A stretch of 64,000 nt of DNA, taken from the IMG/VR virus record IMGVR_UViG_3300042261_001117, positions 1 to 64,000 of that record; one strand, written 5' to 3'. Shown in pieces: positions 1 through 64,000 of this stretch. The position numbers were made by a program, and so were the translations under genes. Source of the DNA: a virus. Position 1 is the first letter of the stretch; each line of letters begins with the position of its first letter. Under the pieces are notes generated by a model. The model had not been told where the DNA came from, searched no databases, and saw only the letters and a program-made list of their open reading frames with translations.

Positions 1-590
1 CGTTCTCGCTGGTGGGCTGGCTGCCGAACGCGGTGGAGTGGGGCTGCGAGCCGTACGACATGCGGACGACGCTGCTGCACGGTCCGAACGCGCAGGTCGT
101 TCCGCGTGGGCAGCCCGGCATCCACGAGGGCAAGAAGGGGCGCTACAGGTCGATCCCGTTCCGCCACTACACGCCGGGGTCGAGCGGGTACGAGGGCTCC
201 GTCATGGGGATGCCGTACGAGCAGATGCTGGGGCCCGACGCCGCGCGAAAGCTCGGTCAGCAGGTCTACAACACGATGCGCGCGCGCGTGGCCGCAGCAA
301 AGGCGAGCGGCTCCGCGAGGACCGTGCGGCTTCCGGCGTCTGCTGGCGGGCCACTGCTTCGCCCGCACCACACGACCGGCATCTACACCGGCATGGTCCG
401 TCCAGAGCGCGCGTACAAGGGCACCACGCAGGGCTTCTACCAGACGTTCCGCACCATCTCGGACGGCAACCCGGTGGGGTGGATGCACCCGGTCATCGAG
501 CCGCAGGGGCTGATGATGGACACGGTGTCGTACCTCGAGCAGACCGCGGGAGCCACGCTCGTGGAGATCATGACCGCAGGTGACGCATGA
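1..590 (+). CDS. Virion neck/head-tail protein, 5'-truncated by window edge
   Basis: Open frame from the window edge; 'RYRSIPFRH' and 'FRTIS...WMHP' resemble neck proteins of SPO1/Twort-like myoviruses; lies upstream of sheath. Confidence 0.5.
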   Translation, partial: FSLVGWLPNAVEWGCEPYDMRTTLLHGPNAQVVPRGQPGIHEGKKGRYRSIPFRHYTPGSSGYEGSVMGMPYEQMLGPDAARKLGQQVYNTMRARVAAAKASGSARTVRLPASAGGPLLRPHHTTGIYTGMVRPERAYKGTTQGFYQTFRTISDGNPVGWMHPVIEPQGLMMDTVSYLEQTAGATLVEIMTAGDA

Positions 591-1279
591 ACGACGGCGT
601 CGACAAGATCGTGGCGGACTACCTCGAGCGCGTGAAGGTCACGCTGCTGACCGACGACGCGCTGTGGACGCGGCTGCTCGGGCGGTCGCTCGACGCGGCA
701 ACGATCGCGGTGGTGCGGGACTCGTTCCGCGGCGCGAAGGAGCACGTGGCCACGCCCACGGTGGTGCTGGCGTACCCGCGCAGCCGCCAGCCGTGGCCCG
801 TGTGGTGCGTGGTCCTGCTCGAGGACACGCCCGACGAGGAACTGCTCGGAGAGAGCGAAGGCATCGAGCGGGACGACGAGACCGGCGAGGACGTCGAGGT
901 GCAGACGATCGTGAGCCGCCAGACGGTGGCGATCATGGTCATCGACAACCGCAACCCGGACATCGCTCGGTGGCAGTCGATGCTGGTGAAGCGCGCGATG
1001 ATGATGGGGCTCAACGAGATCCTCAGCGACGAGGAGAACTCCGTCAGCGGGATGTACTTCAGCGGAATGGGCGACATGCCTCCGATGCCGTGGCTGCCGG
1101 AGGAACTGTACGGGCGCACGCAGCGGTGGTCGTTCGTCGTCGCGGAGAGCGTCGCGAGCGGCTACGACGGGCTGGTGCGCGGGCCTCTGTACGTAGGAGC
1201 GGAAGGCTTCGTCCTCGACGAGGATGGTGAGGTGACCGGCGGCGGGCACGCGTACAGCACCCGCGAGGACGAGGAGTAG
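587..1279 (+). CDS. Putative tail terminator/completion protein
   Basis: 230 aa, ATGA overlap with previous gene, immediately upstream of sheath; assignment from synteny. Confidence 0.45.
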   Translation: MNDGVDKIVADYLERVKVTLLTDDALWTRLLGRSLDAATIAVVRDSFRGAKEHVATPTVVLAYPRSRQPWPVWCVVLLEDTPDEELLGESEGIERDDETGEDVEVQTIVSRQTVAIMVIDNRNPDIARWQSMLVKRAMMMGLNEILSDEENSVSGMYFSGMGDMPPMPWLPEELYGRTQRWSFVVAESVASGYDGLVRGPLYVGAEGFVLDEDGEVTGGGHAYSTREDEE

Positions 1280-1289
1280 GCGCCGGGGC

Positions 1290-1318
1290 TTGTGCCAAAC
1301 CGGCGCTGTGGGTAGAAT
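1290..1318 (+). promoter_or_regulatory. Sigma70-like promoter TTGTGC-17-TAGAAT for the tail operon
   Basis: -35 at 1290-1295, -10 at 1313-1318, in the intergenic gap before sheath. Confidence 0.6.
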
Positions 1319-1344
1319 CGAGCGGACACGCGGAGGGACAGGCC

Positions 1345-3381
1345 ATGCCGGAGCAGTTCGTCATCAACGGAGTCGGGTCGTACGAAGAGGGCGTGCGCAC
1401 GCGTGCGGACTTCAGCGCTCTCGAGGGCGCGGGCACCGCGACGAAGGGCACGGTCGGGCTGCTCATGGAAACCTCGCGCGGCGGGAAGCCCACCACCGGG
1501 CAGGAGATCACATCGGCTGCGACGCTGCGGCGGCTGATCCCCGAGCCCTACGCGACGTACCTCGAGAAGACGCTGTTCGCGCCGGGCAAGCAGAGCGACC
1601 GCATCCCCATGGGCGCACAGAAAATCATCTTCGTCCGCGTCAACAAGGCGGAGCAGGGGACGCTGACGCTGGTCAACGACGACGGCGACGCGGTCGACCT
1701 CAAGAGCGCGGACTACGGGCTGTACGCCAACGACATCCTCGTGACCGTCGCGAACGGCACCAGCGTCGGCCGCAAGGTCACCGCCGTGCTCGGAAGCGTG
1801 ACCGAGGTGGTCGACGACGCTGGCGACCTCGACGCGCTGCAACTGAAGTTCACGGCGCCGGACACGCCCGGGTACACCGTGCTGGGCATGGTGGCGACGG
1901 TCGACCCGGACGTGGGCGTGCAGGTCGACTTCGACCTGCGGCACGCAGACAACAGCACGTGGGACTGGACCGCCGCCAACAACAAGATGGCCATCGACGG
2001 CCCGCTGACGATCACCATCGAGCACACCGAACTGGCCAACAAGGTGTTCGTGGTGACCGGGCGCAACAAGGCGAACGGCGCGGTCACCGTCGAGAACGTC
2101 CAGATCGACGCTGGGCTGAAGACCGAGACGTCGCTCACCGAGTGGTCGGAGATCACGTCCATCGAACTTCCGGACCTGCTCGACGGCGGCAACAACAACC
2201 GTGCGGAGTTCACCGGGCACGCGTTCGACCTGCCGGTCGCGACGTACGACACCATCAGCAAGGTCGCAGCGCGCGTGGCCACGAAGGCCGCCGCTGGCTT
2301 CACCGCCACGCTCAAGACCGCCAAGACGTCGTTCCTCGTGTCGGACCTCGACAAGGCGAGCGACCAGACCATCGTCGGCGGGCACACGTTCACCGCGGAC
2401 CTCTACGACTTCATCGAGGACGTGAACGCCGGTCTGACGCTGATCACCGCGGAGCGCGCGGCGTCGGTCACCGCCGCGGGGCTGCCGAACACCATCGGCG
2501 AGACCGCCATGGCGGGCGGCAACGACGGGCTGTACGACGACGGCACGTCGTGGACCGACGCGCTGAAGGAACTGAAGAAGTGGGGCAAGTCGCTGCTGCT
2601 CCCGATGACGGCCGACGCGGGCATCCTGGCGTCTTGCCTCGACCACTGCGTCTACATGTGGGGACGCGGGAAGTACGAGTGCGCGATGTTCGCGGCTCCG
2701 CCCGCGCAGACGGACCTGACCGGAGAGGACGACGACAACCTCTACGCGAAGACGAGGGCGTTCAACAGCGAACTGGTGACGTTCACGCCCCAGGAGATCA
2801 AGCTCTACGATCACAACCGCGTGGCGCAGTGGCTGTCGCCGATGTGGACGGCGGCGCTGGCGTGCGGCTGCGAGGCCGGGCGCTCGCCGGACTACGGGCT
2901 GACGCACGCGTACGTCGACGTGGTCGACTACCGCGACAACCCGGACGGCGACTCGCCGTGGACGGTCGAAGACCAGACCGAGGAACTGCTGGGGCACGGG
3001 TGCTTCGTGCTCGAGCGCAACCTGTCGACCGGCGGGGTGCGGTGGAAGCGCGACGTGACCACGTACCAGATCGACTCGAACCCGATCAAGTCGTCGCTGT
3101 TCGCGATGACGCAGTTCGCGCTGTCGACGCGCGACCTTCGCGAGTGGCTGGAGATCCAGATCGGCAAGGCGCAGTGGACGGGGTCGCGCAAGGACGTCGA
3201 GAAGCTCGCGCGCCAGAGGCTGGAGTACCAGATCGGCGCGAAGATGATCAAGGCGTTCAAGCCCCGCACGGTCAAGGCGATCGACCTGGGCAACGGCTTC
3301 CGCGTCGACTGGCACGTGGCGCCCGCGGAGACGACGTACTTCATCGAAGCGGTCGCGCACCCGATGCGCATGCCGTCGTAG
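1345..3381 (+). CDS. Contractile tail sheath protein
   Basis: 678 aa, GGAGG SD; 'LKSADYGLYANDI', 'MAGGNDG', 'RWKRDVTTY' sheath-like segments; precedes tube-sized gene. Confidence 0.85.
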   Translation: MPEQFVINGVGSYEEGVRTRADFSALEGAGTATKGTVGLLMETSRGGKPTTGQEITSAATLRRLIPEPYATYLEKTLFAPGKQSDRIPMGAQKIIFVRVNKAEQGTLTLVNDDGDAVDLKSADYGLYANDILVTVANGTSVGRKVTAVLGSVTEVVDDAGDLDALQLKFTAPDTPGYTVLGMVATVDPDVGVQVDFDLRHADNSTWDWTAANNKMAIDGPLTITIEHTELANKVFVVTGRNKANGAVTVENVQIDAGLKTETSLTEWSEITSIELPDLLDGGNNNRAEFTGHAFDLPVATYDTISKVAARVATKAAAGFTATLKTAKTSFLVSDLDKASDQTIVGGHTFTADLYDFIEDVNAGLTLITAERAASVTAAGLPNTIGETAMAGGNDGLYDDGTSWTDALKELKKWGKSLLLPMTADAGILASCLDHCVYMWGRGKYECAMFAAPPAQTDLTGEDDDNLYAKTRAFNSELVTFTPQEIKLYDHNRVAQWLSPMWTAALACGCEAGRSPDYGLTHAYVDVVDYRDNPDGDSPWTVEDQTEELLGHGCFVLERNLSTGGVRWKRDVTTYQIDSNPIKSSLFAMTQFALSTRDLREWLEIQIGKAQWTGSRKDVEKLARQRLEYQIGAKMIKAFKPRTVKAIDLGNGFRVDWHVAPAETTYFIEAVAHPMRMPS

Positions 3382-3405
3382 CGCTGAGAGAGCAGGAGGG
3401 TCACC

Positions 3406-3849
3406 ATGGGACAGACCGCGGGCAAGAAGTTCCTGACCGGCGCGCGCGCGACGGTGAAGGTCAACGGCAACGAGATCGGTCGGGCGGTCGGCATCAACGT
3501 CGACTACCAGATGAACCGCGCGCCGGTGGAGACGCTGGGCGACCCCTACGCGGAGGGCTTCCCGCTGCTCGGCGTGGCGGTGAACTTCACCGTGGATGCG
3601 GTGAAGATCAACATCCTCGACGAGGACTGGGCGGCGAAGGGGTACATCCCCCCCGTCGAAGCCGCGGAACTGCTCGACTGGGACGAGGTCGAGTTCGTGG
3701 TGCAGGACAAGTTCGCCGACGTCACGCTGTTCACGATGAAGCACTGCGCGCCGAACGGCTACGGCTTCAACGTGCAGGCGCGTACCATCGGCCACGAGAA
3801 CGGGCGCTGGGTCGCCCGTGAACTGCACTTCGGCAGCCAGACCGAGTAA
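3406..3849 (+). CDS. Tail tube protein
   Basis: 147 aa after sheath, AGGAGG SD; 'LTGARATVKVNGNEIGRA...PVETLG' tube-like N-terminus. Confidence 0.8.
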   Translation: MGQTAGKKFLTGARATVKVNGNEIGRAVGINVDYQMNRAPVETLGDPYAEGFPLLGVAVNFTVDAVKINILDEDWAAKGYIPPVEAAELLDWDEVEFVVQDKFADVTLFTMKHCAPNGYGFNVQARTIGHENGRWVARELHFGSQTE

Positions 3850-3869
3850 CGACGCGCCGGGAGGAGCAC

Positions 3870-4391
3870 ATGACGAAGGACCGGGGTGTGGGCGCACCCG
3901 AGACGCCGGACCTGCAGGCGCTGATGCGCAAGCAGACCACCGACCAGAGCGCGGTGAAGGACGCGGAGGACGCCGCGCGTGCGGACCGCTACGCGGTGAA
4001 CGTCGAGTACGAGGCGCGGCACGGCGGCATGACGCTGCGCGGGCTGTTCGAGTTCCGCGCGCTGTCGGTGGCGGACCTGCACGTCGTCGGCATGAACCGT
4101 GCGGGCCTCGCAGGCGGCAACGAGTGGGCGCTGCTCACTCCGGGCGAGCGCGAGATGATCCAGGCGCTGGCCACGCTCGATCGGGCGCTGACGAAGAGCC
4201 CCGCGTGGTACGACCCCAAGGGCCAGAGCATGCTGCTTGGCCGAGACCTCTACGCCGGGCTGTACGAGGCGTACACGGCGTGGGACGCCGGTTTGTTTCG
4301 AGTCGTCGAAGCGCCGGGGGCTGGTGCGGAGAAACGACCCGCTCTGGTCATTGCTCCGGCACTGGGCGAAGTCCACGGGACGGCCGGTTGA
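3870..4391 (+). CDS. Tail assembly chaperone (gpG-like)
   Basis: Between tube and tape measure; contains TTT CGA at 4296-4301. Confidence 0.7.
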   Translation: MTKDRGVGAPETPDLQALMRKQTTDQSAVKDAEDAARADRYAVNVEYEARHGGMTLRGLFEFRALSVADLHVVGMNRAGLAGGNEWALLTPGEREMIQALATLDRALTKSPAWYDPKGQSMLLGRDLYAGLYEAYTAWDAGLFRVVEAPGAGAEKRPALVIAPALGEVHGTAG

Positions 4392-4539
4392 GAGCGCGGT
4401 GCCTGCGCTCGTCGTGGAGTGGTTCTTCGCGACCGCGACTGACGAGCAGTTCGAGGCCATGGCCGAGGCTGGGCTGATCGACTGGACGCCCAACGGCGGC
4501 AAGACCGGCGACCCGTGGTTCGACGACTTCGGGAAGTAG
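4297..4539 (+). CDS. Tail assembly chaperone frameshift extension (gpT-like, +1 frame)
   Basis: +1 frame stays open to TAG 4539 with no good independent start; ends 'KTGDPWFDDFGK' just before tape measure. Confidence 0.6.
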   Translation, partial: FESSKRRGLVRRNDPLWSLLRHWAKSTGRPVESAVPALVVEWFFATATDEQFEAMAEAGLIDWTPNGGKTGDPWFDDFGK

Positions 4540-4549
4540 GGGGCCCGCC

Positions 4550-6655
4550 GTGGCTGATCGCACCATCCGAACAACGCTGAAGATCGACGCGGACGACAGC
4601 CGCCTCGTGGGGCTGGAGCGCCGCCTCGACTCGATCACGTCCAAGGCAGGCGCGGCGACGAACGCGGTGAGCGACGTCGGCGGCACGGGCGGTGGCGGAA
4701 CGAGCGGCGGAAGTGGCTCAGGAAGCGCGACGACTGGCGGGGTGGCGGTCGGTGATGGCGAGAAGCGCACTGTGCGGCCCACGCGCGAACCTGACGCGTC
4801 TGGTGGCGCATCCGGTGGCGGACCTGCGGGCGGTGGTGCGGCAGGGCGGACAGGCGGTGGCGGCGGCGCAGACCTGCCGATGACCGCGGGGTTCCTCGGG
4901 CGCATGTTCCGCGAGGGCGGGTGGCTGGCACGAACGCTCGGGCTCGATCCCACCGCAGTGCAGCCGGACATCCGACCGCCGGGCTCCGGTCCGGACGACT
5001 GGGGCTACTCCAAGAACGCCATGGCAAGGATCGATCGGATCGAGCGCGCACGTGCTCGACTGCTTGGCAGCGGAGGCGGCGCAGGTCGCGGCGCAGGCGG
5101 GCTCGCGGGGCTCGGGATCGCTGGAGCGCTTGGGTACCAGACGCTCAACACCGTGACGGAGTCGATCGCGGACCTGTACCGCGCCGACGTGCCCATGGCG
5201 CAGGGGCTCTACTCCGGCTCCGCGACGGCGGCTGCGCAGTCGGCTGTCCAGTACCAAGCGCAGCGGGAGATGGCGATCCGGCATGCGGGCATCGGCGGGA
5301 TCGGCGGCGCTGCATCGACCGTAGCCATGGGCGTCGGCGGTGCGTCGGTCGCTGGCGCGGCGGTGGCGGGTGCTGCGATCCCGGGCGTCGGCGTGGCGCT
5401 GCTGGCCATCGGAGCGCTGACGAAGTCGCTCACCGACCTCGCGAACGCGGCGGCAGACTCCAAGACGCAGGTCGAAGCCGCGAGGCGGTCTGCGGCGATC
5501 AGCCTGTTCGAGGAGATCCACGGTCGGCGTGTCGGGCTGGCGCAGAACGAGGCCAGCTTGATGGGGTTCGCGCGGAATGCAGCGGGCGCTGAGATGCTGC
5601 ATGGCAGGTTTGGCGGAGACGAAACCACCAGCCCGGTTGCACGTGCTGCGAAGCGGCTGTTGATGGACCCGAACGTGCTCGCCGGTCGGATGCGGTCGTT
5701 CATCGGCGCTGGCGCACAGGCGGAACACGATCCGTTCCGCGCTGCGGCGCTCGAGGTGCGCGACAAGGTCAGCATGGAGTCGCAGGCGCGCTACCTGCGG
5801 ACGTTCCAGCGCGGCGAGGGCGCGACCATCGGCGGCGGCGGCCCGCAGCAAGAGCAGGCCATGCTCGAGGGCGTGGTCAAGACGGCGTTCGACGCGGGGC
5901 TCACGAAGCACCGCATCGGCGACTACCTGGGAAGGATCGCGCAAACGAACGAGGCCATGGCAGATCGCGGGCTGATCGTCGACGAGCGAGTGGCAGAGCG
6001 GTCCAGACGCGGGCTGATCGGCGCTGGTCTGACCCCCATGCAAGCGCTCGGCGCGCAGACCAACGTGGGCGGTCTCATGCAGGAGGAAATGGGGTCGCTG
6101 GTGGATCTGCGGATGCCCATGTCGCGCGTGAAAGCGTTGATCCGTCAGCAGGCTCTGCGTCAGTTCGGCGGCGTCGACGAGGCCATCGCTGGCATGGAGA
6201 AGCTGAGCGGCGACCGGGACGCATCGCTGACGTTCCTTCGAAACGCTGGTGCTGGTCTCGACGCGACGCAACTCAAGCTGCTGATGTCGCAAGGCGCTGG
6301 CGTGTTCCCGTCGCTCGGCGGCAAGCTCGCAGCGTACACAGCAGGCGCCGATCGCGGAGCGGGCCCGTCCGGAGAAACGATGGTCGGACGTGCGCATCGA
6401 TTCCTGCGTCAATCGCTGGGCTTAGACACAACTGAAATGCTCAGTCAGAAGGTGGTGTCAGAGAACGTCAAGACGTTCGGGCTGACGCCGGAAAAGATCG
6501 CGGAGAACATGGACATGTTCAACAAGATCATACGCATGTCGGTCGAAAACCTGCGCGACTACCCGCCGGAGGAGATGTTCCGCACGCTACGTGAGGCCAT
6601 CGACACGTTCGCCGCGGACAGCCGGTCGCGCCCGCTCGACTACAGGCCGGAGTAG
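4550..6655 (+). CDS. Tape measure protein
   Basis: 701 aa, Ala/Gly-rich with hydrophobic central segment; canonical position after chaperones. Confidence 0.7.
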   Translation: MADRTIRTTLKIDADDSRLVGLERRLDSITSKAGAATNAVSDVGGTGGGGTSGGSGSGSATTGGVAVGDGEKRTVRPTREPDASGGASGGGPAGGGAAGRTGGGGGADLPMTAGFLGRMFREGGWLARTLGLDPTAVQPDIRPPGSGPDDWGYSKNAMARIDRIERARARLLGSGGGAGRGAGGLAGLGIAGALGYQTLNTVTESIADLYRADVPMAQGLYSGSATAAAQSAVQYQAQREMAIRHAGIGGIGGAASTVAMGVGGASVAGAAVAGAAIPGVGVALLAIGALTKSLTDLANAAADSKTQVEAARRSAAISLFEEIHGRRVGLAQNEASLMGFARNAAGAEMLHGRFGGDETTSPVARAAKRLLMDPNVLAGRMRSFIGAGAQAEHDPFRAAALEVRDKVSMESQARYLRTFQRGEGATIGGGGPQQEQAMLEGVVKTAFDAGLTKHRIGDYLGRIAQTNEAMADRGLIVDERVAERSRRGLIGAGLTPMQALGAQTNVGGLMQEEMGSLVDLRMPMSRVKALIRQQALRQFGGVDEAIAGMEKLSGDRDASLTFLRNAGAGLDATQLKLLMSQGAGVFPSLGGKLAAYTAGADRGAGPSGETMVGRAHRFLRQSLGLDTTEMLSQKVVSENVKTFGLTPEKIAENMDMFNKIIRMSVENLRDYPPEEMFRTLREAIDTFAADSRSRPLDYRPE

Positions 6656-6658
6656 TCG

Positions 6659-8176
6659 ATGGCACTTCTGACGCCGGTCACATCGATCAAAGCCATCATT
6701 CGTCCGCACTGGCCACCGACGCGTGCGGTGGACGTCAGCCGGTACGTGACGTTCATGAGCCGGTCGAAGTCGCTGCTCGGCGATACGGTCGGGACGTGGT
6801 CGCTGTCGATGTTGTGCGAGTACCGCGGCGAAACGGATCGCTTCATCGAGTCAACAGTGCGCCCCGACGACTGGATCGACCTGATGATCAAGGTCGACGG
6901 CGTCGAGTCGTGGTGGACGGGCATGGTGGACTCCACTGGACGCGGGAAGGTGACGCAGACCGGCGACGGCGGGCTGGTGCGATCGTGGAGGCTGGCCGGG
7001 CGCGACTGGGCGAAGGCCATGGTGACCGGCTCGGTGAAGGTCGGGTGCATCTTCTCGTCGTCGCTGATCGTGCCGCAGCAAGACGCAAGCGGTGCGCTCA
7101 CTGATTCGATGTTCTCGTTGATCTCCGCATTGCCGAAAATCCCGGCAGCGCTGATGTCGGGCGAGGCGCTGTCGCCCGAACTACAGTCCGCACAGGAATT
7201 CATGACGCACCCGCGCATCCCGGGCGTCATCGACCAGCAGTTGTGGGACCAGATCGTCGCTGCGACGTTCACGATCGGGCGCAGCCCGTGGATTCCGATC
7301 GCGGCGGCGCTGGAGCTAGCGCTCTGGAAGCAGTGGCAAGACCCGGATGGTGTGTCGCTGCTCGAGAAGCTCGGAACCGACTGGCCGCGCTTCGGGAAGT
7401 TCGCGTCGCGCGAGGTCGAAGGCGAGGTGTGGCAGCTTCCGCAGTTGATGGAGCAGCGGGAATTGAGCCCGCACCAGATGCTGCAGAGCTACGGGAACCC
7501 CGCGTTCAACGAGGTGTTCTACGCCTACCGCGAAGACGACCCGCGGCGTCCGGCCATCGTTTTCCGCGAGCGCCCGTACGCCGGAGACGCGTGGCAGTAC
7601 CTCGTGGACCATCGAACGCGCGTCACCACCGTCGCGGAGTGCGATCCCAGCAGGTCTGACTCCGAGCGCATCACATACCGCATGCCCAGGTCGGTGATCG
7701 CGGGCATGAACGGCGTCGACCAACTGATCGACACGCGCGACGGGCGACTGCCCATGGTCGACATGAGCCAGATCTCGCGACACGGGCTGCGCACCGCCGA
7801 GCCCGCCGACGACTACAACATCCCCACCACGAGGGCGGACGCAGACCAACTGGCGTTCTTCATCGACCGTGCGAGGCGCTGGCGCATCTGGACGTTCAAC
7901 GCTCCGGAGTACCTGACCGGTACGGCGTCGCTGTCGCACGCGAACACTGCGGTGCGCATCGGGACCGCCGTCGAGCTACCCGTCGAAGCGACGTTCCGCA
8001 GGTTCGATGGCGTGATCATCGAGGCTCCGACCATCGTCGCGTACGCAGTGGGCGTCGACGAGCAGGTGCGCATCGACCCGCGCGGTGGCGGTGCGACCTC
8101 GAGCATGACGATCAGCTTCACGCGCGGGCAGCCGCTCGGCGGACTGCCGGTACCGAACGAGGACACGTGGCTGTGA
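6659..8176 (+). CDS. Baseplate hub-like protein
   Basis: 505 aa after tape measure; 'GTWSLSM', 'LAGRDWAK', 'PAFNEVFY', 'IVFRERPY' hub-like pattern. Confidence 0.6.
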   Translation: MALLTPVTSIKAIIRPHWPPTRAVDVSRYVTFMSRSKSLLGDTVGTWSLSMLCEYRGETDRFIESTVRPDDWIDLMIKVDGVESWWTGMVDSTGRGKVTQTGDGGLVRSWRLAGRDWAKAMVTGSVKVGCIFSSSLIVPQQDASGALTDSMFSLISALPKIPAALMSGEALSPELQSAQEFMTHPRIPGVIDQQLWDQIVAATFTIGRSPWIPIAAALELALWKQWQDPDGVSLLEKLGTDWPRFGKFASREVEGEVWQLPQLMEQRELSPHQMLQSYGNPAFNEVFYAYREDDPRRPAIVFRERPYAGDAWQYLVDHRTRVTTVAECDPSRSDSERITYRMPRSVIAGMNGVDQLIDTRDGRLPMVDMSQISRHGLRTAEPADDYNIPTTRADADQLAFFIDRARRWRIWTFNAPEYLTGTASLSHANTAVRIGTAVELPVEATFRRFDGVIIEAPTIVAYAVGVDEQVRIDPRGGGATSSMTISFTRGQPLGGLPVPNEDTWL

Positions 8177-9405
8177 TCCCGAGCCCTGGCGCCCGGCAAC
8201 GGCGCACCGGAGATGCGAGGCACGGAGCGGATCGCCGCGTGGCCATCGTGCTGGAGTCGTTCGACTCGAACTACTCGGGGCCCAGGTGGTACGACGGACC
8301 GACGTGCACGGTGCTGCTCGTCGACGAGCTATCCGAACTGCCGGGCGTGCTCATCCCGCCCAGGCACTCGGGCCCGCGCAACTGCGAGATGGTGCTGCCG
8401 GACGACACGACGGGGGAGGTGCTGGCGGCGTACCGGCTGGCCAAGGCGGGCGGCGGAGAGATGCCGAAGCTCGACGAGGCTGGCTGGGGCTCGCGCGTGG
8501 TGATCGGGTGGGTCGCGCGCGTGCCCGTCATCGACCAGTACCTGACGCACCCGTCGAGCCCGCGAAACCGCCTGCCGGTCGCGCGGACCGAGGACGCCGC
8601 GTCCAAGCCACGATCGATCATGGACCTGATGGCGGAGGCCGCGCGGCAGTGGACTCCGACCGCGTCGATCACGATCCCTGCGGACAAGATCAACGCGCAG
8701 GCGGTTCCACCGCCGAGGATTCCCGCTGCGTACGTGCGCGACCGAGTGCTGCGCGACATCTACGTGGGCGCGTGGACGTTCGGGTGGCTGAACGGCGCGG
8801 AGCGCGGCTACGTCGACGGCGTCACCGGCTCGACGAGCGAGCAGGAGCAGTACCAGTACGTCAACGCGGAGACGCAGGCGTTTGCAAGCGGCACGCGCGA
8901 CGGCTACGCGGCAGGGTACGATTACGGAAAAAGCATCGCGGCCGGGCGCGACCCGGTGAGCGACGCGCCCACTGCTCCCGCGCCGCCGCCGGAGCAGATC
9001 GAGAGCTACGACGAGGCGTCGGACGTCGACAGCGGACACGCGGTGGCGGCGGTGCCGGACGGGCGTGCGCGGGTGCTCGAGTACGCTGGCGCGCGCGTGC
9101 TCATCAAATCGACCGGCGAGGTGGTGATCGACTCGCAGAACCCCGACCAGCCCATTCGCATCCAGGCAGCATCGTCTGCGGGCGTTGTGATTTCGGCGGG
9201 GTCGAGTAAGATCCACGTGGTCAACGGCGTGGTGTCGATCGGCGATGGAGACGCGACCGAGCACGCGACGAAGTGGGAGTCGCTGAAGACGTACCTCACG
9301 TCGCTCGCGTCGTGGTGCAACACGCAGGTCTATGCATCGACGCCGACGTCGCCGACGCCGCAGCCCACTGACGGGCCGAGCGCTGGCAACACGAAGGTGA
9401 ACTGA
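8173..9405 (+). CDS. Baseplate central spike (gpV/gp5-like)
   Basis: GTGA overlap with hub; C-terminal short beta-strand repeats and a Pro/Thr-rich tip. Confidence 0.55.
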   Translation: MIPSPGARQRRTGDARHGADRRVAIVLESFDSNYSGPRWYDGPTCTVLLVDELSELPGVLIPPRHSGPRNCEMVLPDDTTGEVLAAYRLAKAGGGEMPKLDEAGWGSRVVIGWVARVPVIDQYLTHPSSPRNRLPVARTEDAASKPRSIMDLMAEAARQWTPTASITIPADKINAQAVPPPRIPAAYVRDRVLRDIYVGAWTFGWLNGAERGYVDGVTGSTSEQEQYQYVNAETQAFASGTRDGYAAGYDYGKSIAAGRDPVSDAPTAPAPPPEQIESYDEASDVDSGHAVAAVPDGRARVLEYAGARVLIKSTGEVVIDSQNPDQPIRIQAASSAGVVISAGSSKIHVVNGVVSIGDGDATEHATKWESLKTYLTSLASWCNTQVYASTPTSPTPQPTDGPSAGNTKVN

Positions 9406-11051
9406 TGATTCAGCGCGTCTCGACACACTACGTGGTGGCTCTGCCGACCGCGCTTGATCCGATCACGGTCATGCGCGACCAGTCGCAGCAGGGACGCCGC
9501 GTGCAGTCGAACGCGGCGGACTACCAGTCGCTCTACGGCGGCGCGGCCATCGCGACGATCCCGTGGGTGACGTCGGCGCAGTGGCGCCCGCGCATTCCCC
9601 TGGTGCACTCGTTCACATACGACGACTCGGTCATCCAGCGCGGAACGAAGGGCATCCGCGCGTGGGACATCGTGCTGAGCGGCAAGGCGAGCCCGCTGCC
9701 GTTCCGCAAGTACGCGACCAATGAGACGGTGATCTCGCCGTCGTGGGAGCACCTCGAGCGCCTGCGGCTGCTGCTCGAAACGGCGGTTCGCGACTACGGG
9801 TACTGTCACCTCTACGCGCTCGACGAGGGCTGGTCGTGGAAGGTGATGCCCACGGGCGGGCCCGACTACGTGCGCGGGCAGGGGGACAAGCTCGGCGCGC
9901 TGTGGACCATCTCGTTCGAGGCGGTGGCGCCGCTCGATCCTCCGGCGGTTCTCAAGATCGAGCCGCTGATTGACGAAGACATCAAGTCGGACCCGCCTGC
10001 CGTAGCGGCGAAAGCAGCGGAAAAAACGAAGTTTTCGTTGCTGCGCGCTGCTGCTGCAGCCAGAGCCGCCATGCAGAAAGCGATCGGCGTCGTCACCGGA
10101 CCGATCCACGCGGCGCTGAACTACGTTGACGGCGTGGTGTCGGAGATCGAGGCGTTCGAAGCGCTGATCGTGAGCGTCGCGCACATGCCGGAGCGCATGG
10201 TGACGCGGGCGCTGAGCCTCTACAGCCGCACGCGCAACGCGGTCATTGGCGTCTACCGCGGCACGTACAAGTACGCGCGGGACCGGTGGTTCGGCTTCAA
10301 GCGCTTCGACTCTGGAGGCTCGGCGCTGGCGGGAATGGACGAACTCGCGTCGCTGGTGCGCGAGCAGAAGGAAGAGCAGCGTACCGCAGAGTACGAGATG
10401 ATGCGCTCGGCGCTGTCGGTGCGCATGGCAGCCATGCGCACGGGCAACGCGAAGATCCACTCCATCGGCGCGCGCGACTCGCTGGCGTCTATCGCGGCGT
10501 CGACGCTGGGCGATCCGTCGCTGTGGAAGACGCTCGCCGACGAGAACGACCTGCGCTACCCGTTCATCTCCGCCGCGGGCGCACCGGGCACGGTCAAGCC
10601 GGGCGACACGATCCGTGTCCCCGACACCGACGCCGGAGCCTCGGCCAGCGTCGCGCACCCGGACGAGAGCGACGATGAGCGCGTGTTCGGGACCGACTTC
10701 GCCATGGACTCGGACTACGACATCGCGTTCACTGAGTACGCGGACGGCGCAGACTGGGACCTCGCTGTGGGCGTGCCATGCATCGAGCAGTCGGTTCACG
10801 CCCGCATGCGGTGGGAGCGCGGAGAGAACAGGCTGTTCCCGACTCGTGGCGTGGCGCCGCAGATCGGTGCTGCCATGGCGCAGGACAGCGCGGTCACCTT
10901 CGCGATTGCGATGGCGACGGAGATGCGCGCGGACGACCGCGTGGCGCGCGTCGAGAACGCCCGCACGGTGGACGCGGGCAACGGGCTGCGGTGGGAAGGG
11001 ACGGTGGTGCTCGTGAACTCGCAAGGCATCCCGATCGGAGACGCACGATGA
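9405..11051 (+). CDS. Baseplate protein with LysM-like and gp25-like domains
   Basis: 'DSLASIAASTLGDPSLWKTLADENDL' (LysM-like); C-terminal 'FGTDF...IEQSVHARMRWERGE...ADDRVARV' (gp25/W-like). Confidence 0.65.
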   Translation: MIQRVSTHYVVALPTALDPITVMRDQSQQGRRVQSNAADYQSLYGGAAIATIPWVTSAQWRPRIPLVHSFTYDDSVIQRGTKGIRAWDIVLSGKASPLPFRKYATNETVISPSWEHLERLRLLLETAVRDYGYCHLYALDEGWSWKVMPTGGPDYVRGQGDKLGALWTISFEAVAPLDPPAVLKIEPLIDEDIKSDPPAVAAKAAEKTKFSLLRAAAAARAAMQKAIGVVTGPIHAALNYVDGVVSEIEAFEALIVSVAHMPERMVTRALSLYSRTRNAVIGVYRGTYKYARDRWFGFKRFDSGGSALAGMDELASLVREQKEEQRTAEYEMMRSALSVRMAAMRTGNAKIHSIGARDSLASIAASTLGDPSLWKTLADENDLRYPFISAAGAPGTVKPGDTIRVPDTDAGASASVAHPDESDDERVFGTDFAMDSDYDIAFTEYADGADWDLAVGVPCIEQSVHARMRWERGENRLFPTRGVAPQIGAAMAQDSAVTFAIAMATEMRADDRVARVENARTVDAGNGLRWEGTVVLVNSQGIPIGDAR

Positions 11052-12421
11052 TCCTCTTCGACACCGACGCCATTCGGCGCAGGCTGTTCGCCGAGATCGT
11101 GTCGCGCACGCGCGTGACGGACTTCCGGGCTGGCGGGCAGGCGGTGCAGTTCCTCGAAAGCTGGGTGCAGCGATTCGACGAGGTGTCCGACGCGATTTGG
11201 GCACTGCGGGACGCAGCGATGATCGGCTCTGCGCGAAGCGACGACCTCGACGCCATCCTCGCGGACGCACTGCCGGACGGCATGCTGCGATCGACGGGCA
11301 CGCGCGGAACCGGCGGCGGCGTAGAGTTCGGGCGGCCATCGTCCGACGCGATGCCGGAAATCATCATCCCCGCGGGGTTCCCGGTGCTGCGCTCTGGCGA
11401 CCGGACGCGCTACGTGACGACCGCGGCTGCGACCATCGCGGAGGACGCGGAGTGGTCGGCGCCGGTGGCGGTCATCGCGGACAGGACCGGCACTGCGGGA
11501 AACTGCGGCGTGGGCGACATCGCCACGCTCGGGGCGTCGAAGCAGGGCGTCACGAAGTGCAGGAACACGATCAGCATCACCAACGGTGCGGACTCCGAGG
11601 ACGACGACTCCGTGCGCGACAGGCTGCGGCGATCGATCCGCGCGGTCGGGAAAGCGGTGCCGAGCGCGCTGGTGCAGGCTGCGCTGGCAGCGTCGGACCC
11701 GACGTACGGCGTGGTGCGCTTCGCGTCGCTGGAGGCGGTCGACGAGGCGCTTCCGGGCATCGCGCGGATGTGGATCGACAACGGCAACGGCGACTGCGAA
11801 GTCGCGGTGGCGGTGGGCGCGGGCGAAGTGCTGGTGCCCGAGGCGGTCGGAGGCGAGCAGTACTGCTACCTCGCGGGGCGCCCGGTCAAGACCGTGCCGC
11901 AGATCCTCGTCGACGACGCGGGCGTGCCGTACACCATCGTGAAGCCGTGGGGGCAGGTGAAGCTCGCGACGGCGCTAGCGGCGGGCGAGGTGTGTACCGC
12001 CGGTGCGTACTCGTCGTACGGCGGGCTGGTGGCGGCGGTGCAGCGCGCCATCGACGGCGAGATCGGAAACTCCAACGACTACCCGGGCGTCGCGGCGCAC
12101 GGGGTGATCGTCTACGTCGGCGCGGCGTCCCGCGTGTCCACGACGCATGGCGACGGGCTCTGCCCGATCAGCGCGAACGTGGTGCGGAAGCCCGGCGCTC
12201 CGGCGACGCTGGACGCCGACCTGACGACAGCCATGGTGGCGTTCGTGAACAACCGCGACATCGGCGAGCACTTGTTCCCAGCGTCGGTGGTCAACATCTG
12301 CATGTCGAACCCGTGGGTGATCAACGTCACCGACGTGCTGATCGACCAGTCGGCGGGTGCGAAGTACTGCGGACCGAACAACGTGATCAGGACGGTCGAC
12401 GCCCTGGTCGACTTCTCGTAG
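11048..12421 (+). CDS. Baseplate wedge protein J-like
   Basis: ATGA overlap; 'VTDFRAG', 'IIPAG', 'GTAGN', 'NGADSEDDDSVRDRL' are Baseplate_J motifs. Confidence 0.85.
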   Translation: MILFDTDAIRRRLFAEIVSRTRVTDFRAGGQAVQFLESWVQRFDEVSDAIWALRDAAMIGSARSDDLDAILADALPDGMLRSTGTRGTGGGVEFGRPSSDAMPEIIIPAGFPVLRSGDRTRYVTTAAATIAEDAEWSAPVAVIADRTGTAGNCGVGDIATLGASKQGVTKCRNTISITNGADSEDDDSVRDRLRRSIRAVGKAVPSALVQAALAASDPTYGVVRFASLEAVDEALPGIARMWIDNGNGDCEVAVAVGAGEVLVPEAVGGEQYCYLAGRPVKTVPQILVDDAGVPYTIVKPWGQVKLATALAAGEVCTAGAYSSYGGLVAAVQRAIDGEIGNSNDYPGVAAHGVIVYVGAASRVSTTHGDGLCPISANVVRKPGAPATLDADLTTAMVAFVNNRDIGEHLFPASVVNICMSNPWVINVTDVLIDQSAGAKYCGPNNVIRTVDALVDFS

Positions 12422-12433
12422 CTGGAGGGCGCG

Positions 12434-13612
12434 ATGGCCGACAATCCCAAGATCGTGCAGTGGACGCGGAACCAGCGCGTCGGCAAGGGCGACCTCAACG
12501 CGGTGAGCACGCTGCTGAGCGACGCCGACCGCATGCTGGCGCGGATCATCGGCTGCCCGAACTACGACGAAAGCGCGTCGTCGCTGGCGCGTGGATGCGT
12601 GCTGCGCACGGCGAACGTCACGTTCGATGCAGTGGCTGGCACCTGCACGATCGGCGCAGGCCTGCGCGTGCTGCTCGCGGCTGAAGTCGGGAGTCCGGGG
12701 CCCTACGGCGACGTGGTCGAACTCGAGGCGTCGCAGACCGTGACGGACGGCTGCCCGACCGTTGGGATTCCGTACGTGCTGCTCATGGCGCTGCCTGGAG
12801 CGCTTACCGACACGGATCTGGCGTCGCGCGTGGTCTACGACAGCACATCGACGTCGAAGGAGAAGCTGCAGACGCTGGCGACGCGGAAGTCGCGTGGCAT
12901 GACGATCGTCGCAGTCGACTCGTCGGACACCGCGACCATCGAAGCCAACGAAGCGCTCGGGTACGAGCGCGTGGCTATCCTCGCGTACAATAGCGGGTCG
13001 CCCGCGCTGTCGTCGTGGTACACGCTGTTCCCGCGACCGTCGAACCTCGTGCGGTACCCGGACGGCATCCTCGAGAGCGTCATCCAGACGCTGGTTGCGC
13101 TGGCGTCGGAAATTGCGATCGTCAAAGGGACGTTGTGGGATTCGAACCTCGTTCACTCCGATGCTGCGCTTGATCTGAACTACCTGCGCGTAGCTGCCAT
13201 CAAAGCCATCGTCGAGAACGTCACCACCGGCAACGTGGCGCTCGGCGGCAGGGTGACGACGCTTGAGGCGCTGCGACCATGTCGTGCAGCGTGCGTGCTG
13301 CGATTCAACGGCGGAACGGACGACCCGGACGTCGACGGCTTCTCGACGACCCCGTTCAACATCTCTGGCGCGGTGCGCGAAAGCGCAGGGCTCTACCTCG
13401 TGTCGAAGACGGCCATCACGTCGGGGCAGTTCTACTCGGCGACGTGGCGCGCGATGAACAGCGTCATGCTGAAGTGGTGGCGCGTGCGCGTGCTGTGGGC
13501 GTCCTCGTCGACGTTCTACGTCGAGACGCAGGCGCTCACCGATGGAATCTCGGGCGAGTGGGCGGTGGCTGACCCGGACGACGGCGACGCACTGTTCGTC
13601 GAGGAGTTCTAG
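12434..13612 (+). CDS. Putative baseplate/tail structural protein
   Basis: 392 aa with GGAGG SD inside the baseplate cluster. Confidence 0.45.
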   Translation: MADNPKIVQWTRNQRVGKGDLNAVSTLLSDADRMLARIIGCPNYDESASSLARGCVLRTANVTFDAVAGTCTIGAGLRVLLAAEVGSPGPYGDVVELEASQTVTDGCPTVGIPYVLLMALPGALTDTDLASRVVYDSTSTSKEKLQTLATRKSRGMTIVAVDSSDTATIEANEALGYERVAILAYNSGSPALSSWYTLFPRPSNLVRYPDGILESVIQTLVALASEIAIVKGTLWDSNLVHSDAALDLNYLRVAAIKAIVENVTTGNVALGGRVTTLEALRPCRAACVLRFNGGTDDPDVDGFSTTPFNISGAVRESAGLYLVSKTAITSGQFYSATWRAMNSVMLKWWRVRVLWASSSTFYVETQALTDGISGEWAVADPDDGDALFVEEF

Positions 13613-13615
13613 CGC

Positions 13616-14152
13616 ATGCCGACCTACACGATCGACAACGCGGAGCACCCGTGCTCCGTCTTCCGCCGCAACGACGAGCACCAGGACCGCGGCGGCACGC
13701 CGATGATGATCGAGATCGTGTGGGGCGATGAAGAGACGAAGCACGCGCTGCAGTACCAAGCTCGGGTGTTCGTGCTGGTGGGAGATCCCGACGACACGCT
13801 CGAGAACCTTCGAGACGCGGCGGGCGATCCGATCATGCTCTACAGTGGAGTGCCCGGCGACGGAAACGTGCTCACGCCCGCGTCGCTCGAGCCCGGTCGA
13901 CCGGACTACATGAGCGTGCTGGTGGGGATGATGCCGCGGCTCTACCCGGCGGTCTACTGGCTCGGCGTGCAGTGGCGCGCGACGCCGGACGCCGCGTGGC
14001 CGGTCGACACGGAGTGGACGGTGGTCGACGAACCGCTGTGGGTGCTGCCGCGCGCGCGGCAGCCCGAGGTGTACGAGTTTCGGCGCGACTGGCCGAAGGT
14101 GCATGCGGCGGGCCCGCGCTCGCCGGAGATGGACCCGATGGTGGAGGTGTAG
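13616..14152 (+). CDS. Hypothetical protein in tail module
   Basis: 178-aa ORF, tight packing, GC3-rich codons. Confidence 0.5.
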   Translation: MPTYTIDNAEHPCSVFRRNDEHQDRGGTPMMIEIVWGDEETKHALQYQARVFVLVGDPDDTLENLRDAAGDPIMLYSGVPGDGNVLTPASLEPGRPDYMSVLVGMMPRLYPAVYWLGVQWRATPDAAWPVDTEWTVVDEPLWVLPRARQPEVYEFRRDWPKVHAAGPRSPEMDPMVEV

Positions 14153-14171
14153 GATGGTGCGACCGAGAGGG

Positions 14172-14408
14172 ATGGCGCCTTCGTGGAATGGCTGGGCGGC
14201 GGTGTGCGTGGCGGGAGCGCTGGCCGCGCTGCTGGCTTCGTGCGGTCCGTACCTGTGCCAGAACCTCGACTTCGTACTCGACGACGGCGCCGCGCCCAAG
14301 TCGACGCGGGTGACGCTGGTGTGCGACGGCACCGCGATTCTGCAGGCAGACGTGGACGTTCTGGCGCTGCCGACGTCGGAGCCCTGCGCGTGCGAGGCTC
14401 CGAAGTGA
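14172..14408 (+). CDS. Small Cys-rich putative lipoprotein
   Basis: Hydrophobic N-terminus ending in lipobox-like LLAS-C; GAGAGG SD (alternative start 14154). Confidence 0.45.
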   Translation: MAPSWNGWAAVCVAGALAALLASCGPYLCQNLDFVLDDGAAPKSTRVTLVCDGTAILQADVDVLALPTSEPCACEAPK

Positions 14409-14626
14409 ACGCGACCCAGGTGGCGCAGAAGGTCGTCGTCGTGGCGCGTGGGGCAGCGAGCGTCGCTCGCGTGGTGGGCGGTGCGGTGGGTGTCGCGGGC
14501 GAGGTGGCCGGTGCGGTCGCGGAGATCCTTGCGCCGACGCTCGTGAAGCGCGTTCGCGCGGCAAGGCTTCGCATCGTGGACCGGCGCAAGCGCACCGCGC
14601 GGGCAGAAGCGGGCGGGCCGACGTAG
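14405..14626 (+). CDS. Small hydrophobic/basic protein
   Basis: GTGA overlap; Val/Ala/Gly-rich N-half and Arg-rich tail. Confidence 0.4.
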   Translation: MNATQVAQKVVVVARGAASVARVVGGAVGVAGEVAGAVAEILAPTLVKRVRAARLRIVDRRKRTARAEAGGPT

Positions 14627-14635
14627 GAGGAGCAG

Positions 14636-17600
14636 GTGGCGGTCAAGACGGTCAACAGCGGTGGCGGCGCGACGTACACGTCGCTGACGCAGGCGTTCTC
14701 TGCTGCCAACCTCGCCAACAGCGACGAGATCCACATCACCGGGGGCTCGTCGTACACCGGCCAAGACCTGTCGCACTGGGCGTCGCACTCTAGCGTCAAG
14801 CTTCTGAACTACACCGGCGGCACAGTCACGATCACCACCGCCACCGGCACGTCTGTCTCGGTCGGCGCGAGCGCGCAGATCGGCGACAACAGCGGGCACG
14901 GCTTCATGACGTTCGGGCTCGCTGGGAGCCCCGACGCATCCGGCGCGGTGCTCTACGTCGCCATGGGGAAGTCGCTCACGACGTGGGACTGCAGCTACGT
15001 CGCGCCGTACCAGAAAGCCGGGTGCCGCATCGAAGGGTACACCAGCGACGGCAGCGTCACCGCGACGCGCTGCACGTTCAAAGGGTACTCCAGCGCACCG
15101 AACGGGCCGGGAAGTTCATCGTGCGTCGACCTCGCGGTGAGCGGTGGCAGCACCGGCAAACCGATCATCACCGCCACCGAGTGCGTCTTCGAAGACGTCG
15201 GCGGGTCGGCGGGCACCGGCATCAACGCGTCGGGCGGGTCGCGCGCGACTGCCACGATCGATCGGTGCACGTTCAAGAACCTGTCGTGGGGCATCTACAT
15301 CTACTCCGCTGCCACCATCGACGTGCGCGACAGCGAGTTCTACTCGATGGTCCATTGGGCTGTTCAGCACGCGGACTCGGGGAACCCCACGGTCCGGATC
15401 TACGCGTGCACCATGGACTGCTCGGGCGACGGGTGCTACGGGCAGAACGTCGGCGTCAGCAAGAGCGGCGTGGACGTGCGCGGCAACTGGTTCTCGACCA
15501 TGCGCGTGCAGCAGGGCGCGGGCAACTGGGACTACAACGGGTACGGAACGCTGGCGGACGGAACACCTGGAGCGCACGACTACGATACCGCTGCAGACCC
15601 GGGGTTCACGAACAAGGCGGGACACGACTACTCGCTGACGTGGACCAGCGAGTTGATCAACAAGTGCGGCGCGTGGACGTCGGCGACCGGCGCGGACCGC
15701 GCTGGCAACGGCCGAGTGCGCGGTTCGTCTCAGGACGGTGGAGCGTTCGAGTACCAGTACACCGACTGCACGTTGAACAGCTACGAGTGGGTCAACGCCA
15801 CCACGCTCGACGTCACGCTGATCAGCACCGGCGGAACGAACTACCCGAACCAGACCAGCGCGCAGGAGCCGACCAACTGGCCGATCGACTTCCCGACCGA
15901 TCCCACGATCCAGGTGTCGTCCGCCACGCGCGTCGGCGGTGCGGGGTCGCTCACGTACCGGCTTGTGTTCAACAAGGCGTTCCCCGGGCTGGCGCACTTC
16001 AACATCGACACCGACGCGCTGATCCTCACCGACCCGCTCGGCGGCTACGTAACCCCGCCTCCACTGGCGGTGGTTGCGCTTGCGGCGGACTGCGGGATCG
16101 GCGACATCAACCAGATCGACTACAAGACGTTCCGCGTGACGTTCGTGGCTTCCGGTGGCGGTGGCGCGATGCCCGACGAGACGTCGGCGACAGACCCGGA
16201 CAACTGGTCGGGCGACGTCGAAGGCGATCCGGTGACGATCGTCTCGGTGACGCGGTTCGGTGACTTCAACTACGACGTGACGCTCGCGGAGCACCCCGCC
16301 GGTGCGCAGACGCTGACGCTCGACTCGTCGCTGGTCGAGACGGACCAGGGTGGGCACTGCGACGACCCTGGCACCGGCGCAGTGGAGACCGAAGCGTACG
16401 ACTGCGGGTTCTCGTTGGCGACGAGGCTCTCGTCGCGCGTGGCCAGGGTGACGTTCGCGCCGGAGGCAGGCGTGGGCGCTCCGGTGCCAGCACCTGCGGA
16501 CGCGACGGACGCTGCGAAGTGGACGACGGGCTCGGTGACCGGTGGCGCCGGACGCCCCATCTTCGCGGACCGACCGCCGGAAGAAGTCGACGGTGGCGAC
16601 GGGCTCGTCTACGACGTGCACCTTTCGCGGGTGTGGATGGCGGGCGAGAAGCTGTCGTTTGATGTGAGCGCCATCGGGACCGACACCGGCGGCACGTGCG
16701 GCGCACCTCCGACCGGGACCGCGCTGGCCACTCCACCGTCCGACGTTCCGCCTCCGGAGGGCATGCTTGCAGCGACGACCGCCGCGATCGGGAACTGCCT
16801 CGCTGAGATGGCCGGACGCCCGACGACGCGGCTACGCACGGCGCTGGCACTCAGCGAGACGACCGAGGTCGAGGTCGAGTCGACGCTCAACTTCCCCGAC
16901 GTCGGGACCATCATCGTCGCGGGCGAGCGCATCGCGTACCTGACGCGCACGCCGACGACGTTCCGCGACCTGACGCGCGACCCGGAGCGCGCGGCGCTGT
17001 ACGCACCGTCGATGGAAGCCCGCGCAATCGGAGCGCCGGTGGTCTGCATGACGCCGCGCTGGTCGGTGCTCGAGAGCGCGCTGTCCGACGTGCACATCTC
17101 GACGGCCATCGGCGACGCGGTGGAAGCGGTCGCTGGCGATCGTGGCTTCGCGCGCCCGCTGGTGGAGATGGCGCTTGAGGACGTCCGCGAGTACGCCATG
17201 GCGCAGTACTACCTCGACCGGTCGGTGCTGCCCGCGATCTTCCGCGTGCTGCGCCCGATGTTCCGGTGGGCGGAGACGCCGTCGACGGGCTCGGTGGTGG
17301 TCGACGGCGACGGCGCGTGGCTGGTGATGGCGGGCTGGGACGTCGCGGAGTCGATGCTCGATCGGTGGGTTGAAGTTGACGAACGCATCTGCAGGATCAA
17401 GACCGTGCGCCAGAACGGCGACGACGTCGAAGCGCTGCTCGACGCGGTCGGAGGAGCGCTGCACCAAGGTCATGGGTTCACCGAGGCGTCAGCGTCGGTC
17501 GAGTGGTCGCTGGTGCCATTCCGCGTGACGCTGGCTCGCGGTGGTCACGCAGTGGACGACACGGGCGCGGAGGGTGCGCAGGAAGCTGCCGCGAGCATCG

Positions 17601-17878
17601 ACGTGACGATCTACGCCACCGACCCGGACGTGCCGTTCACGTACCTGCTCGACGACGACGAACTGACGCCGGACGACCGACCGCTCGCTGGCAAGCTGCT
17701 CGACGACGAAGACCCCGGCATGGAGACAGACGAGGGATCACCGAACTTCGGCGAACTGATCGCACCGCTCTACATGCTGGACCCGTTCGCAGACGAGACG
17801 AATGACGTGCTGTTCGACGTGGTCGCCGCTGGCGTCTACGTGCGAGTCAGCGCACTGCCGGGTGACAACCCGCCGTAG
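14636..17878 (+). CDS. Large tail/baseplate protein: beta-helix, three Ig-like repeats, C-terminal wedge-like domain
   Basis: 'xxCxF' beta-helix repeats; 'DPGF...DYSL...S.LI...D..G..R...DGGAFEY' choice-of-anchor-Q-like motif; three ~105-aa repeats starting 'DC'. Confidence 0.6.
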   Translation: MAVKTVNSGGGATYTSLTQAFSAANLANSDEIHITGGSSYTGQDLSHWASHSSVKLLNYTGGTVTITTATGTSVSVGASAQIGDNSGHGFMTFGLAGSPDASGAVLYVAMGKSLTTWDCSYVAPYQKAGCRIEGYTSDGSVTATRCTFKGYSSAPNGPGSSSCVDLAVSGGSTGKPIITATECVFEDVGGSAGTGINASGGSRATATIDRCTFKNLSWGIYIYSAATIDVRDSEFYSMVHWAVQHADSGNPTVRIYACTMDCSGDGCYGQNVGVSKSGVDVRGNWFSTMRVQQGAGNWDYNGYGTLADGTPGAHDYDTAADPGFTNKAGHDYSLTWTSELINKCGAWTSATGADRAGNGRVRGSSQDGGAFEYQYTDCTLNSYEWVNATTLDVTLISTGGTNYPNQTSAQEPTNWPIDFPTDPTIQVSSATRVGGAGSLTYRLVFNKAFPGLAHFNIDTDALILTDPLGGYVTPPPLAVVALAADCGIGDINQIDYKTFRVTFVASGGGGAMPDETSATDPDNWSGDVEGDPVTIVSVTRFGDFNYDVTLAEHPAGAQTLTLDSSLVETDQGGHCDDPGTGAVETEAYDCGFSLATRLSSRVARVTFAPEAGVGAPVPAPADATDAAKWTTGSVTGGAGRPIFADRPPEEVDGGDGLVYDVHLSRVWMAGEKLSFDVSAIGTDTGGTCGAPPTGTALATPPSDVPPPEGMLAATTAAIGNCLAEMAGRPTTRLRTALALSETTEVEVESTLNFPDVGTIIVAGERIAYLTRTPTTFRDLTRDPERAALYAPSMEARAIGAPVVCMTPRWSVLESALSDVHISTAIGDAVEAVAGDRGFARPLVEMALEDVREYAMAQYYLDRSVLPAIFRVLRPMFRWAETPSTGSVVVDGDGAWLVMAGWDVAESMLDRWVEVDERICRIKTVRQNGDDVEALLDAVGGALHQGHGFTEASASVEWSLVPFRVTLARGGHAVDDTGAEGAQEAAASIDVTIYATDPDVPFTYLLDDDELTPDDRPLAGKLLDDEDPGMETDEGSPNFGELIAPLYMLDPFADETNDVLFDVVAAGVYVRVSALPGDNPP

Positions 17879-17883
17879 CGGTC

Positions 17884-17912
17884 TTGTGCGCGGCGGTGGC
17901 GTTTGGTACTAT
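17884..17912 (+). promoter_or_regulatory. Promoter TTGTGC-17-TACTAT with extended -10 TG
   Basis: Same -35 hexamer as the sheath promoter; intergenic. Confidence 0.6.
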
Positions 17913-17933
17913 CGGACCGACACGGAGGATCAT

Positions 17934-19178
17934 ATGAGCAGCACCGCGTGGCGTGAGAAGAATCTCCTGAACGCTGGCAACCAGTACACGACCGCTGCGC
18001 TGCGCGGCGCGCTGGAAGCGATCCGCGCAGGCCAGAGCGTCGATGCCGCGCTGCAGATCGCGATCGACTCACTGCAGGCGGCGCTGCATCCTCCTGTCGA
18101 CGACATCTCCGGACTCACCGCGCTGACCACGCTTGGAGACGAAGCGGACTTGCGCGACGGCGAGACGGTGCTCGTGCAGATCGGCGTCGCAGACAAGCCG
18201 CAGGAGTGGATGTACGACGCGGAATCGGAGGCGGAGCCCGACGATGCGACGGTGCTGATGCCCGACGATCACGACCCCGAGACGCCCGAGGCTGGACGGC
18301 TACTGATCGTCGGCGGCGGGGGATCTGGTGGAGTCACGCTCGACGACGTGCACGCCGACCAGGACGCGAAGGGCGTGAACGGCTACCGCAAGGTGCTGGG
18401 GTTCGTCTCCAACGAGGCGGCACTGTCCGAAGATCCATCCCTGGACGACGCCTACATCGCCAACGACAGCCACCGCGTCTACTACTGCGTAGCCGAAGCG
18501 GTCAACGAGACTCCCGCCGAGTGGAACTACCTCACGGCAGGCACGCAGGCGTTCGTGGTGCGCGACACGGTGGCGGGCAAGACCTACGCCTTCATCCTCG
18601 GCGTGTGGCGCGAGATCCCGCACACCATCGGCGACTCGCTGTACTTCCGCGTGGCCGACGAGGCGTTCAGCGGCGCGTGGAACGAGTCTGGAAAGGACAC
18701 CACGAAGTCGTACCTGTCGCTCGACAACAGCGTGATCTGGTACTACAACGTCGACCAGTGGACGTTGGCGGATTCCGCCGACTGGGCGTTCTGCTACGTC
18801 AAGAACACGATGGTCTACGTGTCGGGTGGCGCCGGACACCCCGCCATGACGGTCATCGACGCACTGCTGAAGAATCAGGTCACGTACCAGATCACCTTCG
18901 CCGGTGTCGACGCGAGCGGGGAGTCCGATGTCGAGTCCCCGGTACAGCAGCAGGACCAGGACTTCGCGCCCGCGCAGTACGACGAGATCATCAGCGTCGT
19001 CGGGCAGGACACCGTCCTGAAAACCATCACGGTCCCGACGTTCGGCTCCGAGAGCGGGGCGCTGGCGAAGGCCCTGGTATCGACCGGCGACCCGGCCTCG
19101 GTGAAGGTGGTGTTCCGGCACGGGGACGAAAACGACTTCTCCGACTACATCTTCACGGCGACGGTTCTGCGAACGTAA
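17934..19178 (+). CDS. Putative tail fibre/virion decoration protein
   Basis: GGAGG SD; acidic and aromatic-rich, with a poly-Gly linker; follows the baseplate genes. Confidence 0.5.
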   Translation: MSSTAWREKNLLNAGNQYTTAALRGALEAIRAGQSVDAALQIAIDSLQAALHPPVDDISGLTALTTLGDEADLRDGETVLVQIGVADKPQEWMYDAESEAEPDDATVLMPDDHDPETPEAGRLLIVGGGGSGGVTLDDVHADQDAKGVNGYRKVLGFVSNEAALSEDPSLDDAYIANDSHRVYYCVAEAVNETPAEWNYLTAGTQAFVVRDTVAGKTYAFILGVWREIPHTIGDSLYFRVADEAFSGAWNESGKDTTKSYLSLDNSVIWYYNVDQWTLADSADWAFCYVKNTMVYVSGGAGHPAMTVIDALLKNQVTYQITFAGVDASGESDVESPVQQQDQDFAPAQYDEIISVVGQDTVLKTITVPTFGSESGALAKALVSTGDPASVKVVFRHGDENDFSDYIFTATVLRT

Positions 19179-19200
19179 GCGCTATGTAGAGGAGTGAACC

Positions 19201-19752
19201 ATGGCACCTCGACTTCCGACCGCGTACGAAGAGGAGAACCTGATCCGCACGGGGAACGGGTTCACCGACGACGTCATCCGCGCGATCCTGTACCGACTCC
19301 GGTCGGTCGCTCCGAAGTGGCACACCGGCAGTGGTGCGCCGTCGTCGGAACTCGGAGAGGATGGCGACCTGTACCTGCGCACGACCAACGGCGCGGTGTA
19401 CGGGCCCAAGGCCGATGGCGCGTGGGGTCTGCCCGCGTGCAACATCACCGGGCCCAAGGGCTTGACGGGCGCGGACGGCAGCACGGTCGTCGGGCAGATC
19501 CGGTTCTCCGGCGCGGACGCCAGCGAAGATCCGTTCAACGTCGGCTTCACGCTGATCGCTCCGGACGATGCGGTCCCCGCGATCGGCGACAAGCTCGTCT
19601 GGCTGCAGGCGTTCGGAGCGGACCTGCCGGTGGCGGGTACCGACGTGGCCACGGCGCTCGTCGACGACGACGGAGATCCGAAAGTGCAGTGGCTGGCGGG
19701 CAACACCTCTGGCAACGTGTACGTCGGGCTGCTGATGCGTCCGGCGGTGTAA
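19201..19752 (+). CDS. Fibre-associated protein with 'GSGAP...GDLYL' motif and short collagen-like stretch
   Basis: 'WHTGSGAPSSELGEDGDLYLRTTNGAVYGPK' followed by 'GPKGLTGADG'. Confidence 0.55.
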   Translation: MAPRLPTAYEEENLIRTGNGFTDDVIRAILYRLRSVAPKWHTGSGAPSSELGEDGDLYLRTTNGAVYGPKADGAWGLPACNITGPKGLTGADGSTVVGQIRFSGADASEDPFNVGFTLIAPDDAVPAIGDKLVWLQAFGADLPVAGTDVATALVDDDGDPKVQWLAGNTSGNVYVGLLMRPAV

Positions 19753-19805
19753 CCGCGCTCACCCGCCCGCACCGAGCGGGCGTTGTGCTCTGAGCGGAGT
19801 GGAGC

Positions 19806-20255
19806 ATGATGCTGCTTCGGCGCTTGTCGTGGCCAGTTCGAATCTTCACCGGTGTGGTCGTTTTGGCGGTGCTGCTCCTGTGCGGAGCGCTGCTGGCGCA
19901 GGGTGCTGAAGCGGTTGATGCGGCGAACCATTGGTCTGCGCTCAACGCCATCGTCAACGTTGCCAGTCTCGTCGGCGGAGTGATCACTGCTGCTGTCGCG
20001 TGGGTCGTCCGGTCGATCAACGCTCGGCTGAAGCGCATGGCGGACTGTCTCGACGCGTTCGTCGAGTGGCAACGCGAACAGTCGGAAGCGACCCGGACAA
20101 ACCTCCAACTACTGGCGACGAAGCAAAACGGGCACGAGGTGGCGTGCGTCGTCGCGCACGGGCCGATGCCTGGACGCCCGGCGGTGCCCGAGGTGCCGTC
20201 GTTCGAGTGGCCGTCTCCTCCGCAGCGAAGATCGACCGACCGAAAGACGTTCTAG
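19806..20255 (+). CDS. Holin-like membrane protein
   Basis: Two hydrophobic segments, then a coiled region and basic 'RRSTDRK' tail; end of structural operon. Confidence 0.45.
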   Translation: MMLLRRLSWPVRIFTGVVVLAVLLLCGALLAQGAEAVDAANHWSALNAIVNVASLVGGVITAAVAWVVRSINARLKRMADCLDAFVEWQREQSEATRTNLQLLATKQNGHEVACVVAHGPMPGRPAVPEVPSFEWPSPPQRRSTDRKTF

Positions 20256-20263
20256 GAGGCCTC

Positions 20264-20677
20264 ATGCAGATCAAGACCATCGCGCAGATCGTCGCGCTCG
20301 TGTTGTACTTCGCGGCGTGGCTGGCCAAGAAGTCGCTGGGGTGGGAGATCCCGCCTTCGGTGCTCGTGGCGGTGGGCGGGCTGCTCACAACGCTGGTGAT
20401 GCACTCGCAGCCAGTCAGCGGGACGTGGGGCCTGCGCGTCACGAAGCTGCTGGGCGTCGTGTTCGCGGTGGTGGCGGTGGCGTTCTCAGTGGCGCCGACC
20501 GAAACTGCCAGCGCGCTGAAGCTTTCGAATGACATCGTCTCCGTCGTGCCCGCGATCGACATCGCCGTTCCGCCTGCGTCGCTCCCCACGCAGGAACCCG
20601 TGGCAGAACCCCCGGCAGCCGACACCACCCCCTCGGATGCCGGGGGCGCCACGGATTCGTTCGACCTCGACCAGTAG
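20264..20677 (+). CDS. Holin-like membrane protein (about 3 TM)
   Basis: GGAGG SD; three hydrophobic stretches and a Pro/acidic tail. Confidence 0.45.
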   Translation: MQIKTIAQIVALVLYFAAWLAKKSLGWEIPPSVLVAVGGLLTTLVMHSQPVSGTWGLRVTKLLGVVFAVVAVAFSVAPTETASALKLSNDIVSVVPAIDIAVPPASLPTQEPVAEPPAADTTPSDAGGATDSFDLDQ

Positions 20678-20761
20678 CCGCTCGCAATACAAGTTGACAA
20701 CCAGCGCGATCCGCGCGAAGCTTTGCTCTGGCGGCACCCACGCCGCCGAAAGGAGCAGGCT

Positions 20762-21547
20762 ATGCATGCGATCCAGTGGGCTCTGATCCCGATCGAAGAC
20801 CGCGTGATGGTCAAGCGGCCGTTCTGCGGCGTGGAGCAGGCGCGCCGCTACCGCCAGCACGACGGGACGCCGCTCGAGCAGATCGTGAGCGAGGAGCGCG
20901 CGGATGAGCTTCGCCGGACGTTCCCGGGCTGCGGTCGCCGCGCGGGGCGGTACGTCGGCGTCACGCTCGAGACGGGCTTCGCGATGGTGCACGAGAGCGA
21001 GGTGGTCGGCGAGGGCGTGGTCGACGTGCCCGACGATCTGCCTGAGCGTCGGAAGATGGAGACGCCGGACGGCGCGGTGCTGGTGAAGCCCAAGAAGGTG
21101 CGCGCCAAGCGAGCGCCGCAGGAAACGGCGTCGCTCAGTACGCCGGACGACTACGCCATAGGGTACGGCGATCCGAACGATTGTGGGGCATCCTCGCGCG
21201 TCAATGCGATGCCGCTGCGGCTCGACTCGACGCCGCACGACGAGCCGCAGCCGTTTTACGAGGCGTACGAGCGCGTGCAGCCGGTCCCGGTCCATCACGC
21301 GTGCCGGTGCGCGGTCGAACCCACGGCGCGCGACCCGCGGCTCCCGGTGGCTGGCACTCCGATCCGCCGCGAGTTCCACGGGGCGATCGTCGAGGTCATC
21401 GAGCAGCCGGACGGGCAGTTCGCGTGCGGGATCGTCGGGGACGACAACAGCGTCGGGCTCTACTCGTCGCTGTCGCGCGCGGCCTCGGCCGTTGCTGGCA
21501 GCAGCCAGAACGGGTTCGTGTGGTTCAAGCTGGGCAAGAAGGAGTAG
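20762..21547 (+). CDS. Protein with C-terminal DUF2924/RAMA-like domain
   Basis: 'LPVAGTPIRREFHG...YSSLSRAASAVAGSSQNGFVWFKL' matches the recalled DUF2924 pattern. Confidence 0.6.
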   Translation: MHAIQWALIPIEDRVMVKRPFCGVEQARRYRQHDGTPLEQIVSEERADELRRTFPGCGRRAGRYVGVTLETGFAMVHESEVVGEGVVDVPDDLPERRKMETPDGAVLVKPKKVRAKRAPQETASLSTPDDYAIGYGDPNDCGASSRVNAMPLRLDSTPHDEPQPFYEAYERVQPVPVHHACRCAVEPTARDPRLPVAGTPIRREFHGAIVEVIEQPDGQFACGIVGDDNSVGLYSSLSRAASAVAGSSQNGFVWFKLGKKE

Positions 21548-21550
21548 CAG

Positions 21551-21928
21551 ATGGACTGGTTCACGATCGCGCTCTTGGTGCTGGTCCTTGCGCTCGGGAT
21601 CGCGCTGACGGTCGTGCGGACGATGGCAGCGCGGCGGGAGTTCGATCTGGAGACGAAGCTCGACGCGGTCCAAGCCGGTAGGAATTCCGCGCACGCGATG
21701 CTCGACGCTGCTTACGCAAAGGTCCGATCGCTCGAGGCGGATCTTGATGCCGAGCGCGACCGGTGCCGCATGCTGGAGACGGGCATCCGAAACGCGACCG
21801 CGGCGGCCAAGAAGGAGCGCGAGGCTCGAGACGCGGCCCAGCTTCTCGCTGCGAAGCGAGCGGAGGAGAACGCGAACCTTCGGCGGCAGATCCGGCACGA
21901 GGCTGCCACGACAGCGCACGGGGTGTGA
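21551..21928 (+). CDS. Membrane-anchored coiled-coil protein
   Basis: N-terminal TM segment followed by Ala/Glu/Arg heptads; AAGGAG SD. Confidence 0.55.
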   Translation: MDWFTIALLVLVLALGIALTVVRTMAARREFDLETKLDAVQAGRNSAHAMLDAAYAKVRSLEADLDAERDRCRMLETGIRNATAAAKKEREARDAAQLLAAKRAEENANLRRQIRHEAATTAHGV

Positions 21929-22173
21929 TGATGGCGATGCGCGACTATCTGGAGCGTCCTGCGGTGTTCGACGAGCACTGCGACGGACCGAAGTGCACCG
22001 GCGCGCGCTGTCCGGCGTACGTGGCCGCGACCTGTTCCACGCTGTTTCCGTCATCGGTCCATCATGGACGGGGCAGATGCGACGAGCCCGGCTGCATTGC
22101 GCTGACGGTGGCGGCGGGAGAAACGTGCACGCCGGAAGCGATTCGGCGCTGCTTCGGGAGGCCACGACCATGA
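21928..22173 (+). CDS. Small Cys-rich hypothetical protein
   Basis: TGATG coupling with previous gene, multiple Cys. Confidence 0.4.
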   Translation: MMAMRDYLERPAVFDEHCDGPKCTGARCPAYVAATCSTLFPSSVHHGRGRCDEPGCIALTVAAGETCTPEAIRRCFGRPRP

Positions 22174-22412
22174 ACGACGGCATGGGCTGGAGCGGCGACG
22201 TGAACCAGATGCTCTACGCGCTCGACACGTTCGGCTGCGACCGGGATGCGGACGGGAAGCGTCTCGTGGCGGGGACGATCGTGCTGTTCCTCGGCGTCGG
22301 GCCCGACGTGGTTGTTGGCGCGGACGCTGTCTACTTCCGCAACGGCAAGCCGTGTTCGATCGCAGCGGCGATGCGATCGACGTCCTACGGGCATGCCGCG
22401 ACGGTGATCTGA
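22170..22412 (+). CDS. Hypothetical protein
   Basis: ATGA overlap, GGAGG SD. Confidence 0.45.
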   Translation: MNDGMGWSGDVNQMLYALDTFGCDRDADGKRLVAGTIVLFLGVGPDVVVGADAVYFRNGKPCSIAAAMRSTSYGHAATVI

Positions 22413-22443
22413 GCGGCCACTGTGGCGGCGCCGGTCGATTGAC

Positions 22444-22529
22444 AAAAATAGTTGGCGAAAAGAGTTGAAGCGACCGCGCGCCGGGCGTACTGTCCAGTCA
22501 CGAGGCGCGGATGACCCGCAGCCGGAGGA
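22444..22529 (+). promoter_or_regulatory. Early-type promoter (AAAAGAG-TTGAAG-17-TACTGT) with leader hairpin and SD
   Basis: A-rich UP-like tract; 28-bp leader identical to 24159-24186. Confidence 0.65.
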
Positions 22530-22533
22530 ACGG

Positions 22534-22815
22534 ATGGCACGGAAGACGCTGATCGATAGCGACCTGATCGAGTTGCTCGAGAGCGCGGCTCTCACGAACG
22601 GGAAGAGCGCCGCGAGGCGCGGCGACGTCGACGCGCAGTCGTGGTGGCACATGTGCGCTGGGCACCTCGGCGACGCGGTCCAGAGCGCGGACTCGATCGG
22701 GTTCGCGGGCATTGCCCGTCGCGCGATCGGGCTGGCGCGCTACTGCGCGGAGACCGCGATGCTGTACGAGGAGTGCACGATGGAGATGAAGATCAGCCGC
22801 CGCCGCGCGGCGTGA
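22534..22815 (+). CDS. Hypothetical protein
   Basis: GGAGGA SD directly after the conserved leader. Confidence 0.55.
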   Translation: MARKTLIDSDLIELLESAALTNGKSAARRGDVDAQSWWHMCAGHLGDAVQSADSIGFAGIARRAIGLARYCAETAMLYEECTMEMKISRRRAA

Positions 22816-22828
22816 AAGGAGCACGACC

Positions 22829-24067
22829 ATGACGAACGCCCGAGACAAGATCGTCGCCGCGGAGACGGCGCTGAGCCAGCGCTTCTTCGAGCGCGAGAAC
22901 CTGATCCGCGGGCTGATGATCGGGCTGATCTACCCGCGCGGCGGGAACCTGCTGGTCATCGGGCCGCCCGGCAGCGCCAAGACAGCCATCGCCAAGGCGC
23001 TCTGCCGCGGCATCGACGGCGCCGAGTTCTTCACCCGGCTGGTCAAGAAGGACGCGCCCCCCGGCGACTACTTCGGCAAGACGAACCCCGCCGCGCTCAC
23101 GCAGGGGCGCTGGGAACTCGAACTGACCGGCTCGGTGCAGAACGCCAATGTCGCGCTGCTCGACGAGGTGTACAAGGGCTCGGCCACCGTGCTCAATCGC
23201 GTCCTCGACCTGATGGAAGAGCGCGTGATGGACCACGACGGTCGGGTGTTCGACCTGCGCGGCAAGCTCCGGCTGATCATCGGCTGCTCGAACGAACTCC
23301 CGGCTGACCCGGACGTGCTGCGCGCGTTCGACGACCGATGGCACTGGCGCGTGGTCGCGGACTACCTCGAGCAGAAGGACAACTTCCTCGCGATGCTGCG
23401 CGGCGCGGTCGGGAGCGCGGCGTCGGTGTACGACCAGCAGGCGCTGCTGACGCTCAACGACCTCGCCATCGCGGAGCACGAGGCCTCGGCGACGACGGTG
23501 GGCGAGGAGATCCTCGACCTCGACTGGGAGATCCGCAACGAACTGCTCGGGAAGGGCATGCGACCGAGCGACCGTAAGCTGGCGAGGCTGCCCGAGGTGG
23601 CGAAGGTGTACGCGTACCTCGACGGGTCGACGACGGTGGAGCCCGAGCACATCGCGGCGTGCGCGGAGTGCATGCTCTGGCTGGAGCCGAAGCAGATCCC
23701 GATGATCCGCGAGGTGGTGGGGCGGCTGGCGGACCCGGTGGGCACGAAGGCGCTGGAGATCCTGGACGCGGCGAAGGCGGCGCTCAGCGAGTACCACACG
23801 GCGTTCGGAACGGCGGTGGACCGCAAGGGCAAGATGGCGCTGGGCGGCGAGTGCAACGCGGCGCTGATCCGCGCGCGGAAGGAACTGGCGCTGCTCAGCG
23901 GCACCGCCAGCGTGACGTCGCAGCGCAAGGTGCAGGCGGCGGCGGCGGAGATCGAGAACTACTACGTCGACGTGGTCACCGCGACGCGGACGCTCTACGG
24001 GAACAAGACCTACCGCGACGAAGTCTTGCGCGATATGCACGAGGCGATGGTCAAGACGGACGCGTGA
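22829..24067 (+). CDS. MoxR-family AAA+ ATPase, RavA-like
   Basis: Walker A GPPGSAKT, Walker B 'LLDEVYK', 'LNRVLDLMEER', 'SNELP', 'AFDDR', 'SDRK'. Confidence 0.85.
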   Translation: MTNARDKIVAAETALSQRFFERENLIRGLMIGLIYPRGGNLLVIGPPGSAKTAIAKALCRGIDGAEFFTRLVKKDAPPGDYFGKTNPAALTQGRWELELTGSVQNANVALLDEVYKGSATVLNRVLDLMEERVMDHDGRVFDLRGKLRLIIGCSNELPADPDVLRAFDDRWHWRVVADYLEQKDNFLAMLRGAVGSAASVYDQQALLTLNDLAIAEHEASATTVGEEILDLDWEIRNELLGKGMRPSDRKLARLPEVAKVYAYLDGSTTVEPEHIAACAECMLWLEPKQIPMIREVVGRLADPVGTKALEILDAAKAALSEYHTAFGTAVDRKGKMALGGECNAALIRARKELALLSGTASVTSQRKVQAAAAEIENYYVDVVTATRTLYGNKTYRDEVLRDMHEAMVKTDA

Positions 24068-24113
24068 GACCGGCCACGGGAGCGGGCCACGAGAATCCTT
24101 CCATACTGCTCAC

Positions 24114-24186
24114 AAAAAGAGTTGCCAAACGGACGCAGCGCGAGTAACGTCCAGCACTGAGGCGCGGATGACCCGCAGCCGGAGGA
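24114..24186 (+). promoter_or_regulatory. Early-type promoter (AAAAGAG-TTGCCA-17-TAACGT) with leader hairpin and SD
   Basis: -35 at 24122-24127, -10 at 24145-24150; 28-bp repeat at 24159-24186. Confidence 0.65.
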
Positions 24187-24193
24187 GACGACG

Positions 24194-24424
24194 ATGGCCA
24201 GCACGATGAGCAAGACGGACTTGGTGGCGAAGGCGAATGCGCTGGTCGCCAACCGCAACGACTGGCACTGCAACCGCATCAGCTACTACACGTTCAAGGA
24301 TCGGTCTGATGACCTGTGGCTTGGCATCGACGAGCCCACTAAGAAGCGAATCCAGCGTGAGATCGCCTGCATCGACGCTGCGAGTCGGAATGCATGCGCC
24401 ACTGGCACCACGAAGGGAGCGTAG
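24194..24424 (+). CDS. Hypothetical protein
   Basis: GGAGGAG SD after the conserved leader. Confidence 0.5.
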   Translation: MASTMSKTDLVAKANALVANRNDWHCNRISYYTFKDRSDDLWLGIDEPTKKRIQREIACIDAASRNACATGTTKGA

Positions 24425-24426
24425 CG

Positions 24427-24645
24427 ATGGACCGCATCCCCGACCACATCAAGCCGATGATCAAGCGCCACAGCTTCGCGGAGTTCCGCGACCTGTCGCT
24501 CGCGCGCCACTACGCCGCGTCCTGCACCAAGTCCCACTGGGTGGTGCTGGGCGATATCGACGACGACGGCGAGAACGGGCGCTACTGGGTGGTCCTGCCC
24601 GCGGACGCCGCGCGGCTCGAGCGCGCTGGCTACCAGATCGACTGA
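24427..24645 (+). CDS. Small hypothetical protein
   Basis: 'YWVVLPADAARLERAGY'; SD present. Confidence 0.55.
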   Translation: MDRIPDHIKPMIKRHSFAEFRDLSLARHYAASCTKSHWVVLGDIDDDGENGRYWVVLPADAARLERAGYQID

Positions 24646-24654
24646 GGAGGTTCC

Positions 24655-26106
24655 ATGCGCGCTCCGACGCCGCTCTACGATCGCATCTCCAATCCCGACC
24701 TCGTCTACAAGACCGGCGCGTGGGACCGCTACCAGTGGCGCTCGGTCAGCAGCGCGCTCCCCGACGCCGCCCAGGTTCTGGCGACCGGCACCGCGCGGAC
24801 GGAGGACTTCGACGCGTTCCCGCGCGAGGCGTTCGCTCGGCTCTACAGCGAGGCGGCGCGGCTCGACGAGCCCGGCGCTGGCGCGGAGTGGGCCACGCGC
24901 ATGCACGACGCGATGGACGCCCTGCCGGAGTGGCAGCGCATGCGGGACACGGTGCGCGGCGACGCGTTCCTCGCGGGCGTCGCGGCGGTGTCGATGGCGG
25001 AGCACCTGCTCGGAGACCTGCCGACGCCCGCGCAGCAGGCGCCCAGCTTCGCGCGGGCGCGATCAGTCGCTCGCGCGGCGGCACGGATGGGGTGTGGCGA
25101 GCAGGAAGCGCAGGAATGCCTCGCGCGCGCCGAAAACGAGGCCTCCGCGCTGGAGATGCCGGAGCAGGAGACGCGCATCGCGGTCCGCGCGGCGATCGAG
25201 AGCGCGGCAAAGGCGGTCGAGGAAGCGGCGAAGGCCCAGGCGGTGTTCGGGCTCGGAGCGGGCTCCGGCGCGGGCAGCGACGGCACCGGCTCGCCGATGC
25301 TGCAGAAGGCCCGGCTGCGCGACGCGATGAAGCGCTCGGACAAGGTCCGCAAGATCGCAGACCTCGCTGGCAAGATGGTGTCGATCGCGGCGCAGAAGCG
25401 CGCCAGCCGCGTGCGCCCGCAGCGCGAGGAGATCGTCGACGTGGTGTGCGGCGACGACATCGACCGCGCGCTCCCCGGACAGTTGGCGCTGCTGGCCACG
25501 GACGCCGGACGCGCGGAGTTCGCGCGCCTGCTCTGCGGAGGAGAACTCCAGTGCTACGAGTACGACGCCAGCGAGCCGAAGGGACGCGGGCCCATGGTGC
25601 TGTGCGTCGACAACAGCGGTTCGATGAGCGGCTTCCCCGAGTGCTGGTCGAAGGCGCTGGCGTTCGGGCTGGCTGAGATCGCCGCCAAGGACAAGCGCGA
25701 CGTGGTGATGGTGCACTTCGACGGGCGGGTGCAGCGGGTCGCGCGCTGGACGCGCGGCGCGATCGACGCGGCCACCGCGCTCGATATGATCGAGTTCTTC
25801 AGCGGCGGCGGGACGGAGTTCGAGCCACCGCTGCGTGAGGCCGTCAGCCAGATCGCTGGCGGGCTCGACGGTGCGGACGTGGTGTTCATCACGGACGGCT
25901 ACGGACGGGTGAGCGCGGGCTTCGAAGCCGAGTGGGCGGCGGTGCGGAAGAGCCAGAAGGTCGTCGGGTACGGCATCCTCATCGGCTACGACCACTGCGA
26001 CGATACGATGCGCCGCCTGTTCGATCGGACGTGGGCGGTCGACGAGCGAAAGCTCGACGGCATGGAGGACGGGCTGCTGGAGGAGATCGCTGCACGGTCG
26101 GCGTAG
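24655..26106 (+). CDS. VWA-domain protein, ViaA-like
   Basis: MIDAS 'VDNSGSM', 'GGGTEF', 'ADVVFITDG'; close to the RavA-like ATPase. Confidence 0.85.
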   Translation: MRAPTPLYDRISNPDLVYKTGAWDRYQWRSVSSALPDAAQVLATGTARTEDFDAFPREAFARLYSEAARLDEPGAGAEWATRMHDAMDALPEWQRMRDTVRGDAFLAGVAAVSMAEHLLGDLPTPAQQAPSFARARSVARAAARMGCGEQEAQECLARAENEASALEMPEQETRIAVRAAIESAAKAVEEAAKAQAVFGLGAGSGAGSDGTGSPMLQKARLRDAMKRSDKVRKIADLAGKMVSIAAQKRASRVRPQREEIVDVVCGDDIDRALPGQLALLATDAGRAEFARLLCGGELQCYEYDASEPKGRGPMVLCVDNSGSMSGFPECWSKALAFGLAEIAAKDKRDVVMVHFDGRVQRVARWTRGAIDAATALDMIEFFSGGGTEFEPPLREAVSQIAGGLDGADVVFITDGYGRVSAGFEAEWAAVRKSQKVVGYGILIGYDHCDDTMRRLFDRTWAVDERKLDGMEDGLLEEIAARSA

Positions 26107-26139
26107 AAGCCGCTGTGGTGGCCAGCGTGCACGTCTATG

Positions 26140-26189
26140 AAAAATGGTTGTCGAAAAGAGTTGCCAGCGCGGAACGAGTCGCGTAACGT
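26140..26189 (+). promoter_or_regulatory. Early-type promoter (AAAAGAG-TTGCCA-17-TAACGT)
   Basis: Upstream AAAAATGGTTGTCGAAAAGAGTTG is nearly identical to 22444-22467. Confidence 0.65.
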
Positions 26190-26251
26190 CCACGATGCCA
26201 GCGACGCCCACGGTTGAGGCGCCGCGCCAACGGTCCGACAGGAGGTGCTTC

Positions 26252-27790
26252 ATGGCCAGCAAGATCACGGTCGCGGGTCGCGAGAACACGTTCAAGCTGC
26301 CCACCGCGGGGCAGCACATCGGCGACATCGTCGCGTGGAACCTCCGCAAGGTGGTGGTCGACGAGCGCACGCTGAAGTCGCTCGCCGACGCCAACGGCGT
26401 GTCGCACGACGCGCTGCCCAAGATGCCCAGCCACGCGCTGACCTTCAGCCGCGTGGCCAAGCGCCCCACCATCGCGCCGAAGGGCGTGCTGGTGCGCGCG
26501 ATCCACGGCACCGAGGGCAACGTCAGCGCGTTCGCGATCGTCGAGGAGACCTACGACGGCGCCGGGCGCAGGGTGGGCCACCAGCAGATCGCGACGATCG
26601 AGTACGACACGAAGTCCGACGCGATCAGCATCGACGCCAGCGGGTCCAGCAAGGGCGCGGAGGTCGCGCAGGCCATCCGCGAGGTGTACGGCGCGGAGAC
26701 GGACAAGTGCACCACGCTCGACGTCAGCCAGTGGCTGGCGGACACGCTGAAGGGCGCGTGCCGGGGCTTCGTGATGCGCGAGAACGGCGGGCTCTACTGG
26801 GTCACCGCCGAGCACGCGGAGGAACTGCGCGCGCTCAAGAAGCTGGTCGAAGGCCTGACGACGAACCAGGGGCGCGCCGAGTTCAACCTGATCCCGGTGC
26901 ACGACTCCGACGAGGCGCTCGAGGCCGCGCAGCGCGCCGCCCGCGACGCGCTGACGGAGGAGATCCGCGCGCTGGCGGAGGAGATCGACGGCTTCAACGA
27001 CCGCACGCAGAAGCGCACGCTCGAGGACCGCATCGAGGCGGCGGACGAACTGGCCGCGCGCGCGGACCTGTACCACAGCACGCTCAAGATGATGGCCGAC
27101 GACCTGCTGGGCCAGATCGGCGGCATGCGCGACAACATCGACCGCATGCTGAGCGGGCGCCCGCTCAAGCCGGTGCGCGAGCACCGCGGGCGCGACACCC
27201 GCCTGCCGCCGAAGGGCACGGTGCTCACCGCGAAGTACAAGGGCCACGCGATCGAGGCGGTCGAGGCCGACGACGGCACGTTCACCTGCACGGTCGACGG
27301 GCAGCAGGCGATGGACGGCGACGCGCCCTTCAAGTTCCGCACGCTGAGCGGCGTCGGGCAGTGGGCGGTCGGGCACGCGGTCAACGGCTACCTGCTGTTC
27401 GGGCTCGGATCGGACGAGCCCGTCGCGACGCCCGCGCCGGAGCCCACGATCGAGACGACGGAGACGGAGCCCGGCCACCTCGAGACGACGGTCGAGTTCC
27501 AGCCCGCGCAGGTTCCCGCGAACGACCCGGCGCCCGACGCGCAGACGGTGCCCACGGTCGCCACGCCGATGACGGACTTCGGGCGCTCGATCCTGATGGT
27601 GATCGGCGACAACGACGGCAGCGCGACCGCCAAGACGATCGCGACGACGCTCGGCAAGAGCACGGTCAACGTGCTCAACAGCGCCAAGAAGCTGGTGGCG
27701 AGCGGGCTGGTCAGCGTCTCCGGCGCGTCGGACGACGCGGTCCTGGCGCTGCTGCCCACCGGCTGGACCGAGTTCAACACCAGCAACTAG
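26252..27790 (+). CDS. Multidomain protein: DUF3150/DUF6744-like N-terminus, DUF2924/RAMA-like domain, C-terminal winged HTH
   Basis: 'RENGGLYWV' and coiled coil; 'LPPKGTVLTAKYKG...TLSG...VNGYLLFGL'; 'TAKTIATTLGKSTVNV...KLVASGLV'. Confidence 0.6.
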   Translation: MASKITVAGRENTFKLPTAGQHIGDIVAWNLRKVVVDERTLKSLADANGVSHDALPKMPSHALTFSRVAKRPTIAPKGVLVRAIHGTEGNVSAFAIVEETYDGAGRRVGHQQIATIEYDTKSDAISIDASGSSKGAEVAQAIREVYGAETDKCTTLDVSQWLADTLKGACRGFVMRENGGLYWVTAEHAEELRALKKLVEGLTTNQGRAEFNLIPVHDSDEALEAAQRAARDALTEEIRALAEEIDGFNDRTQKRTLEDRIEAADELAARADLYHSTLKMMADDLLGQIGGMRDNIDRMLSGRPLKPVREHRGRDTRLPPKGTVLTAKYKGHAIEAVEADDGTFTCTVDGQQAMDGDAPFKFRTLSGVGQWAVGHAVNGYLLFGLGSDEPVATPAPEPTIETTETEPGHLETTVEFQPAQVPANDPAPDAQTVPTVATPMTDFGRSILMVIGDNDGSATAKTIATTLGKSTVNVLNSAKKLVASGLVSVSGASDDAVLALLPTGWTEFNTSN

Positions 27791-27794
27791 AACG

Positions 27795-27870
27795 GCCGCG
27801 AGCGGGGATGGTCCTCGCAGCCCCAGCGCTACCGGTAACCGTGACGGTGGCGCTGGGGCTTCGCGGCTTC
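27795..27870 (+). terminator. Strong intergenic stem-loop / three-way junction (terminator-like, weak U tract)
   Basis: 16-bp stem 27819-27834/27845-27860 with one G-U; outer stem 27795-27801/27861-27867. Confidence 0.5.
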
Positions 27871-27881
27871 AGGAGTACGCG

Positions 27882-29567
27882 ATGACCATGGTCTGCACCG
27901 TCGATCGCGGGCGCCTGCTGGTGCGCTACGACACAGAGAGCGAGCGTGGAGCACTGCGGACGGTGCTGGGCGCTGCGCTGGACCACGAGGCGGGCGGCTA
28001 CCGCGTCCCGCGCGACCGGCGCGTGTTCGCAGCGCTCGAGCGCATCGGCGTGAGCGTCGACGGTCGCGCGGGCGATGCCGCTGGCGCGGTGGTGCTCGAG
28101 GAGACGCCGCAGGACGCCGCGCGACGCCTGCGCGCGGTGGCCACTGTGCGCTCTGCGCCGCTCGAGTGGACTCCGCCGGACGGACTCGCGCTCTACCCGT
28201 ACCAGGAGGAGGGCGCGGCGTCGATCGCTGCGCACCGCCGCCTGCTACTGGCTGACGCGCCGGGTGTCGGGAAGACCATCCAGGTGCTGGCGTGGCTGGC
28301 GACGAACGCCGACGTGCGTCCCGTGCTGGTGCTGTGCCCGAGCAGCGTGCGACTGAACTGGTGCCGCGAGGCTGCGCGCTGGATACCGTGCGCGGTCGTG
28401 GCGACGTGGCGATCCGCTGCGGAAGCTCCCGCGCGCGTGGACGCCAGCGCGATCACCGTGTTGAGCTACGACCTCGCGGTTCGGTGCGAGACGCTGCTCA
28501 AGCGCCAGCGCTGGGCTGCCGTCGTCTACGACGAGGCACACCGCATCTCGAACACCGAGACGAAGCGCGGGAAGCTGGCCATCTCGCTGGCCAAGACCGC
28601 ATCGCACGTGGTGGCGCTGACGGGGACGCCCGTGGTCAACCGGCCAGCGGAGCTATACCCCGTGCTGCGCGTGGTGGCGCCGGACGTGTTCCGGTCGTCG
28701 TGGGACTTCCGGCTGCTCTACTGCGGGATGGAGCAGCGTCGCATCTTCGCTGGCGGACAGCCTCGCTACGTGTGGCAGGCGAAAGGGCTGGCCCGTGCGG
28801 ATGAACTCCGCGAGTTGCTCTCGTGCTGCATGCTTCGCAGGACGAAGGACGAGGTACTGGCACAGCTTCCGTCGAAGCGTCGCGTGGTGGTCGACGTCGA
28901 GATCGATCGCGAGGCCTACGACAGAGCAGAGGACGGGTGCTTCGCGCGCGCGGACGCCGCGCCGTCCGGTGCTGCAGCGCTGGAACGCACGGGGCGTCTC
29001 CGGCGCGAGATCGGACGAGCGAAGGCGGCGGCGGCGGCGGAGTGGATCGACGACTTCTGCGCGTCGGGGGAGTCGCTGGTGGTGTTCGCGCACCACCGCG
29101 AGGTGATCGAAGCGCTGACGAGCGCAATCGGTGTGTCGTGGGTCAGCATCACCGGCGAGACGGCGTCTGGCGATCGACTGCAGCGCGTGGATGCGTTCCA
29201 GCGTCGCGACGCCCAGGTCATGGTTGCCAGCCTGCGCGCGGCTGGCGAGGGCATCACGCTTACACGGGCCAGCGACGTTCTGTTCGTGGAGCGCGACTGG
29301 ACGGCCGCAGCGGAAGAGCAGGCAGAGGATCGCTGCCACCGCATCGGGCAGGAGCGACCGGTCACCGCGTGGTACCTGCGAGCGGCGGGCACCATCGACG
29401 ACGAGATCGCGGCGCTGGTGGAGCAGAAGCGCGCATTCGCAGGCCGCATGCTGGACGGAGCGCCAGACGAGCAACTGACGCTGCAATCCGACGCGGACGT
29501 GGTGTGCAAGTTGATAACGGAGCGGCGTTGTCGGTCGCGTTTGACAACCACGGTTGATGCGCGGTAG
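27882..29567 (+). CDS. SNF2-family (HARP/SMARCAL1-like) helicase
   Basis: 'LYPYQ', 'DAPGVGKT', 'DEAH', 'LTGTP', 'QAEDRCHRIGQ'. Confidence 0.9.
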   Translation: MTMVCTVDRGRLLVRYDTESERGALRTVLGAALDHEAGGYRVPRDRRVFAALERIGVSVDGRAGDAAGAVVLEETPQDAARRLRAVATVRSAPLEWTPPDGLALYPYQEEGAASIAAHRRLLLADAPGVGKTIQVLAWLATNADVRPVLVLCPSSVRLNWCREAARWIPCAVVATWRSAAEAPARVDASAITVLSYDLAVRCETLLKRQRWAAVVYDEAHRISNTETKRGKLAISLAKTASHVVALTGTPVVNRPAELYPVLRVVAPDVFRSSWDFRLLYCGMEQRRIFAGGQPRYVWQAKGLARADELRELLSCCMLRRTKDEVLAQLPSKRRVVVDVEIDREAYDRAEDGCFARADAAPSGAAALERTGRLRREIGRAKAAAAAEWIDDFCASGESLVVFAHHREVIEALTSAIGVSWVSITGETASGDRLQRVDAFQRRDAQVMVASLRAAGEGITLTRASDVLFVERDWTAAAEEQAEDRCHRIGQERPVTAWYLRAAGTIDDEIAALVEQKRAFAGRMLDGAPDEQLTLQSDADVVCKLITERRCRSRLTTTVDAR

Positions 29568-29570
29568 GAT
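29541..29570 (+). promoter_or_regulatory. Promoter TTGACA-18-TAGGAT for the HTH/recombination operon
   Basis: Consensus -35; flanked by GTTGNCAAC-like sites. Confidence 0.55.
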
Positions 29571-29595
29571 CGCGCGTGGATGGAGAGGAGACGCC

Positions 29596-29850
29596 ATGAG
29601 CATCGCAAGACGGTTCAAAGGAGACGTGCTGCGCAGCCTGATCGAGGAGGCGAACTACCGGACGTACCACGAGTTCGCGGTCGAGATGATCCAGCGCGGG
29701 TACCTGCGCTGCTCGGGCTCGCACGTCGGAGCGTGGATCGGCGGCAAGCGCCCGCAGGAGGACACGCTGCGGATGATCTGTGCGGCGCTGACGGAGCGGC
29801 TCGGCCGCCGCGTGAGCGCGGACGAGATGCTGCACCCGATCGAGGAGTAG
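29596..29850 (+). CDS. XRE/Cro-like HTH regulator
   Basis: 84 aa; 'SHVGAWIGGKRPQEDTLRMICAAL' XRE pattern; GAGGAG SD. Confidence 0.65.
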   Translation: MSIARRFKGDVLRSLIEEANYRTYHEFAVEMIQRGYLRCSGSHVGAWIGGKRPQEDTLRMICAALTERLGRRVSADEMLHPIEE

Positions 29851-29920
29851 CGGCGAGCCGCTAGCGCATGGGCGTGCGCTGGCGGCGGGTGCGGTTCCAG
29901 ATCGCAACAGGGAGGAGCAC

Positions 29921-31306
29921 ATGAACGGCGGAGAGGCTCGCGCGTTCGACGCCAACCAGATGGCGGCGTACCTGGAGTTCGTCAACGAGATCAGCAAGAC
30001 GGCCATCATCGTGGGCAACGTGATGGTCCCGAGCATCCCGGCGGGGCACCGCGTGATGCTGGCCACGCTCAAGATCGACGAGCGCGACCTGTTCCCCACG
30101 CAGTGGTTCCCCGACGACCGCGCGCAGGAGTACGCGGCGAAGGCCATTTGGGGCTGGAGCGCCACGGTCCTCGACCAGATCGCCCGCGCCGCGGGCGTGC
30201 GGTGGGACGTGGACCGCTGCAGGCGGCTCGACGACGGCAGCGACGACAACCGATTCGAGTACCGCGTCGAGGGCGAGTGGATGGACCTCGGCGGACGCAA
30301 GGTCGCGCTGGTGGGCACGTACGAGATCGACTTCTTCGAGTACCGCGCGGAGGAGCGCCAGAAGAAGCTGGACCAGTGGGACAAGGCGGTCAACCACGAG
30401 AATCCTAGCTGGCGCCGCCCGCCCAAGGACGCGCTGCCGGGCGAGTCGCGCGAGGTCTACGCGGACCGCAAGGCCGACGCGGCGGAGCGCGCGCTCCGCA
30501 AGATGAAGCTCCGGCGCGGCGAGACGGGCGCGCGCAACCGCGCCATCGCCAAGGCGTTCGGGCTGCGTCGCGGCGGGTGGGTCAAAACCGAGGTGCTGGC
30601 CAAGGTGCTGCTGGTCGCGCGGCTGGAGCCGATCATCGACTTCGACCGCAACCCGGAACTGGCTCGCGCGCTGGCGCTCGACACGCTGGGCATCCTGGGC
30701 ACGCTGGCCAAGACAGGGCAAGGCGACACGCTGCGGGCGCTGATCATGGGAACGCCGGACACGCCGCGCCGGACGACGACGGCGCTGCCCGCTGCGCCGC
30801 AGCCGCAGGTCGTTCAGTTGCCGCCGCCCGAGCGCCTCGAAGATGTCGACGACGCGGACGACACGATCGACCACGACGTCGCGGAGGCGGAGGGCGATGG
30901 AGCGGTTGCGCCCGAGGATGTCGTCGTCGAGCACGGGACGCAGACGGTGGCGGACAAGCAGCAGCCGATCGCGCAGCCGGTGGTGCGCGAGAAGGAGCCC
31001 GTCGCGCAGCCCGAGCCCGCGCAGGGGTCGCTGCTGCAGCCCGAGCCCGCGGCCAAGCGTGCTCCCGCCCGCAAGCCCGACTCTCCCGCTGCGAAGCCCG
31101 CCGCCACCTCGTCGCAGACGCCGCCGGACGTCGACACGTTCCGCGCCATCCCGCTGCACGAGAAGAAGGCATGGGTCTGCGACATGATCGATCGCAAGAA
31201 GCCGTACCCGGCGGACCGCATCGCGAAGTCGGACGTCGAGTCGCTGACGAGCACGGTGCTCGACGACCTGTACGGAGCGCTGATCCTGCGCGCGGACCGG
31301 AAGTAG
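29921..31306 (+). CDS. Putative recombination/ssDNA-annealing-type protein
   Basis: Globular N-half ('ETGARNRAIAKAFGL'), Pro-rich linker, small C-domain; directly upstream of sbcD/sbcC; function inferred from context. Confidence 0.4.
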   Translation: MNGGEARAFDANQMAAYLEFVNEISKTAIIVGNVMVPSIPAGHRVMLATLKIDERDLFPTQWFPDDRAQEYAAKAIWGWSATVLDQIARAAGVRWDVDRCRRLDDGSDDNRFEYRVEGEWMDLGGRKVALVGTYEIDFFEYRAEERQKKLDQWDKAVNHENPSWRRPPKDALPGESREVYADRKADAAERALRKMKLRRGETGARNRAIAKAFGLRRGGWVKTEVLAKVLLVARLEPIIDFDRNPELARALALDTLGILGTLAKTGQGDTLRALIMGTPDTPRRTTTALPAAPQPQVVQLPPPERLEDVDDADDTIDHDVAEAEGDGAVAPEDVVVEHGTQTVADKQQPIAQPVVREKEPVAQPEPAQGSLLQPEPAAKRAPARKPDSPAAKPAATSSQTPPDVDTFRAIPLHEKKAWVCDMIDRKKPYPADRIAKSDVESLTSTVLDDLYGALILRADRK

Positions 31307-31315
31307 GTGGTTGCC

Positions 31316-32470
31316 ATGATCGCCAAGTTCCTGCACCTCGCGGACCTGCACATCAACGCGCAGGCCACGCTGGCCGGGCAAGTGCGCGTCGGACCCAACG
31401 GCATCAACCTCCGCACCGCGGACCTGCTGCGCGCGATCGGCGCGGTGGCTGCGGAGGCGTCTCGCGACGGCGACCTGTTCGGCGCCGTCATCGCGGGAGA
31501 CCTGTACGACCACGACCGCCCGACGCCGCTCGAGGAGGAGATCGCGGCGACGATCATCGAGACGCTCAGCGGCGCGTGCGCGGGCTGCAGTACGAAGGTG
31601 CTGGTGATCGATGGCAACCACGACATCCCGCGCGGGACGGGCCCGAGCGCACCGACGTCGCTGAACTGGCACCCGCTGGCGATGATGATTCACGATCCGG
31701 AGGTGGTCTGCTACTACGGGCTGCGGATCGGGTGTCTGCCGTACCCGCGCATCGGCGGCAACGCGGAGTTGCTGCGCGCGGGCGCGGTCGATGCGATTGC
31801 CGCGGGGCTGCGAGCGGGCGGCGCGGATGTGCTTGTCGCGCATGCGAACACAGGGCAGGCGGTGGCGGGCAAGCAGCCCCGCCCACTGGACGACGCGGTC
31901 ACGCTCTCGCACGCTGTCCTGGCGCAGTTCCCGTGCGTGATGCTCGGGCATATCCACCGCCCGCAGGAGTGGGGCCCGGTCGCGTACTGCGGATCGCCGA
32001 TGGTCGAGGACTGGGGCGAAGCAAACGACGGTACGGTGCGCGGCGCGGCGCTGTGGACGCTGGAGTGCGACGCAGATCTGGCGTCGTCGCCGCCGGACTA
32101 CACGGTGCGCTCCGCGACGCTGCGGAGACTCTCCGCTCCGGACAGGACGTGGATCGACATCCCGGCGGACCAGTGGTGCGAGGATTCCGTTGACCCGTCG
32201 TCGGGCGCGGTCCATCGTGTCAAGGGGCGGCTGCGGGCGACGGACGCCGCCGCGGTGCACGCGGAGATCAGATCGCTACGGGCGAAGGGCGCTCTGATCC
32301 AGGCGGAGATCACGATCGAGCAGGAGGACCGGCGCCGCAGCGAGGACGTGGCGCGTGCGCTGACCGACGATCAGATCCTGCTGGGCGCGATCAAGCTGCG
32401 GCAGACCGATCCTGCGATCGTCGACGGCGCCATGGCGGTTGTGCAGGACATACTCGGGGGTGGAGCATGA
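31316..32470 (+). CDS. sbcD: SbcD/Mre11-like metallophosphoesterase nuclease
   Basis: 'HLADLH', 'AGDLYD', 'GNHD', 'LGHIH', 'YCGSP'. Confidence 0.9.
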   Translation: MIAKFLHLADLHINAQATLAGQVRVGPNGINLRTADLLRAIGAVAAEASRDGDLFGAVIAGDLYDHDRPTPLEEEIAATIIETLSGACAGCSTKVLVIDGNHDIPRGTGPSAPTSLNWHPLAMMIHDPEVVCYYGLRIGCLPYPRIGGNAELLRAGAVDAIAAGLRAGGADVLVAHANTGQAVAGKQPRPLDDAVTLSHAVLAQFPCVMLGHIHRPQEWGPVAYCGSPMVEDWGEANDGTVRGAALWTLECDADLASSPPDYTVRSATLRRLSAPDRTWIDIPADQWCEDSVDPSSGAVHRVKGRLRATDAAAVHAEIRSLRAKGALIQAEITIEQEDRRRSEDVARALTDDQILLGAIKLRQTDPAIVDGAMAVVQDILGGGA

Positions 32471-34800
32471 TCCCAGTTCGAATCGCGGTTCAGAACTTCA
32501 ACAGCTACACCGGAGCGGAGATCGACTTCACCGGCGTGCGATCGGCGATGGTGGTCGGCGACACCGGCGCGGGCAAGAGCACGCTGTTCGTCGACGCGTT
32601 CCTGTGGGCGACCACCGGCCAGTGCCGGGCGCCCGGGATCGACGACGTCATCCGCCTGGGCGCGGACGAGTGCGGCGTCGATTACACGTACCTCGCGGAC
32701 GGGCAGATGCGGCGCGTCGTGCGTACCCGGTCGCGGAAGGGCCGTGGAAGCGGCACGCTCGAGTACTACGTCGACGGCCAGTCGCGCAACGGCGCCAACG
32801 TGAGCGAGACGCAGAAGGCGATCCTCGCGGACCTGCGCGTCGACTACGCGACCATGGTGACGACGAGCTTCCTGGTCCAGGGCAAGAGCGGGGCGTTTGC
32901 GGAGGCGCCCAGGCGTGAGCGCATGGCGCTGGTGGCGCGGATGATCGGCTGCGACCGCTTCAAAATCTACGCGGAGACCGGTCGCGAGATGGCCCGCAAC
33001 ACGAAGGCGGAGATCGCCGCTCGCGAGACGAACGCCGCGGCTCTGGAAGGACAGACCAGCGACGAGTTGCTCGAGCGGCTGCGGGTTGCGTGGGCGGATG
33101 CGACGGCGCTGCACCAGCGCTCGGCAGACCGCGAGGCGGAGATCGCGGTTGAGATGCTCAACGCCCGCAACCTCGTGGCCATGTGCGAGGACGGTGCCCG
33201 GCGCAACGCGGAGACCAGGGCTGCGCTCAACGCCGAACTCGGCAAGGGTGCGGACCTGCGACTGCGGCGCCGGTCGCTGGATGCGGAAAGCGAGCGACTC
33301 GACCGGGCGATGATCGATCTGCGGGCGCAGGTCGACGCGGATGCGCCAGATCTGGATGCGCTTCGAGCGGCGGCGGAGCTTGCCACGTCGGCAGCTACTG
33401 CTGCACGCGAAGCGGAGGTGGCGGCGCGAACCACGGCGGCGAACGCAGAGCGCGAAGCGGATGCTGCTCGACACGCGCACCAGATGGCAGAGCAGGAGGC
33501 GCTGGCGGAGTACCGCGCGAAAACGGCAGACCTGACCACTCGCACCGAGCGCGCCACCGCGGAGTGCAGGGCGCTGGCAGATCGCCTGCAGCAATCACGC
33601 GACGCGCGGAAGCGCATCTCGCAGGTGCCATGCGGAGGACTCGGCGACTACGCGACGTGCCCGCTGATCGAGGTCGCTGTCTCCAGCCAGTGCGACGAGG
33701 GTGCTCTGGCGGAGATGCTTTCCGCAGCGAACGCGGCGCTGTCTGCGCTGCAGTCGGAACGAATGTCCATGCCGTATGCGGTGCAAGAGACGCAGAAGAC
33801 GATCGAGACGAAGAGCACTCGTGTTGCGGCAGCAAAGACGCGCGACGATGCCACGGCGTCTGCCACGGAACGCCAAGCCGATGCACAGCGTGCGCTGCGC
33901 GCGCTCTCCGACGCGCAGTCGGCGCTTTCCAGCGCGGAGGCGCGCGCTACCGCGCAGGCGTCCGCCCGCGCGACCATGGACGCAACGTCGGCCAACGTCG
34001 CGCGCGTGCGTGGCGATCTGGCCGCCATCGACGATGCCATCGCTGTGTCGGATCGCGAATGCGCGGTCTTGCGTGGTGCCATCGACGCGGAGGTCGACGC
34101 CCGGCTGGCGGCTTGCCGCGCGAACGTCGAGCGGCTGTCCACCGAGGCCGCGCAAGCGGCGCGCGCCACGGCGACCGCTGCTGGCGCAGTCGCGAACGCC
34201 GCGCGGGCCATCGACGACGTCGGCGCGATGCGCAAGCGGCTCGCGTCGGAGCGCGCTGAGATCCAGACGCGCGCCAAGCATCTCGCGCACATCGAGGTGG
34301 CGGTCGCGGCGTGTAAGGACGCGCCGCAGCTACTGATCGAATCCATCGTTCCCAGCATCGAGATGAAGGCGAACGAACTGCTCTCGCGCGTCTCGAACAC
34401 CAGCATGCAGGTGCAGCTACGGACGCAGGCGGAGTTGAAGTCGCGCGAGGCCATGGCGGAGACGCTGGACGTGATCGTGGTCGACGAGATCGGCGAGCGT
34501 CCGTACGAGATGTACTCCGGAGGCGAGCGCTTCCGCATCGACTTCGCGCTGCGGGTGGCGCTGTCGTGGGCGCTGTCGATCCGCGCGGGCGCTCCGCTCG
34601 AGATGCTGGTCATCGACGAGGGCTTCGGCACGCAGGACGCGGCGGGGAAGCAGGCCTTCGCGGAGTGCTTGAACTCGGTCAACGACTTGTTCGAGAAGGT
34701 GATCGTGATCTCGCACGTGCCCGAGATGGAGAGCGCGTTTCCTGCGCGCTTCCGCGTGACGAAGGGCCCGAGCGGCAGCACCATCGCGCGGGAGGTGTGA
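32467..34800 (+). CDS. sbcC: SbcC/Rad50-like SMC ATPase
   Basis: 'QNFNSY', Walker A GDTGAGKST, long coiled coil with central Cys pair, 'YSGGE', 'IDEGFG', 'ISH'. Confidence 0.9.
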   Translation: MIPVRIAVQNFNSYTGAEIDFTGVRSAMVVGDTGAGKSTLFVDAFLWATTGQCRAPGIDDVIRLGADECGVDYTYLADGQMRRVVRTRSRKGRGSGTLEYYVDGQSRNGANVSETQKAILADLRVDYATMVTTSFLVQGKSGAFAEAPRRERMALVARMIGCDRFKIYAETGREMARNTKAEIAARETNAAALEGQTSDELLERLRVAWADATALHQRSADREAEIAVEMLNARNLVAMCEDGARRNAETRAALNAELGKGADLRLRRRSLDAESERLDRAMIDLRAQVDADAPDLDALRAAAELATSAATAAREAEVAARTTAANAEREADAARHAHQMAEQEALAEYRAKTADLTTRTERATAECRALADRLQQSRDARKRISQVPCGGLGDYATCPLIEVAVSSQCDEGALAEMLSAANAALSALQSERMSMPYAVQETQKTIETKSTRVAAAKTRDDATASATERQADAQRALRALSDAQSALSSAEARATAQASARATMDATSANVARVRGDLAAIDDAIAVSDRECAVLRGAIDAEVDARLAACRANVERLSTEAAQAARATATAAGAVANAARAIDDVGAMRKRLASERAEIQTRAKHLAHIEVAVAACKDAPQLLIESIVPSIEMKANELLSRVSNTSMQVQLRTQAELKSREAMAETLDVIVVDEIGERPYEMYSGGERFRIDFALRVALSWALSIRAGAPLEMLVIDEGFGTQDAAGKQAFAECLNSVNDLFEKVIVISHVPEMESAFPARFRVTKGPSGSTIAREV

Positions 34801-34803
34801 TCC

Positions 34804-35013
34804 ATGGAACTGACCATCCGATGCGCCAAGCATCCAGCGCAAAAGCTCGACGCGAAGATCGTCTGCCTCGCCAGCGGTGCGCACACGATCGAAGTCGAGC
34901 CGTGCTACGAGTGCCACACGACCGACGAGTGGGCGGGCTACCAAGACGGGCTGCACGACCGCCCGCGTAAGCGCGGCGGCAAGAAGCCGAACGGTGATCC
35001 GCATGAAGCGTGA
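34804..35013 (+). CDS. Small Cys/His-containing protein
   Basis: GGAGGT SD; CxxH and CxxC motifs. Confidence 0.45.
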   Translation: MELTIRCAKHPAQKLDAKIVCLASGAHTIEVEPCYECHTTDEWAGYQDGLHDRPRKRGGKKPNGDPHEA

Positions 35014-35398
35014 GCACAAGGCCATCACCACGAAGGGCGTCTCCATCGGCGGCGGGTGGTGGGAGTTGACTGCGAGCGCGCTGGACGACGACCGAAAGCC
35101 GCCGTTTCTGGCGCGCGTGTACGCGAACTCCTGGCTGATGGTCATGTGCTACGAGCGCTTCGGCGTCGAGTACGTCGGGCTGCGGCGGCATGACCGGAAG
35201 GAGTTCCAGTCCCCGTGGAGCGTGGTGCAGGAGATCAAGGAGCGCTTCTTCGCGGGCCGGTGCGCGGTGGAGTTCTACCCCGCGCAGGACGACCTCGTGG
35301 ACGACGCTCCGATGCGGTGGCTGTGGATGCTGCCGGATGACGCGCGACTCGGAGCGCTCGGGCTCGGGTGGGCAAGGGGTGGCGGAAGTCTCATGTAG
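35003..35398 (+). CDS. Conserved phage protein (DUF7694-like)
   Basis: 'W..VQEIKE.FF...AVEFYPAQDDLVD.APMRWLW' pattern recalled from phage proteins. Confidence 0.55.
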   Translation: MKREHKAITTKGVSIGGGWWELTASALDDDRKPPFLARVYANSWLMVMCYERFGVEYVGLRRHDRKEFQSPWSVVQEIKERFFAGRCAVEFYPAQDDLVDDAPMRWLWMLPDDARLGALGLGWARGGGSLM

Positions 35399-35407
35399 GG
35401 GGCGACC

Positions 35408-35689
35408 ATGCGGATCGCGATTCTCTGCGTGCTGGTGGTGCTGGCTGCGTGCTCGCGCGGCAACTACTGCAAGGAAGCGAAGACCATCATGGACGACTGC
35501 GGCTTCGGGCCGTCGTCGGAATCGTCGACGGCGCTGCGGTCGGCGTGCGACGCCGGAGCGGCGGACGCGGTGATGCTCGCGAAGTGCTTGATCGTGGCGG
35601 ACCGCTACGAGCAGACGCGCGGGTGCTCGCAGATGCGGTTCATGACGTGCGTCGAACTGGTGTCGCGAGCACGATCCGGCAGGCTGTGA
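35408..35689 (+). CDS. Small Cys-rich lipoprotein
   Basis: MRIAILCVLVVLAA-C signal peptide with lipobox. Confidence 0.6.
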   Translation: MRIAILCVLVVLAACSRGNYCKEAKTIMDDCGFGPSSESSTALRSACDAGAADAVMLAKCLIVADRYEQTRGCSQMRFMTCVELVSRARSGRL

Positions 35690-35707
35690 TGGCCGGTCGA
35701 AACGGGC

Positions 35708-35737
35708 TTGACGGGAGCGGCGCGAACGGCGTAGCGT
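35708..35737 (+). promoter_or_regulatory. Promoter TTGACG-18-TAGCGT for the replication operon
   Basis: Intergenic, immediately before the structured leader. Confidence 0.5.
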
Positions 35738-35741
35738 GTTC

Positions 35742-35840
35742 GTGCAACCGGCTCTGTTCACCAATCAAGCTCTCGCGCCCCCCGGTGGTGGCGACTCTTC
35801 GGAGCCGGTTGCACCCACCACCGGGGGCCACGCGAGTTTT
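35742..35840 (+). ncRNA. Structured leader RNA with interleaved stems (attenuator/pseudoknot-like), copy 1
   Basis: Two perfect 13-bp pairings: 35742-35754/35802-35814 and 35779-35791/35815-35827; UUCG hairpin; ends in TTTT. Confidence 0.6.
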
Positions 35841-35872
35841 GTGCGCTGGGCGTAGCGTGGCGAGGAGTGCGC

Positions 35873-36985
35873 ATGGGCGGCACTAGCTGGGTACGCATGG
35901 ACGCAGCGTACGACGACCATCCGGACGTTCGGCGCGCTGGGCTTGAGGGTAGCGTGGTGTTTCAGGCGCTCGTGCGCAGATCGAAGCTGTTTGGCCTCGA
36001 CGGCATCGTCAGCAAGAAGTACCTCGACGTGGAGTACCTAGCGGACGTGCTGAAAGCTCCACAGGACTTCATCCAGCGCGGGCTGGTGGCGTGCTTGCGC
36101 GTTGGACTGATCCGCGACGGCGATGGCGGCGTGACGATACCAGGGTGGGATCGCTTCCAGAGTCCCGACACGTTGCGGAAGCAGCGCTACACGGAACGGC
36201 ACGGACGAGACGCAGCAGATGGTGCGCAGCAGGTTGATCCGTTCCTGTCCGTTCCAAGAACGGACGAGAACGGACGAGAACGGATTGGAACGGATTGTCC
36301 GTCTGACGTGACGGTACGTGACGAGACAGGACGTGACGAGACGCACGAGCACTGCGCGCGCGCGCGTACGCACGAGGATTCGACCCCAGCACCCGCCGCA
36401 CCGACCACGCCGCCGCCTGATCCCGCGCGGCTCGCTGCGATCCGAAACGAGATGGCCATGGCGGACGCGCAGCGAGAAGCCGAGAGCGGCGTGCGTGTGC
36501 GCCCACTTCGCGTCGATCCGGAGCGCGAGGCCCGTGACGCCGCGTGGGCGGAAGAGATGGCGCTAGCGGCCAACGTCGCGCACGACGACGGCAAGATCCT
36601 CTCGGTCTACCAGCACTGGCTCGACTCCGCGGGTTTGCCTCCGCGCTGCATGTGCCCCGACGACCTGTACATGGGCAAGACGTTCCGACTGCTGGTGCTG
36701 GAGCGGCTGAGAGACGGGCTGACCTACGACGACATGAAGCGGGCGATCACGTCGTGCCACGGAAGCAAGCGGCATCAGGAGCGCGGCGTGTCGGGGTGGG
36801 GCGCTATCCTGCGGTCGCTCTCGACGGTGCAGGAGTTCATGGCAATCGCCAACGCGAAGGCCAAGCCGCAGCAGCGATCGGGTAGGCTGTCTGACGAGGA
36901 ATTCGCGAAGCGGTACGAGGAGCGCAAGGCGGAGAAGGCGCGGAACGAGGCGCTGCTGGCACAACACGGTCGGGGTCCGAGATGA
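35873..36985 (+). CDS. Replication initiator (replisome organizer, lambda O-like)
   Basis: N-terminal 'WVRMDAAYDDHPDV...IPGWDRFQ'; internal iterons; followed by a loader-like gene. Confidence 0.7.
   Translation: MGGTSWVRMDAAYDDHPDVRRAGLEGSVVFQALVRRSKLFGLDGIVSKKYLDVEYLADVLKAPQDFIQRGLVACLRVGLIRDGDGGVTIPGWDRFQSPDTLRKQRYTERHGRDAADGAQQVDPFLSVPRTDENGRERIGTDCPSDVTVRDETGRDETHEHCARARTHEDSTPAPAAPTTPPPDPARLAAIRNEMAMADAQREAESGVRVRPLRVDPEREARDAAWAEEMALAANVAHDDGKILSVYQHWLDSAGLPPRCMCPDDLYMGKTFRLLVLERLRDGLTYDDMKRAITSCHGSKRHQERGVSGWGAILRSLSTVQEFMAIANAKAKPQQRSGRLSDEEFAKRYEERKAEKARNEALLAQHGRGPR
36191..36345. repeat. Iteron-like repeats, candidate replication origin
   Basis: GAACGGACGA x2 and GAACGGATTG x2 in tandem (36258-36297), inverted copies at 36238-36255, then GACGN 5-mers. 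Confidence 0.6.
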
Positions 36986-37683
36986 ACCAGACTCAATGGC
37001 GCACCCACTGGAACAGTTTGCTGATCGGGTACCAGCGACGAGACGCCAGCGAGGAAGAGGAGCTTCTGTACCTGGAGCACCTCGAGAAGTGGCAGCCGGA
37101 GATCGTCGCGGCTGCGGTAAACGCTGCACTGGAGGAGGAGTCGTACTTCCCGCGCATCCAGTCTCTGGTGTCGCGATGCCAGCAGATCGAGCACGACGCC
37201 CGGCGGGAAGCTGCGAACTCAAGGCCACGACCGGCGGAGGAGTACGACGCGAACGCGCGCACGTACGCGTGCAGGAACTGCCTCGACACGGGCATGATCG
37301 ACTGCACGATTCCGCGCGGGAAGCATCTGATCGTCGGCATGGACGGGCGGCTGCGGTTCCGAGACGCGCGGTCGACGTCGGTGACGTTCTACTCGAACTG
37401 CCGCGTGCGCTGCACGTGCGATCGTGGGCTGGCGAAGCCCGCGTCGTTCGGCGCGCTGTTCTCGCCGGTGATGTTCCGAGCGCTGGGCTGGTGGGCGAAC
37501 AGGCAGCACGCGCACATCAACGCCATCCACGGCTTCCGGGTGTTCGCGTCGTCGGAGGAATACGTCGCGTGGGCGGAGGAGCAGGTTGGCAGGGTGGTGC
37601 CGGGCTCGCATCGAGCGCCGGATCGAGCGCCGGAGTATCAGGATCGGCGCGTGACCGACTTCGACAGCGAGGTGAACTTCTGA
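36982..37683 (+). CDS. Helicase loader/inhibitor-like protein (lambda P/G39P-like) with Zn motif
   Basis: 'VAAAVNAAL...YFPRIQSL', 'YACRNCLDTG', 'RCTC'; ATGA-coupled to the initiator. Confidence 0.55.
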   Translation: MNQTQWRTHWNSLLIGYQRRDASEEEELLYLEHLEKWQPEIVAAAVNAALEEESYFPRIQSLVSRCQQIEHDARREAANSRPRPAEEYDANARTYACRNCLDTGMIDCTIPRGKHLIVGMDGRLRFRDARSTSVTFYSNCRVRCTCDRGLAKPASFGALFSPVMFRALGWWANRQHAHINAIHGFRVFASSEEYVAWAEEQVGRVVPGSHRAPDRAPEYQDRRVTDFDSEVNF

Positions 37684-38240
37684 TGGACACGCTGGTGGTG
37701 TCGGTTGACCCTGGAACGGTCGGAGCGGTGGCGGTCGTGCGCTATCCGCACGCGGCGGACGTCGCGTCGATCCGCAAGGCGGTGGTCGGCGTGATCGAGT
37801 GGGGGCGTCGTGCAGGACAGACGCTCGAGACGGGGTCGCTGGCAGGTGCGTGCGCGGCGGTGAGCGAGATCGAGAAGCTGATCGCCACGACGGGCGTCGA
37901 GCGGGTGTTCGTGCGCTGCGAGACGGTGTGGGTTCCCCGCGGTGGAGCAAAGCGCCCGACGTCTCCGAAGAGCTTCCTCGGGCCCGCGATGGCGCTGGGC
38001 TGCTTCCTGCCGCTGGCGAGACCGATCGGGTTCTACGAACTGATGGCGCCGGACGAGTGGCGCAAGCTGCAGGGATGGACGTGGCCGCGCGGGAAGTCGC
38101 ACCGCGAGCAGGCAAAGGCCTACGCCGAGCAGCGGGCACTGGCGTTCATGGGTGATTGGGGCATGTCAGACCACGCTGCGGAGGCGCTGTGCATGGGGCT
38201 GGTGCCGCCGCCGATGGAAGTCGCGCGGGGGAAGCGATGA
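37683..38240 (+). CDS. RuvC-like Holliday junction resolvase
   Basis: 'VSVDPGTVGAVAVV', 'CET', 'PDEWRK', 'DHAAEAL'. Confidence 0.7.
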   Translation: MDTLVVSVDPGTVGAVAVVRYPHAADVASIRKAVVGVIEWGRRAGQTLETGSLAGACAAVSEIEKLIATTGVERVFVRCETVWVPRGGAKRPTSPKSFLGPAMALGCFLPLARPIGFYELMAPDEWRKLQGWTWPRGKSHREQAKAYAEQRALAFMGDWGMSDHAAEALCMGLVPPPMEVARGKR

Positions 38241-38659
38241 AGATCGTCCGCGTCTACTGCACGCACTGCGCGGGCAAGCACTCGCTGAATGGAAAGCGCG
38301 GTCGTCTGCGCTTCACGCCGACCGGGATCGGATTCCGACCGGACGGCGCGACGGAGTACATCGCGCTGAACGCCAAGACCGTCGAGGAGGGGCGCGTGAC
38401 GATCGTGCTGAACGGCGGGCGCGACGAGCGCAGCGTGTCGGTGTTCGTTCGACAGCCGCTTCCGCCGGACCCCGATCGCGCGCTTCGCGAGGTGCGCTCG
38501 GCTGCTGAAGCTCGCAACGGCAAGAAGCCGTCGCGGTGGACGGACGTCGAGCCACCTGCGGACGCTGACAGCGACTACGGCATCGACCGTGCGCAGACCG
38601 GCGTCGATGCAGACGACCTGGGCATCGAGGAGTTCAACGACTCGAACGGGGATGAGTAG
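38237..38659 (+). CDS. Hypothetical protein with N-terminal CxxC
   Basis: ATGA overlap with previous gene. Confidence 0.5.
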   Translation: MKIVRVYCTHCAGKHSLNGKRGRLRFTPTGIGFRPDGATEYIALNAKTVEEGRVTIVLNGGRDERSVSVFVRQPLPPDPDRALREVRSAAEARNGKKPSRWTDVEPPADADSDYGIDRAQTGVDADDLGIEEFNDSNGDE

Positions 38660-39143
38660 CGCCATGGGGTTTCCTCTGGATGCAGGGACACGCGCGTCGA
38701 TGGTTGGCAGGAGGATCGTCGCCCTACCTGCCAGGACTGCAGCGGGCGTTGTGATGAGCGTCGACCTGATGTTCGCGACGTGTCTGGTCGACGAGGACGA
38801 ATACGGGCGCGCGCTGCCGCCGATGGAGCACCGGCGCGCGCGCTACACGATCCCGCACTCTGGCGCGCAGCCGTGGGCGTTCGATCTTGAGCGGCCGGAG
38901 GATCGAGCGCGGTGGGCGCTGGAGATCGCCAACGCGGGATCCGCGGAGTACGCGCTGCGAGACGCGGTCGAGGTCGTTGCGAACTGCGGTGTGACGAACG
39001 ACCAGATCGCGGACGCAGCACGCATGGCGCTGGTGTTTGACGGCAGCACGACGGCGTGGAACCTGCAGGGGCTGCTCGTGCTCGAGAACCTGCTGCGGAA
39101 GCAGCGCGGGATGCCGCCGCACGAGTTCGGCGGGAAGGAGTAG
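38652..39143 (+). CDS. Hypothetical protein
   Basis: ORF fills the gap; start codon uncertain. Confidence 0.45.
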   Translation: MSSAMGFPLDAGTRASMVGRRIVALPARTAAGVVMSVDLMFATCLVDEDEYGRALPPMEHRRARYTIPHSGAQPWAFDLERPEDRARWALEIANAGSAEYALRDAVEVVANCGVTNDQIADAARMALVFDGSTTAWNLQGLLVLENLLRKQRGMPPHEFGGKE

Positions 39144-39146
39144 ACG

Positions 39147-39965
39147 ATGGCTGGGATCTACGAGCCTCGCGGGCGCGCACTGGAGTACAGCCCGCTGGCG
39201 CTCAACCTGTACAACGGCTGTGACCACGCGTGCTCGTACTGCTACAACCGGCGCATTTACCGGTCGAACTGGACGGCCGACGCGAAGCCCATGGCGTGGC
39301 TCACGCTCGACGCGCTGCAGAAGACGTGCGAGAAGTACGCGGGCAGCCTCGATCAGGTGCTGCTGTCCTTCGTCGGCGACCCGTACTGCGCGGCGGACGA
39401 ACGCGAGCGCTGGACGCGCGTGGCGCTGGAAGCGCTGCTGCACAACCGCATTCCCGCTGCGGTGCTGACGAAGGGCGGCAATCGCTGTCTGCGGGACGTG
39501 GACCTGTTCCGCGCGTTCGGTCGGTCGATCATGGTCGGTGCGACCATCACCGGCATGGACGACCTCGAGTCCGGCGCCGCGACGAACCAGCATCGCTGCG
39601 ACGTGCTCGATGAACTGGCTCGGTGCGGTGTGCCCACCTGGGCGTCGTTTGAGCCGGTCATCGACCCGGAGAAGTCGTTGGCGTGGCTGGCGTACGTGCT
39701 TGATCGCGGTGCGGTGTGGATGGTCAAGATCGGCAAGTGCAACCAGTGGGGCGGGTGCGACGACTCGAAGATCGACTGGGCCAAGTTCCTGGCCAACGCG
39801 GTCGGCATCTGCGAGGAGTCGACGGTGCGGTACTACATCAAGGACTCGCTGTGGATCGCGGCGGGGCGGCCGGAGTTCGTGTACGTCAACCACGCGGTGG
39901 CGATGGACGACGGCCACCGCAACCCGCGGCTGTTCCAATCGGAGCCGTTCGGAAAGGTGGCATGA
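39147..39965 (+). CDS. Radical SAM protein
   Basis: CxxxCxxC 'CDHACSYC', 'GDPY', 'VLTKG', 'WASFEPV'. Confidence 0.85.
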   Translation: MAGIYEPRGRALEYSPLALNLYNGCDHACSYCYNRRIYRSNWTADAKPMAWLTLDALQKTCEKYAGSLDQVLLSFVGDPYCAADERERWTRVALEALLHNRIPAAVLTKGGNRCLRDVDLFRAFGRSIMVGATITGMDDLESGAATNQHRCDVLDELARCGVPTWASFEPVIDPEKSLAWLAYVLDRGAVWMVKIGKCNQWGGCDDSKIDWAKFLANAVGICEESTVRYYIKDSLWIAAGRPEFVYVNHAVAMDDGHRNPRLFQSEPFGKVA

Positions 39966-40261
39966 TGGCTGGCATCGCGATTCACTGCGGGCTGTCGGTG
40001 CGTGGCGCCATCCACCGCGCGTCTGCCACGAAGAAGCGCTCGTACCTGAAGGGCATGTTCAAGCACCCGAGCGGCACGCGGTCTATGACGCCCGACGAGG
40101 CGTTCGAACTGCTGCTCGACGAGTTGTCGAAGGGACACGAGGTGCTTCCGTTCAGCGACTCGTGCAAGAACTGGGACTGGAAGCACGGGTGCAGGTGCGC
40201 GCAAGTGGCGCGAGCGCAGGCAGAGCAGGTGTCCGGAAATTCCGGAGACGTGACGCCGTGA
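39962..40261 (+). CDS. Hypothetical protein
   Basis: ATGA overlap, AAAGGTGG SD. Confidence 0.5.
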   Translation: MMAGIAIHCGLSVRGAIHRASATKKRSYLKGMFKHPSGTRSMTPDEAFELLLDELSKGHEVLPFSDSCKNWDWKHGCRCAQVARAQAEQVSGNSGDVTP

Positions 40262-41145
40262 AGTCGCCAATCGTGTACTTCGGCAAGAAGGCCTCGGTGG
40301 CCGACGTCATATGGGCGCGGCTCGGCGACGTGCGCCGGTACGTGGAGCCGTTCTTCGGGAGCGGCTCCGTGCTGCTCTCGCGCCCGGCGCTGCCGACGCG
40401 CGTCGAGATCGCCAACGACGACTCGGTCTACGTGGCGAACTTCTTCCGCGCGATGCAGTCAGACCCGGACGGCGTCGCGCGCGCTGCTCGATGGCCGAAG
40501 CACGAGTGCGAGATCGCCGCGCGACACCGCTGGCTGCTGGCCCGGCACGACGAACTGAAGCGCGACCTCATGGACAACGCAGAGAAGTACGACGCGCAGG
40601 CGGCTGGATGGTGGCTGTGGGGCAACGCGGCGTGGCTCGGGAGCGGCTGGTGCACAGTCGGGCGGAACTGCAACCGGACGCAGGTTCCGCATCCGACGCC
40701 ACAGGGGTACTGGGCCATCGACGACTTTGAGAGCTACGCCCGCGAGATGCAGGAGCGGCTGTTGCGGGTGATGTTCATGTGCGGCGACTGGACGCGCGCG
40801 GTGACGACAGCGATGCTCGGGCTCCATGCTTCCAACTGCGTCACCGGCGTGCTGCTTGACCCGCCGTACGACGCTGGGACGGGCGCGTTCTACACGAGCG
40901 ACCAGCGGTCGGTCTGGCACGACGCGCAGCGGTGGGCAATCGAGCACGGCGACGACCCCGGACTGCGGATCGTGCTCTGCGGGTACGACGGCGTCGGCGA
41001 GGCGATGCCGCCAGAATGGGAAACGGTGCACTGGGACACCGGAGGAGCCTACGGCACGGCAGAGAGCACCGCGAACAAGGAGAACGGGAAACGCGAGGTG
41101 CTGTACTTCTCGCCGCACTGCAACCGCCAGATGGCGCTGTTGTGA
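40258..41145 (+). CDS. DNA adenine methyltransferase (D12/Dam-like)
   Basis: 'PIVYFGKK', motif I 'YVEPFFGSGSV', 'EIAND', motif IV 'DPPY'. Confidence 0.85.
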   Translation: MKSPIVYFGKKASVADVIWARLGDVRRYVEPFFGSGSVLLSRPALPTRVEIANDDSVYVANFFRAMQSDPDGVARAARWPKHECEIAARHRWLLARHDELKRDLMDNAEKYDAQAAGWWLWGNAAWLGSGWCTVGRNCNRTQVPHPTPQGYWAIDDFESYAREMQERLLRVMFMCGDWTRAVTTAMLGLHASNCVTGVLLDPPYDAGTGAFYTSDQRSVWHDAQRWAIEHGDDPGLRIVLCGYDGVGEAMPPEWETVHWDTGGAYGTAESTANKENGKREVLYFSPHCNRQMALL

Positions 41146-41251
41146 TGTCGCGATGCGAAAGCAAGACGCGCACCGGAACGGCATTGACGCCGTTGGCAAC
41201 CTGTGTTGAGAATGGGCGCGACGGTAGCACACGATGAAAGGAGCACCTCCC

Positions 41252-42646
41252 ATGCCGCGACACCGAACGACCACCCCCGACGAGCGCAAGCGCAAAGCGC
41301 TCGAGGCGAGGCGCGAGCCGATCAAGCTCGCGTCGCTCGTTAGCACGCTCAAGCTTCAGATCGACGACCTGCAGCGCAAGCTCGCGTCGGCGGACGCGCG
41401 GACGGCGCAGGCCGTCGGCATCGCCACGCACGAGCTTCGCGACGAACTCGAGCGCTTCCGCGCGGCGAAGGCGGTCCACGTGCCGCACCAGTTCGCGGAC
41501 GAGGCTCGCAGCGCGGTCGAGAAGCTCGCGACGGACTTCCTCGCGCCGCTCTCGGAGCGGTGGAACGCGCTCGATCAGACCAACGTCCGCATGCGCGAGG
41601 AACTGAGCGCCGCGCTGGACCGCGAGCAAGCGCTGCTCGAGCGTGTCGAGTCGTCCGCCCGCGACGACGCGGCACTGATCGGTGAGATGAACGCGGCGAA
41701 GGCCGCGCAGATGGAACTGCTACTGGCGCTCCGCAACGCGTACGAGGACGGCGTCGCGCCGCCGTGGCTGGTGCGGTTCGCCAAGGCGTTCCACGACGCG
41801 CCGAATGGCAAGCTGAAGGACGAGCAGGCGACGGCGCTGTTCAACCGCGTCTACCGCTGGGCGATGGAGCAGGCGCGCGACGCCGCGCGCGACGTCAAGT
41901 CCGCGCTGGAGCGCGCGCGCGACGCGGCGTCCAAGAGCCCGCAGCCGCTGCAGGTCGGAACGTCGGCGGATGCAGGGCCGGGCTCTGCCGACAACGCGAA
42001 GGTGATCGAGGTCGCGGACGCGCTCGGCGTCCGGCTGGTCGATCCGGTCGCGGAGGAGTGGGAGTTGCGCTGGGTGGACGAGGACGGCAACCTCGCCATC
42101 GAGGTCGTGAGCGCGAGCCCCGCCGCAGTGGCGCAGGAGATCGCGGCGATCGTCCGCAAGCGGCCGATGCTCCGCAACGTGATGGTCGAGACCAACGGCG
42201 TGGGCTCGATCGTGTACGAGACGCTGCGTCAGGAAGACCTGCAGGTGTGGGTGGAAGCGCACGTGACGACGAACGCCTCGCCGTTCCCGGAGCCCGCGCT
42301 GATGCGTCTGCCCGCGTGCGGGCACCGCAAGATGAAGGAGCCGGGCGAGTGCGACAACACCGCGACGCAGGAGCGCGACGGCGGGCTGGCGGTGTGCGGG
42401 CAACTGAAGCCGGGCGTGATCGACGGCAAGCCGGTCCCTCCCGCCGGGTGCGCGCACTACGAGATGCTGAACGCCGCGTCGAAGTCCGCTGGCGCCATCC
42501 GCGAAGCGCTCGAGCACACGGTCGGAGAAGAGCCCGGCGTCCCGATGCCCGGCGACAAGCCGAACTGCCACATCCCCGTCTCGTTCCGCGTGGTGAAGGA
42601 CGACGAGGCGGTCGACGAGCAGCACCAGAACGGGGTGACGCCATGA
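41252..42646 (+). CDS. Coiled-coil mosaic protein with a terminase-nuclease-like segment
   Basis: AAGGAG SD; heptad-rich N-half; 'VMVETNGVGSIVYETLRQ'; Cys-rich C-terminus. Confidence 0.5.
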   Translation: MPRHRTTTPDERKRKALEARREPIKLASLVSTLKLQIDDLQRKLASADARTAQAVGIATHELRDELERFRAAKAVHVPHQFADEARSAVEKLATDFLAPLSERWNALDQTNVRMREELSAALDREQALLERVESSARDDAALIGEMNAAKAAQMELLLALRNAYEDGVAPPWLVRFAKAFHDAPNGKLKDEQATALFNRVYRWAMEQARDAARDVKSALERARDAASKSPQPLQVGTSADAGPGSADNAKVIEVADALGVRLVDPVAEEWELRWVDEDGNLAIEVVSASPAAVAQEIAAIVRKRPMLRNVMVETNGVGSIVYETLRQEDLQVWVEAHVTTNASPFPEPALMRLPACGHRKMKEPGECDNTATQERDGGLAVCGQLKPGVIDGKPVPPAGCAHYEMLNAASKSAGAIREALEHTVGEEPGVPMPGDKPNCHIPVSFRVVKDDEAVDEQHQNGVTP

Positions 42647-43584
42647 AGCTCGCCAACTGCCAGACGGGCGCGGCGTTCGGGCTCGATCTGCTCGTGACCG
42701 ACGTGTCGACTGGCAAGACCAAGAAGGGCTCCCCGTACCTGTCGTTGATGCTGAGCGACGGTGTGGATCGGATCAGCGCGCGCTGGTGGGACTGCGACAA
42801 CGCGGACGGCGCGGTGCAGAAGGGCTCGATCTACTACGTGACCGGCAACATCAACGAGTACCAGGGCGAGCGGCAGGCGATCGTGGCGAGCATGGCGCCC
42901 AGCGACGCGGCGCCCGAGGACTTCATGCCCCGCAGCGCGACGACGCCGGAGCTTCTGTTCGGGCGCATCGACCACTACATCCGCACGATCGCATCGGAGC
43001 CGCTGCGCGAGGCGGTGGCGACGCTGGTGCAGGGGCTGTGGCACGATCGTTTCTACGCGGCACCCGCGGCGTCGTCCAACCACCACGCCCGCGTCGGCGG
43101 GCTGGCGGAGCACACGCTGTCGATGCTCGACGAGTGGGCGGCGCTGGCGCCGGTGCTGGACCGCTGGCACCCGGACCTGCTGGACCACGACGTGATGGTC
43201 GCGGGCATCGTGCTGCACGACCTCGGCAAGGCGGTGGAGATCGAGTCGACGCCGGGGTTCCCGTACAGCACGCACGGGCAGATGCTCGGGCACATCCCGA
43301 TGGCAGCCATCGCGGTGCGAGGTGCGCTCGGCGACTACGCGAACACGGAGCGCGGGCTCCGCGTGCTCAACTGCATCCTGTCCCACCACGGCAAGCTGGA
43401 GTGGGGCAGCCCGGTGGTGCCGCGGTGCCCCGAGGCGGTGTTGCTCCACGAGATCGACATGCTCGACAGCAGGATGGAGCACTTCGCGCAGTTGGTCGCG
43501 AATGGCGTGGGCCAGGACGGATGGACGGAGCGCGACAAGCTGTTCGACGGGGCCATGCGCGGTCCCATGCAGCGGGAGGACTGA
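42643..43584 (+). CDS. YhaM/Cbf1-like OB-fold plus HD-domain 3'-5' exonuclease
   Basis: 'KTKKGSPYLSLMLSD', 'PAASSNHHARVGGLAEHTL', 'LHDLGK', 'SHHGKLEWGSP', 'IDMLDS'. Confidence 0.9.
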   Translation: MKLANCQTGAAFGLDLLVTDVSTGKTKKGSPYLSLMLSDGVDRISARWWDCDNADGAVQKGSIYYVTGNINEYQGERQAIVASMAPSDAAPEDFMPRSATTPELLFGRIDHYIRTIASEPLREAVATLVQGLWHDRFYAAPAASSNHHARVGGLAEHTLSMLDEWAALAPVLDRWHPDLLDHDVMVAGIVLHDLGKAVEIESTPGFPYSTHGQMLGHIPMAAIAVRGALGDYANTERGLRVLNCILSHHGKLEWGSPVVPRCPEAVLLHEIDMLDSRMEHFAQLVANGVGQDGWTERDKLFDGAMRGPMQRED

Positions 43585-43587
43585 CCG

Positions 43588-44010
43588 ATGGACCAGAACG
43601 ATCGTTTATGGACGCTGGACGAGTTCGGCTGCTCGTGGATGACGCGCGAGGACGGGTCGCTCGCGCAGGTGGTGCTGCTGGACCGCCGCAACGAGGTGCT
43701 CGCGCGCTTCTACGCGCAGTCGCACGGCGGCAAGATCCGCTTCCCCGGCTTCGTGATCAACGAGGAGCAGGAGGAGGCCTACGTCGACGAGTACAAGACC
43801 GAGTCGGCGGCGAAGAAGGAACTGCTCGGCGTGGCGCTGCTCTGCCGCATCGCGCGGCTCGAGGAGACCGTGCGCGTGGCCACCGCCAAGCTCCGCCACA
43901 CCGACCTGATCGGCGACGCCGCCATTGCCAAAGACCTGCTCGACAGCGCGCTCGCGCCGAAGTCGCAGGCCTTCGACGACGGGCTCGACGAGCCCCCCAC
44001 GGAAGTCTGA
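43588..44010 (+). CDS. Hypothetical protein
   Basis: GGAGG SD, GC3-rich codons. Confidence 0.55.
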   Translation: MDQNDRLWTLDEFGCSWMTREDGSLAQVVLLDRRNEVLARFYAQSHGGKIRFPGFVINEEQEEAYVDEYKTESAAKKELLGVALLCRIARLEETVRVATAKLRHTDLIGDAAIAKDLLDSALAPKSQAFDDGLDEPPTEV

Positions 44011-44013
44011 GGA

Positions 44014-44113
44014 TTGCGCTGGGCGCAGACGACGTGGTAATCTCCGACCGCTCCTTCCCCGCCCCTGCAGGACGTGACGCCCCACGACACCGCAGGGGTT
44101 CTTTTTGAGGAGG
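44014..44113 (+). promoter_or_regulatory. Promoter TTGCGC-18-TAATCT and leader with terminator-like hairpin before the methyltransferase pair
   Basis: GCCCCTGC/GCAGGGGT stem followed by TCTTTTT, then GAGGAGG SD. Confidence 0.5.
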
Positions 44114-44119
44114 CATCCC

Positions 44120-45568
44120 ATGGCACGAAAGCGATCGGCAGCGGACCAGACGCCGCTGACCATCGACGACCTCGCATCCGACCCCCGCAACCCTCGCACC
44201 ATCTCGGAGACCGCGCTGGCTGGGCTTGACGTGTCGGTGACGACGTGGGGCGACCTGTCGGGCATCACGTTCAACCGCAGCAACGGGCAGTTGATCGGCG
44301 GGCACCAGCGGGTTCGTCTGCTGCGCGCAGCCGGAGCGCAGGTGCAGTACGACGAGCGGGGCCCGTTCCTGGTCGACCCGCGCACCGACGAGCGCTTCCC
44401 GATCCGCGTGGTGGACTTCGACGAGGAGAACCACCTCGCGGCCAACCTCGCAGCGAACGCGCCAAACCTGCAGGGTGAGTTCTCGGTCGACGCGTTGCCG
44501 ATCTTGGAGTCTCTGTCCGAAGACCTGCCGGACCTCTACGGGTCGCTCGGGTTTGACGCGCTGGCGGAGACGCTCGGCGCGCAGTTCAAAGAGCCCGACG
44601 CCGGTGGCCCGCGCACGACCACGCCCGGTGAGCACGACGACGACGTCCCGCCAGCGCCCAAGAATGTCGTCAGCCGGACGGGAGACATCTGGTGCATCGG
44701 GAAGCACAAGCTGATCGTCGCGGACGCGGGAGATCGCGCGGCCATCGCGAAGCTGATGGGGGGGGGCGTCGCGGATCTGTGCTTCACCAGCCCGCCGTAT
44801 GGCCAGCAGCGCGAGTACAAGAGCGGTGGCATCAACGACTGGGACAAGCTCATGCAGTCGGTGTGCGCGGCTCTTCCGATGGCGCAGGACGGGCAGGTGC
44901 TGGTGAACCTGGGGCTGATCCACCGCGACAACGAGTACATCCCGTACTGGGAGCGGTGGATCGAGTGGATGCGGTCGGAGGGGTGGCGGCGATTCGCGTG
45001 GTACGTGTGGGACCAGGGAGCGGGCATGCCCGGCGACTGGGGCGGTCGGCTGGCTCCGGCGTTCGAGTTCGTGTTCCACTTCAACAAGGCGTCGAAGCAT
45101 CCGAACAAAATTGTGGAGTGCAAGAACGCGGGAAAGGTGTCGCATGGCGTGGGCGGCGACGGTCTTCGCGGCAAGGACGGCGAGTTCGGGACGTGGCAGC
45201 ATGGCGGATCGCCGACGCAGTCGCATCGCATTCCAGACTCTACGATCCGCATCGAGCGACACCACGGAGCGATCGGCGACGACATCAGCCACCCCGCGGT
45301 GTTCCCGGTGGCGCTTCCGATGCACGTGATCGAGGCATACTCGCAGCACGGAGACGTGCTGTACGAGCCGTTCTGTGGCTCCGGGACCACGATCATCGCG
45401 GCGGAGCGCACGGGTCGCGTCTGCCGCGCTGTCGAGCTAGCGCCGGAGTACGCGGACGTGACGCTGGCGCGGTTGTCGCAGGTGTTCGAGAACATCCAGA
45501 TCACGCTCGAGTCGACAGGCGAGGCGTACGAGGTGGTCGCGGCTCAACGGGACGGAGGTGACGCGTGA
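44120..45568 (+). CDS. ParB-like domain fused to N4/N6 DNA methyltransferase (SPPY)
   Basis: 'PRNPRTI...IGGHQRV'; 'FTSPPY'; 'HPAVFP'; 'EPFCGSGTT'. Confidence 0.9.
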   Translation: MARKRSAADQTPLTIDDLASDPRNPRTISETALAGLDVSVTTWGDLSGITFNRSNGQLIGGHQRVRLLRAAGAQVQYDERGPFLVDPRTDERFPIRVVDFDEENHLAANLAANAPNLQGEFSVDALPILESLSEDLPDLYGSLGFDALAETLGAQFKEPDAGGPRTTTPGEHDDDVPPAPKNVVSRTGDIWCIGKHKLIVADAGDRAAIAKLMGGGVADLCFTSPPYGQQREYKSGGINDWDKLMQSVCAALPMAQDGQVLVNLGLIHRDNEYIPYWERWIEWMRSEGWRRFAWYVWDQGAGMPGDWGGRLAPAFEFVFHFNKASKHPNKIVECKNAGKVSHGVGGDGLRGKDGEFGTWQHGGSPTQSHRIPDSTIRIERHHGAIGDDISHPAVFPVALPMHVIEAYSQHGDVLYEPFCGSGTTIIAAERTGRVCRAVELAPEYADVTLARLSQVFENIQITLESTGEAYEVVAAQRDGGDA

Positions 45569-46890
45569 GCGAGCAGAAGTTGCTGAGCATCGACGAACTG
45601 GCAAGCGCTCCATGGAACCCACGGACCATCAGTGATGCGGCACTGAGTGGGCTCGGCGGTTCGATCAAGGCGTTCGGCGACCTCGCTGGGATCGTCTGGA
45701 ACGCTTCCAACGGGCAGTTGGTCTGTGGCCACCAGCGCATCAAGGTGCTGCGCGCCAAGGGTGCGACCATCGAGCACGACGAACGCGGGCCGTTCATCGT
45801 GGACCCGGAGACCGGCGAGCGCTTCGGAATCCGCGTGGTCGAGTGGTCGGAGGATCGCCACGTGGCAGCATGCATCGCGGCCAACAACACCGCGATCACC
45901 GGCGAGTTCACCGCGGACACACTCCCCATGCTCCAGTCGATCGCGGACGACGATCCCGCGCTGTTCGCTGGTGCGGGCTTCGCACCGCTGCTCGAAGCGC
46001 TCGGGATGCAGTTCTCGGACACGCGGAAGGCCGGGCAGAGCGATCCGGACCAGGACGTCGCGCCACCTGCGCCCGAGGAGACCATCACCAAGACGGGCGA
46101 CATCTGGCTGTGTGGGCCCCACCGCGTGGCGTGCGGCGACTCGCTGAAGGACGAAGACCTTGTGCGCCGCCTGTTCAACGGAGGGCTGGCGGACATGACC
46201 TTCACCGATCCGCCATACAATGTGAACTACGGCGAGACGATGAAAGACAAGCTTCGCGGGCCGAAGCACAAGAAGATCGCCAACGACAACCTCGGCGCGG
46301 ACTTCCCGGCGTTCCTGCTGGACGCGTGCAAGGTGATCATCGCGTGGACGAAGGGCGCGTGCTACGTCTGCATGTCGTCGTCGGAGTTGCACTCGCTGCA
46401 GAAGGCGTGGCTGGACGCCGGAGGGCACTGGTCGACGTTCATCATCTGGAAGAAGCACACGTTCACGATCGGCCACGCTGACTACCAACGGCAGTTCGAG
46501 CCGATCCTCTACGGATGGGGCGAGGGCACGAAGCACTTCTGGTGCGGGGCCCGGGACCAGGGCGACGTGTGGGAGATCGACAAGCCGAGCCGCAGCCCGC
46601 TGCACGCGACGACGAAACCGGTGGCGCTGGCGGAACGCGCGATCGTGAACTCCTCGAAGAGCCGCGACACGGTGTTCGAGCCATTCTGCGGGTCGGGCAG
46701 CACGCTGATCGCGTGCGAACGTACCGGGCGCATGGCGCGCACGTGCGAACTCGATCCCAGCTACGTGGACGCGCAGGTGGCGCGGTGGATGGCGTACTGC
46801 GGCGGGCAGGCGGTGCGCGAGTCGGACGGCTACAAGTTCCCGCTGGACGCTCCGGTGTTCAAAAAGGTCGCGGAGCAGAAGGATAAGTAA
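45565..46890 (+). CDS. ParB-like domain fused to N6/N4 DNA methyltransferase (DPPY)
   Basis: 'PWNPRTI...VCGHQRI'; 'FTDPPYNV'; 'HATTKP'; 'EPFCGSGST'. Confidence 0.9.
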   Translation: MSEQKLLSIDELASAPWNPRTISDAALSGLGGSIKAFGDLAGIVWNASNGQLVCGHQRIKVLRAKGATIEHDERGPFIVDPETGERFGIRVVEWSEDRHVAACIAANNTAITGEFTADTLPMLQSIADDDPALFAGAGFAPLLEALGMQFSDTRKAGQSDPDQDVAPPAPEETITKTGDIWLCGPHRVACGDSLKDEDLVRRLFNGGLADMTFTDPPYNVNYGETMKDKLRGPKHKKIANDNLGADFPAFLLDACKVIIAWTKGACYVCMSSSELHSLQKAWLDAGGHWSTFIIWKKHTFTIGHADYQRQFEPILYGWGEGTKHFWCGARDQGDVWEIDKPSRSPLHATTKPVALAERAIVNSSKSRDTVFEPFCGSGSTLIACERTGRMARTCELDPSYVDAQVARWMAYCGGQAVRESDGYKFPLDAPVFKKVAEQKDK

Positions 46891-46918
46891 GCTCTCGCGC
46901 ATCGGGTCACAATTCTTT

Positions 46919-46947
46919 TTGACAACGCGCGTGGCGCGGGCTACGCT
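46919..46947 (+). promoter_or_regulatory. Promoter TTGACA-17-TACGCT
   Basis: Consensus -35 with a T-rich upstream tract; intergenic. Confidence 0.6.
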
Positions 46948-46982
46948 CTCCATCGACAGCAGACCACCAGGGCGAGGTGGCG

Positions 46983-47480
46983 ATGGACCAGGACTTCCGC
47001 GGCAGCACCTACGATCCGAACCAGGACCGCGACCGCCTCATGAACTACACGCAGCGGGTGTTCTCGCTGCTGCTCGATGGTGCGTGGCACACGCCCGCGC
47101 AGTTGCGCGAGGTCGGCGGCGGTGAGTGGTCGCGGCGCGTGCGGAACCTCCGCGAGCCGCGCTTCGGGGGCTTCTCTGTCGACACCTCGCGCGACCCGGA
47201 CAAGCCGGGCAAGTGGCTTTACCGGCTGCTGGACGTGGACCAGATCTCGCAGGCTCAGATCGACGCGGTGATGCGCGGCGACGTGGACGACCGCAATCCG
47301 CTCGCGCCCAGCACGCAGAAGGACCGCGAGACGCGGCTGCGGAAGTGCATCAACCGCCGCGTGGGCCGCATGCCGGAGGACTGGCTGCGGATGCTCGAGC
47401 AGTGGATGACGCACGGGCTTCCGGTGGAGATGGCAAAGCGGCAGGCTGCGAGCGCGCAGCAGGCCGCGCTGAGGTTGTAG
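46983..47480 (+). CDS. Winged-HTH protein
   Basis: 'LLLDGAWHTPAQL...SRRVRNLR..RFGG..V...W.YRL'. Confidence 0.6.
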   Translation: MDQDFRGSTYDPNQDRDRLMNYTQRVFSLLLDGAWHTPAQLREVGGGEWSRRVRNLREPRFGGFSVDTSRDPDKPGKWLYRLLDVDQISQAQIDAVMRGDVDDRNPLAPSTQKDRETRLRKCINRRVGRMPEDWLRMLEQWMTHGLPVEMAKRQAASAQQAALRL

Positions 47481-47489
47481 GGGGTGACG

Positions 47490-47720
47490 ATGGACCGCGC
47501 ACCGGAGCCGTTGCTGGACGAGTACAAGGGCTTCAAGCTCAAGCACAACTGGCAGAACCCATCGCCCATGGGCTGGACGACGAAGGCCTACTACGACGGC
47601 GTCCTGATCACGCTGGACCGCGACGCGAACGATCCGCTGAAGTCGCAGGCGGGCGTGCTCATGGTGCTCGACACACTGTGCTACTGGGCGGACAACGAGC
47701 GGAAGCACAGGGAGAAGTAG
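47490..47720 (+). CDS. Hypothetical protein
   Basis: Packed ORF; alternative GTG start at 47484. Confidence 0.5.
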   Translation: MDRAPEPLLDEYKGFKLKHNWQNPSPMGWTTKAYYDGVLITLDRDANDPLKSQAGVLMVLDTLCYWADNERKHREK

Positions 47721-48023
47721 ATGCGCCTCCAGATCGAGATCCCCGACGAAGAACTGGCGCGGTCGATCGCGGCGAACCTACTGTCGCGGCGCGATGGCAG
47801 AGCGCTGCTAGACGACGTGCTTCGCCGCATCGGGCCAGCACTCGACGCCGCAGTGCTGAACGCCGCTCTCCCTCTGGTCGAACGCGCGACGCGCACGTCG
47901 GTTTCGCAGATCGTTGAAGTGCGCGCTCGGCGGATGATGGGTAAGGACCAGCCGCTCAAGACGGCTGTCGACGAAGCGGTGCGGAAGCGCGTCGAGCAGC
48001 TTCGGATCGGAGGTGGGCTGTGA
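47721..48023 (+). CDS. Hypothetical protein
   Basis: Packed ORF. Confidence 0.45.
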   Translation: MRLQIEIPDEELARSIAANLLSRRDGRALLDDVLRRIGPALDAAVLNAALPLVERATRTSVSQIVEVRARRMMGKDQPLKTAVDEAVRKRVEQLRIGGGL

Positions 48024-48682
48024 CCGAGTTCGTGAGCCCGCAGCACCTGCGCGACCTGTGGGACTGGTACGTGCGCGAGTGCCCCGACGTGAAGATCGAC
48101 GGCAACCAGATGACCACGCCGGAGGGGTGGGTGCTGGTGCGACCGCCGGAGCCCGTCATCCCCGTCGTCGAGAGCGACGCCATGCCGTTCGACGCGCTGC
48201 TGGCGATCTGTAGCGGTGGCCAGCCGGTGGGAGCGATCAAGAACCTCAAGTCGCCCAAGTTCGATCCGGAGACGGAAGCGGCGCTCGCCGCCATGGCGCG
48301 CGATGCCGACGAGCACTGCGACCGCACGGAACGACAGCGCTCCGCGGTGATGAGAGCGCTGTGGATGGAGTTCGGCGCGAACACGTGCACGCTCAACTAC
48401 CTCGGCGGCCATGACTGCGGGCGGTCGATCATGGTGACGCCCGGTGGTGAACTCGCGTTCGACACGAGCGGGAAGTACGCGCTGCGCCCGAAGATGACCA
48501 CGACCAGCCGACAGGTCTTTGCCATCGCGAAAACCGCGCTCGAAGTGTTCCCGCGAGCGGAGATCGTCTGGTCGCTCGAGTGGTCGATGTCGGCGTACGA
48601 GCGCCGCGGGTTCGAAGAGATGCACGAAGTGCAGATGCGCGACCAGTTGTTCGACGCGATCGGAACGGAGGACCCGAAGTGA
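48020..48682 (+). CDS. Hypothetical protein
   Basis: GTGA overlap, GGAGGT SD. Confidence 0.5.
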   Translation: MTEFVSPQHLRDLWDWYVRECPDVKIDGNQMTTPEGWVLVRPPEPVIPVVESDAMPFDALLAICSGGQPVGAIKNLKSPKFDPETEAALAAMARDADEHCDRTERQRSAVMRALWMEFGANTCTLNYLGGHDCGRSIMVTPGGELAFDTSGKYALRPKMTTTSRQVFAIAKTALEVFPRAEIVWSLEWSMSAYERRGFEEMHEVQMRDQLFDAIGTEDPK

Positions 48683-49164
48683 TCTCATCCTTCCTCGCGC
48701 TCCCGTCCGTCGCTCTGGCGTTGCTGCTGGCGCCGGACGCACGGGTGTCCACGTACCGCGCACTCGAGGTCGCGCTGGCGTGCGAGGCGTCGTGCCGCGG
48801 GACGCTGGTGCGCCCGGATGAGTGTGTAGCGCTCGCGTACGTCGAGACGCGGTTCAGACCGGAGCGCGTGAGCGCGAAGGGGTGCATTGGTGTCGTCCAG
48901 GTTTCGGTCTGCAACTTGCTGGTCGCAGGTCGTCGCGTGAACGCACCGGCAGCGGGGCCATGGGACGTCCACTGCATCGCTGGCGGGATCGATGCGGGTG
49001 TCCTGGCGGCAGATGCACTGAAACGCGCGCACGGGGCATTGTGGCCCCGATTTTACGGCTGTGGCACGAAGGCGGCGCGCAGGGGCGACAGAGCGTGTGT
49101 GCAGCACGAGATGCGCGTCTACCGCGCCATGAAGCGACTTGCTAGTACGGCGCCGGTGTCGTAA
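48679..49164 (+). CDS. Lytic transglycosylase (SLT-like) with hydrophobic N-terminus
   Basis: '[25 protein letters not shown]' matches the SLT E-S/T and GxMQ motifs. Confidence 0.65.
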
Positions 49165-49167
49165 AAT
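49139..49167 (+). promoter_or_regulatory. Promoter TTGCTA-17-TAAAAT for the HNH unit
   Basis: Near-consensus -10 overlapping the upstream stop codon. Confidence 0.6.
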
Positions 49168-49173
49168 GATCCC

Positions 49174-49283
49174 GCTTGTGACCGCTTGCTTCGGCAAGCA
49201 CGACAACTTGGTTCCTCACGGTGGCGGTGGGCATCTTCCCTTCGGGGCAAGCGGCACAAGCAACCACCGCCCCGTGGGGAGCC
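49174..49283 (+). ncRNA. Structured leader RNA with interleaved stems, copy 2
   Basis: 49174-49189/49247-49261 (15 bp, one bulge) and 49210-49230/49264-49283 (20 bp with G-U pairs, one bulge); two UUCG hairpins. Confidence 0.6.
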
Positions 49284-49300
49284 TCGCTTACGGTGCTGAA

Positions 49301-49966
49301 ATGCCACGAAAAGCGCTATATGGTGACGATCGCCTGGGCGCTATCATAAACATGATTGCAGTAAAGTCGATTGTTAAAGACGGATGTCTGATATACACTG
49401 GTTGTAAGGATGGTAGGTACCCATACGCGGAGGTGGATGGTCGCCATATTGCATTAAGCAGACTGATATACGCGATTGTTTTTGGCAACATACCGGATGG
49501 TATGTACGTATGCCATAGATGCGACAACAAGCGCTGTGTAAACCCGGATCACCTGTTCATTGGCACACCGGCAGACAACACGCACGACATGATGAACAAA
49601 GGGCGTCAAAGATTCGATTTGTCGCGTCCCGGGCGGGCGGCGGAGGTCGGGAATATAGGGTGGAGCGGAAAAACGACAAGGGGACAACGCATCGTTGAGT
49701 TATTACGCGACGGAGTTGAGCGAACAACGCGTAATGTTGCAGAGCATCTTGGGTGCGATGTGTCTGCGGCAAAGCAAAGTTTGAAACTAGAACAAGAACA
49801 TGGGAGAATCAATGTAAGGAAAGTCGCGCTTGTTACAATAAAAACCGGCGCAGTGCCAATATCACGCACAAAAAAACGCTATCGCGAGTCCAGTAGGCGC
49901 TTGGTTAGTATGTGGTCAATACACTGCAATACGCTTGCCATCCTACGACACCGGAAGGAGACCTGA
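49301..49966 (+). CDS. HNH homing endonuclease with C-terminal HTH-like domain
   Basis: '[33 protein letters not shown]'; markedly more AT-rich than the flanks. Confidence 0.9.
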
Positions 49967-49967
49967 C

Positions 49968-50306
49968 GTGGAGTGCACGCGCTGCGGGAACTGTTGCAAG
50001 ACCTACCCGTGCCATCTCTGGCTTTATCAGTGGACGATGGACGGGGGTTCACCGCCGAAAGCTCCGCACGCGTGTCCGGATCTCCGCCCGATGGACGACG
50101 GCACGTGGATCTGCGGCGTGCTGGAGAACGCGCGGTTCCACGTCCAGATTGGCATGCGACCCGGCGGCTGGGACGGGCTGGTCGCTCGGCTGCTGCTGGT
50201 CGGAGACGGCTGCACCGCGACGGATCGCGTGCGGCGCGGGGAGCTTCTGCGCGAGGTTCCCGCTGACACGTTGCGGGCGATGACGATCGAAAGGGACGAG
50301 CCATGA
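49968..50306 (+). CDS. YkgJ-like CxxCxxCC (Fe-S/Zn) protein
   Basis: 'ECTRCGNCC...CPDL...ICGV'; AAGGAG SD. Confidence 0.65.
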   Translation: MECTRCGNCCKTYPCHLWLYQWTMDGGSPPKAPHACPDLRPMDDGTWICGVLENARFHVQIGMRPGGWDGLVARLLLVGDGCTATDRVRRGELLREVPADTLRAMTIERDEP

Positions 50307-50665
50307 CCGACGACGAACTGTTTGCGATGGACCCCGTCGACCGCGCGTGGGCGGTGCTGGACATCACGTACCGCGGGCGCCACCACCTCCCGAGCGGCGG
50401 GCGCAACGTGACCGTCCACCGGAACGGCAACTGGACGTACCTCGAGGCCAACGTCATCGCGCAGTTGGCCACGTTCGACTACGACGAGTTGTCGCGGCTG
50501 GTGTTCGCGGCGCACGACTACTGCGTGCGCGTGGAGATCGCGCAGTCGGGACGCGGGATGGTCAAGCTGCTGCTGCACCCGAGGAACACGCGCGAGGGAT
50601 CGACGATGGTGCGGCACCCCGGGCTGACCGACGCGTACACGGCGTACAAGGAGCGAGGAAACTGA
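50303..50665 (+). CDS. Hypothetical protein
   Basis: ATGA overlap; GC3-rich codons. Confidence 0.55.
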   Translation: MTDDELFAMDPVDRAWAVLDITYRGRHHLPSGGRNVTVHRNGNWTYLEANVIAQLATFDYDELSRLVFAAHDYCVRVEIAQSGRGMVKLLLHPRNTREGSTMVRHPGLTDAYTAYKERGN

Positions 50666-50667
50666 CC

Positions 50668-51381
50668 ATGGGCGATCGAACGTGGGACCAGGAGTTCGAC
50701 GAGTGGGACGGCGTACTGGAAGAGCATGCTCGCGTGCGAACCGGATCGCCGCTGGTCGTTGAGAAGCTGCGCGACTTCCTGCGCCGCGCGAAGGCCAACC
50801 TCGCGGAGTGCGTGAAGCTCGCAGACCGGCTGCAGGACCGCGCGGAGAAAGCGGAGAGCGCACTGGACATCGCACCGGCGTCGTTCGCGGTGCAGAAGCG
50901 GATCGTGCGCTGCCCGCACTGCTACACGCCGATGGAAGTGTGGGCGAAGGAGCCGGACGAGCCGTTCTCGACGACTTGCCCGCGCTGCACGTATTCGTTC
51001 GACGTGGTGTTCCGCGAGCGCGCGGTGGCGGTCGACGCGGAAAGGGCGGAGAACGAACTGGCTCGTGGCAACATGCACGAGGCGACGTACCATCCCGGCG
51101 GTCTGCTGGAGTGGGCGGCGCAGCAGATCGGGTCGCTCGGCGCACGGCTGAAGCTCCGCGAGGAGGTCATCGAGCGCTTCGAACTGGAGCGCGCGGGCAT
51201 GCGCGCGGACATCAACCGGCTGTGCGATGCTCGCGAGCGGGTGGCGATGCTGATTCCGCTCGGAGAGGACTCGGGAACTGTCGAGGACAACCTCGAGCGC
51301 TACATTGCTCGGCTGAAGGCGCTGTTGGAAGAGCAGCGCGCGTGTCTGGAGAGCTACGCTGCTACGCGGGAGGAACCATGA
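50668..51381 (+). CDS. Coiled-coil protein with Zn ribbon
   Basis: CPHC...CPRC motif pair. Confidence 0.55.
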   Translation: MGDRTWDQEFDEWDGVLEEHARVRTGSPLVVEKLRDFLRRAKANLAECVKLADRLQDRAEKAESALDIAPASFAVQKRIVRCPHCYTPMEVWAKEPDEPFSTTCPRCTYSFDVVFRERAVAVDAERAENELARGNMHEATYHPGGLLEWAAQQIGSLGARLKLREEVIERFELERAGMRADINRLCDARERVAMLIPLGEDSGTVEDNLERYIARLKALLEEQRACLESYAATREEP

Positions 51382-51905
51382 CGCCCAGTGACAAGTGCCC
51401 GGTGTGCGGCGCGCGGTCGGTCGATGATATCGTGGCGCTGTACGAGTGCGGAAAAGGAGGACGCGCAGACCCGTGTCCGCACGCGGAGGGCATGCTGTTC
51501 GAAGCGCGCGCGGAGATCGCGCGGCTGGAATCCAAGCTCAACGAATCGTGCGGGATGATGGTGCTCCAGACGATGGAGACCGGAAAGCTTCGGCTGGCGC
51601 TGACCGGGCTGGCCGGTCTTGATCCGCTCGATCCAGCGGTCACCATCGAATCCTGCGTGAAGCGCATCGAACAGCGCGAGCGCAACACGAAACTGGTGGC
51701 GGTGGAAGAGGCATCGAAGCTGATCGACAAGCGCATCGCGGAGGAAGTCGAACCGCGCATCCGGCATGCAGCGGATGAACTTGGCGCACTTCGCGCAGAG
51801 GTCGACCGACTCAACGCCGAGGCCAACCGTCTCGTGCTGCTCGCGGTCAAGCACGGCGTGCCGGAGAAAGAGATCCAGTCGATCATCGTCGGATGGAACC
51901 CATGA
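51378..51905 (+). CDS. Hypothetical Cys-motif/coiled-coil protein
   Basis: GGAGG SD, CPVCG. Confidence 0.5.
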   Translation: MTPSDKCPVCGARSVDDIVALYECGKGGRADPCPHAEGMLFEARAEIARLESKLNESCGMMVLQTMETGKLRLALTGLAGLDPLDPAVTIESCVKRIEQRERNTKLVAVEEASKLIDKRIAEEVEPRIRHAADELGALRAEVDRLNAEANRLVLLAVKHGVPEKEIQSIIVGWNP

Positions 51906-52537
51906 ATCCCCGCAAGCCTCGCTACCGCCACGCGCCCGGCGAACCGCTCGAGCTTCACTGGGACGAGACGCCAGACGAGTGGTACTGCCACGGACACGTC
52001 ACGAAGGAGCAGTGGCTGGAGTCGTGCCTGTTCATGGTCAACGAGCACTTCGTGGTGGACGGCAACGATCCGGACAACGAGCCCGACGACCCGGACGACC
52101 TCGTCGAGGTGTCGACGGACCCGCGCGACTGGGTCATCCGCCACGTGTGGGCGCGGTGGGAAATCTGTGCGGGCGACACGGAGTACACGGACGACTCGTG
52201 GTACCGGGAGTTCCGCGAGTACCGAGATCGCGAGCGCGGAGCGTTTCCGGTGACGTGCGGGACGCCTGTCGACTGGCTGGTCGAGGATCAGAACGACCGC
52301 ATCGACCGCGAAGTGCAGGAGATCACCGAAGCGCGGCTGCTGGAGAGCCTGTTTCCCGGTGCGGAGGTGCGAACGAAGCCGTGGCCGGAGGCTCGCTACC
52401 CGGGGTGGTTCGGCTGGACGCAGATCGAAGCCACGGACCACGGGCGGCGCTACGTCGTGGACGGGAAGGACTACTTCGCGCGGATCAGCAAAGGCGACAT
52501 CGGCTACTGGCTGGCGACGAAGATCGGAAGAGTGTGA
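51902..52537 (+). CDS. Hypothetical acidic protein
   Basis: ATGA overlap with previous gene. Confidence 0.5.
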   Translation: MNPRKPRYRHAPGEPLELHWDETPDEWYCHGHVTKEQWLESCLFMVNEHFVVDGNDPDNEPDDPDDLVEVSTDPRDWVIRHVWARWEICAGDTEYTDDSWYREFREYRDRERGAFPVTCGTPVDWLVEDQNDRIDREVQEITEARLLESLFPGAEVRTKPWPEARYPGWFGWTQIEATDHGRRYVVDGKDYFARISKGDIGYWLATKIGRV

Positions 52538-52547
52538 GGAGCAGACG

Positions 52548-53258
52548 ATGAGAACGATCCGCATGCCGTTCAAGATCGAGATGGTCTGCGCGGTGCTCGG
52601 GCTGCCAGACCCCGCCGGACGTGCGCGCCCGCTCAAGCGCGTGACGCGCCGCCCGATCAACACCCGCAACAGCGAGAGCGGCTCGTGCCCGACGAACTGG
52701 TGTGACCTCGAGCACCCGATCGCCGCCGACCCCAACAGCCCGTTCGGAGCGCACTGGAAGTGCAAGCTCACGCCGGAGGCCGCGCGGTTCTACGGCGACG
52801 ACTCCACGGTGCACCGCGTGCGCCCGCGCATGCAGCCCGGCGACGCGATGATCCTCTGCGAGCCGCTGGTGAAGCGGTTCATCGCTGGCAACGTCGCGTG
52901 CTACGAGTCGGACGGATCGATGGTGTTGTGCAACGACGAGACGGTCGACTGGCGCTGGCGTCACGATCGCCTTTCGGGCATGTACATGCCGCGGTCCATG
53001 GTGCGCTACGTGCTTCCGATCGAGAGCGTGCTGCCATCGGTGGTCGGCGACGTCACCGACGCGGAAGCGTGGATGGAGGGCTTCGAGTCGCGCGAGGAGT
53101 TCCTGGCGCTCTGGAGCACCATCCACCCCGGCGGGCGAGACGACACGCCGCTGTGGCGATACCAGTTCGGAGACCCCGTGCTGGTGAAGACCGGCTTCCA
53201 CAAGTACACGGGGCTGGCGATCGACCCGCTGCTGCGCGACGAACAAGAAGCGGACTGA
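52548..53258 (+). CDS. ASCH/PUA-like domain protein
   Basis: 'MPFKIEMVCAVL', 'KRVTRR', 'YMPR', 'DVTDAEAWMEGF...FLALWSTIH'. Confidence 0.6.
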   Translation: MRTIRMPFKIEMVCAVLGLPDPAGRARPLKRVTRRPINTRNSESGSCPTNWCDLEHPIAADPNSPFGAHWKCKLTPEAARFYGDDSTVHRVRPRMQPGDAMILCEPLVKRFIAGNVACYESDGSMVLCNDETVDWRWRHDRLSGMYMPRSMVRYVLPIESVLPSVVGDVTDAEAWMEGFESREEFLALWSTIHPGGRDDTPLWRYQFGDPVLVKTGFHKYTGLAIDPLLRDEQEAD

Positions 53259-53266
53259 GGTGATCG

Positions 53267-53398
53267 ATGAACGAGTACGGCGCCGAGTGGTTGCTGGGAT
53301 GGTGCGTCGGGACGTTCGTCTGCCTCGCGCTGTACGGTGCGTGGCTGAAGTACGGCTGGCGCATCGGCGAGTGGCTCAAGCGGCTCAAGCGGAGGTGA
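53267..53398 (+). CDS. 43-aa single-TM protein (not in the ORF track)
   Basis: GAGGTG SD; MNEYGAEWLLGWCVGTFVCLALYGAWLKYGWRIGEWLKRLKRR. Confidence 0.5.
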   Translation: MNEYGAEWLLGWCVGTFVCLALYGAWLKYGWRIGEWLKRLKRR

Positions 53399-53402
53399 CG
53401 CG

Positions 53403-53675
53403 ATGGATCTGCAAGAGCGTTGTTCCTGTGACCGTGAGCCATGCGAGTGCGTCGTGACCAAGAAGCAGGCGTCCAGGTTCAAGCGTGCCATTCGCGCGCT
53501 GAACGACTTGATGGCAGAGGTCAACAAAACGCATCCAAACGCCTGCTGGTATCTGGACGGGACGGGGAACATGAACTTGATGTCTGGCGTCAGCCATGTC
53601 GGTGGAGGACGTCAGCGTCAGGATAGGATCATGGAGAGCGTCGTGCTGTGCGGGTCGAGTGGCGGGGACTGGTGA
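53403..53675 (+). CDS. Hypothetical protein
   Basis: GGAGGT SD. Confidence 0.5.
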   Translation: MDLQERCSCDREPCECVVTKKQASRFKRAIRALNDLMAEVNKTHPNACWYLDGTGNMNLMSGVSHVGGGRQRQDRIMESVVLCGSSGGDW

Positions 53676-53679
53676 CGCC

Positions 53680-54168
53680 ATGGCCCACGAATGTCCGGAC
53701 TGCGGGCAGGTCTGCCACTGCTCCGGAGACATCGACGACTGCGTGTTCAACGTCGACTCCTACGTCGAGGCGTGCGTCCATTGCATGGGCGTGGACGAGC
53801 CACCGGACGATGGAGACGACTGCGGGCAGTGCGGAACGTGCGCAGAGTGCGCGGAAGCAACGCGCGAGTACGTGGAAGGAGTCGGCATGAACGCAGTGAA
53901 GCGGTACACGCTCGATACGACGATCGGAATCCTCCGCGAGGCGGAAGACGGGTGGCTGGTGCGGCTCGAGGACGTCCAGCACCTGCTGGACCGCAATCGC
54001 GACCTCGAGGACGACGCTGCGAAGTGGAAGCTCTTCATGCACCACGTCGCGCAGGCAGCGGGCGTGACCGGCGTCATGGAGCACGACGCGGGCGGCATCG
54101 TCTACGCGGTGCGGCGTCTCGCGGAGGACTCGCTGCGTCTGCGGAAGTTCGAAGAGGCGTACGAATGA
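53680..54168 (+). CDS. Cys-rich hypothetical protein (possible internal start at 53887)
   Basis: CPDCGQVCHC and CGQCGTCAEC motifs. Confidence 0.5.
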   Translation: MAHECPDCGQVCHCSGDIDDCVFNVDSYVEACVHCMGVDEPPDDGDDCGQCGTCAECAEATREYVEGVGMNAVKRYTLDTTIGILREAEDGWLVRLEDVQHLLDRNRDLEDDAAKWKLFMHHVAQAAGVTGVMEHDAGGIVYAVRRLAEDSLRLRKFEEAYE

Positions 54169-54482
54169 AGCCCGTGTTCTCCAGCGTTCGGTGCGTGGGC
54201 GGCGTGCTCGACGGCCACTTCATTGACCTGACCGGTACGGTACTGGAGCCCGTGCGCGGCCACGTCTACCTGCTGCGGTGCGCGAAGATCATCGCGGCTG
54301 ACGGCGGCGGCGGCCCGTGCGGAGATGACTCGTACGTGTACTTCATGTCGCCGTACCGCAACGACCAGACGCCAGAAGACGCGACCCATGAAGCGCTGCA
54401 TACGCTGTTCGGCGGCGCGGTGATCACGAAGGCGGAAGCAGACAGCTACAGGAACCCGTTGACAGGGGGCGACCGATGTTGA
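54165..54482 (+). CDS. Hypothetical protein
   Basis: ATGA overlap; 'VGGVLDG'. Confidence 0.45.
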   Translation: MKPVFSSVRCVGGVLDGHFIDLTGTVLEPVRGHVYLLRCAKIIAADGGGGPCGDDSYVYFMSPYRNDQTPEDATHEALHTLFGGAVITKAEADSYRNPLTGGDRC

Positions 54483-55006
54483 AACGGTACGACGGTGCGG
54501 TGTTGGAGGAGTGCGCGACGGGCGACTACGTGCTCTACCGGCACGCGCAGAAGGAGATCGACTGCTTGAACGCGCTGGTCGCGAAGCAAGCGGATGCCAT
54601 CCGTGCCAGCGACGCGCTGGTGAACGACTGCGAAGGCCTCCGCGGCGCGCTGCAGATGCTCTACGCGGAGCGCGATGCGCTGAAGGACGACGCGGTGTGT
54701 CTCAGCGAGTTGATCCACGAGGCCGTCGATCGCCTCTGCGAGTCGCTGCACGCTCTCCGTCCGCTGCCCGGCTGGCACGAGTGGGCGGTCGGAGTGGAGG
54801 AGTTGATCGACCGGCTGAACTTCGCGCCGCGGCACAAGCGGGACGTCATCGATCGCCCGCCGGACGGCATGGACGGGCTTCGAGACGTGGACCATGCGTG
54901 CTACGAGTTCAAGCGCGGCACGCCGAGCGGCGACTGCGAGAGCGACGGGCACCACCTGTGCAGCGAGTGCGCAGAGATGAAACCGGAGGAGGAGCACCAT
55001 GGGTGA
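54476..55006 (+). CDS. Hypothetical protein with C-terminal Cys/His motif
   Basis: 'CESDGHHLCSEC'. Confidence 0.5.
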   Translation: MLKRYDGAVLEECATGDYVLYRHAQKEIDCLNALVAKQADAIRASDALVNDCEGLRGALQMLYAERDALKDDAVCLSELIHEAVDRLCESLHALRPLPGWHEWAVGVEELIDRLNFAPRHKRDVIDRPPDGMDGLRDVDHACYEFKRGTPSGDCESDGHHLCSECAEMKPEEEHHG

Positions 55007-55586
55007 CAGGAAGTTCAAGACGATCATCAAGCACGGGCTGCCGGTGTGCAACTGCGAGAACGGCGACTGCCCCGGATGCGAAGGGTACGCGGACGAGGTG
55101 CGCGCGACCTGCCTCGCGGACATCAAGCTGGCCATCGCGGAGCGCGAGGACGCCGCCCGCGTTCGCGACGCCGCGCTCGACGCCATCGACGCGGAGCCCG
55201 AATTCCCCGGTGACCTGCGCGATGTGCACCCGGAGATGGCTGCCGCGCTCGAGAATGCGTTGCGGGAGAACGACCTCGATCTGCTCGTGCACGCGATGCG
55301 CGTGGCGGTGCGGCTGACGAAGGCAGGAATCCGCGAGCGGTTCCTGGCGGCGAGCCCGCGGCGCCCGGTGGCGGTGGAGTGGACGACGCTCGGAGCGGGC
55401 GATCCGGTCAGCGTCCACGTCGCGACTCGTTGCGGAGACGTGGTGGCGGTGGTCTTCGACCAGGACCATGACTGCTTGGCGATCACGGCTGGCGGCTGCA
55501 CGAAGTTCGGGCCACATGCGACGAAGATGCGCGAGTGGGCGGAGCACCAGTTGTGCTCCGGCGAGAACCAGACGGACGGGCGGTGA
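54999..55586 (+). CDS. Hypothetical protein
   Basis: GGAGGAG SD. Confidence 0.5.
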   Translation: MGDRKFKTIIKHGLPVCNCENGDCPGCEGYADEVRATCLADIKLAIAEREDAARVRDAALDAIDAEPEFPGDLRDVHPEMAAALENALRENDLDLLVHAMRVAVRLTKAGIRERFLAASPRRPVAVEWTTLGAGDPVSVHVATRCGDVVAVVFDQDHDCLAITAGGCTKFGPHATKMREWAEHQLCSGENQTDGR

Positions 55587-55588
55587 CC

Positions 55589-56317
55589 ATGGCGAAGGAC
55601 GCGGCCATCAACGCACTGGACGACATCGCGAAGCTCTGCGGCTGCGCGGAATGGGAATACCCCGGGCAGGTCGTTCGCGACGTCGAGGTGATCGTTCGCG
55701 AACGTGAACGGACGCTGCGCTCGCTCTACGCGACACGGGCCCGCGACGTCCCGTGGCGCGAGGCACTCGCGGGTATCGTCGGCAAGCGCGTCGTCATGGC
55801 GCTGCCCGAGCGGTTCCGCCACCGAAAGCTGATCTGCGCGCGATGCGGAACGGAGACGCGCTACATCGTCGGCGACGAGGACAGCGAGTGGAACGCGTGG
55901 AGAAAGTCGTTCGAGCACGACGCCCACTGCCCGGTGCACCCACTGGCCACGAAGCGCCGCGTGTTCGTGTGCACGCCGCTGCGCGCCGACACGCTCGACG
56001 GCCGCTGCTACAACGTCAACTTCGCCCGCCGCGTCTGCCACGAGGCCATCGTCCGAGGCTACGTGCCGTTCGCGCCCCACCTGCTCTACACGCAGATGCT
56101 CGACGACGGAGACGCCGCCGAGCGGGAGCTTGGGATCGACTGCGGGCTGCAGATGCTGCACGCCTGCCACGAACTCTGGTGGGCCATGCCGCGCAACACG
56201 CTGGAGCACTCGGACGGCATGAAGACGGAGATCGCACTGGCCCAACGCATCGGCATCCCCGTCAAGCGCGTGCTGATGCCCGATGGTCCGACCGACAACC
56301 CACAGCAGGAGGAGTGA
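55589..56317 (+). CDS. Protein with C-terminal DUF4406-like (nucleoside deoxyribosyltransferase-fold) domain
   Basis: 'VFVCTPLR...PFAPHLLYTQMLDD...ERELG...CHELW...SDGMKTEI..A...GIPV'. Confidence 0.7.
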   Translation: MAKDAAINALDDIAKLCGCAEWEYPGQVVRDVEVIVRERERTLRSLYATRARDVPWREALAGIVGKRVVMALPERFRHRKLICARCGTETRYIVGDEDSEWNAWRKSFEHDAHCPVHPLATKRRVFVCTPLRADTLDGRCYNVNFARRVCHEAIVRGYVPFAPHLLYTQMLDDGDAAERELGIDCGLQMLHACHELWWAMPRNTLEHSDGMKTEIALAQRIGIPVKRVLMPDGPTDNPQQEE

Positions 56318-56321
56318 GACC

Positions 56322-56816
56322 ATGGCCGAATCCCTTCGCGACTTTGCGGTGCGCTACGCGGAGCGCTTCATCGGGCGCCCGTACCGGTGGGGCGGCGACG
56401 ACCCTTCAGGCTTCGACTGCAGCGGGCTCTGCGTCGAGGTGCTTCAGGCGTGCGGGCTGTTCGACCGCAAGAGCGACGCGACGGCGGACACGCTCTGGCG
56501 CACGTTCGCGCGGCTGCAGACCACGGACGTCGTGCGGCCCGGGTGCCTCGTGCTCTTCGGCACGCCCGAGCGCGCCACGCACGTCGAGATCGTGTGCCGC
56601 GTGGACCAGCGCAACGCGCCGGTGCCGGGCGGCGTCCGGCAGACCGTGATCACCACGATCGGCGCCAGCGGGGGCGGCTCGAAGACGCTCACCGATGCCG
56701 ACGCGTGGGCGCAGAACGCCTACGTGAAGGTGCGTCCGATCCGCATCGCCGGTGCCCGTCAGGACGTGCTCGGGTTTGTGGACCCGTTCGTGGGGGTGGA
56801 AGCATGCCCCGCCTGA
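56322..56816 (+). CDS. NlpC/P60 peptidase (candidate endolysin)
   Basis: 'IGRPYRWGGDDPSGFDCSG' with catalytic Cys; 'THVEI'. Confidence 0.85.
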   Translation: MAESLRDFAVRYAERFIGRPYRWGGDDPSGFDCSGLCVEVLQACGLFDRKSDATADTLWRTFARLQTTDVVRPGCLVLFGTPERATHVEIVCRVDQRNAPVPGGVRQTVITTIGASGGGSKTLTDADAWAQNAYVKVRPIRIAGARQDVLGFVDPFVGVEACPA

Positions 56817-57466
56817 CGCTGGTGGTCGAGTACGACGATGCCGCTCCGATCGAAGTCGGGTACGGTACGGAGGTGGTCGTTCGCACGCCGAAGCGCTCGG
56901 CGGAAGGTGCGCTGCGGATCATCGAGGGCACCGGCAAGCTGGTGAGCGTCGAGTTCGGAGACGCGCTGCACGATGCGGATGACGACGAGTCGACGGGTGT
57001 CGGTGTGCGCAGAGTCGCCGCAGATGGCAACGTCACGGAGATGGATTTCGACGCGCCGGAGCGCGTTGTGGCGCTGTTCGTCCACTCGTTCTCCAAGCTG
57101 TTCGAACAGCATCCGACCGCAGAGAACTACGTGCAGTTGGAGGTCAGGCGCGCGGGCGAGGACGCAGGCTACATCGTGACGGTCCAGCGATCGGACAGGA
57201 AGTCGCCGCACGAACTGCGCGTCGCGGCGGAAGCGCAACGCGACGAAGCGGAGATCCTGCTGCGAGAGATGGTCGCGCAGCACTGCGCGGACGACGGCAC
57301 GATCCACGGGAGTCCGTACACGCTGCAGGCGTTCTGCCTGTCGACGAACGCTGACGCGCTCCAGTACCTCGTCGGACGCGGGCAGGCGGTCGAGGTGTAC
57401 GACGGGCTCGGACGCCAGTACTACGCGAGGTGGCCGGAGCCCGTGGCGGACGACGCGAAGGAGTAG
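56804..57466 (+). CDS. Hypothetical protein
   Basis: Overlapping start; GC3-rich codons. Confidence 0.5.
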   Translation: MPRLTLVVEYDDAAPIEVGYGTEVVVRTPKRSAEGALRIIEGTGKLVSVEFGDALHDADDDESTGVGVRRVAADGNVTEMDFDAPERVVALFVHSFSKLFEQHPTAENYVQLEVRRAGEDAGYIVTVQRSDRKSPHELRVAAEAQRDEAEILLREMVAQHCADDGTIHGSPYTLQAFCLSTNADALQYLVGRGQAVEVYDGLGRQYYARWPEPVADDAKE

Positions 57467-57468
57467 CC

Positions 57469-57633
57469 ATGTGCGACGGAAACCCCATCTACGCCACCGC
57501 GATCGGGATGAGCATCGGCGTGGTGCTCATGCTGGCCACGATCGGAGCGGTGTTGGTGGCGCGAGAGGTGGTGCGCTGGTGGCGCTGCGGTCGCCTGTTG
57601 CGGAACCTACGCGGCATCGGTGGTCCGTTCTGA
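57469..57633 (+). CDS. Small single-TM protein
   Basis: AAGGAG SD; hydrophobic core with basic tail. Confidence 0.45.
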   Translation: MCDGNPIYATAIGMSIGVVLMLATIGAVLVAREVVRWWRCGRLLRNLRGIGGPF

Positions 57634-57656
57634 CAGTCCAAAGTCGAAAGTCTCGA

Positions 57657-57676
57657 TACTCGCGCGCGCGCGAGTA
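57657..57676. repeat. Perfect 20-bp palindrome TACT(CG)6AGTA
   Basis: Read directly from sequence in a ~250-bp non-coding gap. Confidence 0.85.
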
Positions 57677-57804
57677 GCCATCCTCCGCAAACGCAAGACG
57701 GCCATGGATGCAGAGATGCAGAAGCGGTCGTTTTCGTGCTGGTCGTGACGACCGGTCGCCGCAAAGTCGAACCGAACGGTTACATGCGTGGTTGAGAAAT
57801 AGCG

Positions 57805-57832
57805 TTGACAACGACGCGTGCCGGGGTACGAT
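57805..57832 (+). promoter_or_regulatory. Promoter TTGACA-16-TACGAT
   Basis: Consensus -35 embedded in GTTGACAAC; leader hairpin and GGAGGAG SD follow. Confidence 0.6.
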
Positions 57833-57889
57833 GGCGTCGTGTGCATCGGTCGGGCGACCGGTGTGGGTCTACCATCGCGGAGGAGCATC

Positions 57890-58174
57890 ATGACGGACAA
57901 GGTGATCGTGCGGACCGTGAACGCGGGCGTCCACTACGGCACGCTCGACAGCCGCGACGGCGGCGAGGTGGTGCTGACGGGAACGCGCAGGATGTGGTAC
58001 TGGGACGGCGCCGCGTCCCTGTCGCAGTTGGCGCGCGACGGCGTGTCGAAGCCGAAGACGTGCAAGTTCTCGGTGACGCTCGACAAGATCACGGTGCTCG
58101 GAGCCATCGAGATCATTCCGTGCACCGAGAAGGCCGTGGCGTGCATCGAGGCGGTGCCCGAATGGACCGCGTGA
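57890..58174 (+). CDS. DUF6948-like small beta protein
   Basis: 'VIVRTVNAGVHYG...RRMWYWDGAASLSQLA...IEIIPCT' recalled phage family pattern. Confidence 0.7.
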   Translation: MTDKVIVRTVNAGVHYGTLDSRDGGEVVLTGTRRMWYWDGAASLSQLARDGVSKPKTCKFSVTLDKITVLGAIEIIPCTEKAVACIEAVPEWTA

Positions 58175-58488
58175 GCGGCTCCGGCTCCGGCTACGGCGAC
58201 GGCTCCGGCTCCGGCTCCGGCTCCGGCGACGGCTACGGCTCCGGCGACGGCTACGGCGACGGCTACGGCTACGGCGACGGCGACGGCTACGGCGACGGCG
58301 ACGGCTACGGCTCCGGCGACGGCTACGGCTCCGGCGACGGCTACGGCGACGGCTACGGCTACGGCGACGGCGACGGCTACGGCGACGGCTCCGGCGACGG
58401 CTACGGCTCCGGCGACGGCTACGGCGACGGCTACGGCTACGGCGACGGCGACGGCTACGGCGACGGCTCCGGCTCCGGCGACGGCTAG
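58162..58488 (+). CDS. Gly-X (X=S/Y/D) low-complexity repeat protein
   Basis: ATG 58162 or GTG 58171 overlapping the upstream stop; strict Gly alternation. Confidence 0.55.
   Translation: MDRVSGSGSGYGDGSGSGSGSGDGYGSGDGYGDGYGYGDGDGYGDGDGYGSGDGYGSGDGYGDGYGYGDGDGYGDGSGDGYGSGDGYGDGYGYGDGDGYGDGSGSGDG
58177..58488. repeat. 52-unit hexamer tandem array (GGCTCC/GGCTAC/GGCGAC) with a 72-bp higher-order unit x3
   Basis: Counted directly; last unit is GGCTAG. Confidence 0.95.
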
Positions 58489-58883
58489 ATCGTAGGATCG
58501 TGCACGTCCGGCCCGTCATCCACCGGCAGCGTGATGTCCGGCGGCAGCGGATCGAGCCCTAGCTCCGCTCGCAGCACGCGCACCGACCCCAGCGGATCTT
58601 CCTCGTCCTGTCGCCGCCACCACGGTGCGTCGGCGTACCGCCGGTGCATCTCGGTCGCGTAGTCGGTGTACTCAAGTAGCTCGATCGGCGTGATGCCGAG
58701 TGCGTCGGACAGCGCGCACAGGGTTCGCAGCGACGGCCAGCGGGTGCCCGCTTCGTACTCCGTGATCCACCGCCCGAACGGCGTGGTCTGCCCGACGACG
58801 GACGCGCGGCGGGCAAGCTCGCGCTGCGAGAGCCCCATCTCGGTGCGGGCGGCTAGCAGTTTCGCTGGTGAGAACCGCCACAC
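58485..58883 (-). CDS. XRE-family HTH regulator
   Basis: 'LLAARTEMGLSQRELARR...ITEYEAGTRWPSLRTLCALSDALG'. Confidence 0.85.
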   Translation of the reverse strand: MWRFSPAKLLAARTEMGLSQRELARRASVVGQTTPFGRWITEYEAGTRWPSLRTLCALSDALGITPIELLEYTDYATEMHRRYADAPWWRRQDEEDPLGSVRVLRAELGLDPLPPDITLPVDDGPDVHDPTI

Positions 58884-58885
58884 TG

Positions 58886-59182
58886 CTACTCCTTGAGCGG
58901 CACGGCGAACGCGGCCAGCACCTCGGCGATGGAGCGGTCGACGACGTCCGGTGAGCCGGACACGTCGCGCAGGTGGTCAGACCAGCGCCGGACCTCGCGT
59001 TCGATGCGCTTGGCGGCTTCCGGCTCAGCGTTCGCCCAAAGTTCGGACAGGTCCACCCCCAGCAGCGCTCTGGACGCGATTGCTGCTGCAGCGTCTCTGG
59101 TTCGCTCGACGGGTCGACCGGACATGGGCGGTAACGCTTGCGTCGGTGGTTGTTGAACCTTCTTGAATTCTACGGTCGCCAA
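58886..59182 (-). CDS. Hypothetical protein upstream of XRE gene
   Basis: Its 3' end supplies the AAGGAG SD for the XRE gene; TTG start uncertain. Confidence 0.45.
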   Translation of the reverse strand: MATVEFKKVQQPPTQALPPMSGRPVERTRDAAAAIASRALLGVDLSELWANAEPEAAKRIEREVRRWSDHLRDVSGSPDVVDRSIAEVLAAFAVPLKE

Positions 59183-59215
59183 TCGAAATCAGCAAGGCCG
59201 GAACGCCAAACGCAG

Positions 59216-59243
59216 TTGTGAGCGGAAACGAGTGGTGTACAAT
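59216..59243 (+). promoter_or_regulatory. Promoter TTGTGA-16-TACAAT for the terminase genes
   Basis: TTGTG -35 as in the tail promoters; GGAGG SD follows. Confidence 0.55.
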
Positions 59244-59261
59244 GAACGGCGGAGGGCGACC

Positions 59262-59927
59262 ATGACCGGCAGACACGCAGGACCAGACGGGAAGAAGCGC
59301 GCGACCAGCAAGGAGAAGAAGACCTCGCCACGACTTGGCAAGCCTGGGCCGCACATCACCGTCGACCTCGCGCTCTACCGCAGGGCGTGGGAGATCTACA
59401 AACTGCGGCCGTACCCGAACGCGATCTACGAGGGCATCCCGGAGATCGGGCGCACGTACGCGAAGCAGCTTGTCGAGCGCGGCGTGCCGGAGATTGGGCT
59501 GCCGCCGCTCTCGATCAAGATGCAGGTCGCGATGTCGTTGGCCACGCAGATGGACGTGGACGAGGCCGCGCAGTCGGTGGCGGTGGGGCGCAAGGCGCTT
59601 CGCACCGCGCTGCGCGCGATGCTGCTGCGCATCGATCAGGTGGTGTCGTCGCCGACCGAGCTAGCGCGGCTGTCGCCCGCCGCGTGCATCGCGCTGATCC
59701 CGAAGTCCGTCGAGTTGAACGAGAAGCTGTCGAAGCCGACCGATGAACTGACGATGGACGCGCTGAACCAGTTCAACGACGGCGTCACGGACGTGCTGGG
59801 AGGCCTGTTCGCGTCGCTCCGCGACATCGCTGCCAAGCGTCTACCCAAGACGCCCGACGCCGCGAAGATGAACGCCACCACGCCCGAGCGGCTCGACAAG
59901 CTGGAGAAGACCGGGGCCCTCGAATGA
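59262..59927 (+). CDS. Putative terminase small subunit
   Basis: Basic N-terminus and helical body; ATGA-coupled to TerL. Confidence 0.55.
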   Translation: MTGRHAGPDGKKRATSKEKKTSPRLGKPGPHITVDLALYRRAWEIYKLRPYPNAIYEGIPEIGRTYAKQLVERGVPEIGLPPLSIKMQVAMSLATQMDVDEAAQSVAVGRKALRTALRAMLLRIDQVVSSPTELARLSPAACIALIPKSVELNEKLSKPTDELTMDALNQFNDGVTDVLGGLFASLRDIAAKRLPKTPDAAKMNATTPERLDKLEKTGALE

Positions 59928-61681
59928 AGTCCGCCGCACCTCCGCGCGGCGCCCGGCGACCGCAGGCGTCTCCGTCGCCGATCATCGTCCCGCGCATCAC
60001 CGAGCCGCTGCGGGCGGTCGTCCCGCCCGCGGTGCTCCGCCAATCGAAGGAACTCAACCCCGAGCAGCGTACCGCGCTCAAGACCGCGATCGTGTCGGTG
60101 CTCGACGACTGGCTGCGTCCGTACCAGCGCGAGTGGCTGGCGGACACGTCCCAGCACAAGGTGGCCAACTGGTCGCGCCAGATCGGCAAGAGCGAGGTGA
60201 TCTCGCTCGAGGCGATTCTTCAGGGCCTCGAGCCGCCGGAGACGATGGAGAAGTGCGAGATCCTCGTCAGCGCCAGCCAGTCGCAGGCGAACGAGATCAT
60301 GATGAAGGCCGTGCGCTGGAGCCACATCATCGACGAGATCGCGCGCAAGACGCTGGGCGTCTCGATCTACATGAACGGCAAGGGCCCGCAGTCCGCTCAC
60401 CCGGAGCAGATCTGGTTGTACAATTCCGTGCGCGTCATCACGCTGCCCGCGAACCCGTACTCCGCTGCGGGCTACCACGGCGACGTCTTTTGGGATGAGG
60501 TCGCCAAGACTCCCCACGATGACCTGATGTGGGACGCGCTGCACCCGATGATCTCCGGCAACAACTACCGCTTCCGCGCCACCAGCACGCCGTGGGGCGA
60601 CCAGGGGAAGTACTACGAGATCTGGCACAACCTCCCCGACTGGTCGAAGCACCAAGTCACGATCATCGACGCCGTGCGCCAGGGCGTCCCGCGCGACCTG
60701 GAGTCCATGCGACGCCAGTACGACGCGATCACCTGGGCGCAGAACTACCTGTGCCGATTCCTCTCGTCGCTGACGAGCGCGTACCCGCGCGACCTGCTGA
60801 AGGCTGCGATCGAGTTGTACTCCGACCTGCCGGACCTACCGCGCGCGCCAGCTCCGGGCGTCTGGCCGGACGACGTGTACGTGACGCTGGGCATCGACAT
60901 CGGCCGCACCAACGACCGCACCGCGCTGGTGTGGGAGTACGAGTACCCGCAGGGCTGCTACCGCTTTGAGCGCGTGCGGCAACTGGTCAAGATGCCGTTC
61001 GCGCAGCAAGAGCAGGTCATCCGCGAGATCCTGCGCGGCGGCGAAGTTCACAAGTGCCAGATCGACTCGACCGGCATCGGCATGCAGATGGCGGAGAACC
61101 TCTCGAACGAGTTCCCCGAGATCGTGCGACCGGTGACGTTCACGAACCAGCAGAAGGCGCAGATGGTGCTGGCCATGCGCGCGGACTTCGAGCGCGGCGT
61201 GCTGGCCATGGTGCCGGACAACGACCTGCTCAGCGACTTCACCTCGGTGCGGCAGGAGATCCTGGAGTCGTCGCGCACGGTGCGGTTCGGCAGCGCACGC
61301 ACCGCCAGCGGGCACGCGGACGGGCACTGGGCGGCAGGCCTCGCGCACGACGCGCAGGTCAACCGCGCGGAGTGGCAGGTCGGCGACAGCGACGTGGACG
61401 AGCCGGTCATCCGGCGTCGGCAGCAGGGCAAGGGCTTCTCGATCGAGACGCCGCTTCCGGTCGATCCGTACTACGGCGGCATGGGCGGGATGCCGAAGGG
61501 CAGCGACATCACCGGCGGCCCGAGCTACGAGGGCGACCTCGACGACCTGTCGATGCTCGACGACGAGACGCTGGAGATGAAGCTGCTGGGGCTGGACCCG
61601 GACGACTACGACGAGGACCAGGAGAAGCGCACGGCTGGCCGCCGAGCGCAATTGTTCAAAGGCGTTCGCAAAAAGAGTTGA
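59924..61681 (+). CDS. terL: Terminase large subunit (Terminase_6, Mu gp28-like)
   Basis: 'LRPYQ', 'WSRQIGKS', 'FWDEVA', 'TSTPWG', 'GIDIGRTND', 'IDSTGIG', 'HADGHWA'. Confidence 0.92.
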   Translation: MKSAAPPRGARRPQASPSPIIVPRITEPLRAVVPPAVLRQSKELNPEQRTALKTAIVSVLDDWLRPYQREWLADTSQHKVANWSRQIGKSEVISLEAILQGLEPPETMEKCEILVSASQSQANEIMMKAVRWSHIIDEIARKTLGVSIYMNGKGPQSAHPEQIWLYNSVRVITLPANPYSAAGYHGDVFWDEVAKTPHDDLMWDALHPMISGNNYRFRATSTPWGDQGKYYEIWHNLPDWSKHQVTIIDAVRQGVPRDLESMRRQYDAITWAQNYLCRFLSSLTSAYPRDLLKAAIELYSDLPDLPRAPAPGVWPDDVYVTLGIDIGRTNDRTALVWEYEYPQGCYRFERVRQLVKMPFAQQEQVIREILRGGEVHKCQIDSTGIGMQMAENLSNEFPEIVRPVTFTNQQKAQMVLAMRADFERGVLAMVPDNDLLSDFTSVRQEILESSRTVRFGSARTASGHADGHWAAGLAHDAQVNRAEWQVGDSDVDEPVIRRRQQGKGFSIETPLPVDPYYGGMGGMPKGSDITGGPSYEGDLDDLSMLDDETLEMKLLGLDPDDYDEDQEKRTAGRRAQLFKGVRKKS

Positions 61682-61731
61682 CGATCGTGATGGGCCGTCG
61701 TAACGTGGCACCATGACGCGGACGAACCGCG
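61670..61731 (+). promoter_or_regulatory. Early-type promoter (AAAAGAG-TTGACG-17-TAACGT) with leader hairpin
   Basis: Fourth copy of the family; CGCGG-ACGAA-CCGCG hairpin at 61717-61731. Confidence 0.65.
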
Positions 61732-61748
61732 GCGAGAGGGGGTCGACC

Positions 61749-62042
61749 ATGACGAGCTTCATCCGAGCCAAGTACGAAGGGCGCTGCAGCGACTGCGGGC
61801 GCCGCATGCCGGTCGGAACGCTCATCGCGTGGAAGCACGGTGCATCGCGCGAGGTGCGCTGCATCGAGTGCGAGGACGTGCGCAGCCGCCAGCCGATGTT
61901 CATGGCCCACGCGGATCGCCACGAGCGCGACGACTACTACGCGCGCCGTGCACGCGCGGGCGTCAACCGCGCGCTGGCCGACGCCCGCCGGAACGAGATC
62001 GCCGCGATGACCGCGCAGGCGGTCGCCCACGCGGGTGCGTGA
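61749..62042 (+). CDS. Small Zn-ribbon protein
   Basis: 'AKYEGRCSDCG...CIEC'. Confidence 0.55.
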   Translation: MTSFIRAKYEGRCSDCGRRMPVGTLIAWKHGASREVRCIECEDVRSRQPMFMAHADRHERDDYYARRARAGVNRALADARRNEIAAMTAQAVAHAGA

Positions 62043-62437
62043 TGGAGCGCAAGAAGCACCTCTCCTGGCGCGGCGTCCTGCGCGAAGCCGCGACGGATAT
62101 CCTGTCCACGGTGCGCTCGTCGCGCGACTGCGGAGCGCTTGACGAGAGCCGAAGCTACCGGCTGGACTGCAACACCGCAGATCGCGTGCGCGCTACGCTC
62201 GAGGAACTGCTCAACGGACCCATCCAGCGCGTGGGCGACGGCAACGCGACGCTGCTGGTGGCGCTGTCCGAAGCGGAGGCGGATGCGCTGCTTCGCGCGT
62301 ACAGACACGCAGAAGCCTCCATCGACTACGACAGAACGAACGCCGCGCAGCACGGGTGGTCGCGTGCTGCCATCCGCTCGATGACCGGCGCCATCAGCCA
62401 GATCTATGACGCCAAGAGGAGGAACGCGCGATGCTGA
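62042..62437 (+). CDS. Hypothetical protein
   Basis: TGATG coupling with previous gene. Confidence 0.45.
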   Translation: MERKKHLSWRGVLREAATDILSTVRSSRDCGALDESRSYRLDCNTADRVRATLEELLNGPIQRVGDGNATLLVALSEAEADALLRAYRHAEASIDYDRTNAAQHGWSRAAIRSMTGAISQIYDAKRRNARC

Positions 62438-62565
62438 CGATGCAGACGCTCTGCGACCGCCTGTGCGCCACGAAGGGCGCGGGACGTACCGGGTGGCTTC
62501 ACCCCGACGACGCCGAGCGCGTCGAGCACCTCGTGTGGTGCTTCAGTGAAGGGCTGGTGGCGTGA
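62431..62565 (+). CDS. 44-aa hypothetical protein (not in the ORF track)
   Basis: GAGGAGG SD; fills the gap; TGATG-coupled to the next gene. Confidence 0.4.
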   Translation: MLTMQTLCDRLCATKGAGRTGWLHPDDAERVEHLVWCFSEGLVA

Positions 62566-62918
62566 TGAGGAACGTGGTGGTCGATTGCGCGCTCGGCGCA
62601 GAACTGAACGCACAACTGGAGCAGCTTCGTGTCGCGGCGGCTGCGTGTCTGAAAGCCGCAGCGATGATCGACGCGGAGGACATCGTCGAACTGGCGCTCA
62701 CGCACCGCAGCGACGTGGTGATCGGACGTCTGGCGATGGCGATGGACCTGATCTCGGTCGCTGCGGCCCGGCTCGGCGTCACACAAGCGGTCGCGAACAG
62801 CGAGATCCGGTGCAACGAAGACGCGCTGCTGACGGAAGAAGACCTGCAACGCGTCGGGCTGGTGGCCGTGCAGATGAACGAGAACGGCGACGGGTTCGGT
62901 CCGGTGGGCAACGCGTAG
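62565..62918 (+). CDS. Hypothetical protein
   Basis: Packed ORF. Confidence 0.45.
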   Translation: MRNVVVDCALGAELNAQLEQLRVAAAACLKAAAMIDAEDIVELALTHRSDVVIGRLAMAMDLISVAAARLGVTQAVANSEIRCNEDALLTEEDLQRVGLVAVQMNENGDGFGPVGNA

Positions 62919-62927
62919 GGGGTGGAG

Positions 62928-63068
62928 ATGTTCGACGACCACGGGCGCTACGTGCACGAGGTGAGCGGAGAGATCGGCGTGCTGCTCACGCGCATGCTGC
63001 AGGCTGCGGTGCTGATCGGTGCGTGCGTGATCATGGGCGTCGCCGTGGCCGCGGCGTACGTGGGGTAG
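62928..63068 (+). CDS. 46-aa single-TM protein (not in the ORF track)
   Basis: GGGGGTGG SD-like; hydrophobic C-half. Confidence 0.4.
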   Translation: MFDDHGRYVHEVSGEIGVLLTRMLQAAVLIGACVIMGVAVAAAYVG

Positions 63069-63117
63069 GCGATCCGGCAGTTGGGCGCGTTGGGACGTCG
63101 GCGGTCGGGTCGCGCAT

Positions 63118-63190
63118 GGGCCAGTAGCTCAGTTGGGTGAGCGCCACCCTTGCAAGGTGGAGGTCGCCGGTTCAATCCCGGTCTGGTCCA
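63118..63190 (+). tRNA. tRNA-Ala (UGC)
   Basis: Acceptor GGGCCAG/CTGGTCC with G3:U70 and A73; anticodon arm CCACC-CT TGC AA-GGTGG; T-loop GGTTCAATCC; CCA not encoded. Confidence 0.95.
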
Positions 63191-63210
63191 CTGCGTTGGA
63201 GAGGTAATCG

Positions 63211-63480
63211 ATGGAGTACATCGTTAGAGACGTCACACACAGCCACCGGACGATAGATGTAGGCACGGGCTCGCTGTCGTTCGACAAGAAGACGCAGGCT
63301 GTTCACCTGTTCTCTGACGAGGGACGAGGCCGGTGCGTCGCGCAACTGGATCGAGCCATGGTGACGCAGATGGCGACGGCTGGAATCTGGATTGTCGGGT
63401 ACAAGCCAGACGGAATCGACAAGCATCGACGGCAGCGATTCGTACTGACCGAGTGGTTCTGCGCGTACAAGGAGCACTAG
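63211..63480 (+). CDS. Hypothetical protein
   Basis: GAGAGGT SD. Confidence 0.5.
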   Translation: MEYIVRDVTHSHRTIDVGTGSLSFDKKTQAVHLFSDEGRGRCVAQLDRAMVTQMATAGIWIVGYKPDGIDKHRRQRFVLTEWFCAYKEH

Positions 63481-63483
63481 ACC

Positions 63484-63678
63484 ATGGAGATGCAACTTCG
63501 AGAGCCCCGCGGAGCGATCGACCCGCGCTTGACCGAGTCAGAGGAGCGCGAGGTGCTCCGCCGCATGGACGCAGACTTTGCGCGGCTGTTCGGCGCTGGC
63601 GGTCTGCCGGAGTGCCGGTGCTGCATGCCGGACCCCGCCACGGAAGAACGCATCCAGCGTTTACGGAGCGCGACGTGA
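63484..63678 (+). CDS. Hypothetical protein
   Basis: AAGGAG SD. Confidence 0.4.
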   Translation: MEMQLREPRGAIDPRLTESEEREVLRRMDADFARLFGAGGLPECRCCMPDPATEERIQRLRSAT

Positions 63679-63956
63679 CACGACGTCGCCAGCACACCGG
63701 CAAGCGCGTCGACAAGGCCAAGACGCTCGCGGCGCACGCGGGCTCTAGACTGCACGAGCGCTACGGGCTCGCGCACCGCGACGCGGAGGCCATCGCGCAG
63801 TTGATCCGCGACGGGAAGTCGACGCCGGTCGAGAAGCAATCGAACGCCCGGTCTGTCCACGACGTGGTGTACGACGGCGTGACGATTCGCGTGGTCTATG
63901 ACCGCGAGCGGAAGTGCTTGATCACCGCGCTGCCGAAGGAGGCGATCGGCTCATGA
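63675..63956 (+). CDS. Small RelE/DUF4258-like fold protein
   Basis: 'HAGSRLHERYG...IRVVYD...LITALP'. Confidence 0.5.
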   Translation: MTRRRQHTGKRVDKAKTLAAHAGSRLHERYGLAHRDAEAIAQLIRDGKSTPVEKQSNARSVHDVVYDGVTIRVVYDRERKCLITALPKEAIGS

Positions 63957-64000
63957 GCGCTACCGGACGATCTGACGTTCGCAGACCGATGGACTGCTAC

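What the first reader, a model, noticed from the sequence alone, without database searches (positions are those of the whole stretch)
49139..49966. AT-rich HNH endonuclease with its own promoter and the same interleaved-stem RNA (second instance)
Seen: promoter TTGCTA-17-TAAAAT. a=GCTTGTGACCGCTTGC (49174-89) pairs with a'=GCAAGCGGCACAAGC (49247-61). b=GGTTCCTCACGGTGGCGGTGG (49210-30) pairs with b'=CCACCGCCCCGTGGGGAGCC (49264-83) using G-U pairs that work only on this strand. CCC-TTCG-GGG precedes a', and an alternative hairpin GCTTGC-TTCG-GCAAGC can sequester half of a. Topology, UUCG position and the GGTGG/CCACC core match the initiator leader although the stems differ in sequence. The ORF is compositionally foreign. 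Inference: a portable RNA module that limits dosage-sensitive DNA-acting genes. A less likely alternative is an RNA cofactor of the nuclease.
Basis: partly seen in the sequence, partly recalled or inferred. Interest (0 to 1): 0.75.

Follow-up and report, generated by a model that had tools for sequence, protein, structure and literature searches.

The report
Two-helix leader RNA before phage HNH gene
A lake phage starts two of its transcription units with a folded RNA leader made of two long crossing helices, and a foreign DNA-cutting (HNH) gene now sits behind one of them, most likely as a passenger using the phage's own control element.

Summary
At 49174-49283, starting 7 nt after a sigma-70-like promoter (TTGCTA-17-TAAAAT), lie two strong crossing stems: a:a' (15 bp) and b:b' (20 bp, two G-U pairs on the + strand only). 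A cUUCGg mini-hairpin abuts a'. The architecture matches 35742-35839 before the replication initiator.

Such pairs are rare in shuffles and in unrelated GC-rich DNA. No Rfam family matches.

A distant relative phage (L029/L032) carries a homolog of the initiator leader. Six of 26 base pairs changed on both sides there, 4 in a:a' and 2 in b:b', so both helices of that leader type are under selection.

The HNH_3 gene is real (221 aa, most likely from ATG 49301, not TTG 49139) and compositionally foreign (48.9% GC against 67.6%). The leader has 65.5% GC. No such leader precedes HNH homologs in 0 of 25 IMG/VR loci and 0 of 3 cultured phages.

My reading: this is a phage regulatory 5' leader that folds a:a' first and b:b' later, and the HNH cassette landed behind it. 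Output and mechanism are untested.

The scan has noted similar interleaved-stem leaders before HNH genes on other DNA: 32 unchecked notes in at least 28 genomes.

The parts
48679..49164 (+). Native upstream gene (161 aa, lytic-transglycosylase-like by eye). Its last codons hold the -35 box and its stop codon lies in the -10 box.
   Evidence: ORF and sequence. The GTG start overlaps the previous stop (GTGA). 37% identical homolog in relative G001 at 5105-5431. No Pfam hit at E <= 0.01; the SLT-like motif is my reading.
49139..49167 (+). Sigma-70-like promoter TTGCTA-17-TAAAAT. The predicted start is near 49174, the first base of a.
   Evidence: 9 of 12 matches. The start site is inferred from spacing, not measured.
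49174..49189 (+). Strand a, at the predicted 5' end of the RNA. Its 3' half can also form a local GCTTGC-TTCG-GCAAGC hairpin (49184-49199).
49210..49230 (+). Strand b (C-rich 5' half, GGCGGTGG at its 3' end)
49238..49247 (+). Mini-hairpin CCC-UUCG-GGG, whose 3' strand runs into a'
   Evidence: The same cUUCGg hairpin position occurs in instance 1 and in L032.
49247..49261 (+). Strand a' (pairs with a; 15 bp plus one bulge)
   Evidence: helix alone -24.3 kcal/mol
49264..49283 (+). Strand b' (pairs with b; 20 bp plus one bulge; two U-G pairs), 2 nt after a'
   Evidence: helix alone -41.1 kcal/mol
49301..49966 (+). HNH_3 endonuclease gene (221 aa), compositionally foreign. The HNH motif is at 49454-49582.
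   Evidence: PF13392 4.8e-11 and PF05551 1.5e-5. phrog_1872 8e-27.. GC 48.9%. 502 GenBank phage records with homologs, all but one below 60% identity.
49968..50306 (+). First native gene after the HNH (112 aa, Cys-rich, orphan). Its GGAGA ribosome-binding site lies inside the last codons of the HNH frame.
   Evidence: Only itself found among 5.8 billion proteins.
35708..35839 (+). Instance 1, before the initiator gene (ATG 35873). Promoter TTGACG-18-TAGCGT, a 35742-35754, b 35772-35791, CTC-TTCG-GAG 35795-35804, a' 35802-35814, b' 35815-35836, then TTTT.
   Evidence: Homolog with compensatory changes in L029/L032.

Best explanation
The stretch 49174-49283 is the 5' leader RNA of a transcription unit of the phage itself, made from a host-type promoter. 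It is the second copy of a leader type whose first copy heads the replication-initiator operon.

The leader has two long helices that cross each other: a:a', which pairs the very 5' end of the RNA, and b:b'. a' sits in the apical loop of b:b', directly next to b'.

Because a' is made before b', the nascent RNA first closes a:a'. The complete leader is more stable with b:b' plus the cUUCGg mini-hairpin. Two helices of 13-15 and 20 bp joined by only 0-2 nt can hardly both form in full. So the leader works as a sequential two-state element.

In one state the 5' end is locked in a duplex. In the other, 30-36 nt of A/C-rich 5' tail are single-stranded. I infer that this sets the post-transcriptional fate of the downstream message: 5'-end accessibility to RNases, processing of the 20-bp helix, and ribosome access just downstream.

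The HNH_3 gene is an ordinary free-standing homing-type endonuclease of foreign composition. It has landed between this leader and the first native gene (49968), so it rides on the phage's promoter and leader.

Shown: the stems, their rarity, the covariation of both helices in the homologous initiator leader, the fold order under a nested-structure energy model, and the foreign composition and family of the HNH.

Inferred: the start site, that the two helices exclude each other in vivo, the regulatory output, and the insertion history.
For: - Stems and controls.
- Same architecture at 35742-35839 behind a promoter.
- Homolog of instance 1 in two IMG/VR contigs of a distant relative, again right after a TTGACG-18-TATCTT promoter and at the head of a replication module (small Zn-ribbon ORF, initiator-like protein, primase-like protein).
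- In the window-versus-L032 alignment, 51 of 52 cells pair. 6 of 26 pairs changed on both sides (4 in a:a', 2 in b:b'), against 0 in all six slid controls; 7 of 500 shuffles reach this.
- The leader is one of only 10 nucleotide-level matches between the two phages, while the initiator proteins behind it are barely alignable (E 0.004 over 24 residues).
- In 3 of 3 leaders the MFE of the transcript up to a' (and a'+8) is a:a', and it switches to b:b' once b' is complete. Constrained energies are -53.3 (a:a') against -61.5 (b:b') for instance 2, and -56.3 against -62.7 for instance 1.
- G-U pairs work only on the + strand in instance 2 (b:b') and in L032 (a:a').
- Native rather than HNH-borne:
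  - Leader GC is 65.5% against 48.9% for the HNH and 67.3% for leader 1.
  - The -35 box lies inside the upstream gene.
  - 0 of 25 and 0 of 3 HNH homolog loci have such a leader.
  - The relative has the leader type but no HNH_3.
- T4 precedent: passages of PMC2988022 seen say that seven free-standing endonucleases are promoter-less cassettes that harness upstream phage promoters.
Against: - No HNH-less relative of this locus was found, so the insertion history is not shown.
- In relative G001 the homolog of the upstream gene is followed directly by another gene, with no leader. So leader plus HNH could both be additions here.
- Covariation was measured on instance 1 and one relative only (two distinct sequences). 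Instance 2 itself has no known homolog.
- A covariance model of instance 1 + L032 finds instance 2 at only 17.6 bits (E 0.043, rank 6 in 160 kb). That is no better than motif-selected unrelated loci, which reach 15-24 bits. So 'same family' rests on architecture and three short shared motifs.
- GC of stems is high in any structured RNA, so the composition argument is soft.
- The fold-order result comes from an energy model that cannot represent pseudoknots. A partly or fully formed pseudoknot is not excluded.
- For instance 1 and L032 the - strand folds at least as well (z -4.08 and -4.77 against -2.84 and -3.49).
- No consistent ribosome-binding-site sequestration was found across the three leaders.
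- The U-run after b' in instance 1 is not conserved in L032 or in instance 2.
- No RNA data: all four runs laid were contigs, and the one RNA run did not cover the leader.
- Earlier unchecked notes of this scan describe promoter-plus-crossing-stem leaders in front of HNH genes in many other phages. That raises the prior for an HNH-linked module.
Confidence: 0.5

Rival explanations
1. One reading: promoter, crossing-stem leader and HNH gene form one portable expression cassette. The RNA keeps production of a dosage-sensitive nuclease low, for example by burying the translation start or shortening the mRNA's life. The initiator leader is a second use of the same module.
For: - The HNH start codon lies only 17 nt after b', with a weak ribosome-binding site.
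- With b held single-stranded, b' pairs with the ACGG of that site (forced a:a' fold).
- In relative G001 the equivalent locus has neither leader nor HNH.
- T4-type homing endonuclease genes are known to combine their own promoters with RNA hairpins that restrain translation (PMC2988022, passages seen).
- The scan's own unchecked notes report similar leaders before HNH genes in other phages (leads only).
Against: - 0 of 25 IMG/VR loci and 0 of 3 cultured-phage loci with HNH homologs have such a leader. These homologs are distant, 29-63% identical.
- The leader's composition is that of the phage, and the -35 box is inside the native upstream gene.
- The only homolog of the leader type heads a replication operon in a phage without HNH_3.
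- The start codon and GGTG are not inside either long stem in the MFE folds.
Confidence: 0.2
2. Both helices form together as an elongated pseudoknot. a' and b' form one continuous strand, and the 5' triphosphate end is buried at the junction. The knot acts as one stable structure: a 5' stabiliser against 5'-end-dependent RNases, or an RNA that modifies the transcribing polymerase as the put RNAs of phage HK022 do. It is not a switch.
For: - Both helices covary in the homologous leader, as expected if both are needed at once.
- a' abuts b' in 3 of 3 leaders, which favours coaxial stacking.
- The linker lengths (12-20 nt and 10-17 nt) could span the helices, by my distance estimate, which is inference.
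- Two copies sit behind two promoters in a phage whose genes all face one way. This recalls putL/putR, which I cite from recall only; the two papers listed were not read.
Against: - Winding about two turns of b:b' inside a loop already closed by a:a' needs threading of the 3' end. That is kinetically unlikely for a growing transcript (inference).
- Known natural pseudoknot stems are much shorter (recall).
- Few intrinsic terminators are predicted downstream that would call for antitermination (my own crude scan).
- put RNAs are two adjacent stem-loops, not crossing helices (recall).
Confidence: 0.15
3. b:b' is an RNase III-type processing site or a leaky terminator between operons, and a:a' merely modulates it. 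The element would then be an ordinary intergenic processing or termination signal, not a specific switch.
For: - b:b' is 19-20 bp with one internal loop or bulge in 3 of 3 leaders, the size class of RNase III substrates (substrate size from recall).
- Instance 1 has TTTTGTG right after b'.
Against: - The U-run is absent in L032 and in instance 2.
- The tool's terminator scan reports none on the + strand at either place.
- A plain processing site does not explain selection on a:a'.
- No cleavage data exist.
Confidence: 0.1
4. The repeats act on DNA, as protein-binding inverted repeats around a promoter, or are chance.
For: - Instance 1 and L032 fold as well on the - strand.
- Half-sites of palindromic operators can also change in step.
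Against: - G-U-only pairs on the + strand.
- Half-site spacings of 23-57 bp.
- A conserved cUUCGg tetraloop hairpin.
- Rarity in shuffles and in natural GC-rich DNA.
Confidence: 0.05

Closest known systems
[quoted passage not shown]
   Same: An HNH gene sits in an intergenic gap of a phage, behind a promoter and a structured RNA. The review PMC2988022 (passages seen) says that seven T4 endonucleases use upstream phage promoters and that others have hairpins that hide the ribosome-binding site.
   Different: There the structure is a single hairpin that contains the ribosome-binding site, with a late promoter nested in it. Here two long crossing helices lie wholly upstream of the start region, and the same design precedes a replication gene.
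Metastable or bistable mRNA leaders under sequential-folding control (hok mRNA of plasmid R1 type; terminator/antiterminator attenuators)
   Same: An early-made helix forms first, and a later, more stable alternative follows. Both alternatives are kept by compensatory change.
   Different: The two helices here share no nucleotides. They exclude each other, if at all, by geometry. No conserved U-tract, leader peptide or known ligand or antisense partner was found.
putL/putR antiterminator RNAs of phage HK022 and nutL/nutR of lambda
   Same: There are two structure-similar, sequence-different copies, each just behind an early-type promoter of a phage.
   Different: put is two adjacent stem-loops (recall). 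No Rfam match here. Action on RNA polymerase is not testable with these tools.
HEARO/IscB omega-RNA (HNH-associated guide RNA)
   Same: A structured RNA lies next to a gene with an HNH domain.
   Different: No Rfam hit for any family at E <= 5-10. The protein is a 221-aa HNH_3 enzyme without a RuvC domain. The same RNA design occurs without any HNH gene.

Membership tests
HNH_3 homing-type endonuclease (Pfam PF13392) | Profile match above the curated cut-off, with the Cys/His/Asn core (CH-C-DN...C-NP-HL...N) | tested here: met
   42.5 bits against a cut-off of 24.8, residues 52-94. 45.1 bits in the six-frame search. The core [25 protein letters not shown] was read in the translation.
Free-standing homing endonuclease (mobile cassette) | Presence/absence polymorphism between related phages, and a cleavage site in the endonuclease-less allele | not testable with these tools
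   No close relative of the locus was found. Three DNA runs hold the same sequence, with no clean HNH-less joint. Only foreign composition and absence of HNH_3 from relative G001 speak for it.
Any Rfam 15 RNA family (including group I intron, HEARO, C4 antisense RNA, HDV-like ribozymes, riboswitches) | Covariance-model score at or above the gathering threshold | tested here: not met
   Only a tRNA in the whole window. Nothing credible at E <= 5-10 in 49100-49350, 48900-50200 and 35680-35900.
Intrinsic terminator / terminator-antiterminator attenuator | G+C-rich hairpin followed directly by a U-tract, conserved among members | tested here: not met
   After b': TCGCTTACGG in instance 2, CTTGCGTG in L032, and TTTTGTG only in instance 1. 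The tool's scan finds no + strand terminator at either place.
RBS-sequestering hairpin of T4-type endonuclease genes | Ribosome-binding site and/or start codon paired inside the regulatory stem | tested here: not met
   GGTG 49292-49295 and ATG 49301 lie 9-18 nt beyond b'. In the MFE folds they sit in a separate weak local hairpin. An alternative b'-to-ACGG pairing appears only when b is held open.
H-type pseudoknot (both stems formed at once) | Two crossing stems with loops long enough to span them; simultaneous protection in probing | tested here: inconclusive
   The crossing order and covariation of both stems are shown. The a'-b' linker is 0-2 nt and the stems are 13-15 and about 20 bp. 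No pseudoknot-capable energy model or probing data was available.
Same RNA family as the initiator leader (35742-35839 and L029/L032) | Significant match to a model built from the other members; shared architecture | tested here: inconclusive
   The architecture is shared, as are the motifs GGYGGTGG, YCTTCGGRG and CCACCRCC. But the CM score is 17.6 bits, E 0.043, within the range of motif-selected unrelated loci.

The most novel reading that the evidence does not exclude
Promoter-proximal leaders built from two long crossing helices, with the 5'-terminal strand pairing into the apical loop of a long hairpin, may be a widespread and uncatalogued class of phage riboregulator. They would work by sequential folding or as a true extended knot that hides the 5' end. 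Free-standing HNH genes would then either carry them or preferentially settle behind them. This phage would hold two diverged copies, one of them captured by, or brought in with, an HNH gene.
Probability: 0.2. Interest if true: 0.75.

Novelty: new variant of a known kind. Interest (0 to 1): 0.5.

Why it matters
If the reading holds, this adds an uncatalogued structured 5' leader, kept by compensatory change between distant phages, to the small set of RNA-only control elements known at phage operon heads.

It also gives a concrete case of how a selfish nuclease gene plugs into a host phage's regulatory circuit instead of bringing its own.

The design may also interest RNA-folding work and synthetic biology: two long helices that share no bases yet probably cannot coexist, with the transcript's first base in one of them.

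The HNH gene itself is ordinary.

Tried and rejected
- **Group I intron or HEARO-type RNA around the HNH.** No Rfam support, and the stems are far too long. Rejected.

- **Target-site duplication.** An 11-nt direct repeat (GGCGTAGCGTG) flanks instance 1. The downstream copy is not kept in L032. Rejected as a mobile-element mark.

- **Leader as coding sequence.** The frame from ATG 49166 is open into the HNH frame. However, that ATG lies in the -10 box. In the instance 1 / L032 comparison the indels shift the frame across b, and the changes are pair-wise compensatory, not codon-wise. Rejected.

- **Trans targets of a, a', b, b' in the 89-kb contig.** None at <= 2-4 mismatches.

- **Consistent sequestration of the ribosome-binding site by freed a or b.** No common logic in the three leaders.

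- **Close relatives of the locus.**
  - The search for related loci with the downstream, initiator, phrog_22261-like, 48020 and upstream proteins found none.
  - The downstream protein has no homolog.
  - The initiator has one homolog (P0003, 42% identity, Logan only), whose contig could not be fetched.

- **blastn of both leaders against GenBank phages.** Only chance matches of 19-32 nt.

- **Motif scan of metagenome contigs.** All those I inspected were coding or plain hairpins, for example a membrane-protein gene family. None scored above 24.4 bits with the model.

- **Motif scan of genome contigs.** All 4 hits were chance coding matches.

- **Second viral motif scan and a scan with the L032 initiator-like protein.** Both returned only L029/L032.

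- **Sequencing runs.** No RNA holder is listed. Three DNA runs (two studies, lake or freshwater) hold the stretch, with 0 other letters across 48759-50143. A part without cover by a second strain (49089-50102), and low-likeness joints (46889 to 49974; 50030 back to 48688), could not be interpreted.

- **Third crossing-stem pair at contig 87733-87822.** It lies inside a 265-aa ORF with no homolog in G001. Left open.

- **Supplementary files of papers.** Not consulted (closed). They do not bear on the claims made.
Full report
**Where we are.** The window is the first 64 kb of an 89,276-nt IMG/VR viral contig (CheckV completeness 59%). It has 67.6% GC, and by a GC3-based gene call essentially all its genes are on the + strand. 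Near-identical DNA occurs in three lake or freshwater DNA runs from two studies.

**The observation.**
- TTGCTA (49139-44), a 17-nt spacer and TAAAAT (49162-67) form a 9-of-12 sigma-70-like promoter.
- The -35 box lies in the last codons of the native upstream gene (48679-49164). The -10 box covers that gene's stop codon.
- Seven bases later strand a (49174-89) begins. It pairs with a' (49247-61) over 15 bp with one bulge.
- b (49210-30) pairs with b' (49264-83) over 20 bp with one bulge. Two of these are U-G pairs that exist only on the + strand.
- A CCC-UUCG-GGG mini-hairpin runs into a'. A local GCUUGC-UUCG-GCAAGC hairpin can hold the 3' half of a.
- The + strand folds better than shuffles (z -4.54, 0 of 200), and better than the - strand does against its own shuffles (z -2.48).

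**Is it more than chance?** I wrote a scanner for pairs of crossing helices.
- With both helices at score >= 35, the contig has 3 on the + strand and 1 on the - strand. Twenty-five block-wise dinucleotide shuffles gave 4 in total.
- Requiring a' within 4 nt of b', unrelated natural GC-rich DNA (657 kb, both strands) gave one pair at >= 35.
- The two top pairs in the contig are this element (scores 45 and 49) and the one at 35742-35839 (39 and 37). Both sit in intergenic gaps right behind promoter-like sites.
- A third pair (87733-87822, scores 37 and 37) lies inside a 265-aa ORF and stays unexplained.

**The other instance and a relative.**
- At 35708-35839 the order is the same: TTGACG-18-TAGCGT, a (13 nt), b, CTC-UUCG-GAG, a', b', then the initiator gene.
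- Three short motifs are shared with instance 2: GGYGGTGG at the end of b, YCUUCGGRG, and CCACCRCC at the start of b'.
- A pattern made from them found 4 stretches in IMG/VR. Two (L030, L031) lack a:a'. The other two (L029 and L032) are the same sequence in contigs of 70.8 and 20.3 kb, and are a clear homolog of instance 1.
- That homolog has a TTGACG-18-TATCTT promoter and a different a/a' sequence. It keeps b, the mini-hairpin and b'. It is followed by a small Zn-ribbon ORF, an initiator-like protein and a primase-like protein.
- This phage (G001) is a distant relative. Only 10 nucleotide-level matches at 67-75% identity link the two contigs, and the leader is one of them. The proteins behind the leaders are barely alignable.
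- On the MAFFT alignment of the two, the named structure pairs 51 of 52 cells. 6 of 26 pairs changed on both sides: 4 in a:a', one of them to U-G, and 2 in b:b'. There are none in any of six slid controls, and 7 of 500 shuffles reach this value.
- So both helices of the initiator-leader type are kept by selection.
- Limits: this is two distinct sequences and concerns instance 1. Instance 2 has no known homolog.

**Is instance 2 the same family?**
- A covariance model of instance 1 + L032 (b:b' and the mini-hairpin as pairs) finds instance 2 at 17.6 bits, E 0.043. That is sixth in 160 kb, behind one unrelated hit.
- Unrelated loci that merely contain the search motif score 14.7-24.4 bits.
- The case for 'same kind' therefore rests on architecture, on position behind a promoter with a at the predicted start, and on the shared motifs. 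It does not rest on significant similarity.

**What it is not.**
- No Rfam 15 family matches at the gathering threshold in the window, apart from tRNA-Ala.
- None matches credibly at E <= 5-10 around either leader or across the whole HNH region. That rules out a group I intron, HEARO and other catalogued families.
- It is not a conserved intrinsic terminator. Only instance 1 has a U-run after b', and the scan tool reports no + strand terminator.
- The arms have no other targets in the contig.

**How the leader folds.** Under the nested-structure energy model the two states are close.
- Instance 2: -53.3 kcal/mol (a:a' forced) against -61.5 (b:b').
- Instance 1: -56.3 against -62.7.

In all three leaders the MFE of the growing transcript is the a:a' state until b' is complete, and then it becomes the b:b' state. 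The two helices share no bases. If they exclude each other, they do so by geometry: a' sits in the apical loop of b:b', 0-2 nt from b'. About two helical turns of b:b' would have to wind inside a loop already closed by a 13-15-bp helix. That exclusion is my inference, and no tool here can model pseudoknots. A partial or complete elongated knot remains possible (rival 2).

**The HNH gene.**
- From ATG 49301 the ORF gives 221 aa, with HNH_3 (4.8e-11) and the His-Me finger loop. It also matches phage endonuclease PHROGs (8e-27).
- The Cys/His/Asn core is intact.
- It has homologs in 502 GenBank phage records, all but one below 60% identity. It is the only HNH_3 in the contig, and G001 and G002 have none.
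- GC is 48.9% and GC3 0.30-0.75, against 0.78-0.98 for the phage's genes.
- The composition rises again about 25 nt before its stop. There the ribosome-binding site of the next native gene (GTG 49968) lies inside the HNH frame.
- The TTG 49139 start of the reported ORF is the -35 box.

**Whose leader is it?** For a native leader with the HNH as passenger:
- Leader GC is 65.5% (leader 1: 67.3%).
- The promoter is embedded in the native upstream gene.
- The same design occurs before a native gene and, in the relative, without any HNH.
- 0 of 25 IMG/VR HNH-homolog loci have compact crossing stems upstream of the HNH, even at relaxed thresholds.
- In Ralstonia phage GP4 and Xanthomonas phages CP2 and FoX5 the homologous genes abut or overlap the preceding gene.
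- T4 offers the precedent of promoter-less endonuclease cassettes that use upstream phage promoters (PMC2988022, passages seen).

Against:
- No HNH-less allele was found.
- In G001 the homolog of the upstream gene is followed directly by another gene, with no leader.
- Stems are GC-rich in any genome.
- The scan's earlier, unchecked notes list promoter-plus-crossing-stem leaders before HNH genes in other phages: 32 notes in at least 28 genomes hold the search words. I treat these as leads that raise the prior of the rival, not as evidence.

I put the passenger reading at roughly 0.6 given that the RNA is real. I put the whole best explanation at 0.5.

**Mechanism, committed.** A host-type promoter starts the RNA at a. 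a:a' closes first and locks the 5' end. With time, or with help, the RNA reaches the more stable b:b' state. That state frees a 30-36-nt A/C-rich 5' tail and presents a 20-bp helix. This change sets how long and how well the downstream message is used. Which state is 'on' is unknown. No consistent masking of the ribosome-binding site was found.

Shown: the stems, their rarity, covariation in the sister leader, and the fold order in the model. Inferred: the start site, the exclusion, the output and the insertion history.

**Comparison with the known.**
- It works most like sequentially folding or bistable mRNA leaders.
- At the gene level it is like the regulatory embedding of T4-type free-standing endonucleases.
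- It is a member of no catalogued RNA family.
- It fails the defining feature of terminator attenuators (a conserved U-tract) and of the T4 RBS-hairpins (RBS inside the stem).

I rate it a new variant of a known kind, of moderate interest. The RNA is real and uncatalogued, but its function is untested, its family is tiny in the collections searched, and the HNH gene is ordinary.

Noticed in passing
contig 87733-87822 (outside the window; L003:4733-4822): A third pair of compact crossing stems (16 and 15 bp, G-U rich, a'-b' gap of 2 nt, no UUCG hairpin). It lies in codons 7-36 of a 265-aa ORF (87715-88512, GC3 0.86) with no homolog in G001. It could be chance or an intragenic structure.
   Followed up: partly
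window 36237-36295: Iteron-like repeats (ATCCGTTCC / GAACGGA units in direct and inverted order) inside the initiator gene. This is probably the replication origin, as in lambda O.
   Followed up: no
window 35729-35739 and 35849-35859: An 11-nt direct repeat GGCGTAGCGTG brackets instance 1. The downstream copy is not conserved in L032, so it is probably not a target-site duplication.
   Followed up: yes
window 48625-48834 and joints 46889>49974, 50030>48688: Contigs of the DNA runs show a second strain with SNPs and small indels in the upstream gene. They also show low-likeness joints that suggest a relative with a different gene order around this locus. Depth from the second strain is missing over 49089-50102.
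   Followed up: partly
window 63118-63191: tRNA-Ala(TGC), conserved at 74% identity in the distant relative G001 (57174-57255).
   Followed up: no
L031:3627-3669 (- strand) and L040/L049: Unrelated viral and metagenome contigs have long GGTGG...CCACC hairpins with a cUUCGg mini-hairpin in the apical loop but no a:a' partner. The b:b'-plus-mini-hairpin part may be a more common hairpin type.
   Followed up: partly
window 20595-20689 (- strand): The leader model scores 20.1 bits here (E 0.011), above instance 2, on the strand without genes. Not examined.
   Followed up: no
window 48679-49164 and L153:5030-5467: The upstream gene reads like a small lytic transglycosylase with an N-terminal hydrophobic segment (motif VETRF...S..G..G..Q by eye). 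Pfam gave no hit at E <= 0.01. G001 has a 37% identical homolog.
   Followed up: partly
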